A stretch of 64,000 bases of DNA. Source: Intoshia linei. Taxonomy: Eukaryota; Animalia; Orthonectida. The notes under the pieces were generated by a model. It was not told the DNA's origin and did not search any database. It worked only from the letters and a program-made list of their open reading frames with translations. Below, piece after piece: positions 1-64,000 of the stretch. The DNA is taken from assembly GCA_001642005.1 (NCBI GenBank), contig LWCA01000030.1, forward strand, positions 8,607-72,606, read 5' to 3'. How positions within the stretch are numbered: the stretch's first letter is position 1; the number at the start of each line of letters is the position of its first letter. The position numbers and the translations under genes are program-made.

Positions 1-1459
1 CCAATGTCAATAAGGCTGAAATAAAACAAAATATAGCCAGTTATTGGCCCGATATAGGTATATTTGCTAACAATATTTGTATGTAAACACCACTAATAAT
101 ATCATGATATTAATTAAAGTGGCCAGAAACATACGTACTATCACTTTTAGTTTATTTGGAATATATTTTAAGCCGAAAATTTTTATTCGTCATCATAGAT
201 AAGTAGTTTTGGCTTTACATTTATCACCAAATAAAATAAAATTGATAGTACGTATTTTTTCTGGCCACTTTACATTAATGCTTGTACATTGCACAAAAAA
301 ATAAAAAGGAAAAAAAAGGAGTAAAAAGTACGAAGGGCTTTCATTTGTTTTATTTTTTTATTATCATAAAATAATAAATGTAATAATATTATATATTTGT
401 TTATTATATAATTATATAAATAATTAATACAATGTATATAATAGAAAAATACATATATATACCTGTATAATACTAGTGTCATCATCTCTTTGATGGATGG
501 CACATTTTACAATTTTGATATAATGTAGTTATTGTGGTTATCAAAATTTATCATATACTTGTATAAAATGGAATATCTATATGCAGGAATTGGAATTAAT
601 TGATTGCAAATTGACCAATTTAATTAGTATCAATGAAAAGTTGTTAATATTTTATTATACAATGCCAAACTATTTTAGTTGCATTATATTTTATTAGCAA
701 AATGTATTTAGAAAATATTTTTATATTATTTATTTTATTTATTCCTTCGACTTTGGAAATAAAATTGTTTCTGAAAATAAATAAGGCATGGTGGGACTGT
801 GATACGCTAGAACGAGTGTTGACAGTGTCAACTTGACAACTTAATATTGTAATTTTTGAACTACATAAAAAAATTTAATTAATGTTTTAATCCAATTCAT
901 CAATAAAAGGATTCAATTTATATTTTTTCAGTTATATGAAAAAGCCAATTAATTGAAAAATTAATATTTTACAAAAAATTAGTTGGTTTATACCAAATAA
1001 TTAATTGCTATCAATTATTTCCAATTCCTGTATTTTCCATATAATTCGAATAATTCCTGTGTTTTCTTTTAATTTAAAAATAAAACGTCCTAGAAATAAA
1101 AAACAAATAATTTAGTACAGTTTTTCTAGATTAATATTTTATCGTAAATTCATTCTCAGAAATTAAGACGATCAGTATCAAAAACCTAAACAACCTCTTT
1201 TTCTAAACGAAAAGAATATTCCTAGAATTTTAAAAAAAAATAAATTCTAAGACAATATTAAAATAATTTTCAATCTGCTAATATTGATAATTTACAGTTT
1301 ATTTTATTGTGTCTTTGACGGAATGGTATCCTCTAGTAAAAAGATAAGGACCCATGTATTATACCGTAATCATTTGTATCATATCATCAATTTTTGGTAA
1401 AAATTGATCAACTTGAAATAAAAAAAAATTTATTTTGTTAATGCGAATATTTACAATAG

Positions 1460-4400
1460 TTGTTCAAATGTTGCGTTTCAAATTATCTCATGGAGAAACA
1501 ATTACAAAAGAAGATGACTGTCCAATGTAATACTTTACAAAAATTATTTATCATCAAATTTAATACTAGCGGCTTTAGTTAGGCAACCACAAATAAACTA
1601 ACCCTTAAGGGTAAAATCCAGTTTTACCAACCCTTTATGGAAAATTTTTGATCTTTTATGAAATAGTTTATGCAATTTTATAAATCTTGCGTAATTATTT
1701 ATATAAATTCACAGTAAACCATTCAATACATAAAATATACACTTTTTCAATTCAATAAGGGTTAAGGCAATAACATTTTATATAATGAAAAAAACTTGTC
1801 TTACAAATTTTCATTTTTTAAACTTAAATGGAATGTCATGTTTGCATAGAGCAATTTAATTCAACACCTAAAATGAAAAGAAAGCGTGTTTTAGAATCGC
1901 ATAGCATAGTTGGTAAAAGTGGAATTTTCCCTTAAGCATTAGTTTATTTGTGGTTGCCTAACTAAAGCCTCTAGTATTCAATGGGATAATAAATAATATT
2001 TTTAAATGTTTTTTATATAATTTTCAAGTGATTTAAAATAAAAAATAATCAAAATAAATAAAAGAAACAAAAATTTTTTTATAAATATTAAAATCAAACG
2101 AAAAAATTGGATTTTTATTTTTAGCGTTGGTAGAACTGGAATTTTTCCTAACGGATTGGTAAATTTTGATTTTTAATAAAAATGGTTGGATTGAGTTGAA
2201 ATTTAAAAATTTAGAATTTAAATTGGTGTCAATATTTGACATATATACTCTTTTATAACTTTTCATCAATTTTTCCTAATAGGAATTCCTAATCAAACGG
2301 GAGATTCACACCTTAACAGTGGATATTAACAGTTGAAACCTTCACATTGACCTAAAATTATATATAATTTTAAATATATTTTTTTATTTCTAACTAATCT
2401 TTTCGATACAGTATAGTAATTTAATTATTGGACCTTGACGGTTAAATTTTCCCACTACTAATGTCATTTTCATTTTACAAAAACTATAAACTTTTAATCT
2501 ATAAAATAAATAAAATATTTAATTTTAGAGAAGAAATTAAACGCAGGCATGATGTTATCAACACGAAAATTTTAGCAAAAATATATTACAATAATAAATT
2601 AGCTACAATTATTCAACCAATGTAATTATCATATTATTACATTTCATAAATTATTTAGTTTATTAACACATGACTTTAATATTCAATTTTTAACTCAATT
2701 TACTCTCAAAATTGTAGAATGGCCAAAATCAGTTGAATTAAAAGTAATTTACAATATATAATGTAGAATCAACCATTCCGGCATATTTTTTTGTACAATA
2801 TTTCGATTTTCAGCCAGTAATTTTAATACCTCTTCTTCGTTGCCGTCGTTGTAGAGCTCTACTACAAATTAAAAAATTTTATTTTACTCAGGGTACTATT
2901 TTAAAATTTAAACAGACACGAGCCGAATGAATCAGGATTTCGCCCCTTGTAGGGCTCAAAAATTTAATATTTTGTCTTCACATCTAATTTCATGTTCAAA
3001 AATTTTTAACTGAAAAAATTTAGATTTACGAAATGAAAGGATGTTTAAGTCATGTATTATCCCGTATAAATTTGCCTATACCAGATTACAATCAAACCGT
3101 CACAAACAGCATTTTGGATTGTTTCGAGTTTAGTTCAGATATTAAAAAAATGCACCATCATACAGCCGTAGGCTCAGGTTAAAATAGTATACAAAATTAT
3201 TTAATTCCACATATAGGTACAGCATTTACAGTTGATTGGCCTGCAGTAAATTTAAAAAGTTCCAGAAAGAATTTAAATGAGGATGATGGTGATAAAATGG
3301 AAAATTTAACAATGGCAGAATATACAACATTCAATTTATTTGCAAGTTTATCATGGAATGTAGACAAGAATGGAAATATTTTAGCACCAAAAATACAAAC
3401 AAAAAATAATCAAATTTATAATTCGCTTCTTAACGTCGACCCCATAGCCGCAATCGGAATGTCAGGATTATGTAGCATGTCAAAATTAACAAATTGGACC
3501 AACAAGAACAGAATAGATCCAAACGACCCAGTTAATGCTGAAATTGTTTACCTTTTAAAATCTTTAGAAACAAATTACACTATTAGCAATCAAGTATTTA
3601 GAGTAGAACCTTTAATAAAACCATTTAATTTCGTGGATGATATAACCTTGAATAATTCTAATCGGTTCAAATTGTTGACATTTAGACAACAGGGAATAGA
3701 TAAATATGTTGGGTACACCTTTATACCAATATATAACAAGGAAGTTTCAACAAATATGATTAAACTAAATCAAAACGAAACTGTACTAGACGTTTCCATC
3801 AAAACAACGGATATCATCCAAAATAGACGAAAATCGGTTATAGCATATATGAAAAAAATTAGAGAACAAGTTATGCGCCGATATAAACTTTCAAACAATC
3901 AGAGCGTTCTGTCTGATATTGTCGAAGAAGAAATGGTACCCAATATTGGTGAAATTTTCCCAAAAATCTTGAAATTAATGGAACCTAGAAGACCTCTCAG
4001 ACCAATCCGTAAGGAAAGAAAATCAGCCACCAGTCAATTATTCTTGAGCACTGGATTAAAAGTGCTTATAAACATTGTTAGAGCGTTGGATGTACCTGTT
4101 AGAGTAGAAAGTTTAAACAGGGATTCTAAAGACAAATATCAAAACATGGAATCATTAGTAAATCCCTTTATTCAAATCATGTTTCAACGAAAGGTTTACA
4201 ATACTTTTATTGCTGATGGTCCAAATCCCAGTTGGAATGTCGAACTTGAATTGGATTATAATGCTCCAAACGGTGATTATACAATGGTCAATTTACTGTC
4301 ATCTAATGAAACCATATTTCTTTCTCTATTTGATAATTTTGTGGAAGAGTCTGTTGATGATGAATTTAGAATAAAAAATGAATCTGCATTGAAAGGAAAA

Positions 4401-7400
4401 TTTAATAATGAAGATACTAATGTTTTTGCCAATAGTAGCAGTGTTAAGCGTCGTATCGAAAAAAGGTGGCTAGGAAATTTGGAAATACCTTTTTCGTCTT
4501 TATTTTCAAATACACATTTGGAAGGAACGTTCTGTTTAAATAAACCGCCAGTTTTGTTGGGTTATAAATTTAAGAATGAAAATAAAGATCGTTCCGGTAC
4601 AGAAAAAACTTATTTAACTCTTTTTGCTACATTAGAACCTCCAGTTTCTATAGCATCCAACGTTGTACAAAGAGTATGTCTTAATGCTTAAATATTTTAA
4701 ATTCAATCATTGTATATTTTTAGTTTGACAGTAATGAAAGCGACGAAATTTTAGATTATGCTGAAAAATGGACGGCAGAATTAAATCTCAAATTTAATAA
4801 TCGTTACTTTATGGTTACAGCAATTGATATTAGTGGTAGATCTGTTGTTGCTACACGTTTTTGCACGTCTGATGGAATCAAACCACCTGATGAGTTACTC
4901 ACCGGAAATTCAGACGAAGAAAAATTAGTAATGCAATATTAAATTTGGTTTTAAAACAACAGTTTCTTATATAAAAATTTGTATTATCTGAAATAATGAT
5001 ATCAAAACTGGATTTGATATTGGGTCCCATATAAATGCATAAAAGTCTCTGGATTTCCAAATCTAATTTTATAGAAAGTTTGAGAAACTCGGCAATATTT
5101 TTAAATTATTGCTAAATTATTGAAAATCTTTATTTTTAAACATACAATTTTGATTATTAATGAAGTGTTTACATATCCGAATAAGTAGTTTGTATAATGT
5201 ATACTTTACATCGGTATCACATGTATCGTTTCAAATGAAGTGATTTAAAATTATCTTTAAAATTTTGCTTAGTAAACTAATATTTAGAAACGATTGGCAA
5301 GATTTGTTTCTTTGATACCGTTTATCTCGGACGCTGAAATGTTTTCTGGTATTTGTGACATTTGGAGTACTTGTGATGTAATTTTTTATATGATTGAAAT
5401 ACTTATTGTTGAATTATGTGAGGAGTGACCAACTTGTTATGACGACTAATGGGCATGAAATATCAGGTTGAATTTTTCTGTTATTAGAAATCAATTATAT
5501 TTGCTCAGATTCTATTTTAGAGTTAAAAATGATGCATTTTTTGATATATTTTATTGTATCGATTCGGACTATATATCATTTTATCTGTATGTATAATAAG
5601 TAATATATGCAAATCTGAGGTGAGAATAGTTGTAACTTATAATTCATGAATCATCATATCATAATGCAAATCCGCAACTAAATAATAATTTAAGAGCGGT
5701 TTTAGAATCCAAAGTAAATATCCATTAATACTGATATCTACTTGTTGGTCACTCCTGAAATATTACATATTATTAGTACGATCAGTGCCGAATCTACGTA
5801 CCCGAGACCTTCTTTGGTGAGAATATTAAATTAGATCATTAAAAAAATTATATTCTCCATTATCATAACTATTTTGTATGGTAAATTTTAAATGTCAACT
5901 CAACAGTTTTAGAAAGATGGCTAGGGCTATATGACACTGCGGATGGTGAAAAATTTTTTAAAGAAATCTATTTTTCATTTGCTGGTGGCCTCAAGCTTTC
6001 TAGGTTCGGTGCTGATAGTAATGTACGAAAAATACGATAATAATATTAAATTTATAGCAATTTATACACATGTTACAAGGGGACGATGAAGAGCATGCCT
6101 TATTACTACTGGCTTATTTTAAATATATTGAAATAGAATGTTGGTTATTAATGTGTAATGCAATACCTGAAGGGAAAACAGCCTACGTGTTGACATATGA
6201 TAAGAAAGGTGCTTATACTATTTGGAATCCAAACACTGGTGAAAATTTTTCACATAATGATCCTTACTGTCCAGTTCAAATAGTTGGATGTTTAATCAAT
6301 CATGAAAATGTATAGTTTAAAATTATATACATTAGTCATAATATTATTTTATTTCAATATAATTAGATTTGGGTAAACATTCAACCTATTGCTAAGCCAT
6401 CAGAAGTCGATTTTAATACATCAAATATAAAGAAATGGACTCCATTTTTCAACAGAAAATTTCCAAATAATGGAATTTCATCTATTCAGGTATATTCAAA
6501 CTGATATAAAGTACATGCAGTAGTTTTCAAATGGGTGATTGAATGTTTGGAGATTTAAAAAATTGCATTTTATCATCCTTAGAGGTCACTTTAGTTTAAT
6601 TTTTTAAAAAAAGAGTAGCTGGGTTTTTAATCATGGAAATTCACTTTTTTGAAATTTGGATTTATGATAATGCGTATGATTTTAAAAAATATTTTAGAAT
6701 TTATATTTTACAAAATTCTAGGACTTTTTCTATTTTAAAAGAATGTTGGTTTTACCATGAAAGTGGACGTTTTTATGAGGCTTTCTAAAAATTCATTTAA
6801 AACGCGTTCCAGAATATATTTTTTTAATTTTAAGGCTGATTATATTTTTAAAACGGAAATTAGGTTTTTGACCCTGAAGTATGCAAATTGAGAAAATGAA
6901 ATTTGCGACACTGTATCACTCTCGAAAACCTGTGTTAGAAATTGGGTTTTTTTAAATAAACGGTAACACAGACATACACATACATTCAATTGTATATTAA
7001 TAAATATAATAAAGCATATTAATAAAATGACTTAATTATTACGATGCAATAAATTTTATTGAATTTTATTATTTTATTAACAATATGAATAAAATATTAT
7101 CAAATAATATTGAGTCAATAAGCACATTACATGTGTCCAATTTACTGTTGATTTACATTTTTATGTGAACAATTTAGCCCAAATTCATAAACTATTCAAA
7201 ATCTGATACATCTGGAGCGATAAATTTGCAATACAGTTTAGAACAAAAATTGAAAGAAAAGGTGATGCAATGGAGACCAAAATACATTACTCGATGGAAT
7301 AGACATTGTATTCATACATTTAGAACCCTATTACAAAAGTAAAACTATACATACAATATTTGAGATTTGAAATACAATGTATACGTTTCATAGATTAGAA

Positions 7401-7797
7401 GAAAATAATGGAATAGGAAATTATGATGAACATTCAGAGGAACTTTCCACTATATTAGCCTCATATAAAGTAAATTTTCGATATCTATACTTTTTTATAC
7501 TAAAAATTAAATTGATTACCTATATAACGATTATAATACAATTTGTACAATATACATTTAGTAAAAATACATATAATAATAATATTATAGTATACACGTA
7601 TATTATAGCTATCCGGATTTCCCATAAACATTAAATATTTGGACGAAGAAAGTTTAATTGAAAATGTATATTCCACAGGTGTATATGATGTTGATAACCA
7701 AGATGTTGAATTTGCCTTGGCCATTTATGTTCACCCTTATCCAAACAATATTATGTCAGTATGGGTGTATATTGCATCAATGATTCGGAGAAGATGA
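1460..7797 (+). CDS. CC2D2A: Coiled-coil and C2 domain protein 2A (MKS6), ciliary transition zone; 5' part lies upstream of the window
   Basis: In-frame GT-AG exons 1460-1526, 2529-2621, 2659-2743, 3024-3177, 3217-4673, 4724-4927, 5288-5377, 6058-6309, 6367-6489, 7178-7338, 7394-7469, 7609-7797. Family motifs: [21 protein letters not shown]2 domain (ADGPNPSWN), [11 protein letters not shown]-terminal [22 protein letters not shown]. Confidence 0.95.
1562..1978. mobile_element. MITE with ~58 bp terminal inverted repeats, in a CC2D2A intron
   Basis: 1562-1620 (aatactagcggctttagttaggcaaccacaaataaactaa...) is a near-perfect reverse complement of 1920-1978. Confidence 0.85.
5420..5757. mobile_element. 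hAT-type MITE
   Basis: TIR aggagtgaccaac / gttggtcactcct(g); target-site duplication (TSD) not clearly preserved. Confidence 0.6.
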
Positions 7798-8178
7798 AGC
7801 CGTTTCTATTTAAATATATGTACAAAAAATTATTAAATTTTTTTCAACTTATACAATAAAAAGACACTGCGTAAATTGTGAATTAAAAGATTTAATTTTT
7901 TTGTAATGATTAATATCCTATATAAATTTAAGCCGTTAACAATCTCTTTCAAGTTTAAACTAAAGACATACAATAAATCTATTAGTTACCAAAGAATACA
8001 CTAAAATTATATGTGAGTTATACAATTACGATGAATTTATTAAAATTAGCAAAATTGAGGTAAATATACAATTAGTGACGACTCTTCCTCAAAAACGTTA
8101 TTTTAGCTCACTGTCGTGCTGCCGTAGAAATTATTTTTAGACAAACAATGTTAACTAATAATACTGAATAATATAATA

Positions 8179-8643
8179 CAGTAAATTCTGTCTATAACAA
8201 TAAGTATTGAGTTTTTCTTATAAATAGGGTGGCAGGTTCAATTTGCTTGGTGAGTCAAATGTGATAAAACAATTATTACGCATGCCGCACAAAAAAATAT
8301 CTTTACTCAAATCATTATTAACTAAAATGTATTAATTAATTAATATAACGAAACAAGAAACAATAATGGAATAAGTGCATAGCTAATTCTAAAATTGTAA
8401 ATTGTAATCAGGAATGAATAAATCATGAAAAATATGTAAAAAAAGAAATATGGGTGAAATATTTTGTTATAATGCACATTCTATAATTGGGGGCCGCATA
8501 ATTGACATCCCTGTTATAGATAGAGTCGAACATAAGTTTAGTTCATAATGAAAATGTGAGTACATTAGTGCATAAAATTTACTAAACTATGGAAATATTG
8601 AAAACTGTTTTTATAGAGAGTGTTCTTATAGACAGAGTTACTG
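8179..8643. mobile_element. pogo/Tigger-like MITE
   Basis: TA|cagtaaattctgtctataa ... ttatagacagagttactg|TA: TA duplication with CAGT termini. Confidence 0.8.
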
Positions 8644-10719
8644 TACTTGACTTAAGTAACTTGACTTGACATTTTAAATATAATTCACAAATTTTTATGA
8701 TATCCAAGAATATGGTTATATTATTTTAAGTTATAATATAGTATTATTTTATAAATATTGTATTTAATTCTAATAGTATATTTTTATATTATAAATATTA
8801 TAACTGCCAATATGATCGAAAGGGACAAAATGGGAAAACATGATAAAAACTTACAATTAAAATTAAAAAATAGTAATAATTTTGTCTTAAAAATTTGACG
8901 TTAATTTAAAATTTCCAAGTATATAATTAGCGATAACTCATTTTGAACCATATTCAATTTTATCACACATGTATCTATAGGTATATGGATCTAACTAGCC
9001 AATATCGAAATCAATATACATTTTTTATATATAGATTAATCTGGCAAGCTACAATCTACAAGCATCTATTTTGAATCTTGCCATATTTTATTTTGTTTAA
9101 AATTCTATATTTTCTAAATAAAGACTGTATTTCTTGTTTTCATCGTTTTATTTCATTGTATCTTGCATGTCGTAATATTATATAAAATTAATCATTTCTT
9201 TTTAAATTGCCTCTAGATAAAAAGATAAAAATTTAGATTTGAGTTATTACAATTTGATTGTAGGGATAATTTATTCATATTAATTCTTCAGGCAATAAAA
9301 ATGTAAAATATAAATCAAAAAAATTAAAAATTTTTGAAACGCGATAATATTATTCACCATCAAAAAAATAGCATATTACAGGAAAATAAATAATATTACA
9401 GAAAAATGTTATAATTATAGTTATAAATTTTACTGTAATATTGATTTGTTGGTCCATAATTATGCACCCTTTTTGAAATTGATAATTTTTCGAAATAATA
9501 ATTTATAAATATTAATTAACCATTACACCAGGAGGGGCAACCAGTTGCCCACATAATAATTTTGGTGGCCCTTTAATATTGGGATTAAAATTTTAATTAT
9601 TAATAGAATATATTGTTACATTTAAATAATGAAAAAAAATATTTAAATAATTTTAATTTGAATGATAAATTTATCAAAATTAATACTGTTTTGCTATTAC
9701 CTACTTCAAGAATCTTTTTGTTTCCATAAAATTACTTATAAATAAAACAGTTCTACTATAATTATAATTATAATTGGCTCAATATCAACGTGAAATCTAT
9801 CATGTGTAAATTTTCAAAAACTGGTCCGCAGAATTTTTTGATATAAAAAAGTGGCTAGGAGATTCAAAAGGTAGCCGACACTTACATTACACTATTAGAC
9901 ACGACATTTTACATTTATACAAAAATGCATATTTAAAATCGAAGTTTGAAAGCGATTCTGATGAAATATAAATTATAAAAAAACTGGATAATTATATACG
10001 GTTTTACTCCCTAGAATGAACCCTACTAATGAAAAATCGAAAAAAACTATTTTCTAGCGTTTCTTTAATTTATCAAATATGATTATTTTATCATAAAAAA
10101 ATTGAAAATGAACTGTATACAACTGTGTAATAGTGTGTTCAACTTCTAAGAATAAACTTATTTTTAAAAATTTTTAATTTGGCCAATCAGATTGGTTTTT
10201 TAATCAATGCATTGGAAAATTGCATACTTATTAACAATTAGACTTTAAAATACAAATACAATTTTATTCTCCTATAACTCTTCTCATAATTAACAATCGG
10301 AAAAAAGTATTTATTATATATATATAATAATAACAATTTATTTAAAATTGTATATTAACTTAATATACATTTTTATTTCGGCCAATCCTGTTGTCTTTGT
10401 ATGTGAAATATTCACAACTGCAACATATTAATCAATAAATGATTCATCTTCATTTTTATTAGATTCTCAAACAATATTAATAATATCTTCCTTGTTGTTT
10501 TCTTCTACTATCTCAAAACAATTTAGATTTTCATTACATTCATTTTCATTATTATGATTATAATATAATAAATTATATTTATTATATTATTATTTTATTA
10601 TTTATACATTATATTATTAGTTATATATGTAGTTCATTTATATTTTAAAAATATTTTATAATAATAAGTGTTATAAATTTACTCAATTTTTATATTTAAC
10701 TACGCAAAAAATCACTTAA

Positions 10720-10985
10720 AATTGTACTTGATACAAATAACATTCTGACATTTTGGTTGAAAATTAATAAAGATTATCCGAACTTTTAAATTTGGCCGTT
10801 AAAAAGTTTATTCTATTTTGTAGCACATATTTATTTTGAACATGCCTTTTCCTAATGAATATACATGTATCTCAAATCTAAATTGCGAAATCGTCTCAAG
10901 GTAGAATCTGATCTAAGAATTAAATTGAATTAAATATAAAACCAAATATAAATTTTCTTGTTGAAAAGAAACAGTTGCATATTTC
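10720..10985 (+). mobile_element. Degenerate Buster/Charlie-type hAT transposase C-terminal (dimerisation) remnant
   Basis: Frameshifted translation KDYPELLNLAVKKFILFCSTYLFEHAFS...KSKLRNRLKVESDLRIKL matches the Buster hATC motif. A hAT-like right end (ttttagaacaactg) lies near 11389. Confidence 0.7.
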
Positions 10986-11008
10986 TTTTTCAAATTTATT
11001 TATCAATA

Positions 11009-11226
11009 CAGTATTCTCTCCACAACTCGCTAGTTATCTAAGTCGCTATTAATTTAAAATATAAACTAAGTTTTAAAACGATTTTTCGAAATAATTTAAG
11101 TTATTTTGTATTAAATTTTACAATTTTAATTACAATTAATGTTTTATCTGCTGTTTCTAGTTTTAAATTCCCTATCTGCTAACTTTTTCTAAATCTCAAT
11201 AATGACGAACTATAGAGAGAATACTG
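11009..11226. mobile_element. Tigger-like MITE nested in the hAT remnant
   Basis: TA|cagtattctctc...gagagaatactg|TA. Confidence 0.8.
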
Positions 11227-11598
11227 TATATAATTTTTTTTATAAAATTTATATAAATTAATCATTTGATTTAGTTTCAACTAATAAATGCATCATTGTT
11301 GAATTTTCTTAGTTTATTATCTATAAAAATATTATATAGGGGTCCGCTAAAATTGGGGGTTCGTCAAATTTAAAGTTTTAGAACAACTGATAAATATTTA
11401 TAGATATTATAATACAGGATCATGTACAATGTAAATTGTACATGTATATAAATTACAATATTTTACAACACTTTCAATTATCTTCTAGAAAATCCTGTGA
11501 AGTTCAGGAATAAGAAATTGAACATGAAACACAAAAATCTATCAACAAACTGGTTGCATCACTAGAAAGTAAAACCAATATAATGGTAACCACTAGAG

Positions 11599-12028
11599 TA
11601 AGGTTTCTTAACCAGGGTACTAGCATCCCTAGGGGTGCTAGAATTAATTTCAGATGTGCTAGAAAAACTATTATTATTTTTTAAATTTTGAATAAAAAAT
11701 GTTAATAAAAAAATTAAATTAAATGTATTTTCAAATTTTTTTTATGTTGAGTGGCCGGGTCCAAACTCAACCAATTTGAATAATTTTTTCAGGAAAGTGA
11801 TCACCATCACCAATAATAATGATGGGGAAAAATATTTTTGATCTTTGAATATGGTGATCACCCTAATGTTCATTTATTGATTATGTTCAATAAGGGGATC
11901 TTTTAAAATCTCAATAAAATACGATTTTTAAGTTGAATTTTAAGGTATCATTTTTTATTTTCTAGGGTACTGGAAATACTTGATCTGGCTAACGGGGTGC
12001 TAAATTTAAAAAAGTTTAAGAAACCCTG
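11599..12028. mobile_element. hAT MITE, same family as 63240-63542
   Basis: TIR taaggtttcttaa / ttaagaaaccctg; 8-bp TSD cactagag / aactagag. Confidence 0.85.
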
Positions 12029-12765
12029 AACTAGAGTGTTAATGATTAATTGACTATAACATTTTTAAATTAAATAATATATTTAATTATAATTATCGAT
12101 AAAATAAATCAAATTGAATAAAAATAAATACAAGAAAATTGAATAAAACACGTTTAAATAAGATAAAACATGATAAAAATATAATCTACCTAATGAAATT
12201 TGTTTATGGTTAAATTATTGCAGATGTTGTATCATAAATTAATAAATATTGCTATCGAACATTATCAATTCATAATCTAGACACTTGTTCAAGTTACGCC
12301 CATTTTTCCCACTATATAAGAGAAAAAAATGTTTATTAAATTCATTAAATTTTATTTATAAAATAGTATTTTGGTTTTCAAGTATATTTTTTAATGTATC
12401 ACATTATTTCTTTTTGAACATTGTTGATTATGTTATGATTGTCACAATGCATTTCTAGTTTAATTTAGAAATGTATTCTATCGATCTTAATTTAATTATA
12501 CATTCATACTACAATTTCAGTGATGTGTTAATTAAACTCGGTCCAAGACATTTCTACACACTTCAATAATAAGAAAACTTAGGATTTGCTAACTAGGATT
12601 ACAATTATCAATCATATATAAAATATGTAAACTTATGATGAACTAGTAACTTGTGATCTAGTGAAAACTTATGACTGAACTTCTCAACCAACTATGCCGC
12701 TAGAATTATATCGGGATATTGAACAGTCCCTGTCTAAGAATTAGTTGGGCAGTGATAGACATGTT

Positions 12766-14196
12766 CTATATATCAATATGCAAGTCTGCAAAAATGTAGA
12801 ATAAATATTTAATATTATTAGGAAATATATTAACAAAACGTAAACATTTTTTAAAAGCATAAACAATTTTTTTAAATCTACAAGAAATGGTGGAAGTACT
12901 AGAAGAAAAAATGAGTGCGACATTATCGTGACAAAAAGATTCAATAAGTGTAAGTGAATTGACATCAACTGAATAAAGATGCATGTCTCCATTCTCAAAA
13001 ATACAAATTAGGTAAAATTCTGGCATGTATACTTCATTATCATTAACCCAATTGATGAATTTTGGAACATGATAATTTACGAGTTGACAAGTCGGAAGAT
13101 GAACATGAGAATTTCTAACAAAAATGTACCCATCATCAGAGCAGGTAACAAAAATATTTTGATATTTTGGGTGTATAATGATGGCATTCACACGTGTTAA
13201 ATGTGCCAAATAATTAAAATCCACATTTTCAAGATTTAAATCAATTTGCACAACTTGTCCAGCTTCAGATCCAATAATAGCAATAATTTTATTATGTGAA
13301 TTTGCCGCATTAGAATCATAGAAATAGGCAAAGGTTGAAATACCCAAAATTAACTTTTGTAGAGATGTATCCAAAACATTTAAATTTGAAACATCGCATT
13401 GTTTAACCATTTGTAATTTTTCATAAAATTTCCATAGAATAATTATTCCGTCTTGTGAACTTGAAATAATGTACTGATTGTCACTTAATGTACGTTTTTC
13501 TATCCAGAAACCACAGGTAATGATGTCAGAATGACTAACACTAGCAACATCATTGGAAGATGAAAGGATGGGGTTATTTAATGTTTTATTGCAATCGAAA
13601 ATCATTATTTCACCCATGAATGTTCCAATTAAATAAATGTTTGGATCAGTCAAGTGCGATTTTATAAAAGATGCACATGTTGATATTTCGTAAATTTCCG
13701 TTTTTGATTCACTTATAGTTGTTATTGTGATATTACTCTTGTGCCAACAATAGCCTTCATTGTGCTTTTCTTTTTTGTATCCAGTTACAAATTTAGTTGA
13801 GTCACAATTCCATGACATGCCACTGGCTATAAAAGTTTCATCCATTTTGTTGTATTCAATAGATTTTTCATTGTCAAAAAATTTCAGTTTTGAATTATGG
13901 ATTTTATTTTCAAAAGGGTCAATTATGTTGGGACGTTTAAATTCTCGAAATATTATTTTTTTCATTTTTTTTGCAAATTTTTCCAAGTTTTTTTCCTTTT
14001 TTATATCAATTTCTATGGGTTCAATTGGTACGTTTTCTGATTGAACATATTTATCTGAAAATTTTATCGATTGACAGGACTTATTAACATAGATAAACTG
14101 TACGGTTTGTACTTGTTGTGAGGCTTGATTCACATGCTGTAATTTTTCAGGTATTGAATTAAATTCCACAATGAGAGGTTTACTGTTGTGGAACAT
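12766..14196 (-). CDS. WDR34: WD40 dynein-2 intermediate chain, WDR34/DYNC2I2-like (retrograde IFT motor)
   Basis: 476-aa ORF. SWNCDSTKFVTGY, HLTDPNIYLIGTFMGEIMIFD, SHSDIITCGFW, IIGSEAG and IFVTCSDDG align with WDR34 blocks. A short 3' intron is possible (acceptor ttgcag near 12786). Confidence 0.75.
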   Translation of the reverse strand: MFHNSKPLIVEFNSIPEKLQHVNQASQQVQTVQFIYVNKSCQSIKFSDKYVQSENVPIEPIEIDIKKEKNLEKFAKKMKKIIFREFKRPNIIDPFENKIHNSKLKFFDNEKSIEYNKMDETFIASGMSWNCDSTKFVTGYKKEKHNEGYCWHKSNITITTISESKTEIYEISTCASFIKSHLTDPNIYLIGTFMGEIMIFDCNKTLNNPILSSSNDVASVSHSDIITCGFWIEKRTLSDNQYIISSSQDGIIILWKFYEKLQMVKQCDVSNLNVLDTSLQKLILGISTFAYFYDSNAANSHNKIIAIIGSEAGQVVQIDLNLENVDFNYLAHLTRVNAIIIHPKYQNIFVTCSDDGYIFVRNSHVHLPTCQLVNYHVPKFINWVNDNEVYMPEFYLICIFENGDMHLYSVDVNSLTLIESFCHDNVALIFSSSTSTISCRFKKIVYAFKKCLRFVNIFPNNIKYLFYIFADLHIDI

Positions 14197-14661
14197 GTCA
14201 ATTTTGTAGTTTTATCTAATTTTTGATTTGTTTTTCTGTACAACCAAGTAATAATTTGAACATAGCAACTCATTATTATTGTTTATTTTTTCAATCATGG
14301 TGCCGGTATGTAAATCTCTCTCAATACCACCATTTTGATGTTTCAATAGTTATGACGATATTGAGACTATGATGTTGTAGAGACTAGATCATGGATACGG
14401 TTACTATATATGATTAAACAGTAAAATAGTAAAATAATAATAATATTGTGGCAATATTGAGAGGTCTGTCCGTATATGGTTTCAACACTGCCAGCGAATA
14501 TAATACTTAATATTCGGATGGTTACGCTTTAAATTTTAATGGAGCATACAGAAATGAATTTAAATAATTTAAAGTAGTGTAGTAACGTTAATAATGTTTA
14601 TTTAAGTATACATATTATGTAGACAATATCTAGATATAACATATTAGTCTTAGACATAATA

Positions 14662-15503
14662 TTATGACATTCTATAATATCCATGTTTTCTATGTTCAAC
14701 TTTCATAGTTTCATCATCAACTGGTAAACAGCCTGTTGTTGATTTAACGTAGTATACGAAATAATCATCTTTATTTGAACTAAGAGGTTTTCCTACAACC
14801 TGTAACACTCTAAATTATAAAATTGTTGATAAAATTTCAAATATCTTAAAAATGATGAAAATGTGTAAATCAGTGCTCACAGACTTTTTCAATATGAACT
14901 CAAATTAAAACTTACTGACTATAGAGCACAATATGGCCAATATATGAACCGTAAACATGAATTTTATTTTCAAAAAAAATACAAGAATCATGATTCATTA
15001 GCTGATGAGAGCATACCTATTTTATGTTAACACTAACTTTAATTACTTCTGCATATAACGACATATCACGTCTTCAAAGATAATCAAATTATTCGAAAGG
15101 CCAGTAATAATAGCTAAATAATAATGCATTACATTTTGACATCCCTACACTCAACGTGCTCACATTGTGATCCACTGCAATCTGTTTCATAAAATATGGG
15201 CCCATTTTCATTTTCGTCTTTTAATAATTCTATTAAATTTCCTTTTGAATCGATAGCATTTTGTTTTGTAATAATGCTCATCTTATATCCACAACACGGA
15301 TGCGTATATGATGATATTATTTCCTTTTTCTCTACATTTCTAAAAGTATTAATATACATGTATTTATTCAACTGACCAATATAACGTAATCCGTTAAAGA
15401 TACAGTAGAATCTGTTCATCACGATCACGGATACAGTGATCGAAAATAAGAATTGAGACAATATTGATAAAAATGTATGAAGTTTAATTAGATATCTATA
15501 ATT
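14662..15503 (-). CDS. Neurotrophin/NGF-like cystine-knot secreted protein; first exon unresolved
   Basis: Exons ~15503-15149, 15113-15047 and 14809-14662 join in frame through GT-AG introns of 35 and 237 nt. A hydrophobic segment is followed by PCCGYKMSIITKQNAIDSKGNLIELLKDENENGPIFYETDCSGSQC...ICRYMQKVLQVV...YYVKSTTGCLP. Confidence 0.6.
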
Positions 15504-16939
15504 CTGTAGCAATGGTGAATTTTAGAAGATATGAATTAATAATGATTATATAAATAAAATTTCATAATATATTCCTTTTTGAACCGTGAATTTACAAATT
15601 TACATTTTTTGTTATGTTCACTGGAAATAATTGTATTAGATGTATTTTTTTAAATTCTAAGAATATTATTTTATTTTTTTTTCAAAATGATGGGTAATTT
15701 GTTGTTTTCACAACGAACATGCACGTTTTGAGGTAAAAATATTCATTACATTCTTATTATTATTTATAAAATTGCACACGAAATACATGAGAATGTTTCG
15801 TATAGATAAGGTTTATCGATTATTTCAAGTACTTAAATGTACTCGGCCGATTATATCGATCGAAAATGCTGTCCCAAGGCTATCATCTTAAGAGGATTAT
15901 AGTGTGTATATAAAGATACTAAGTTTATTTCAACAACGATTATGTACTGCAAATTTTGAAAAGTGGAATCAAATTAAATTAATTCATATAGTTTCGTTTA
16001 TCTATAAAAATGGACAATTTTGATATATTACACGACCATGTTACGTTTTTAACGGTAAACAGATATCAAAAACCTATTATCAATTTTACTTTATTTTTAG
16101 AAAAATTTCTAGCCAATACTACATATCTACAAAAAAATCATTTTTGGATCAAAATTTACGTTAAATTTTAACGTGTTTTTAATTTGAAAACACAAATTTA
16201 AAATTAAATAAATAAACTAAAATTATTATTTTTTCTGGTGGCTATAGTAAAAATGAAAATCTGTTACTGGTACCTATTTTAATAAAATTGTTTATTTAGT
16301 GTTATGCGATATATCAAATTGAATTATTTTATTAGATAAATACGATTCTATGATTAGTTTTATAATTTACTTTACTCAATTTTATTACTTTATAAAACAT
16401 AAATTGAAAATATTTAATTTCAAATGAAAGATTATATATATTTTTAATGAAATTTAACAAAATTACATTTCAACCTTTCAATTACACAATTTTTTCGAAG
16501 CAAAAATCAGATTATAAAAATATAAATATAACTTATATAATTTTAAAATTTACATAAATTTTATCAGTTCTTGGGCATCAATGGATAAAATTAAATTAAT
16601 CACAAATAAAATTAAATTTTGTTGCATTCTTCTATATTTAAATTTTAATAATATAATAATACATTTTTAAATGGTAGTTAGTAATTGGATATTGAAATTT
16701 AGTATATAATCAATATTTGTTATAATATATGTTGAAATATAGAAATTATAATAATATATAATATTCTGAATAAATTTTAGGAATCTGCTTAATAATTTGT
16801 TTACTTTCTTAAATTACACAGATGTTGATTATATATGATAAATATCAAGAAACAATGTTCATGGTAACAATAATTTGCCTTGTAAATATCATTCAGGTTG
16901 TACCACACGTGTAACATTTATTTTTAATCTATTTAAACA

Positions 16940-19499
16940 TTAATTTTCCATCAATTCCTTTTTAATTTTATCTTGATTTACAAATTCAAAAATATGTGGA
17001 GCATTAATGACAATTGATATGGTTCCATCAATAGTTACAATTAGAAATATATAAAATTGTAATCTATCAATCACCATTGCAGTGTATCGCCATTCATTTA
17101 AATTCTAAATTGGATTACTTTAGTCGTGTCATAAAGAACGTGTACCTCAAAATGACTGTCTTCGTTCTTTAAATGGTTAGCTATATATTTAACCGAGTTT
17201 GCTGCCTTGACAATCTTTTTTGGTATACCATTTGTCGGATGATCTTTATTCACGATTCTTTTGACTATATTATTTAAATTTACATTTAATGCATTATATA
17301 TGATGCTTTCCAATGTTTTTTACCAGTGGATTGAGGGATCCCCAAATTCCAATATATCACCTGGAACCGAAAAAATTTACTTACAAATGTTACTATGTTA
17401 ATTGAACATTGTTCACATAAACTTCAATTTTATTAGAATAAGATATGAGAACTACATTGGGAGCTCTGGTTTACATAACATATATACAATTTGTATATAA
17501 ATGTTTATAAATTTCACTTGTATAGTTAAATTTATTTTTTTCGAGGTAACTGCATAAACAGAATCCTTGGATTAACATTTGTGAAAATGTTTTTCCAAAA
17601 TTTTGACATTTGATGGGTCCGTTTAGTTTTAAAATTGAAATTGATGATAATGACAGTTATTAGAATAGTGTAAATATTCATAATAAAAGTAACTAGCAAA
17701 TATCGTGAAATGAGTGGAATCGTAATTGATTTTAGCGGTAAAATTTTTGATACCAATAAAAGAAACACTATTAAAGCCAATAAGATTGAAATACACATTG
17801 TAACCTTTTCTCCAGCCTCAGCTGGTAAATAAAATACTGCTACGGATAAAAATGATATTAGAATGCATGGAATAATCAAATTTATCGTATAAAATAATGT
17901 TTTTCGTCTAATTTGGAATTACTTTATCTCCATTAAATGTCCAGGATCTAAAATATTATTATAGTATAGTTAAACTAATTTACGAAAAATATAATTATAA
18001 ACTGTCCTTACATATAATTCTTAAGTAATGTTAAATTGGTATAGTGTAGTATTCAATTTTTCTTTGGAACAAGATTAAATAAATTTTATCAAGTATCTCT
18101 TAATAATTCCGAAAAATAAAACTTTTCCATTTATTCAAAAATCCCTATTCGATTTCGATTCTCTTATAAGGTCATTTTGATATATCAGATATATATAAAA
18201 TCAGATTGTCATTATTCAAAAATTGGACTCTTAAAAATTTTTTCAGTATATGCGTAGTATCATATTGCTCTAGCCACCTCTTAACGGCTCTTGATTTGAC
18301 AAAAAAATAATTTTGCAAATATTGAGTGCAATTTAAGAAATGAGTTCGCGATTTTACGCAAATTTCGTGGTTTTTTGTGTCAACTCGTTTATTTTTCGAG
18401 TGTTCACTGTGTATGATATTTTGTGAAATATGAAAGTTGAATTACCCAAAATTCATTTCGCATTCTTGTTCATCAAATGGAAAATATTCAACTTCTATTA
18501 TACAAGAACTTTTATATATGGCTGGAGGAATCCACAAAACATCACCGTTGTGATAAATAACAACATTTGGTTTATAAGATACTTCATAGATGCCGTCAGC
18601 ACTAAAAAGCTACAGATTACATTGTATAATATATGTATATCTTTATCTCAAAATCACGCCACCATAACATTAGACTACTACAATATCTAATAATCTACTT
18701 GAATCGAATCAATTTCTACTTTTAATTTCATGTTAAACAAAATTGATATAACTTTAATCGATCTGAGAAATTGAAATTTAATTACTTGTTAAATAGAACA
18801 ATTTCTAGCTAAATTCATTGTATTAATAAATTAATATACACAAACCTTCCAAACAAGATGAGGTGATAATCTTATAGTTTTTATTCCACCAAAATCTTCA
18901 GGGTTCTAATGAAATTGGTAATCATTCCATAACTGTAATATTGATAAAAATATAAAAAGTATAGATTAATATCATACCATTTTTAACCAAACATTAGATT
19001 TCATGATTTGATTCTTTTCGTCCTTAATTAATGAATAAGTATTAAATGAATTATTAACCATTTCTCACTTCAAATTGTTATCTAACAAATGGTGATGATT
19101 CTTTTAACCCAATAAAAGTACATGTGGGACATTACATACATTATGTATTAGTTACTATTACATAATGTATAATCTATTTTATTAAATTTAGGATAAGTTC
19201 ATTGAGAACCAATTACACAAAAATAAATAATTACAATATTTATAAGTTGATTGATTGCTAATCCAAATCTTACCACAATTTTTTCTGATCAATTTGTAAC
19301 AGGTCTTATTAAATAGTTGTATTTTTTCACATTAAATATTTCATTCAATATGTCCAATTCATAATCACTTCTGCTATGATGGAAATCTAAAAATGGTAAT
19401 TTGATTCAAATTATCCAAATAAAAATTTTTAATCTTAACTGAAAACGGAATATAAAGTCTAAATAACAACAATTGTTTAAAAAGATTGTATTTTGCCGT
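16940..19499 (-). pseudogene. Nicotinic acetylcholine receptor non-alpha subunit (insect beta-1/UNC-29-like) pseudogene
   Basis: Exons encode DEKNQIMKSNVWL, Cys-loop [33 protein letters not shown] and EWRYTAMVIDRLQ...APHIFEFVNQD. In-frame TGA at 19289-19291 and TAG at 18906-18908. The loop F/C region is missing, with a frameshift at ~17915-17922. Confidence 0.85.
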
Positions 19500-22082
19500 T
19501 TTTAATTATTTATACTGTCAACATTTTATGGTTTATTAATTACGTTTAGCATTGCCTAGATGTAAAAATAGTATATACCAATATAAAATAAATATTAAAA
19601 AATAAAATAAAATATATTTTATATATAAATGGTATTTATTTCAAATATCTTGATAAAAAAACCATTTTAAATAATCAATAATCTATTATTCATGTTTAAT
19701 TTAAAACCACTACTAGTATGATTATAGATATTGAAAATATTTTAATTTAGTGTAGTTTTTAATTTTATCAAATCTTACATTATTATTATATTAAGTTACC
19801 TAGTAAATAGCTTTTTGACTTTGTAATATTATTATATTATATACGATATTATTGATTTGGTATCGTAAACGGTATTATTTGTTGGATATTCGCTTAAATT
19901 GATCAAAATTTAAATATCTGGAGAATGGTGTCACATTTTATGGAAATTTTGATGATTTGATGGGAAATTTAAAGTAAATGTGTGTATTTTAAAATCGAAA
20001 CTTAATTTAATTATTAGATATGTATTTAGATTATATAAAATAATAAGTTGACTGGCATGTACTATGTACAAACAAGACCTAGCTTTGCCAAGTGCACATT
20101 TTTATAATACTTAAAAAGTAAATTCACGTTGAAAATCTAATTTAAAAATACTCCCATTCACTATTATCAATCCTTTAAAGGAGAGGTTCCCAAATTTGTG
20201 TCAGGTGAAACTATCATATCACATTATTTTTTACTTTAAAGTGAATTATTCCATCTTAATTTTGTTTTGTTAACATTTGCATAAATAATTTTAAAAACAA
20301 TTATTATTCCATTTTTTTAATTTATTAGACTGAATGTGTGTATAATATTAAAAATACAGTAAAAACAGTCAAATCCTAAAAATTGTCATAAATAGCATAA
20401 ATTCCAGAAAAAATAAAATTATAAACTATTTTGTTATTTTGAGTGTGATGATATATACATAATTGATTGAATCATTGATACATGATATCAATTATCGATT
20501 GGCTCAGAAGTTTGTTTTATGTCAAATAATTTAGCGGGCTGTAAAATTCGAAATAGAATATTTTTTAATTAGAAAGGCCATGATTTTATTAAATTTTTAT
20601 TAAAATTTTTTTCGATCAGCGATTCTGAGATTATTCAAAAGATAGGCCAAATTATCATTGTCGATAACGAAGTAAAATTGGCGAGTTCATTCTTTGTCAT
20701 AATTATGTGATAATTTTATCTTGAAAATTATATAAGAAATATTTTTTTGTTTGGTTCCCTATCCATTTTTTAGGATTGATGTGATATGCAAAGTTGTGAA
20801 GATGCAGCAGTAGGCCCGGTCAAATGGAAATTGTAGGTCCTAATAAATTTTTTTTACAAAATCGGACCTCTGTAAATTGATTAATTGATCGTTTATTACT
20901 TAAAAATTAAAAATACCCATTGGAATTCGTATTAGTCATTATAAAAATTAAAACAGTAAATATATAATATTTTAAAATTTAAATGTTTCATGATTGTAGA
21001 CCCGCTCATATGGACCCTTAGCCGTCTCCGCAGTCCTGTGAATTGTTTAAAAAATATATAAATGCATTGGAAAATTGCATTAAATATATATTTTAAATTT
21101 TAAAATACAATAAAAACTTAATGTTTATAAAATTTAATTTATAACCTATTTTTTGTTAATAACAAATTTAATGATACTACAAATTTAGTTTCCTATATAA
21201 TTCGGATATTATCTTACTCTAAATATCAGTTATTTATTTATTATAAATAATATAATTAATTTTTATTTCCATCGAAAATCAGAAACATTAACTTTACGTT
21301 TTGTGAACGAAAAGTGAAAATTCATCAAATTTTTTGAAGTACTTTTACTAAGATTTGAAAGAAAGTACTTACATAGTTTTAAAAAAAATTATTTTATTGA
21401 GTTTTACTGTACAGAGTTTTAATTTTGTAAAACTAAGTACTTATTACTAACTGATTTTATAAAAAAACTAAGTTTAACACACTAGTACGGACCCCTACGG
21501 GGAAAAACTTTTTAAACATAAATAAATATTAACTGTAATATTCCCCTAATACTGGAAAAATCATTAATAGATATAATAATATCAAAATTAACTAATCATC
21601 GAAATTTATTTTCCTTTCCTGTTTTAGACCATACAAATATAGTTTATCCATTAAACCATAATATAATAATAGTTTTTGTTAATGAGATAATTAATTAGGT
21701 TAAAATTTTAAATAGATTAAATTACGATAAATTATTCATTAATTAGTAATTGCAACTTAAATTAAATTATAATTTAGATCATTTCACTATAATCATTATA
21801 CACAATTTTAATTATGTCTTTTGATAAATACGATTGTACATTAATGTGCAAAATCGCTATTGATATTTTGAAAATTTTTGTTGTGACACAATGAATTAAA
21901 TGTAGCCAGTATGTTTGTAATTATCTGTCAAGTCAATATGATCTTAAGTAATTGTTACATATCAATTTTGCAATCTTATTAATAATAAAATTATCAACAC
22001 GTTAGTATTCATTTTATCAATTTTGTTGCAACGTTTGCATTACATTTTAAAATAAAAATTCAAATTATTAATTTACTAAAAA

Positions 22083-25068
22083 ATGAAATTAAAAAGACCT
22101 GGAGAATTTGAAACAATTAGCCGTAAACCAAGTAAGTCATTATATACATTAAACTTAATAATATTAACCAACGCCATATCTTTGAGTTTAAGTAATTATT
22201 AAATACAGCAAAAGATTTTTAAAAATTAAAAATATTTATAACTCTTTGCAGTGAAACAGTGTCTAACAGTAAATAGTAAACAGTAACTGTCTTTCTCCCA
22301 GTTAGCAGATTTCCATTACACGTACATATCAAATTGAACCTAATCAATCAATAATGATAATAATTGAGTTTCATTAATAACGGTTGGGTATAATATTGAT
22401 ACAACTTCTTCACACGGTGTGGTAGTGCAAAGAATGTCCATGCTTTTAAAACTGCTCCAGAATCTTGTTGTTTAAAACTCAAAGACTCTTTTCATTTAAA
22501 AAATGGGTAGTTTGTGGTTTTGGTCATGAAGATCCAATTTTTGAATTTAAATTTTTTCTTAATTTCTACGCTGGAATAACCTGACTTTACTTAATAAATG
22601 GTTACTCACACTGACAGACACATTTTTAGCAAAATTTACTTGTATAATTGTAAGGATTTTATGTTTCATTTTTTCAAAATATGCGTCAACGAATATAATA
22701 TTTTGTTGTATTAAATTAAATTTTAAATTATATTTTTAGTAAGATTTATGAAGTATATGTACAATATAATGGGTCAATGCCAATGCACACACACTGGTCA
22801 ACACCAGGATCATGAATTATCTCCCATTTTTAACCTAGTTGTGACAAACTGTCCACGTAATTTTTTCTTTAAATTTTTTTATTATTTTATTAATTAGATT
22901 GTAACGTTGTAGTCGTTTGCGTTATCACTAAATGCAGCTGTAAACACGAACGATCTGATGATTTTGAAGAAGTGGTAATTTTAAATATGTTTACTATATT
23001 CAAACATGAATAATTATTACATTATATATAACAATATGATTAAAAGTAATCATTTTTTTAGATTAAACATTTTATGAACCGTAGAGTTATCAATTTCGTT
23101 AGAGGGGATGGTAATTTTCATTATTTTAAATTTTATAAATTCATATATTTAGAGATATCTTATCATAACGTATCCGAATGTCATAAAAAAATGAAAGTGG
23201 CTGGTAATTTTATTTTATCAAAAACTTCATAACATAAATCTTAGTCTATGTTTTCGTACAATATACTTCATAAAAACAATAATTAACACTACCCTGGGCG
23301 CAAGTTTCCAGATATATAATTTCATACACAATTAATTGGAGTAAATTTCATTTTACCAACTTTAAACAGATAATTAAAATAATATTGACAGTTAACATTG
23401 TATCAATATGGTTTAAAATTTTCAGTTAAGACATTAAACAGGATTTATTTATTTAAATGTAACCACTTTGTTCATAATTAATTTGCTTTTTTTTAAATTC
23501 AGTTCTAGCTTATTTGTTTTGGTCTTTACGAAATTGATTTTGATTTTATCTATAGTTTTGTGTATTAATTATGAGGAATTTAAACACTATTAAAAATCAA
23601 AATAAAAGAGCTACAATTAAATTTAAAAATAAAATTGCAACCCGAAACCACGGAAACCAATATACAGTTGATTATAAATAAAATAAAGTTATTTTATATT
23701 TACATTAAATTTTTGTATGATTTTCAATAATTAAATTTGAGAGGGGTAAATTCTTAAAATCAAAAAAGTCATCCACGTGCAAACTTGGTTTTTCTAATAA
23801 TAAAGAAAGTGAACACCCTAATCATTAAAGTAGTTTTTATAAATGTTGTAATTTGGATATTTTAAATTATATTATGAAAAATATATGTATTTCTATAAAA
23901 CTGCAATTAGAGACAGTTAATAACGTGGCCAGTGAAACTTCAATCTCAGATTCAAATCTAAATCAAACGCATAATGAACATAATTATCAAGATGGTAATA
24001 TAATATTTTAATTTATATAGATATACATTTTTGAATCAATAATAAATATTATTTAATTTAATTTATTGATTACAAACATATAACTGAAAATAACAATAGC
24101 AATGAATCAAACGGTACTAGATAACTTAAATATATTACATACATTAAGACGGGTTATGAAACTTTTACGTCGACCACAAATTTACAAACAAAAATACAAT
24201 TTCGTGTACCCAAAGAATGGATAATTATGATCTCGAAAATATTAAAAAATTTTTTATGGGTCCCAGTAAACCATACATACAAATTTGGCGACTTTATAAT
24301 GCATATATGTCATAATTTGATTAATTTTACATATTTTTAGTTAATTTCAACTAATAAATTATTATTATTATTAAATAATAAATAATATTTTAAAATTATA
24401 TTTTATGTATTTTTGTAGAAGCAGAATTGGATACAGATAGTGACGTGGAATGTGAAACTTCAATAACAGGTTCCAGTCAATATGAAACGTATAATGGAAA
24501 TAGTGACCAAGATGGTAATATAATATTTTTATTTTAATGGAATATTTATGGAATTGTTAGAAATATAAATTATCTCATAATCAAATTAGTTTTAAAATAA
24601 AAATATATAACGTAACCAGTGGTCATGTAACACTATTTTTACATTGTATAAAAGAATTTCACTTTATTATACATTAAATTTAGTACACGATGATGACGGC
24701 TTCACTTCAAGTTTTGAAATGGAAAATTTTGGAGTGTTTAATGACACCATCGATAATCTGTATCGATTAGACTTCATAAACATTGAGGATTTAGAATATT
24801 TGGACATTGAAACAAGCAATCAATTGGTAATATATGATCGTTTAATTTAATTTATATTGTGTAAAATAACATTCATTAACATGTAAATATTTTATTTTTA
24901 TTTTAGAGAATCCAAATTTCTAATGAATTACATACTTGGAATAAATGTTTATATGGTACTATTTTTATTTAAAAAAATCAATATATTTATTTAGATGCCC
25001 ACAATATTGAATATCAAAAAACTAAACTATTTTTTAAATATGTATATTGTCTCAAATTTAATGAATAA
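22083..25068 (+). CDS. Orphan multi-exon protein with Cys/His-rich N-terminus and acidic duplicated exons
   Basis: Exons 22083-22131, 22740-22856, 22898-22974, 23062-23110, 23153-23203, 23911-23994, 24419-24514, 24684-24826, 24907-24955, 24995-25068 are all GT-AG, phase-consistent and open from ATG to TAA. Confidence 0.7.
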
Positions 25069-25350
25069 TCTTATTTAAAAAAGAAAAAATTGATAAATAT
25101 CAATTAATAATTTGTAGTTTATCTCATTAAAATTTTAAATTTCAGTTTCTAGTTAAATTAAATGTATTTGTGTAACGGTTAATTCGTTTTCGCATTTTAA
25201 AAATCACTTGAATTCTATCATCAAATAACATATTTCAAGATTTTCACTATACATTAAGAAAATAGTTGGAATATTTATTACTGATATAACAATATATTAA
25301 TGATTAATTAATATTAAAATTAACTAATCCAACAGATTTAATATGATTAA

Positions 25351-28300
25351 TTATTTTGAATTTTTCTTTTTAAAATTAAGTCCAATATCAATTTGCGATG
25401 AAAGCGTTGCAACTATTTCATCAAACTTTGTTTGTTCAAAATTATTCATTTTACCTATGGGGTAAATATGTTCGACTCCATTTACCTAAAAAATATATAA
25501 TTGTAATCTTTTATTCTATAGATTACTCCCAATTTAATTTTGGAAGAAAAAAATGGCAATTTAGTAACATTGGAGGCAACATAAGCATAATCGTAAACTT
25601 CTTCGCCTTTTAATCCTTTCATCAACAATTCGACAAATATGTACGCTGCATAAGCTGTAGATAACGTAGCAGTACCCTATATATATAATACATTGTATTA
25701 ATTTGGTTAAACCTTTCCTTTTTTTATATCTAATACAACAGTACCAGCATTTTGTATTTTGTCAGTCAAATCAATTTGTTCTTGCTAAAAGTACATTTTA
25801 AATTTTATAAAATTCACATAACACACATTCATTTTATTTAAAGGTGACGATTATGGATGGATACTGCTCATCCATCAGTAACAGCATTTGACAACCTTTT
25901 CTTTCATAATAGGCACCGGTTAAATGCCTAAGCGTACATGTATATTAAAGTTTGATAAAGTGTTTTTTTTTGTTTTCTTGGTGGGCGAATTTTTAATTTG
26001 CAATGATTTTAAAAAAATATTTAGTAAAATTACATTTGTAACATTATATAAAAATACTTAGGGGACATTGGGAAATAAGAAGCAACGGTTCGAAAACGAT
26101 GATGTATATTGATTATATCAGGCGTTCTCAACGGGATCCAAATGGTCCATTGAGTCATATGTCGTGAATTATACGGTACGTATTGGTACGTGAACCTTCT
26201 ATCGTGAAATAACAATAACCAAAATAAAACTAATCTAATTGGAATTGATACCAATTCTTTTTATAAACGAATGCATTGATTGAAAGATTGATTGCAATCA
26301 ATTATTTCCAATGTCTGACATGGCTCATCTAACTATTTTATTATATTCCTCCATCTCTATATATCTTTAACATACATTCCGTTTCAAAAATAACGCAACA
26401 TTATTAAAAGCTCTGTAGTAATTTTTACAATTATTTTTGTGCTCACAGATTAAATTTGACATTAGTACAAATCATATTACATTATATTTAATTTAAATAA
26501 TCACAAAATATTATAATAAAAAATGTTATAGCAAAAAAACTAAATTTTAAATAATAAATGTTGTTTCAAAAATAACGCAACTTTTCAATTATCATCCACT
26601 GTTACACTTTATTTCATATTAATTGTAATTATTTTTTTTATTTAATGATCACATGATATTTTGGTAGATAACAATTATACAATATTTAATTTTTAGCTTT
26701 ATGACAGATAGAAAACCTCATTTATCTGAAGAGGACATTCAAAGGGTATTTATGATGCGATTAAACAATAAAACATTGTCTGAAATAACGTCAACCTTTA
26801 ATGTTAATAAATCGACCATTCATAGAATCTTGAAAAAATAGAATAAGCCCGACAAAAGAGGTAAGCCAACTAAAATAACACCTACCCTTGAACGATCGAT
26901 AATAAGAAATGCATCTAATTCTACTCAATCTCTAAGGAATATTGCTGAAATCACTGGAAATTGTGAGCCTTTAAAAATAAACAAATACGAATTGCATTAT
27001 TTTTGAAATGGAGTGTAATAACTACACATTTTTCTGTAGCCCCATTGAGAACAAATGCGTTAATATATCATCTACAAAAGTGCACACACGTACATATTTG
27101 ATATTTAATTAATTTGCTAGGAAAACTACCCTAATTAAAATTTTTATAATGGGTCCTACTGCGGACTAAATTCACATACTGGCTGTTATAGCAGATTCAC
27201 CATTATTAAACATTTTGATTTAATGAAAATTACACTGGTAAAATCTAAATGAGGCATTTGAGATAATAAAGGTAATATTGTAGTAGCAGAATGACCGCCA
27301 ACAACTGGGCATTCGCATTTGTTTACTTGCTGCTTCTAAAATTTGATAAAAATTAATTAATTATTAATTAACAAATAATATTAATTATAATTGTATAATA
27401 TACAATGTATATATTGAATAATTATTCATATATTATATATGAATATATAGAAATTATAAATTACTTTTGCTTTGCCAATAAAAACTCGACTTCTGATGAC
27501 GTCTAATGTTGTCATGCCAAAAATCCTTTTTGGGTCGTATACATTAAATTTTTTAAAAACATTTGATGCTACAGGCACCATTGAATTTACTGGATTTGAA
27601 ATTATGCAAAACATTGCTCCTGGACAGAATTTAGCTATTGCTTCGCTCAAATCACTCACTATTCCAGCGTTAACATCAAATAAATCTTCTCTTGACATGC
27701 CTACATTTATCCACATTAATTTAATTCATTCGTTTTTTACACCATACGTATATTTATATATCAGGGATGCACAACATAATACATAGGACCCGTGGGTACC
27801 ATGCGGCCTACCTTTACTCAATCTGCAACCTGTGAAACTTTTTATTATTATTGTCACAATATGCAAATGAAAATATAAATAGAATTTTTCCATTTTTCTA
27901 AACTAGTGCCAAATTTTAAATTAGAATCCATACATATTGAATCTTTGTATATGCTCTAAAACATTGGTTCTTAAACTTTTTCCACTTGGCAACCCTTAAT
28001 TCAATAAAATTCGATTTGGCACCCCAAAAATTTAATAAACTTAAATTAGATAAAATAAAAACAACGTAACTACGGTAACAAAACATGATTAGATGAAATG
28101 GTTTTAAATTTAAATTACAGAAAACCTTTCAACATAAAAAACACTGGTTTGTCCGATTTATCAATATCATATATTTTAGTGAATCCATAACAAATATAAT
28201 CATCACTCTATTTTCTTTTTTTGAAACACAGTAACGACACATTAAGCGGATCACTTTACTATAGAAAAAAGCAGACAATGGACCAGTTGTGAAAAACGGA

Positions 28301-29098
28301 CCACTTTTTTCAAAATTTACAGGTTTTCATTACTCTTACGTTTTACGTTATACAAAAAATAAACATTTGATAATAAAATTTAATAAAAAGCGGACCATGT
28401 TTTGAAAAATCGATATATTGATTTTAGACTTATCGTCGAATGAATTTGATATTACAAATAAACACAAACAAAAATTGCGTAGCATATTATATAAGTATGA
28501 TCATATAGTATTAGTATCGTGTCCGTTCACAATATCGTAAATTCAAATGATCGTATTTATTTTGGTTAAGTTTAAATTAAATAATTCATTAACTAGTTCA
28601 TTTAATTTAGACTACAAGCCCAAGTTAAAACTGAAATATTAAGATACCATATTATACTTACAAACCATATTACAAAAAAAAATATATTTAATTAATTTAT
28701 CCAATTCAATTTACTATATTTAGTTTAATTATGAAGTTTATTTTCTTACGATCTTTTGATAGTGCGCCTATTAGTATACAGTGTGTATTACACAAATAAA
28801 TTAACATGTCTAACTATATTCTGATCAAAATATAATATTGATTACCTGGCTTCTGTGCAATACCAGAAGTCATGACAACAATTTGGCAATTTTTAAGAAC
28901 ACTTTCAAGAGATTTTGCAGTTTCGTGACCTTGAATAACGGAATCTGTGTTTATGTGACTAAGATCACATGAGACTCCATGGACGTTGGCAATATCATAA
29001 AGTGCTAATTCTGAAACATCTTTGTTCAACCGCAATAACAAACTTAACGGTTGACCAATACCACCACTTGCTCCAAGAACTGCTACTTTAATCTTCAT
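25351..29098 (-). CDS. MDH2-family malate dehydrogenase homolog with Arg->Gln at the specificity site and no transit peptide
   Basis: Six exons (29098-28846, 27700-27465, 27335-27234, ~25784-25713, 25676-~25527, 25485-25351). Motifs [51 protein letters not shown]. No internal stops. Confidence 0.93.
26375..27015 (+). mobile_element. Internally deleted Tc1/Tc3-like transposon in MDH intron 3
   Basis: TA|cattccgtttcaaaaataacgcaa ... ttgcattatttttgaaatggagtg|TA, with an inner direct copy of the TIR core near 26563. A truncated paired-like HTH ORF starts at 26701 ([29 protein letters not shown]...[10 protein letters not shown]...[11 protein letters not shown]). Confidence 0.85.
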
Positions 29099-29437
29099 AA
29101 TTTCAAATAGTTTAGTAAATAGTTATAGTATTATTTCGATTCTTTAAATATACTAATATTTTGTGCTAAATTATCAAATAATTATTTGCTTTAATAACCT
29201 ACATTTCATTCAATACCATAAAGATGTATTGATCTTATTTTAAATTCATTATGTCAATCTGAGCATTATTTTATTATAAATTTAGATTATAGCATGGTTA
29301 ATTTGTTAGCAGTTTGTAAGCTTACTCTAAATTTGGTAGAAAAATTAATAAAATATAATACATATCTGCATTAGTTTCACACTTTTTATGAAACTGGATG
29401 TTTTAATGCACTCACTCTTCGGTTTCATGCATTAGAA

Positions 29438-30010
29438 CATGGGTTCTTAACCGGGAGTGCCAAACCACTTTTTATGATTGCCAGAAATATTTTTGAAAGA
29501 AAATCATTTTGCAGCTATATTTTTTGAAATTGTATGAAGATTCGAAAATATATTATTTATTTTAGTTTTATAATAATCGCCCAATTTTATTAGTTATAAT
29601 TCTTTGGCCAGTTCGTATTTTAAAATATTACTATAATCAGTTATAAAGAATTTTAAAGGTTTGGTACATATTAAAATAAAATTGTGATTTGTTATGGTAG
29701 AATTATTATAACCTCTAATATCCATATCATCTTGGTAGATTCTAACATTCGAAAACCACCGTAAATTTTTCTTATTAATAGTATTAATTTTTGTATTTTT
29801 GAATTTCATCAGTAATATTGTTCCATTTACAATTTATTAGAAAATTAATTTTTAATAAAAAGTCATCATTGAATGAATAATACTTTTTTGTGAATGAACT
29901 GTTGTATCAGCCTAAAAAATTTAAACTGTTAAGGTAAATTTTTTTCAGTGAGGGCTGAGTTTTTTAAAAGTGAAAGTGAAGCCTAGCATAAAAAACGTTG
30001 AGAAACACTG
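29438..30010. mobile_element. hAT MITE
   Basis: catgggttcttaacc ... gttgagaaacactg; both flanks are NNNTANNN (cattagaa / cactacac). Confidence 0.6.
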
Positions 30011-30221
30011 CACTACACCAATCATATAATTATTTTCAGTTTTATTAGTTCAACATTATAATTAATTTAATACAGGTAAACTTAAATTAAATCAATTAAA
30101 AATAGTATTGAAATTTTTATAGCAAATTGGTTTTACAATAATTTAAATGAAAAAGATGGTTTCAAAGTTTTGTACACATTTATTACTAAAATTTAATATT
30201 TGGTGTAGGTGGAAGTGCTTT

Positions 30222-33200
30222 TTACAAATAAATTTGATCGATTTTTAACTTGATTTTAGATTCTTTGATAAGTCTTTCGCTAACTTTAATATTCTATAAT
30301 ATAATAAAATGATAAAACTACATATTAAAATAAAGTATTAATGTATCTTTATATAAAAATACCTGAAAGCACGTATCTTCATATTCCTTAAGAATGGTTT
30401 CTTGTTTTTTGGTGACTAGTGATATATAACGCCTTTGTCTACCTTTCAAGAGGTTACGTTCATCTATGAATTTCTTTGTGTAAATGGAAATCAATTCACG
30501 TTGACGTCTAAAGAATGATAAATTGTGACTACAATAAAAATATATATTAACCTATCCCTTTCCGCTTTATTTTTAATAGTTTTGTCATTGTTTAAGTTTT
30601 TAAGTTCATCCATCTGCTTCTTGGTTTGTTGGGCTTTCAAATCTTTTTCAGATCTAAATTTAGTTGAATTAATGACAACAGTTTGTCAACTTTTCATGAA
30701 ATTTTTTCAATTCATCCATTTGTTCCTGTTGTTTAATTATCATTAATTTTAACAACAATTCCTGAGAATTAATCAGATGGGTATGTTGAACTAGTTGAAT
30801 TTCATCAGAGAATCTGTCAATCACATTTTTCATTTCTTTCATGTGACTATCATTCTAAATAAAATGTAAAGGTAAATTTAAAACTCAATACGATTGTCAA
30901 ATTAGACTCTTCTGAAAATGTCGAATCTGAAGAAAAACTAAAGAAATTAAATATAATCATTATTAATATATTACCCTTTTTTTTTCTTACTTGACACAGC
31001 CTTTCTAGCCTTTTTTTTTAAATTTTCTTTGGCCTTGTCCAAATTCTTTAGGTAGCTTTTATTTTCATTAATTTGATTCGCAGTCAGTTTAATGTATTGT
31101 TTGCTTTGCTTCAATTCATTAAAACTAATTTTAAATTCTGCATGGATGGCGGAATCGGACGTGTCTTGATAAATACCATCATTTGCTCCTTTTTTGGAAA
31201 TTTCTATTTCTGTCGAAACTCTTGAATCACTTTTACTGTGATTCGTATTGATCGATATTTTAGTATCATTTGCATTGTTTCTCAATATTTGAGGTTTCGC
31301 TGAAGCTCCAGGATCAATCAAGGCGTTCACAAAATCTAAATTTAGCTATCTATCCATTTATTTTTATTTTTTACTTCCAAATTCTTTCGGAACATATGTC
31401 TTTACAGTTATGTGTATTAACAACTAAATTTTATTACAATTAAAATTTAAATTAAGTTATAAATGATGGCAAATCTGATAGAAATTCTTTAGAAAAGACA
31501 TTCATAAAAATAGCAACGATGCATTTAAATTAAAAAGAAAACACCAGTTTTACTTTATTTGCCATCACTTACTTTGTATTGATAACATGAAAAATTTGAA
31601 AATCAATACCATCGGTAGAGTTAAGGTAAAATTTCCATCGGTTCGCAATGAGACAAAACGTAATCCTATTTATATAATTTACATTTTTTAATAATAATAC
31701 ATGTATTATCATAATTTCTAGTCACTATGTATATAAATATATCAGTGGTTTTCACCTTTTTCTGGCTCATTCTATTTTTACGATAAAATTTTATTAATTA
31801 AAAATTATGACATTCAAAATTTAAATTAATTTCAAATTGATAATAAGTTATTATTAATAACAGTTATATTTCAGTTTACTCTAAATTTTAAGAAACATTT
31901 TATAACATATTTTCCTATCCTTTTTCTCATAGCTTTTTTGATTAAAAAAAGGGGTAATTTGGTTTATGGTCGTGAAAATATAAATTTATCAAAATGAAAT
32001 TGATCTTATGAAAACTGACTTAAAATTTATATTTTAATTTCTAGGATTGCCAATTTTCCGAATAAATGGTAACAATTCAAAAAGACAGACATCTATTCTT
32101 AGCAAAATTTTAGGTTTAAGTATGTAAGGATAAGAACAGAATTAACTAAATCAATAATCAGACAGTACTATTATACTATACAGTTTTATTTTGATACAAC
32201 CATGGTAACCTACCTTATCAGTTAACACTTATTACAACATTACCACCTTGTCAACTTGATCACAGGTGTTGATAGTTTAGTAGGAAAATAGAAAAATTTA
32301 TATAGATAAAAATGCATGTTCAAAGAAGAATCCACCGACCCGGTTCAGAAACACTGTTCGATATAATACCAACCGTATATTAAAATGAATAAACAATTAT
32401 TTTTAAAGTTATTAATTTGTTTTACGTAGTTACAATGAAGTATACGTTATTTTAATATCTTTTACGTAGAAATTAGCTTAAAAGTTATTGGATCTACGTA
32501 AAAGCTATTAAAATAAAGTATAATTCATTGTAATAACTTAAAATTAAATGGACCCCATTATTTTAATATTTAAATCCTCTTTTTTACCAGATTTTAGACC
32601 ATCCAAGGGTAAAACTCGTTGACCAATCATTTTTCCTGTTTCTTCATAAGCTGCTATCCGTATTAGTGCCAACTCTGGCAGAACAATCTTTAAAAAATAA
32701 ATTATATATTTTATATATAATCTATACTATAAATATACTGTTTTCAAAGCCCAAAAACGTTGGCCAACATAAAATGCAATTTATTATAGGGTACGAATTT
32801 TTTTTGAGTGTAGAGGTACCAACTGTGAAGTATTTTGGGAACCGTTGCTCTATATGATTGTTCAACAAATAAAAAAAATTACCTTTCGAAAAACAAAGTC
32901 TTCTTCATCATAAAATGGGTTTAATCCATTACTTGGCACAATCTTGGTTCTGTGTTCCTTGCGTATTGTATCTGTTGGCAAACCAAACATGTCAACTTCT
33001 ACATAAGTACCAATTCGTTTATCCGACAAAAAATAACCTGATATTACCTACAAAACAAATAAATGATATATTTTCAAATAAAAATCAAATGTATCAAAAA
33101 ATTAAAAATAGATGGAAGACCGCAATGAAAAATTTTAATACAAAGTCTGGTATATCATATCTTAATTTTTATTAAATTTAAAATACTTCAATAATTGACA

Positions 33201-36200
33201 AACATAATTTATTTTCTTATAAAACATAATTATAATAATAAATAAAATTATAATAATATAATATAAAAAATAAAAAAATTTGATTCACAATCACTACCAT
33301 CTCAGAGAACAAGTAGCTACTAGGTACTTGTCAGGTGATGTTATACAATAGGCGAATCTTTACAATCTAATAAAAAAAACTTTTACCAATATTTCAAAGG
33401 ATTGTAATAAATATAAAAATAATATTAACAAAGTTTTATGAATTTTAGTTTCGTTGTTGTAGTTTCTAATTAAAATTTTATTCAAAATGTTTTAAAAATG
33501 AGAATTTGAAATTTAAAATTGCGTAGCAATGAAAAAAAATCCGAAGGAATGAATTATATAGATTTTCACCCATATTTCTTCATTGGAAATGTGTAAACGT
33601 TCAATGAACATTTTTTTTGAAATTGTATGATCAATATTTACATTTTCAATTTTTATTTTATTAGAAATATTTGAAAATATAGGTTGATAATATATTAAAA
33701 ATTATTTTTCATCGGGAATGCGTAGATTTCTCAGGTTTAACTTTTTTATTTATATCAACTGGAATAAGCTCTATCAGAATAATTTTTTTTTAATAAAATA
33801 TTTCGGAAAAAAATATATGAATACTAAAATGCTTTTTTGACCGTGAAGTCGTCACTTATCAGATTTAAACTTTTTATGTGTGTTAACATGATACAACACT
33901 ACCACCTGTAAATTTTTTGAAATTCTAGGGCTGTTTTCAAACACAAAAGAAGAGAATTTTGGGGTTTTGGCCCTGAAGATATAATTGTTTTAAATTCTCA
34001 AACTCATTTGATTTTCAAAAAATAGGACAATTGTGGTTTTGACCTGTAATATGTGAGATTGGGAGGTTAAAATTTATCTTATTATCATTCCGGAAAAAAC
34101 TGTAATTGAAATGTGGACTTTATAAAATTATAAAACTGTTAGTTATTGAAATAAATTGGAACAAACACACACACAAACAAATATTATTACTCTAACTTCA
34201 CAAGTTGCTGCAATCACTCCATCGACTGGCGCTTCAGAAAATGGGTCGAATATGCGGTCTGATCTTCTCATGAAACCACTTTTCAAAAGATATCTATTAT
34301 AAATCGAATTTACATGAATATACAAATAAAATTAATGCAATGTATTTAATATAAAATAATAATGTTTTAATAATAAATAAAAATTTATATATAATACATC
34401 AATATCAAATTTATTAATACCCACAATTTCCGTTATATTCAAATTTTCCACGATTAATTTGCATGCCCAGATCTGGCGTTTGAAAATTTAGAGATACCAT
34501 TTGGCATCCAATATTCCAAAATATCTAATAGAGTATAAGATTCATCATGATAAATATTAGATAGTTAGTTTATTAAACAATGTATCATCTTTCAAAAATA
34601 TTAGTAATAATAGTTAATTATCATACATGCAGTTATACATGTATATTATACATGGGTGTCACATTTTTTCAAAAATTTTAGAATTCGATGGGCAATTAAC
34701 ACTAAAAGTGTATATTTTTAAAATAGAAAAACTAATTTAAATAAATTAACTGTATAACTCAACACGGAGAATAATATTATATGATCGGTACCGTTTAAAA
34801 GCTCAAACTCCAATTTCCGTTAAAATAAAGTTCAGTTTTAATTTCTCCATAATATTTTTAATGAGGTATTTAAAGTGATAAACGCAACTCGAATAGATAG
34901 CGTCAAATGTTTTTAATTACGAATTAATTTTAAATTTAAGATTAATTTTACGGATAAATTATATCACTATAAATATTAATTAAATTTAGTTAAAAACACA
35001 ATTAATATGTATCTAAAAAAATCACCTGTGGCATAAAATTACTAGAATCAACACGACTGCCTTTGGGGTATATTCTACTGTTTTGCTTTTTATTGTAGCT
35101 ACATTTTAATATTAATATATACATTAGGGTAGTGTTTCCCAACCTTTTTAATGATAGGCCCCATTTTCACTCTTAAAAAAATATTTAACCCAACAGCCAC
35201 ATTTTTTTGGGCTGGTACAACTCACAAAAATTATTATTAATTCAATTATTACTTTTTACTAAAAACTATAATTTTTTAATATATTATTAATGGAAAGCTA
35301 TTATTGACAAAATTCGAGCAAATTATAATAAAATAATGATAAAACAATAATAATTTAATTATTTTTTAGAATTAATGAGATGATAGACCTGATGATTATT
35401 ACAGAATTTCTTAATATTAGGCACTAATGTTATAAGATTTGAACTTAAATCTCCTTGTTTTGAAATTTAGAGTCTATTTATCTTTTTTGTTCGTACAAAC
35501 AGTTTTTAATATTTATCCCACCAAAAAGTTCGTCATGCCCACCAGTGGGGCCTGGCCCACGGTTTGAAAACCCTGCATTAGGGTGTCCACTTTTGATGTT
35601 TGTTTTTTATTAGAAAAATTCGATTTTAAGTATTTATCACTCCAAAAAAAAGAAATCGGTTAATATTTACCCCCTCAAATGTAATAATTGCAATTCATAC
35701 AAAAATGTTAGGATAAATTTAAAATTAACTTTATTTTATATATCATCAGCTTAAATGTTTTTTCTATGGATAATATTTATTTTTTTCTAATAAAAAAAAT
35801 ATAGACACCCTAATAAATATATATATAAATAAGTAAATATAAAGGTTTATTTAAAATTATTATAAATTACTTGACAAATGAAATTGCACTGTTTTTATAT
35901 AAGTTTAATCCAACTAAATAAAGAACTTAGATTACATTATGTATAAAAAAAGGTTTAATTTCTCAACTGTCTTTTATTGGAAATTAGCGTTAAAAATATA
36001 AACCACCACACGACTATTGGCAATACAGGTTTCAATCATAATTATGCACCAGTTTAATGAGAATTTTATATGAAGTATTCCTATCAGGTGAGTGAAAAGT
36101 TTTTAAAATATTTTTACATTTCACTGATATGATAAAATAAAATTACCAGTTTCGTTGAATGATGACATAATAAATTTGCAATCTTTTTCTATAATTGATT

Positions 36201-39200
36201 ATTAAAAAAATCTAAACGCCTATCTATATAATGGTTACATATCAAGAAAATTGAACATTGTACAATCTATACGCAATCAAATGGATCAAGTACAATCAAA
36301 AATTAATCAGTTATTTTCAAATACAGTCTTATTTCATATTACCATCGTGTTGATGTTTGAGACAACATTGAATTAATTATTAATTTGTGGTTTGACCATG
36401 AAGGTGTGCGTTTCTGAAGTTAAGATCTACGACAATGTTAATGATTTTAAAACGTTTCCTATAAATTATGTTTTTTTAACTTTTTGGGTTGATTTTATTT
36501 TAAAAAAAAAAAGTGAAAAATTAGTTTTGACCCTGAAAAACTTCACTTCGGGAACTGAAACATAGATATCAACATCCGCTGCGTAAAACTGTATTAGAAA
36601 TTGTGGTTTTAAATAATACGAATGTTAATTATTTAAATACACGGTAACACATACACGGACAGTCAATTTTATATAATAAAAAGATTATATATTTTGAGGT
36701 GTCTTTGACATCAACAACTAATTTTTATTAAAAATTTTAATTTTGCCGTGGATCACATTTGGTCCACATTGAAAATCAAAGATTTAAATAGTAATATTAA
36801 AATTAGTGATAGGACGAATCAAAAAATAAAATGAAAAAATATAATTTACTTGTTATAATGATTCGCAGAGAACTCACATATGTTCATTTTAAATGAAAAG
36901 ATGTAATTCACGTCCGTATCAACACAACGAAAATGGAAAAGTTAAACGCGCGAACAGGACCTCATGGAAAAACTCAGAGTATTGTATAAACCAGAATTCA
37001 CCGACTGGGATGAAAAACTTGACGAGATTGTTTATTCATTTCGAGCACTTCCTTCTTCTAAAACTGGCATATCACCCTTATAACTCGTATTTGGTCTGAA
37101 AAATGACGATAATATGGAAAAGGTCAGTAATCATACAAAGAAATAATAAAGTCCATGAAATATCATTTTGATCAAAAAGTTCAGAAATCTGTTATGACAT
37201 TTATGTTCCAAATTTACCTATAAAATGAAAAAACCTTATAAACAACAAGATCAACGAAATTGTCGTCCACCTAAACATTTAGACAATTACGATTTAATGT
37301 CAACTAATCATATTCACCAGCATAGCATTAAAAATTCATATGAACATATCATTACATATCTTTAATGAAATATCAGGAAGAGCTACGACTCAAAGAAAAT
37401 TCTGATCCTCACATACATCAGTGTATTTGTCATTATTAAAATTTGATTGATCAGTCTATAATTGAAAGTAACCGATTACAGGAAATATCTGATTTTTGAT
37501 ACACTCAATTCTTTATTTTCTTATTAATTAATATATCAATCCTCTTATTATTTTTTATAAATTCTCAATACGCCGACAAAATACTTTTACGGGGAAGGTG
37601 TAGTATCCTAACGATAGTGTTAAATTAAGTTATCCTCATAGTAGTAACCTACAACTACATTAACAATTACTATAATAACAATCTTAGTCTCAAACTGAAT
37701 AACCAAGGTAGAAGTAGATTATCATTATTCTGTATTTAACGTAATTTGAAATACAATTTTATTGTTTAAGCACTAATTATTACTCTCATTAACAATTATC
37801 ATTCTCCCTTATTATCAATATAGACATTACAAAATCTTATTAAAATATTTAATTACTTTCAATTAAATCTTAATCCATAACTATCTTGTCAAGAATACTA
37901 CAATGTCCAATTCAGAATTTGAACTCTATCCTCGCAGAATACAATTATATGACTATAACTACTATGAGATTTAGACATCACATTGAGTTATATCAAAATT
38001 ATATATTCGAATCTCGATTAACACGATAGTGATATATCACTGTACTACATGTCTGTATCATAATCTACTTTTTTGGTTTTAAGAAACATAGTGAAAATAC
38101 AATAATAAAAAAATTTAAAAACAATAAATCTCAATTTAAATTAAATTTGAAAATCGATAGTCACAAAACATTTTAAATTTAAGATGTTGTCATTAACAAT
38201 TAATTAAAACATGCTATCTGTAATAAATTCAAGTTCATATTCATTTCAATAATATACATTAAACATTAATATAACATATAATATAACAATAAGTGTAGTA
38301 TCTTTCTGTACAATTAATATTATTAGTTATTCTTGTTAGTTGTTATTTTCAACTCAGTCTTTATTAAAAAATCCAAAATAAAAATAAAAATTTGATTATA
38401 ATTGTAGATTGAAACCCTTTCTTGTATGTATGCTTTATTGATGATACGTTAGATATTATCCTAACTAAATATTTTTAAATCATGATTTGTTGTATAATGT
38501 TAGATATAAAGTATTGTTGTAATATAAATTTTATATTTAAAATATTTCAATTTTAAGATGATTTACAATGTATTTACAACCAATATGAACTATAGTTTAA
38601 TTTATTTAAACTTTACATAATTCTATAGATTATTACATGTTGAGCGATGATAGCGTTGCTACACCTTGATTTACTGAGATTTCTCAGTAAAATACATTAC
38701 AATGTTATTATGTTTAAAATAGTATTCCATTTTAATTTAAATGATTATAGGCGGTTTTCATGTGTATGTAAATTTCTCATATTGATGTTTTGAAATTAAT
38801 TAGATTTTTTTCAAAACAATTATCTCAACTATGAATGGTAATTACTTCATTATTTGAAACTAATTTTATAAAATTAACGATATGCTTAATGAATGATGAT
38901 TGCGTGTACAATAAGATGACACTATTCAACTTCTAACACTATTAATAAATACACCACTATTAATATACATCTTGTACCCATCGAAATATCAAATCCTTGA
39001 AACTTGACTGGTTGAAAATAATTGACAAATTGGGATAGATATGGATGAACGGTAGTTGTAGCGCCAGTATGTTTGTAGTTTTTCATTATCAAGTCTTCTT
39101 CGTCGTTTACCTATGATAAAAAAAATTTAAAATTGAATAAAGGTAGACGGTCTAGTAAAGTTCTGCAACAAAGCTCGATTTCGCCCAATCTGAATTAGTA

Positions 39201-42200
39201 ATTTGGATCGTGGAGATTACATTTTGAAATTTTTGTTCGATCTTGTATTTAACTTCGTTAATGACTGAACTGAATAATTGTTTATGATTGTAATGTTTGT
39301 CCTTCGGACCGTGTTGCAAAACTCTAAATCTCTTCAACTATTTCCGTTATCGAACCAACACTTGGAACGTATGATAAAGACCGGTATTATGCCTAATATG
39401 CATAGTTTATAATATAATAAATATACCACTTTAGTATCGACAGGTATTTCCATTTCATCCAACTTCATTCGATTCAATTCGTCAATGCTACTTTCAGTAG
39501 TAACTTCAATACTATTTGAAATTGTATCAACTTGAGACGAATAAGCTAAAATCTTCATAAAAAAATATATATTTAAAAAATACAAGTTTCTTCTTCATCG
39601 ACTGACATGTCTAATGATTCAAAAGCTTCATCTCGCAGATTCGCTTCATCTCCAACTTCCGATTTCATATAATTTTCGAGATATACTAAAAAAATAAATA
39701 ATACAATTATTTCATTATTTTCAAAGTTCTTAAAATGATCTCCCGGGTTAATATAATATTACATGGGTTATGAGCAGTGGTCCTCTAATTTTTTCAGTTT
39801 AAAAGCGTTAACCAATTCTATCCTGTGACAAATTTAAAAAAAAATATAATTTTTATAAAATCCAGAAACTACCGGGATGAAAAACTCGGAGACAACACTG
39901 GACGTCGTTAGTTCAATTATATCTTTAATTTTAATTATTGCAGTGACGAATATAAATCTTAAAATCACAGCCACACGAGTAGTAAAATAAAACTAAATAC
40001 AAAATCACTAAATAAAATTCTTTTAAATACTAAGTCGAATTTCGACTGTCGAAATCATTGTTTTTAAACTAACGCAATTAGATAAAACTTAAAAGTCAAT
40101 CACAAAATTCACTCACAAAATTTCAAAACAAAGACAATTTAGAAAATTAGATAAGGGCATGTTATTCAGGCAAACCATTTTCTTGATTTTAAATCGATAA
40201 TTTCATAACAAAATAACAAAAATTATTAAAAACTATAAATAAAAATTTACATTTTTCCAATTCTGGATTGAGTTTTTTGTTTTTAATTAAAATTTTTCGT
40301 TTTAAATCCATAGGTGATGGTAAACTTGATCCCTTTTCACACTAGCAATGTAATTAAATAATATCAAAAAAATATTTCAAATTGTCGAAAAAAAATTTGT
40401 TCACCGGAAAATTCGGTAAAGGTTCCTTATTCAACAAATTTCCCATAATTTCTTCACAATATTTAGCCATTTTGAGTTGTTGTTTTGGTCTAAAATTTTA
40501 ATAAATAAAATTTTAAAATGAATAATCAATTACGAGCAATGATTTTCAAATGATAAAATGACGGGATAATCGGAAGTAACAAATGCAGAATCAGCTATGG
40601 CTACAATAACATCCTTGAATAAAACGTCAGTGCACATTGCTTTCCCATGAGTTATAATTGGTTCATCATTACTACCATCCCAACAATCCAGTTCGACACA
40701 TCTACCGAAATTAAAAAAATAATAATATATTGTTTTTGAGCCGTGGCCACTCAAAGCCGAACCTACCAAGATAGCTCCTTCCAACACCCTAATATCAAAA
40801 ATTGGTCTTTAAAAAACATTTTTAAAACAATGCGTAATGCCATATAAACCCAGACACCTCCACGGGTCTTGACTATTTAAATTTGACTCAAAAAATAGTT
40901 GATATTCAAAAATATTTTCATAAAATATTTAATTTGGAAAATTAGACCCTATTCTACGCAAGTTTATCGTGCCCCATCAGAATGTGGTCACTGTACAGTA
41001 GATTCTGCTCAGATGACCTCGTATAGCTTGTGCAATGCACATTGTGCATATAAATTAGTAAAACTCATTTATTTTATTATAAAAGTACCTTACATTAAAA
41101 GTATTATGATTTAAATAAAAATATTGGTTACCTACAACCAGCAAGCAAAACTTGTCTGTAAATCTCCACAGAAGATCTACCTCCAATTTGCCTTCCAATT
41201 AAATAGGTATTGTGAGATGAATTTATAAAATAATCGTTAATTGGATAATCCATTTCCATGTAAGTGTTAATTTGGTCATTAAATATTACCAGATTTTCAT
41301 CTGACATTATATAGTTTATGAAACCATCAAGGGAGAATGATTCTATTTATACATTTACAATTTACTTTTTTGTAATTACCTTCGTTTTTATATTTTACAT
41401 TGTTTTCGTAAACATTAACTAATTCAATTACGTCTTTATCAGTAAAAAAAGGATGGAGGATTTCATTCAATCTTTGATTTCTTTGTGACTACAATAATTT
41501 TTGTATGATTTTAAAAATAAAATTGAATGTTTAAATGAAATTAAATGTAATTTACTATGTCGTTTATATTATTAATCATTTATTGTTGAATATTAGAAAA
41601 TTCAAATACAGTAAATTTAAATTGATATTAAATTTTAAAAACGATAGTAAAAAAATATTTTAAATTTATTAATTTATTTTATCAAATCCTAAGTAACTAG
41701 CAAATAAAAATAAAATTTTGATTTCAGAAAATGATACTTATATTTTTAAATTATTCATAAAAAGTCGTAGTGATACCTCGATATAGTCACGTTCGATTAC
41801 TTAAATTTTAGTTTATTTAGAAACAATTTTAAGCCAAAATTAGTTTTTGCAATCATAGATATGTAATTTTGAGTTTACATTTCACTCGAAATAAACTAAA
41901 ATTGAAGTAATCGAACGTGACTATATCGAGATATCACTGTACTAGTGAAAAATAACTTTAAATATATTATCAACCAATATTTTTAAATTTTTGTATTAAC
42001 AAAATAACATAAATTAAAAATATAAATATTCATCCTATAATTTTTAAAAAAAGCAAGTGACCGTATTCATATTTTATCCAAAGTTTTAATTACTAAAATG
42101 ATATCAAGGTTGTGTTCGGTTAGTGATGACGAAATTTTAAAAGATTGTGTTAGTGTTCGTGCTACGATTAAATTTCGTTAGAGGCTGTTATTTAATTATT

Positions 42201-45200
42201 TTTATGTTTCTGTTTAATAAATATTTCAAATCGTGCTTGAGACATTCATAGTGAAGTGATTTTCAAATTCGTGTTGCGGTCCGCAACTTGCGGACCGTAT
42301 TACAAAACTTATATACACAACTATTTAATGTCATCTTAGTACAGGATGGTGTGTTCTATTGGCATGTCATAATTGCACTATTCACTATATGACCCTCTCA
42401 ACTCCTCTTCACAAACCTGGTAACTTAGATGTATATTACTGGGATATTGGATCCCATTAAAATGTGCTGTGAAGCTCCGTATCATTGTAAGCGATGTTAA
42501 CAGTTTATATTAATAACTACAAATATAGATAACCTCATTTAGAAATTTTTTTATTTTTGATTTAAATAATTTATTGGTTCCATGGGTTCTAAAATAAAAA
42601 ATATATTATTAAAAATTATTTTCAAGTATATTACAACAGAGATATGGAATGTCTGCAAGAAAGATTAATGATACAAAAGTGTAATGATCTACTAGGTTGA
42701 ATTCTACTAGTTCACTTAAAAATAAAAAGATCATTATGTCTGGAATCCCGCTGTACGATACAATAAAAATACGACACACATGAACTATAATCACATGACT
42801 TTTCCAGTCAGGCAGCTCTGAATAGTTATTCATAATCTTATAATTGCAATTATAATTGAATCTATTCGTACAATGAATACAGATCACTACTGATAAAGTG
42901 ATTTAATACATTTTTAGACATCATTACATTTAAATAGAAGAGTACAACCAAAGCCGAACTTACAAAAGCCAGTATTTTTCTTTTTGGTGGAAGTAGAATT
43001 GCGAGGTCTCGACGAAATTTTGGTAAAATAAGGCTCTCATTTTTGAATATAACTATTTTTTATGTCAAATTTAACTTTATAGTCCAACCCTGTAGAGGTG
43101 GCTAGAAGATACATGTATATGGTACAGCAGGCGTTCTCAACCCTTTTTCGCTGTGGACCCTAAGATGATATTACAAAAAATAAATTAAATAAATACCGCT
43201 TCACATAACTTAAAATCAGATTGAAAACTATACATTTAAAAACATCATTTTGGACTGATAGTCACAATCAATTTTAAAATATTAACATCATCATATTTAT
43301 ATTATGTGAATAAAAACAAGAAATGCAGTAATGTCTAAATTTACAAAATTTTACAATTCAAAAAAATAAGAGACATAAAATAGTGTCATATCAATAAAGT
43401 TTTAATTGAAATTAAAAAAATTTTTATTTTAAACTTTATATTCATGTATGATTCACTGAAACTATAGTAATAAAATGAGAAATTTTCATTACATGTCGTT
43501 TTTACATGATATGTAAAAATATTTGCAATAAAAGTACAGTGTGTTAAAATAATCCTTAATTCCTTCCATCGGACAAATCATTCGGTATAATTTCATAAAC
43601 TTTTCAAACGTAAAAGAATTTGCATCGATATCTTGGCGCTAAATGTATATTTTGTAGTTATTTTTTTATTTTCGTATAATTATTAAAGTGCATTAGATTT
43701 TACAGTTATAATTACTTTTCCAGTTGGAAAATCCAAGTCGTTTAGAAATTTTGTAATATACTTCTCTGATTTTCCTGAGGCAAATGTGTGTATGACACTA
43801 ATTTGAGAATAGATAAAATTATGATAAGATTTAATTTTTATAACAGTGGTTTTCAAAGGTGAGGAATAAAAATTTAGTTTTTCATACATTTTCAATGGAA
43901 ATTTTCCACTTATAAAATAATTTCTTAAAATAAAATTGATTTAAAATATTTGACATAGTAAATAGCTTTACATATTGAACGAAAATTAATATAATTACGA
44001 CTAATTTTATTTTCAAGGAATCAACTAAGTTTTATTGGGATAAACATCTTGAAATGAGAAAGGATTTGATAACCACTGCCATTTATTATCAATAATACTT
44101 TTTAATTGGTATTTTATCTTCATGTATCACCTGAAGTTTCAATCGTGTGTAGCTAAAAATATAATTTAATTAATTTTTATTAAGGTACTGTTTTAGTAGC
44201 GTGGTCGTCGGTCCAATATGTCGTATACGATTATTATTAATTAATTCTTGCAATGTTTTTTTCCATAACTAAAAAAAATATGGAAAAATGTATATTGTAC
44301 TTTGAAAGGTAACAATATTTTTAATTTTTTATTTAAACTTTTAAAAAGGGCAAAGCCAACCATCTTTATTATATATCAATCATGTTAAAATGAAATACTG
44401 GGTTTTTAGCAGTAATTCGAATCATTCTGACAATAAATTATCAAAGTTGTTTTGTGTAGATATGAAGTAACTAATATCCTAATGTATGAGGTTAATAGAA
44501 AATTTATTAGTGTGCCGAAGCACCACAATACATATGTAAAATAATATTTATATATCAATTTTTTCAATTTAAATTTTAAATAAATAATCATAATTTATTT
44601 TTAAAATTGAACAATTAATAAAATTCTATACATCCTAATTTATATATATATGCTATGCGATTTTTGTTTGTGTGTGTGTTACGCTTTATTTAAATAACTA
44701 TCCGTTTTAGAATTTTATAAAGTCCACATTTCAATTACAGTTTTTCCGGGGTGTTCCCAAACTTAATTTCAACCTCCCAATTTCACATCTCACGGGTCAA
44801 AAACCCCAGTTGTTCCTCTTTTTGAAAATCAAACGAGTTGGAGAATTTAAAATTTAAAAAAATATATACGCTGATACGGATTTTAAAATCATAAACATTA
44901 CCATAAATTTAAATTTAAAACAATTATATCTTCAGGGCCAAAACCACAAATTACCCTTGTTTTTTTAATGAAAACAGCCCTATAATTTCAAAAATTTACA
45001 GGTTGTACAGTTATATCCTGTTAACACACACAGAAAATTTCAATCCGATTTAGTGACGACTTCACGGTCAAAAAAGCATTTTAGTATTCATATATTTTTT
45101 TTCGAAATATTCATTAAAACAAAAAATGTGAAATAATTAAAGGTCCAAAAATTAAAAAAAAAAGATTCTTTTGATAGAGCTTATTCCAGTTGCTATAAAT

Positions 45201-46859
45201 ACAAAATTTCAACCCCAGAAATCTACGCATTCCCGGTGAAAAATAATTTTTAATATATTATTAACCAATATTTTTCAAATATTTCGATTAAAATCAAAAA
45301 TGTAAATATTAATCCTACAATTTCAAAAAAAATGTGCATTGTACGTCTACACATTTTCAATAAAGACATATGGGTGAAAATCTATATAATTCATTCATTC
45401 GGAATTTTGTTCATTGCTACGCAATTTTTAAATTTTAAATTTTAATTTTCAAAACATTTTTATTAAAACATTCAAATTTGAATAAAAAACTAAACAACGA
45501 AACTAAAAAAACTTTGTTAATATCATTTTTATATTACAATCCTTTGCAATAATGGTAAAATTCGACTGAAATGTTCATAAAGTAAAGAGTCAGTTAATTA
45601 TTGATACACAATTGGTATTTTTAAGTATTTATTAAATTGGTACTGAATATATATCATCAAATTGAAAATGACAAAATAGGTTTTTATAATTTTATTATTT
45701 CTGGAATACATATTTTCTATGATATTTATGAAAATTTTTAGGATTGGACTGTTTTTATTTTTATTATTATACACACATTCTGTCTAATAAATTAAAAAAA
45801 TGGGATAACAATTAACATTAAAATTCTTTACGCAAATGTTAACAAAAAATTAAGATGGAATAATTCACTTTAAAGTAAAAAGTAATGTGATATCTGAGAA
45901 TCTTAATTTCAAATTCAGCAGATTATAGATACATTAAAATTGCGTGACATTAATCTGATAGTCATGATAAAATAAAAGATATTGCTGTACGTTGAAGACT
46001 GAATCAAATTCAAAGTTATTTGATATATTTATAGATATTCAACTATTTAATTGAGAGCAAAGTGTAGATAAACTATCAAATCCACAAATTTAACATTAAA
46101 TACTAAAAAATCTATTTTATAATATTTGCTAATCAAAAGGGTCATGCCACGTCATTTACAAAAGTAGATTATTCGATAAAATCTAATTACGTGGTATTTT
46201 AGACAATTAAATCAATAATCAATAGAGTGGATATCAAAATGATAATTAATTTTTTATTATCTAAAATGTAATAAAATTTTATACATTTTAAACTAATTTT
46301 TAATTTTAATATAGGTTATTAATTATTATTACCAGTGAAACTTCTTCGCTTTGTGTAATGAAATGTACAAAATAACGAGTGACAAAATCTTGACCGTGAC
46401 AGACACAAAATGATCTACGATTACTGGCATATATGCCATTATTGACCATTTCGCTTTGAAGTTGTTTATCCTAATTTTAAATTTTGATCAGTAATGAATA
46501 TATTGAAAAAATGATACAATTGAAATTTTTTAATTACCTTTGGATAAGTTTTAAATCTCACATCGCTAGTTAACGCCAAGTCAATTACTTGAGTCATCTA
46601 ATTAATTTATATGATTAATAATATTCACGCAAATGAATAATTCAAAAATAAAAACCTTGTCGTCAGATTTGTAGTATAGAAAAAAACCCCATTGATCAAC
46701 TTGAACAAAACAACGATTGATGGTAAGAGATTCCTTCAATTGAATTAAATTTAATTGAAATATGATTGAACTCACTTCATCAAATACGTCGAATAAGTCT
46801 CCTTCCAATAAATTATCCGGAATCTTCTTTTGCCAATTAAGTTTGTTGTTTTTAGACAT
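30222..46859 (-). CDS. Phosphoinositide phospholipase C beta (PLCB4/NorpA/EGL-8-like)
   Basis: More than 20 exons covering PH ([12 protein letters not shown]), EF-hands, X-box ([31 protein letters not shown]), Y-box ([22 protein letters not shown]), C2 ([15 protein letters not shown]) and a C-terminal coiled coil. Probable stop at 30222-30224. Confidence 0.93.
33400..34175. repeat. Copy of a ~0.8-0.9 kb dispersed repeat family (Helitron-like, non-autonomous)
   Basis: Collinear with 48057-48870 and reverse-complementary to 44632-45565. Confidence 0.85.
35130..35575. mobile_element. hAT MITE
   Basis: tagtgtttcccaacc ... ggtttgaaaaccctg; perfect 8-bp TSD cattaggg (35122-35129 / 35576-35583). 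Confidence 0.9.
35581..35810. mobile_element. Short TIR element with GGGTGTC termini
   Basis: ta|gggtgtc ... gacaccc|ta. Confidence 0.6.
36860..37902 (+). mobile_element. Ty3/Gypsy LTR retrotransposon 3' remnant (integrase fragment, polypurine tract, LTR)
   Basis: Frameshifted integrase core [24 protein letters not shown]...[12 protein letters not shown]...TGISP...FG. Purine tract ggggaagg at 37591-37598 is followed by TGTAGTAT (37599) ... ATACTACA (37902). Confidence 0.75.
41768..41939. mobile_element. Tigger-like MITE; related copy at ~47888-48052
   Basis: ~34-bp TIR agtgatacctcgatatagtcacgttcgattactt / aagtaatcgaacgtgactatatcgagatatcactg|ta. Confidence 0.85.
44632..45565. repeat. Helitron-like dispersed repeat copy, opposite orientation to the 33400 and 48057 copies
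   Basis: Starts a|TCCtaat...tgctatgcgatttttgtttgtgtgtgt; reverse complement of 48057-48870. Confidence 0.85.
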
Positions 46860-48056
46860 GATGAAATTCTAAACTTGTGTTTACAATTAATAAAAGTTAT
46901 TATTACGTATAATGTTCTATTTATTTTTCTTGGTTAATAAATTTTAAGTTGTAAATTAAAAAAAATATTCTTCGTTTTATAGTATAACTTTATATATTTA
47001 CTTATTGAATTTATCTTTGTTTATTTAGTTTTTCATAATTTAAGAAAATACACGTAAATGTGATGATATCGTTCAACTTAATGCACATAAATATTAGAAA
47101 TGATTAATATTTTGCATGTTTCAATACATTGTACTCGAATAAATAAATTGGGTCATGTTGCAATTGCATTTAATTGTTTTCGGTTGGGAGTTGCATCGTA
47201 TTCCATAATCTTGTTTGACATTGTTTAAAGAAACAGTGTTGCATTTACGTAAATTACTTTATATTCGGATAAAATTCCATACACACAGAGATTATTGCTT
47301 AGGATAAATATTTTAATCAATTATTCTGCAAATACTTTGTTACTCTAATCTTGAAATATTTTATTAGTGTCACGATTACCTATAGGTTCCATAATTATAT
47401 TATAATGTATCAATGCATATTATATACAATATTTGATTAAATCAATATTATTCAATTAATTTATAAATGTCAATAAATGTTAGGAAATATAAGACGTAAT
47501 AATGATACTTGACTTTCATCATGATTAGTTTAAAATTTGAAGGTATACTTTCTAGTCACTAATAGCTTTAAAGTATATTTAAAAGTAGACATACATCTAC
47601 TATACAAAATATATCCATTCATGTGCGACATTTTTCGGTACATAAAAGTTCGGACTCTTATGTAGACTATAATATAGAAATTCTCAAACTATAACTCCAG
47701 CGATTCTCAGAGGGGGTGATTTTTAAATTTGATGAAAAGAAAATAAAATTGTTTATTTTTATGTACAACGTACAAACAGCACATAGATTTGCCGAGGGTA
47801 GCACTTTAAAAACTTTGTGTGAATTTTACCAGCATTGTAATAAATTTATTTATATAAAAATGATAATAACAATATTGTTATTTGTATTACAATATCTCGA
47901 TATATTCACGTTCGATTACTTCAATTTTAGTTTATTTGAGCTAAATGTAAAGCCAAAATTACATACTATGTATCTATGATTGCAAAAAATATTTTTGGCT
48001 TAAATTTTAAGTTAAAATTGTTTCTATCATATTCTTTGATATCATATCACTGTACT

Positions 48057-49170
48057 TCGTTGTTGTAGTTTTAATACAAAGTTATTTTAAACTTTTTGAA
48101 AATTAAAAATTGCGAAGGACTAAATTATATAAATTTTCACCCATATGTCTTTATTGGAAATGTGTAATGTTTTTTGAAATTGTAGGATCTATATTTACAT
48201 TTTCAATTTTTATTTTAATCGAAATATTTGAAAAATATTGGTTGATAATATATTAAAAATTACTTTTCACTGGGAATGCGTAGATTTCTGGAGTTGAAAT
48301 TTTGTATTTATATCAACTGGAATAAGGTCTATATAAATAATATTTTTTTTTAATTTTCGAACCGTTAATTATTTCACATTTTTTGTTTTAATAAAATATT
48401 TCGGAAAAAAAATTTATGAATACTAAAATGCTTTTTTGATCGTGAATTCGTCGCTTATTCGGATTGAAATTTTTTTATGTGTGTTAACAGGATACAACTG
48501 TACCACCTGTAAATTTTTTGATTTTCTAGGGCTGTTTAAAAAAAAGGAAGGGGAATTTGTGGTTTTGACTTTGAAGATATAATTTTTTTTAATTTAAATT
48601 TATGATAATGTGTATGATTTTAAAATCCGCATCAGCGTATATATTTTTTTAAATTCTCCAACTTGTTTGATTTTCAAAAAGAGGGACAACTGGGGTTTTT
48701 GACCCCCATAAGATACGAAATTAGGAGGTTGAAATTTATCTTACTATACGTCCCAGAAAAAACTGTAATTGAAATGTGGTTTTCAAAAAATTCTAAGGCG
48801 GGTAGTTATTTAAATAAAGCGTAACACACACACAAACAAAAATCGCGTAGCATATTATATAAGTTAGGATAAGTGAAATAAGCTGTATCAGAATAATTTT
48901 TTTTTTAATTGTAGAACCGTTATTTATTTCAAATTTTTAATTTAAAAGTTTCATAGTAAAAAAAATCAATACTAAAGTGCTTTTTGACCGTGAAGGTGAC
49001 ATTTTGTCACATTGAAAATTTTTGTGTGTTAACCGGATATAACTATCATATGTAATTTTTTTTAAATTCTAGGGCTGTTTAAAAAAAAGGAAGGGGAATT
49101 TGTGGTTTTGACTTTGAAGATATAATTTTTTTTAATTTAAATTGATGATAATGCTTATGACTTTAAAAAC
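48057..49170. repeat. Helitron-like repeat: full copy plus a partial tandem copy
   Basis: 48057-48870 ends ...acacacaaacaaaaatcgcgtagcatattatataagttaggat. 48875-49170 repeats the internal segment. Confidence 0.85.
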
Positions 49171-49407
49171 TATCCTTAAATTTATGTTTTATCAAATTCA
49201 ATTTGTACTAAAAATAATTAATATCAATAAAAACATTAGCTTATTATCCGATTCATTATCAAAAAATGAAAATTATGGCGACCTTTCAAAATGACATGGA
49301 TACTTCAAAAACATTAAAAATATTGTCATAGCACAACTTATCATTATTTAAGCAATATCGACCTATTTAATTTGAAAGACAATTTTAATATTAGACAATT
49401 AGTGAAA

Positions 49408-50728
49408 ATGTCCGAATTCAAGGTATTTTTGAATTGTACCGTAAACAAATACAGTTTAAAATTTAGACACAAAATTTGGAACAATTGCAAAAACTTTTTG
49501 TTCATTCATTTTCTGCTGAAACTACAGAGGACGAATTAAAGCAATTCTTTAGTACATATGGTGAAGTGGAAGAATTCATTATAATTCGGGATAAAGTAAC
49601 AAAAAAGTAAGATTGTAATATTTTATACTCATGAGTAAGCAATAATTATTGCAATTACTGACCATGAGGTTTTAACTTAAGTTAAGATTATTTATAGATC
49701 AAAAAGATTTGGTTTTTGTAAGTTTGCAACCATTGAGGGTATCGATAATGTACAATCGCAGAGACCTATCAAATTTCAGGATATTATACTTGACACAAGA
49801 AGAGCTGCTCCAAAAGGGGTATTAAGATTTCTCCTAACCGTGAATTAACATTAGAGTCTTGACGAAAGATCTTGAGACTTGGCTCAGGTTTACTAGTATA
49901 CTAGTAAGTAGTTAATGGTAGTTTACTAGTAGTAGTCATGTATACGTACTTTATTAACAAATTATTTCAGATGGAGCATGATCCAATGACTAAACAAAAA
50001 ATTAACAGATTGTATGTGAGTGGTATAAGAGAGGAAATAGAATCTGAAGATTTAAAGGGCTATTTTTCTAAACACGGGACAATTGTTAGAGTTGACATTA
50101 TGGTTTCGCAAGACACTGGTAAAAAACGAGGTTTCGCTTTTATTGAATTTGAGGATTTTGATACTGTCGATAAAATGTGCCGTATTATAATTGTGTTTCA
50201 TTTCTTTACAATTTTTAGTTATGAAAAGTCATATGATTAAAAATTATCGATGTGATGTCAAAAAGGCTATTCCTAAAGAAAGTATGATCAATCCTAGTAC
50301 TCCAAGGAATGATTATGGAAATCGATCATATAATAACCATAATACTTCTCGCGACAGAAGTTTCAATAATAGTACTAGTTATGGAAATAGAGAACAATAT
50401 CCACCTCGTCATCCTTACGGTTACAATCACACTAGAACGGAATATGGTTAGCGTTTTTCATTGGTTTAATAATTTATTTTGATTTTAGCTGCTGCACCCT
50501 ACGAGCAAACATATGCACCTGATGCTTATAGTAACAGGTATCAACCTCGGGGATATCCGCAATATGATGGTTCCATTTTTTTAACATTGTTTCATATTTT
50601 TTTAGCTGATCCTAATGCTGGTTATGAACAATATCCTCCACCTGGAAATGGTAATTTTTTTAATTAATTTTATATCATTACATTATTTAGCCCAAAATTA
50701 CAGACATAATCCATATAAAAGATATTGA
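49408..50728 (+). CDS. hnRNP A/B-like RNA-binding protein (2 RRMs plus Tyr/Gly/Pro-rich tail)
   Basis: Eight exons. RNP1 motifs SKRFGFCKF and KKRGFAFIEF, then CDVKKAIPK. The tail ends YRHNPYKRY (PY-NLS-like); TGA at 50726-50728. Confidence 0.85.
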
Positions 50729-51339
50729 TTTTTGTACCATGTATTTAGATAATTATTTATTAAATAAGTAATTTAAAATTTATTTGTTTACTCCGTGTTT
50801 TTCATTTTTTGTCTAATTTGAAAGGTCTTGTCAATGTGTGTCACTAAATTATTTTTATAATTGGTAAACGCATAAACCTTTTATCTTTGAACCAAATCTA
50901 ACATTTAATTTCTAAATTTTATTATATTTTTTAAATGTTATTTACGTTGGTCCTATCTTCTAATTTATCGCCTATCCATGTCTTTTCCTTCTATAATGAA
51001 TATATAACCAGTTAACATTAAACAAATCACAAATTTTCCTGGAAATTCTTATATACCAAGTAGTGATTGTCCGAAAAAAATTGAGACATACCTGTATTTG
51101 ATTTATGTTTGTTATTAAAATGGAAATATTTAAAATTTACCATTTCAAAAATCCCACCACTAATAAATTTAATCAAAAATAACATTTCACATCCTCATCC
51201 TCATGGAAAAATTGTCTTACACCGATATTCTTTTCAAAAATCTTATTTTCCAGCCCTTAATGGAAAAATATCCTTTTTCCAATACTTTTTTTAAAAACCT
51301 CTTATTCCAACCACAAATTACTAACGCTTAAGGTAATTA

Positions 51340-51575
51340 TCCTCTTTTTCCAATATTATTTTGAAAAATATTATGAATTGTTACGAACTGGAGCCCTATC
51401 ATCAAGATTGTTAAAATTAAAGGAAGCCCTTATGACCCTTCAACCTACGTCAACACAAAATGAAAGAAATTTTTCTACTGCTTCTAATTTCGTTACAAAA
51501 CGTAGAACGCATTTAGAAGACGAATCTATCAATATTATGTGTGTTTTGAAAAAATTTTTCAACAATCTAAAATAA
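51340..51575 (+). mobile_element. hAT transposase C-terminal dimerisation domain fragment
   Basis: ALMTLQPTSTQNERNFSTASNFVTKRRTHLEDESINIMCVLK matches the hATC motif P-TS---ER-FS. Confidence 0.8.
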
Positions 51576-52761
51576 ATAAATTTTTTTCTAATTAAATTTG
51601 TAAATTTCAATTTAGATTCGTGTTATTTCATTAATTAAGATAAATGATCCACAACTGGCCCAGCTTCGCCACCCAATTTATCAAAATAAATAGCTGTAAA
51701 AGTAAACTAAAATTAAAATTAATTTCATTATACTGATTGTACTGACAAACAGCATCAAAAATGTGAAATTTGTTGAAGTAAAATAGATAAAATATAATAT
51801 ACATTATAGCAGTGGTACTAAAATCAACAAAATTTCAACCCCATTACAAAAAAAGTATCGCTTAATCATTTAGTTTTAACGTAATCAATTTTAAAAGTGT
51901 AACCAACTTTTATATTTCTTTTAAATCTGTTATTTTATCACTTCTCTAACAATATTTATTTTTTTAGTGTTCAGTGCAGTGATTCTTAACCGGTGCGCCA
52001 TGAGTAAATTCTTTAATATTCTTTGATTCATTATGTAGAATTAAAAAAACAACATATTTTAAATATAAATAGCAATTTCTATTATGATTTCAAATCATGA
52101 TCTATTATTTAAATTTTATGATCTACACATTAAAAGAAATTAAAATTACCAATTTCATTTTGTTCCCATTACTTTTTATTTTAGCATTTCTCAAAATTTC
52201 AGTGTCAAACTAAATGTAATTTGTAAATAAAACGTTGTTTTACATTTTTAGGAACTTTAACCAAAATTTTCATTATATTGTTTTAGGATAGAATAAGAAT
52301 ATTTTTTTGTCCATTGAGCGATAAATAATTATATTAATTGACAGGTTATATGTAATTCTATAAAAAAATGTGTCTGTATCAGATTATTTGATGAAAATAT
52401 TTATTTTTCAAAACTAACCACTCTGATGAGTAAAAATTTATGCATAAACAATGTTCGAGTTCACATATTTCAATGTTCATAGCGTGTCATTAACAACTAA
52501 TCTAATTCGATACGAATAAAAAAAAACTGATCTAATTTCACCAGATTTTCAATTAACCAGAGTTCAAAAGTAAATTTATCATAGCTGTTACGGCTATCAA
52601 TTATTTCAGTTATTATTATCAATATTATTTCAGCTAAGCTGTAAATAAAATAGTGACATTCAAACCTAAATTAAATTTTGCTAACGAATATCATCACAAA
52701 ATTAAAATTAAAATTTAAACCTTAACAAAACTATCAATAAATAAACACTGTACAATAAGCA

Positions 52762-52810
52762 TGAATATTCTCGATACTTCTCTAACAAGAAAGAACATTC
52801 GCGACAATTC
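52762..52810 (+). promoter_or_regulatory. Two heat-shock elements upstream of HSP90
   Basis: tGAAtaTTCtcGAtacTTC (52762-52780) and aGAAcaTTCgcGAcaaTTC (52792-52810) are alternating nGAAn arrays ~300 bp before the ATG. Confidence 0.8.
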
Positions 52811-53099
52811 TTTTTTATCGCAACGGTTGTTAAATAACAAAAAGTTCTAAAGTTTTTAATGAATTACTCATTAAATTCAAAATATATTAAAAAAATTAAA
52901 TGACCAAAACGCTTTTATTACCATTGTGAACATTGTGCCAGAGTCACGTCAGAAAAAATTTAATAATAAAGACGTTGGTGTGTTAATTATTTATACAAAT
53001 AAAATTCAAGCAAACTAAACTTCAATTAAATTTCAATCACATTTGCATTATCGTTATACTTTTTGCGTGTTTTCAAATATAAAATTGTAATACATTAAA

Positions 53100-55387
53100 A
53101 TGGTTGAATCTAAAGACACTAATGTGGAAACTTTTGCTTTCCAAGCAGAAATTGCCCAATTAATGACTTTAATCATTAATACGTTCTACTCAAACAAGGA
53201 AATTTTTCTTAGAGAATTGATTTCAAATTGCTCCGATGCATTGGATAAGATTCGATTTGAAAGTTTAACTGATCAGTCAAAATTGGATTCTGAATCAAAT
53301 CTTAAAATCAATATTTCAGCTGACAAGGCTAACAATACAATCACCATTAGTGATACTGGAATCGGTATGACCAAAAATGAACTCATTCAGAACTTGGGAA
53401 CTATTGCTAAGTCTGGTACGAAAGGTTTTATGGAAGCCATCCAAGTAATTTTTATTCTTAAATATTTTATTAATTTATTTATTATAGTTTTATCACATAA
53501 TTTATATTAATTTATTTTTTAGGCTGGTGCCGACATCAGTATGATTGGTCAATTCGGTGTTGGATTCTATTCTGGTTATTTGGTTGCCGATAAAATTGTT
53601 GTTAACAGTAAACACAATGATGATGAACAACATGTTTGGGAATCTTCCGCTGGTGGTTCTTTCACAGTTCGAAAAGCCGATGAAACTGATATCAAATTGA
53701 CTAGAGGAACCCACATTTGTTTGTATATGAAAGAAGATCAAACCGAGTATTTGGAAGAAAAAAGAATCAAGGAAGTTGTTTCTAAGCACTCTTCTTTTAT
53801 TCAATATCCCATTATTATGCCAGTGGAAAAAGAAAAAGAAGAAGAAGTTTCTGATGATGAAGAAGAAAAGCCTGATGAGGATAAACCAAAGATTGAAGAA
53901 TTGGATGAAAATGAAGAAAAAGGTGAAGATAGCAAACCTGAAAATGAAACCGCTGAAAAGAAAAAGAAGAAAATTAAAGTAAAATATACTGAAGATGAAG
54001 AATTGAATAAGAGCAAACCTTTATGGACTAGAAATTCCGATGACATCTCCCAAGAAGAATATGGAAATTTTTACAAATCTTTGACAAATGACTGGGAAAC
54101 TCACTTGGCTGTTAAACACGCTAGTGTTGAGGGACAATTAGAATTTAGAACATTGTTGTATATACCAAAACGTGCTCCATTCGATCTGTTTGAAAATAAA
54201 AAAAAGAGAAATAACATAAAATTGTATGTACGTCGAGTTTTCGTCATGGACAATTGCGAAGATTTAATTCCTGAATATTTAGGATTTATTAAAGGAGTAG
54301 TTGATTCAGAAGATTTACCTTTGAACATATCAAGAGAAACTTTACAGCAAAATAAGATTTTGAAAGTTATTCGTAAAACAATTGTCCGTAAATGTATTGA
54401 ATTATTCACTGAATTGAGTGAAGACAAAGAGAGTTACAAAAAATTCTATGAACAATTTGGTAAAAATATGAAACTTGGAATTCACGAAGATTCTACTAAC
54501 CGAGAAAAATTGGCTGGATTTTTGAGATATAAAACTTCTTTTGCTAAAGATGAAATGTCATCTCTTGAAGAATACATTGAGAGAATGAAGCCTAACCAGC
54601 AAGATATTTTGTACATTACTGCTGCAAACATGGAAGAAATTGAATCATCTGCTCTTGTCAATGGTATTGTGTCTAAAGGATATGAAGTTATATATATGGT
54701 TGATCCAATTGACGAATATGCAACTCAACAATTAAGACAATTCAAAGGAAAAAATCTTGTATCGATTACCAAGGAAGGATTGAAATTACCTGAAGATGAA
54801 GAAGAGACTAAAAAACAAGAAGAATTGAAAGCTCAATTTGAACCATTGTGCAAAAGATTGAAAGAGGTACTTGATAGTCGTGTTGAAAAGGTTGAATTAA
54901 CTCATGTTTTGCATAAAAGTCAATCTTGTACAATTATTACCAGTCAATATGGTTGGACTGCAAATATGGAAAGAATCATGAAAGCTCAAGCTTTGAGAGA
55001 TACTAGTACCATGGGGTACATGTCAGCTAAAAAGATTTTCCAAATCAACCCTGAAAACAAAATTATTATGAAATTGAAAGACATGACTAGTGATGATGAC
55101 GGTTTGTTTAACAACATTGTTATGATTATTTTTGACATCACCCTGTTAAATTCTGGATTTTCGCTTGAAAATCCAAAGAAACACAGTGACAGAATCTTTA
55201 AAATGATTAAACTAGGCATTGGTAATATTAAATTTTAATTATTTACTTGATAAATTGCGTACATTTTAACTTAATTATTTTAGATGTTGATATTGATGAA
55301 GAAGAGGAAGAATTAACAAATGGAAAAGTTGCACCACCGCTTGAAGAGCTCAAAGAAGACATCTCTAAAATGGAAGAAGTCGATTAA
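53100..55387 (+). CDS. HSP90: Cytosolic heat shock protein 90
   Basis: Exons 53100-53444, 53523-55221 and 55284-55387. Signatures [37 protein letters not shown] and C-terminal MEEVD. Confidence 0.98.
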
Positions 55388-56121
55388 ATTTAGTTTATAA
55401 TTTGTAATAAGATTAAATATTTTAATCAATTTATTCTTCATTATTTAAAATTGAGTATCTGTTCTAATCTGCTTAGAACTTAGCACATCTTGTCTATTGT
55501 CCTCGGATATGAATGGTTCAGTATCGTCCGTATATAAGGGTTGACAACCACTGGTGAATTATTTTTGTTTTAATGTTTAAGGATATATATTTTCTACTCT
55601 ATAACGATTTATTATGGATTAAAATATTATTACCCTTATTTTTTTAAATTTCATTTCTATTTTTATGTCGATATTACTGTTTTGCCTGGTCGTTTGTAAT
55701 CATCAGTTACCTTTTGCTATCATTTACTATTTTTATTTTTAAATATAATTTTTTATTTCATATACATAATTAAAATGCAAATAAGCACATATTGAATTAT
55801 TTGAATGTTGAAGGTCAAAAACCCACTTTGTTTAAAAATGTATTGAATTGCTTAATAATTACGATTTCACCGGTATTTACATTTTTATTTTTTTGGGGAT
55901 TTAAACTACTTATGACAATTTTTAGGATTTTACTGTTTTTACTTTGTTTTTAAGAGTATACACTTATTCTCTAGTAAATTTAAAAAATTGTTTTTAAATT
56001 TTTTACACAAAAATTAAATTTAAATTTAAAATAATATTAAGTGAACAATTCACTTTATATGAAATGATAATATGAAATGACCGGTCCGGGGTCAAATAAA
56101 TTTAGGAACCTTCATTTAAAG

Positions 56122-56514
56122 CAGTGGTTCTCAATTTTTTATAGCTTGCCAGTCGCGACCCCGTCCCTTATTACAAAAAATTTAATTTTTTTTATATCTA
56201 AACTATTAAATTTTTATAATTTTATTGATCAATTTATGTATTATAAAATTTTTAAGCTACTGCACCAAACTTTTCCAAGCAGCTTTCGCATTTTTGTTAT
56301 AGAAAACTTTATACTCGCTTTAAATATTTATTTTCTTTTGATGAAAATCTAATATTGAGTTTACCAAATAATATACAAATGGAACTTATTGCATTTAAAA
56401 CGAATTCATTATTGAAATTGAATTTTCGTAAATCCATTACATGTATTGTCGAACATTTAAAAAAAATTTACGCGTTTCTGAGACTGCATGGTATGCAAAA
56501 GGTTGGTCACCCTG
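56122..56514. mobile_element. hAT MITE
   Basis: cagtggttctcaa ... ggttggtcaccctg with NNNTANNN flanks. Confidence 0.55.
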
Positions 56515-56826
56515 ATCTACATTTTACAATGTAATTTAAAATATTTGCATTTAACGTTTACGAAATGTATCTTAGTGATATCTTCAATAGAAAATTACAA
56601 ACACCGATACAACTTTTATCTGTATAAAAACTTTAAAGTAGTATTGGTTGCGAAACTGAAATATTTAATGTATTTTTGTTTATGGGTAACGGAACAGCGA
56701 AAAGTTTGGAAATCTTTTTTAGATGAATCAATCATAAAAAATTTTTCGACCATCAAAAATTTGTAGTCTTGGCAAATTACTTCAAACAAAAAAATTTTAT
56801 TGTTCAATATGATTTCAAATCCAGGT

Positions 56827-58914
56827 ATGTCTGAAATTGATCAAAAGGATGTTTTAAAAAAATGCAAAATCAATGCAAATGCTGTCAAGAGGTATTTATG
56901 TTTCTAACTCTAAATGTAACATGAAAATTATGGAGTGATGTGTGTTGATATTCATTAATCATAATCGATTCGAATGTCATTTACAATTTTTTTTGTTCAA
57001 TTAATAACTTAAATATTAGGTCAATACCACTAAATTTTAGTGACTAAACGATTCAGTTAATACCATCATGACATGGATATCGCGATATGGTTATTATCTA
57101 TGTTGTATTGGGTTCGGTATTAGATTATAGAATCTAGATTCTATTTTTGGACAACTTTTTATTTTAATGTAAATTTGTAGAGACTATTTAATGTATTAAT
57201 ATGTGTAATCATTGACGAAACGTTTACAATTTTCTTAATAATTTTTGAATGAACGTATATGTTTGATGATATTCAAGAGATGAATCAATTGTTAATTATT
57301 TATAGTCGATATTTCCTCTTTTGACCCGTGCAAAATATGTAAAGTATTTTTAGGTGCTGTGTGGGCGTTTAAACTTTGCGCCGTGACTAATTAAATATAA
57401 TTAGATTAATGAAAGAATATGTTTTTTATAAAGAAAATAACGCTAAATTGCAACAAGTGGTTGAAAAAATGACTGTAGATAAAAAAGACCAACATGATAT
57501 TAAAAAACAGGTATTTTTTTAAAATAGTGATTAATTTATATATACTGTATAATATACATGCGGTATAGAACGTACGTCTTTGTCAACGGTTTAACCTTCA
57601 TATAAAATTAACTTATTCTAATGTATTATGTATGTATTGAAAATTATGATGTTTTATAATATAATTTATCTTAGCAAGAAGTGTTATTAGAAAATGAAAA
57701 AATGTTACCAGACACTTTGGTGCGCTTCCAAAATTACGTCGAATTGTTGACATCCTCTATGGTTATTTTTTAAATTTTAATATAATCTGGATAGGACTCG
57801 GTGCGTTAATTAACCGTACATTTTTATCTGTAATTATACGAAATTTACCAAAATATAATTCATATTTATCAAACATTGTATCTGTTGTAACAACTTATCG
57901 TTATTAGTGAGTTTGTAAATAGTATTAAAATACATTTGAAAATTTTATATAATGGCGTTAAAAACAATATATCGTATTCAATATTCAGCATTATTCTATT
58001 ATTGTCTCATATTAGTGGGTATTATATACATTTTTATTTAATAACTGAGTAGAGTCCACTATAATTCTGAAATAAGATTCGAACCGATTGACACCGATTT
58101 TTAACTTTGGTTTTCCAATTTTCATTAGAATGGCTTATTGCCTATTATTGCCATGTAATAATTTCAAAAAAGGTTAAAGCAGAATAGTCATAGGCTCAAC
58201 CTTCCATCGAATTAGTCATAATTTATTACTGATTACTGAAATTTGTACTAAATACCTGAACGGACTCAAATTTCATTAACCGCTGTAGTCACTTTAAATT
58301 TTGGACGTACTCATTAACTTTTCATTGACCATTACAGTTATATCGATGTCGATTTTGGTTATTGACATTTGTAAACAAGCATTAAGTGTCCCGGAAATTT
58401 TATATGCCCAGTTAAAAATTGAAAACTAGCTATACACCGTTCACACAGGGCCAGGTAAATCTAATTTTTTTTCTTAAATTAAGAAAGAATCTGATTGCAA
58501 TTCATACAACTCAAATTTATGTTTAATAGCATCAAAACCAGCAAATCTAGTTGTAAATCCCACATCAACATTTAATCATATATTTATTTTTTATTATTGC
58601 CTGTTTTACCAAATATATTACTAAACAATTTCGTAGCCCACTCTTTGGAGCGCCCTAATATATATTATTGATTAAAAATATTCAAATTTTTAACTATGGC
58701 CACCATATTCGTTCGTCAATAATTAATATTTTTTTGCGTCATGTACATTATTATGTATTGGTAATTATAATGAGCCAATATCTTTTGGTTTATTTTTTGT
58801 TATATTTATATATATATTTACACCTAGAAAAAAGTATCCGAAGAATCAAAAACAGGGGATATATACAAATTTTGTAATCAAGTTTTAGAAGAAGCAAATA
58901 CATATACATTTTAA
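56827..58914 (+). CDS. TBCA: Tubulin-specific chaperone A
   Basis: Four in-frame exons absent from the ORF track: MSEIDQKDVLKKCKINANAVKR|LMKEYVFYKE...HDIKKQ|QEVLLENEKMLPDTLVRF...|KKVSEESKTGDIYKFCNQVLEEANTYTF*. Confidence 0.85.
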
Positions 58915-58965
58915 AGTATATGGGATATATGGAATTAAATCATACAACTTCGAAAATTTTAAAAT

Positions 58966-59370
58966 ATCCTTACTTATATTATATGCTTTGTTTGTCTGTG
59001 TGTTATTGTTTACTTCAATAACTACCAGTCTTAGAATTTTATAAAGTTCACGTTTCTATTACAGTTTTTTCCGGGAGTGTTAGTAAGATAAATTTCAACC
59101 TCCCAAACTCAAAGCTTACGAGTCAAAAAGCCCAAATTTTCCTATTTTTTCAAAATCAAACGAGTTGGAGAATTTAAAAAAATATATACGCTAATACAGA
59201 TTTTAAAATCATAAACATTATCATAAATTTAAATTTAAAAAAAATTACAGGTGGTATAGTTGTATCCTGTTAACACACACACAAAATTTTCAATCTGAAT
59301 AAGTGACGCCTTCATGATCAAAAAAGCATTTTAGTTTTCATATATTTTTTTTCCGAAATATTTTAATAAA
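58966..59370. repeat. Internally deleted Helitron-like repeat copy
   Basis: Starts a|TCCttacttatatt and is collinear with 44632-45100. Confidence 0.8.
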
Positions 59371-59896
59371 TATCTCAACTATAATTATAGTGATATATAA
59401 TATAAATTATAATCTATAAGTAGTGATAATGAGAAACAATTTTCTAATTATAATTTTTGGCATTTTGGACTTAGCCCTATAATCAACATATGGAATATTC
59501 TGACCACTAAATTAAGATGCATAATTCCACGATGAAGGAATCTTGGTTCACGTTGATTAAAATTTGAGCAAATCCTAGAGCAGTGTTTCCCAACCTTTTA
59601 AGTGTCATGCCCCACTTTTATCTTTATGAAATTTCTACGTTCCACCATAATTTATAACACATATTTCCATATGGTGTCCTAACAGATTTTTTTATGTTTA
59701 TATATTACTGCACAACAAACTAGAGTAAAATTAAAATTTAATATACCTGAATATAACATACAATAAACCGAATTCAATTGTGATTTTTAAGTTTGATGTA
59801 AATATTTTCAGTTTATCTTGTTCAAAAATTATCATTGCTGTAACTTTACCCGGTAAAGTTTACCACTGTATTTCAATGGTAGTCATAAGTTATAAC

Positions 59897-61038
59897 TAAG
59901 GCAAGCAAAATTTAATTTTTGATATGTTAATTAGTTTCAAATTTCAAACATGGTGATACCAAAATTATTCATAATAATTGACTAATTAAAAAAATTTTAG
60001 GTTAATAAAGTTACAATTTTTCCTCATAAGATTCATATTTTATATGAAGTTAATAAAGTTATATTTTGAAATATTTAATTGTTACACATGCATTTTATTT
60101 AAAATTTTACTGATTACGATTTGTTATAACAGTAATATTTTGTTACTTTTTGTACTACTAATATTTAAGTATGCCAAAAAATCCAAAAATGAGAAATATT
60201 CTAAAACTTTATCCAATTGAATTTAAAATGATGGACAACAATTTATTTTGTTTAAGATGCAATTGCAATGTCTCGTTTGATAAATTACATTATGTACAGG
60301 TACATAGAGGTACATTAAAACACAAATCTTTAAATACTGTTATTTGTATACGAAAATACTTAAAAGTTAAGAATGATTTTGCATTGGAAGTGTTAAAAGC
60401 TTTTTTGTCAGCAGACATATATTATATAAATAAATTTGAATTAGTTAAAATAATTATTAATGATATACCAGGAAATGGTGTGATCATACAACGTGCAAGG
60501 AAGGCAGTATCTGTAGTTGGATTATATGATGAATTAATCCAACTCAATGGTTATAAGTCTATAATAGATGTGATTTAATTTGTAAAAGACTCATTTAACA
60601 TTAATAAAGCATTTGAAACATTACAAAATTTAAAATTTGTTCCAGATCCATGCTAAATATTCATTACATAGAAAAAAAGTTGAAAACCAATGACATTACA
60701 AATATAATGATGACTTTGGATAAATCTAAGCCCCCTTCACTGTACAGTAAATTAAGAAATGGACCATCAACATCTAATGGAATAGAGAGAAGTTTTAGTA
60801 TGTTGAATAAACTTTTAACAAGACAAAGAAATTTTGCACATGCCAATATAAAAAAATATTTAATATTGTACCATAATAAAGTATAAAATAATACTTTGTC
60901 TTATTTGTATGACTTTCCAAGTAATAGTCATTTATGTTAATCGATGAAGCATGAATTTAATTGAAAACAGTTTATAAATTTTATATATGTTAATAAAGTT
61001 ACAAATTTTTTTTTATAGGTTATAAAAAGTTTGCCCTA
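59897..61038 (+). mobile_element. Complete non-autonomous CGGBP1-like hAT element (internally deleted transposase)
   Basis: TIR taaggcaa / ttgcccta with perfect TSD gttataac. The N-terminal zinc finger (LFCLRCNCNV...HRGTLKH, AFLSADI) is joined directly to C-terminal PSTSNGIERSFSMLNKLL. Confidence 0.88.
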
Positions 61039-61189
61039 GTTATAACTTTAAAGTGAAATGTGATAAATTCCTGATATAAATGTGACGTGGTCAATGATCA
61101 TTAATCATCATTTTAATCAAAAACGCATGTAAAAATACCTCTAAAAATATATGTAAATTTTAATAAAAATTGAGCTTATCAATGAATTT

Positions 61190-61483
61190 CAGGACGGATA
61201 CAAGAGGCTAGTTAATGGGGTGCGAGCGAAGCGAGCAATATATTTAAATTTTTTTAGGGGCGTCTTTTTTAATATCAAAGCGTCTAGTTTGGTTTTAAAG
61301 CGTCTCTTTTAATTTCATTTAAAGGTTGTTATACAATAGTTTCCAAATTTGTATTTTTTCGCAAAAATAAAAAAATGATCAGCACAAAAAAAAAAGAAAT
61401 TAATTTTTCAGTTATTTTACAAAACATTAATTAACAATTTAGGGGATGCAACTGCACCTTCTGCACCCCTTGAATTCGACCTG
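61190..61483. mobile_element. hAT-like MITE
   Basis: caggacggatacaagagg ... ccccttgaattcgacctg, with an internal gcgagcgaagcgagc motif. Confidence 0.55.
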
Positions 61484-61512
61484 AATTTGTAACAATATAA
61501 ATCATTGATAAC

Positions 61513-61950
61513 TAGGGCAAATAAAAGTTAATTTTTTATGTTAATTAGTATGCAATTCTAAGCATGATCATACCAATATTATGTTTATTAATTAGCTAAT
61601 TAAAATTTTATAAAGTTAATCAATTCATTTTTTTGAAATTGAAAATAAACACTTCTATTTCATTCTAAAAGTTTCACTTTTACAGGAAAAATTTTAATCA
61701 TCACGAAATGAACAACATAATGAATTTAAAAGAACTGATAATTCACTTAGTGATAAATTGCAATTGCACTGTTTCCTATGAAAAAATGGACTTTATTAAA
61801 GTTCACAGAAACACAAAAAAACAGATTGCCAAACGATACTCCTCCTCTACCTAAATTTTTAAACATGTCTCACGATTTTACTGATCAAATTTTGGAGGCA
61901 TTTATATCTGCGGATATTCCACTCTATAAACTGAACAACTTAACAGCATA
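61513..61950 (+). mobile_element. 5' fragment of a second CGGBP1-like hAT element
   Basis: tagggcaa left end; degenerate NCNCTVSYEKMDFIKVHRN and EAFISADIPLYKLN. Confidence 0.75.
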
Positions 61951-62252
61951 AGTTTAACTTAACTTAACTGGATAGTTTAATTTTTTTCATTTAAATTAAT
62001 ATTTGGTATATTGAATATATCTGAATATTGAGTATGAAGGACATTCTTAAAGGTAAACAATAAAGAGTTATTTTTTTAGAAAAAAAAAATTTCAGTAAAT
62101 ATTTTGAATTTTCAAATGGTATGAAATAAAAACATAAAAAATACTTGGAAAAAATAAAAACTAATCGATTCAAGTTAACAAGATTCAAATTAGAGTTGTA
62201 TACACAAAAAATTTTTTAAAGTCACTAATAATTAAGGCGATTATTTTTTAAC

Positions 62253-64000
62253 TAGGGCAAATTTTGATATGTTCATAAACATCAAATCTCAATGATAATA
62301 ATTTTAGGTGTATTAATTGGCTAATTAAAATTTGATTAAGTTAATAAAGTTAAAAAATATTTGTCAAAAGTTAAATTTTATTTTTAAACATTAATTTTGT
62401 TTTGTTACTTTTATTTTACGCATGATTGTAGTAAATAAACTTACTATCAATTTTTATATCACTCACTAAAAGCAGTTTTTATTTATTCTTAACTTATTTT
62501 TATTGACAATACAAGTAATTTAGCAATGTTTTTAAGCATGCCAAAATATGCGAAATGTAAATATGAAAAAATTTACCCTAATGAATTTACTAAAAAAGAC
62601 GATAATTTATTTTGTATGAAATGTTACAATGTTACTTTTACAAAATTATATTTTGTTCAATTACACCGTAACTCAGCAAAACAAGAGTTTTATGGATATT
62701 GTCAGTATTGGAAGTTCAATTAAAACATCAAATGACTTTGCAACAGAAATGTCGGAAGCATTCCTATCTGCGGACATACCTCTAAAAAAATTAAATGATG
62801 TCAAGTTAAGAATAGTATTCAAAAAAAAGGAATAATTTTGCCATCTGAAACCAATTGCAGAAATAAAATTGATGCTTGGTATTTGAAAGAAATGGAGAAT
62901 AAAAAATTATTGTATTAATAAATCAATCTTTATCATTATGGACGAAACTTATTTAAATGGATATAAGTACGTTAGTACTATGATCGGAACATTAGAAAAA
63001 CCTCAGAATGTAATATATGATTGTAAAAATATTTCAAGTAATATGAACGGACAAATGGTCATTCATACTCTTGATGATACAATTAAAAATTTGGATCTAA
63101 ATCGTGAACAATTTTGCTTATTTTTAACTGATGCTGCACGGTAATTTAAATATAATTTATTTTTTCGATGTCTAGTGAGAAGTTAAAAATTGCTTTTAAA
63201 TAAATATTTATATAATTTCATTAGTGCTTCTCTCTAGATCGGATTTCTTAACCTTTTTTTAAATTTAGCACCCTTCTAAAAAATAAAAAAATGATACCTT
63301 AAAATCCAAAGTAAAAATCGTATTTGATTGACATTTTTAAAAACCACTGTATAAATATCGAACATAATCAATAAATGATAGAAATGAACATATAATCTGT
63401 ATTTAAAGTATAATATTTAAATTATATATTATTGCAGTTAACAAATATTTTTATCGAATATATAAAAGCAACAAAAAGATATTATAAAAAAAATATTTTA
63501 ATTTATGTAATAGTTTTTATAGCACCCGGTTAAGAATCTTTGCTCTAGATACTATTTTATGTACTTATTTTTTATATACTGTTTTTTTAGAAATAATACC
63601 TCACTAATCTTTCACTTAAAATTGAAGTATCCAAATATGTTTCACGTTACTTGTATAAGTCATTTAGCACACAATTGCTGCATGCGGTTGAGACAAAAAT
63701 ACGTACTTATTGATGAATTAATCACGAGGATCAAATTTCTTACTTTAAAAAATAAAGACATTCGAGGGTTATTCTATAGTATTGGATATCCACCTCACCC
63801 ATTATAACTAGATGGGGTAGCTGGTTTAAAGCTAGTGTCTATTATATGCATAATTTAAAAAATGTTAAAGATATAGTTGATGGTATCGATGGTGAGGGGG
63901 TTATTCTGCAAAGAGCAAAGAAAGCATTGTCAAATTCAAATTTGCATCATGAATTAATTGAATTAAGTGGCTATCAATCTTTAATTGATATTATTGATAG
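62253..64000 (+). mobile_element. Third CGGBP1-like hAT element with frameshifted, intron-containing transposase; runs off the window
   Basis: tagggcaa end. Motifs LFCMKC, AFLSADIPLKKL, MDET (first catalytic D), FLTDAAR|NNTSLIFHLKLKYPNMFHVTCISH (CxxH) and TRWGSW. Confidence 0.85.
63240..63542. mobile_element. hAT MITE nested in the transposase intron
   Basis: cggatttcttaacc ... ggttaagaatctttg with perfect TSD ctctagat; reverse-orientation relative of 11599-12028. Confidence 0.88.

Follow-up and report, generated by a model that had tools for sequence, protein, structure and literature searches.

An MDH2 duplicate with glutamine at the specificity position in the orthonectid Intoshia linei, a candidate lactate dehydrogenase of malate dehydrogenase descent

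The enzyme pair formed by malate dehydrogenase (MDH) and lactate dehydrogenase (LDH) is a textbook system for studying the evolution of enzyme specificity. In the MDH of Escherichia coli, Arg81 (position 102 in LDH numbering) binds the C4 carboxylate of the substrate; the R81Q mutant prefers pyruvate, at an activity far below that of the wild type, and the replacement of Ala80 by Pro is a helpful second change (PMC11461317). In an ancestral MDH, the Arg102Gln replacement was found to increase the activity on pyruvate 2800-fold and to decrease that on oxaloacetate 2500-fold, and no variation at Arg102 is said to exist among known MDHs (PMC4109310). Boucher et al. counted four or more origins of LDH (PMC4109310), to which a later review adds that of Selenomonas (PMC10583557). 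The known convergent origins concern protists and one bacterium, and all of them started from MDH clades other than the mitochondrial-type one: the trichomonad LDHs, derived from a cytosolic-type MDH, carry Leu102, while the apicomplexan LDHs (Lys102 and a loop insertion) and that of Cryptosporidium (Gly102) are derived from an LDH-like MDH (PMC4109310). In the metchnikovellid microsporidia, according to the account of Mikhailov et al. (2017) given in PMC6190962, the mMDH carries Tyr or Trp in place of Arg102 and was proposed to be an LDH on the basis of its sequence alone.

The gene described here lies in an AT-rich window (the whole stretch of 64,000 nucleotides analyzed; about 25% GC) belonging to contig C2262 of the 41.6 Mb, 3520-contig assembly of Intoshia linei. 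It encodes an MDH2-type protein with Gln at position 102 (hereafter the Gln copy), and an Arg-bearing MDH2 (the Arg copy) is present elsewhere in the same genome. The Gln copy shares the fold and the family of MDH2 (TIGR01772, MDH_euk_gproteo; 371.9 bits as compared with a cut-off of 273.05). Its identity amounts to 50–55% with MDH2 from animals, plants, and algae and to 55% with that of Intoshia, and it has in common with these enzymes the His-Asp pair, Arg109, Arg171, Asn140, and the NAD-selecting Asp; it differs from them in carrying Gln102, in having no presequence, and in showing 22 private changes with respect to 12 holozoan MDH2. With canonical L-LDH (TIGR01771) it shares the superfamily, the mechanism, and Gln102, but it is not a member of that family by score (76.6 bits, the cut-off being 303.55) or by descent, as it branches within MDH2. 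Canonical L-LDH has Thr at position 246, where the Gln copy has Ala, and is tetrameric, whereas the scaffold of the Gln copy is presumably of the dimeric MDH2 type, as expected from its family. The loop of bacterial LDHs, GANQKPGETR, is similar to that of the Gln copy, GIAQKPGMSR.

The sequence and genomic marks of an MDH-derived LDH, namely an MDH-clade duplicate, a residue other than Arg at position 102, and a genome without any canonical LDH (in the case of the present assembly), were found here. The pattern is the same as in the trichomonad, apicomplexan, and Cryptosporidium LDHs, where an MDH was duplicated in a parasite having no canonical LDH, position 102 changed, and the new copy evolved faster. 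The Gln copy differs from these enzymes in its parent clade (mitochondrial-type), its animal host, the presence of Gln, and the lack of an insertion; in addition, their functions were demonstrated biochemically, whereas that of the Gln copy is a predicted one. The metchnikovellid case, which is the nearest precedent, also involves, as it is presented in PMC6190962, a mitochondrial-type MDH changed at position 102 in a reduced parasite. There, however, the only MDH copy was altered and the TCA cycle is gone, whereas in Intoshia, which is a metazoan, a duplicate was altered, MDH2 was kept, and position 102 was taken by Gln and not by an aromatic residue. No report on the Intoshia gene or on any orthonectid LDH was found in the literature searched, which did not include the original genome paper. 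This agrees with the initial annotation, where an LDH-type change of this kind was said not to be known from an animal MDH2; an idea of the same sort has, however, been published on the mitochondrial-type MDH of the metchnikovellids (PMC6190962).

Structure and transcription of the gene

The MDH2-type gene is located on the minus strand (29098..25351) and consists of six exons, which together form a 948-nt open reading frame encoding 315 amino acids. Its introns are GT-AG in 5/5 cases, GTAAT being the commonest donor. The gene model is 100% identical to the public Intoshia linei protein record P0326 / A3Q56_00541, on which the Pfam domains PF00056 (Ldh_1_N) and PF02866 (Ldh_1_C) were recognized. 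This record and that of the sister gene were retrieved with an alignment of the long exons and one full-length homologue, and the whole-protein searches described below were based on P0326. The features of the gene are as follows, where the joints are those present in the spliced contigs described below:

29099..29200, minus strand: 5' UTR, following the genome colinearly and containing an in-frame stop 8 codons before the ATG; no presequence exon
28846..29098, minus strand: exon 1, ATG at 29098-29096, residues 1-84 and the first base of Gly85, donor G/gtaatc; encodes the Rossmann N-terminus with GASGGIGQ, Asp35, and the specificity loop through AQKP, and matches Ldh_1_N
28853..28855, minus strand: codon 82, CAG (Gln), at the position of Arg102 (LDH numbering) or Arg81 (E. 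coli MDH)
27465..27700, minus strand: exon 2, residues 85-163, with MSREDLF (Arg88), Asn120, and LDVIRS (Asp151, Arg154); joints 27335/27465 and 27700/28846
27234..27335, minus strand: exon 3, residues 164-197, with VVGGHSA, the catalytic His178, and Gly180Ala; joint 25784/27234
25713..25784, minus strand: exon 4, residues 198-221, with Arg206Lys, Glu213Val, Val215Leu, and Ala217Ile at otherwise invariant columns; joint 25676/25713
25527..25676, minus strand: exon 5, residues 222-271, with GTATLST (Ser223Thr, Ala224 unchanged, Met228Thr)
25351..25485, minus strand: exon 6, residues 272-315 and the stop codon TAA at 25353-25351; joint 25485/25527

Six sequencing runs from two studies contain this stretch, and four of them were compared with the window over positions 25300-29200: one DNA run dating from 2016 and three runs dating from 2024. 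In the 2016 run, the gene is covered colinearly at a depth of about 10 and no splice joints occur. In the three 2024 runs, the five introns are left out precisely as modelled in contigs with a word depth of about 800–1800 (contig depth does not measure expression well), and the introns themselves have a depth of only about 2–20; the joint 27700/28846 was seen in contigs of X2, X4, and X5. The 2024 runs carry no RNA label, and since they contain spliced contigs which are absent from the DNA run, they were taken to be cDNA. The X4 contig covering 28845-29059 shows 0 differences from the window, including at the CAG codon, and since this contig belongs to a spliced run, the codon stands in the transcripts. 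No alternative letter at 28853-28855 was found among the differences listed in any of the four runs. The two points on which the initial annotation depended at this level have therefore held: the X4 contig agrees with the CAG codon, no Arg codon being present among the differences listed, and the gene is expressed, with all five introns spliced as modelled in the three 2024 runs. A sequencing error at codon 82 was ruled out in view of the agreement between the RNA-like contig and the assembly, and a pseudogene was ruled out in view of the open frame and the correct splicing.

At position 25627, all four runs (DNA as well as RNA-like) have G where the assembly has A, which changes codon 238 from TTG (Leu) to TCG (Ser). 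Other MDH2 have a conserved Ser at this position. Leu is given in the public protein record, and the A in the assembly probably stems from an assembly mistake or represents a rare allele.

The protein encoded by the Gln copy starts two residues ahead of the first Rossmann strand. No mitochondrial presequence was identified in this copy, the 5' region of which is unspliced and contains the stop codon listed above, in frame and 8 codons ahead of the ATG; a contig of X2 (record 14) spans 28845-29200 without any joint and continues past 29200. Since the presequence exon is missing, the protein should remain in the cytosol, a location predicted here from the gene structure, and a duplication omitting the presequence exon would explain the absence of the signal. 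The C-terminus of the protein (...KKKNSK) shows no SKL-type peroxisomal signal.

The specificity loop, the sister gene, and their divergence

The minus strand from 28870 to 28846 reads ACT TCT GGT ATT GCA CAG AAG CCA G/gtaatc and exon 2 starts with GC ATG TCA AGA GAA GAT TTA TTT, which gives the loop SGIAQKPG/MSREDLF, where intron 1 splits the Gly85 codon. The Gln codon reported at 28855-28853 in an MDH2-type loop was thus read directly in the sequence, and its alignment on the MDH Arg is clear: Gln82 is located opposite the Arg of the solved MDHs shown in the alignments (yeast Mdh3, human MDH2, and watermelon glyoxysomal MDH), opposite E. coli Arg81, and opposite Arg in 12/12 holozoan MDH2. 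Arg was found at position 102 in 205 of the 208 full-length homologues retrieved, the sole true exception being the Intoshia Gln copy. Among the divergent 50%-identity representatives, other residues occur at this position: Gln in P0025 and P0085, Met in P0131, Pro in P0149, Gly in P0073, and Ile in P0134. Since these MDH2-type proteins, which come from eukaryotic contigs and metagenomes, branch apart from the two Intoshia genes in the trees, Arg102 has, as far as these sequences indicate, been lost repeatedly within the mitochondrial-type MDH clade.

The other residues of the active site are conserved. Arg88, Asn120, Asp151, Arg154, and His178 of the Gln copy correspond to E. coli 87, 119, 150, 153, and 177, and the NAD-selecting Asp35 is also present; expressed in LDH numbering, the catalytic set comprising the His195-Asp168 pair, Arg171, Arg109, and Asn140 is complete. 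Given the open spliced frame and this alignment with E. coli MDH, the gene can be said to be intact with its remaining catalytic residues in place, as first described. No new basic residue has been gained in the loop. The column of Ala224 (in GTATLST), which we take to be LDH position 246, where canonical LDH has Thr, still has the MDH-like Ala, again in keeping with the first description. Judging from its 50% identity to solved MDHs, the fold of the Gln copy is fixed.

The canonical MDH2 of the genome, for which the initial annotation had suggested searching, was found on contig C877 (P0308 / A3Q56_02081). It has Arg102 in the loop GIPRKPGMSRDDLF, with the motif GIPRKPG, and a separate first exon encoding a basic presequence of 27 amino acids, MFCRVGKLITNSININSSRFLRIHNYK; the Gln copy is 54% identical to it. 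Among 5.8 billion clusters, P0308 was the best match of P0326 (55%, 353 bits), all the other matches being at 53% or less, and no orthologue closer than P0308 was found. A profile search with exon 1 among 1.84 billion representatives yielded nothing above 58% identity over the whole exon, the self-match being also missing.

In a maximum likelihood tree (LG+C20 PMSF, 38 rows, with E. coli MDH as the outgroup), the two Intoshia copies are sisters (100/99) within the bilaterian MDH2, with branch lengths of 1.11 in the Gln copy and 0.40 in the Arg copy, both rows being long enough for long-branch attraction to be a concern. The two copies have four changes in common at columns which are invariant in the 12 other holozoan MDH2. 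They also share four intron positions, each of them having one private position in addition, and the Arg copy carries a further intron after the presequence exon. The fact that four intron positions are shared argues for an old duplication at the DNA level and not for a retrocopy, and the data as a whole point to an old, lineage-specific duplication of MDH2. The proposal that the gene is an MDH2 paralogue is accordingly supported: it branches inside MDH2, and its sister (100/99) is the Arg-bearing MDH2 of the same genome. Two other origins were considered and ruled out, namely a retrocopy, in view of the four intron positions in common with the sister gene, and a contaminant or horizontal transfer, the gene being sister to the host's own MDH2 and showing the same AT-rich composition and GTAAT donors.

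The Gln copy has changed much more than its sister at sites which are otherwise fixed: at 117 invariant columns, the private changes number 22 on its side and 4 on that of its sister (binomial p = 0.0005). Those in the loop are Pro77Thr, Ala78Ser, Pro81Ala, and Arg82Gln; Gly180Ala adjoins the catalytic His; and the AGTEVV..GSATLSM segment shows Glu213Val, Val215Leu, Ala217Ile, Ser223Thr, and Met228Thr. The enrichment of private changes in the loop, the neighbourhood of His177, and this segment was not significant (odds ratio 2.1, p = 0.13), and the faster rate could therefore reflect a relaxed constraint. As regards the changes suggested to be possible co-adaptations, GSATLSM has indeed become GTATLST and GTEVV has become GTVVL, at columns invariant in 12/12 holozoan MDH2 and in E. 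coli, but the private changes are not significantly clustered around the active site.

Candidate function of the Gln copy

Only three genes were detected in the assembly with Ldh_1_N: the Gln copy, MDH2, and MDH1. The latter is of the cytosolic type and has the Arg (SRREGMERSELL). It appears to be split between C3444:19592-19906 and C1585:815-1385, and its first ~58 residues were not located, which is due either to a gap in the assembly or to an exon that escaped detection. The questions of whether the genome has a canonical LDH and opine dehydrogenases, which the initial annotation had raised, both received a negative answer in this assembly: in its 41.6 Mb (3520 contigs), the L-LDH model matches just the two MDH2 copies, far under the cut-off, and the search with the opine dehydrogenase family Octopine_DH gave no match. 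The absence of LDH from an assembly in 3520 contigs does not amount to proof of absence and holds for that assembly alone. The only gene of the D-2-hydroxyacid dehydrogenase family (2-Hacid_dh_C) in the assembly, C2606:8619-8969, reads as the co-repressor CtBP, and this family therefore seems to include no enzymes of the PHGDH, GRHPR, or D-LDH types in the genome. PEPCK is present in the assembly.

The long retention of the Gln copy, its intact state, and its good transcription make it probable that selection maintains it for a task other than the efficient reduction of oxaloacetate. The most likely reading, to which we give about even chances, is that it is a cytosolic, neofunctionalized MDH2 duplicate reducing pyruvate or another monocarboxylic 2-oxoacid. 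In this copy, Arg102, the partner of the oxaloacetate C4 carboxylate, has been swapped for Gln, the canonical LDH residue, and the hydride-transfer machinery has been retained, with the His178-Asp151 pair, Arg154 binding the C1 carboxylate, Arg88 in the loop, Asn120, and Asp35 for NAD. The preference for oxaloacetate would be lost, and a monocarboxylic 2-oxoacid would be reduced at the expense of NADH, pyruvate being the most likely one and L-lactate its product; the role of the absent LDH and opine dehydrogenases would thereby be filled and glycolytic NADH reoxidized. Other spiralians have a canonical LDH (PMC10583557), and since no LDH or opine dehydrogenase was found in the Intoshia assembly, the reduction of pyruvate in the cytosol would be the simplest role. 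That pyruvate is specifically the main substrate can be put forward only tentatively. It is likewise possible, although we would not bet on it, that I. linei has lost the animal LDH and rebuilt an L-LDH from an MDH2 duplicate which dropped the presequence exon and changed Arg102 to Gln, as in canonical LDHs. The LDH-type function is inferred from the effects of Arg102Gln in other MDH scaffolds (PMC11461317, PMC4109310), and some of the features observed go against it. The R81Q mutant of E. coli MDH, which belongs to the same clade as MDH2, is much less active than the wild type (PMC11461317). The change from Pro to Ala in the Gln copy (Pro81Ala) is the opposite of the Ala80 to Pro change which was helpful in E. 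coli, and the retention of Ala at position 246 would not be expected in an LDH. In addition, a PEPCK-malate route could reoxidize NADH without any LDH, both MDH1 and PEPCK being present.

It is unlikely, although the possibility deserves some weight, that the duplicate is simply evolving under a relaxed constraint, as a weak or inactive enzyme which perhaps has a non-catalytic role or is being lost. The 22 private changes at invariant sites, as compared with 4 in the sister, and the longer branch are what would be expected in this case; the changes are scattered over the protein with no concentration at the active site, and the single R102Q mutants in the mitochondrial-type MDH class are poor enzymes (PMC11461317). 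The 948-nt frame has nevertheless remained open in a genome with 25% GC, the five introns are correctly spliced at a high contig depth in three runs, no catalytic residue has been lost, and the private changes include many conservative replacements, such as K/R, V/I, and S/T. The duplication is also old enough for introns to have been gained or lost, and still no disabling change has occurred.

Two further readings retain a functional enzyme and differ from pyruvate reduction in the substrate. We hold it to be rather improbable that the substrate of the Gln copy is not pyruvate but another 2-oxoacid, for instance hydroxypyruvate, glyoxylate, 2-oxobutyrate, or an aromatic or sulphur-containing one. 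It would then resemble the trypanosome aromatic 2-hydroxyacid dehydrogenase, which is derived from a cytosolic MDH. Gln102, the retained catalytic residues, and the expression of a fast-evolving duplicate fit this substrate range too, as do the Ala at position 246, which is not LDH-like, and the changes Glu213Val, Ala217Ile, Ser223Thr, and Met228Thr in a segment packing on the loop and the nicotinamide pocket; the sequence gives no pointer to any particular larger substrate, however, and with both LDH and opine dehydrogenases missing, pyruvate is the simplest need. It is quite improbable that the Gln copy is still an MDH, a second cytosolic one in which Gln102 is tolerated or compensated for and which works in a PEPCK-malate route, for example. 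Its profile scores are those of an MDH (371.9 bits on MDH_euk_gproteo, with a cut-off of 273, vs. 76.6 on L-LDH), apart from Gln102, its residues of substrate binding and catalysis, Ala246 among them, resemble those of an MDH, and the genome has PEPCK; but the loss of Arg102 costs at least 10^3-fold of the oxaloacetate activity wherever it has been tested (PMC4109310, PMC11461317), the loop contains no new basic residue, and an Arg-bearing cytosolic MDH1 already exists in the genome.

If the Gln copy does reduce pyruvate as an LDH, LDH would have arisen independently once more, for the first time in an animal and for the first time within the mitochondrial-type clade alongside a sister that has remained an MDH. 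The case would constitute a natural experiment on the extra substitutions enabling Arg102Gln to work in a setting in which this mutation alone yields a poor enzyme, the sister pair making it possible to study the path from MDH to LDH in a scaffold of this kind, and it would show how the end of glycolysis was rewired in a drastically reduced parasite. Should the protein prove to be a weak MDH, or to have no activity, it would be an ordinary diverging duplicate. The discovery of a canonical LDH in a better Intoshia assembly or transcriptome would weaken only the replacement argument.

Other features of the introns

In intron 1, the 2024 RNA-like contigs reach a depth of about 150–800 at approximately 28050-28320, which is well over that of the rest of the intron. 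The joints in this intron comprise a plus-strand 33-nt GT..AG one (28145/28179) and a minor one (27699/28118). No Rfam family was matched when the gene region was scanned for an intronic RNA accounting for the expressed stretch, which could correspond to a transcript of its own, to an alternative exon, or to a repeat that is expressed. In the same intron, the contigs of the DNA run have a summed depth of about 8800 at 28444-28705, as compared with 10 in the flanks, and many loose ends: this stretch is a high-copy dispersed repeat. Intron 3 contains a short plus-strand open reading frame (26701-26841) resembling the helix-turn-helix N-terminus of a Tc1/mariner-type transposase, and in the DNA run the region 26350-27000 has an increased depth and numerous variant letters, which matches what would be expected in the case of a repeat family.
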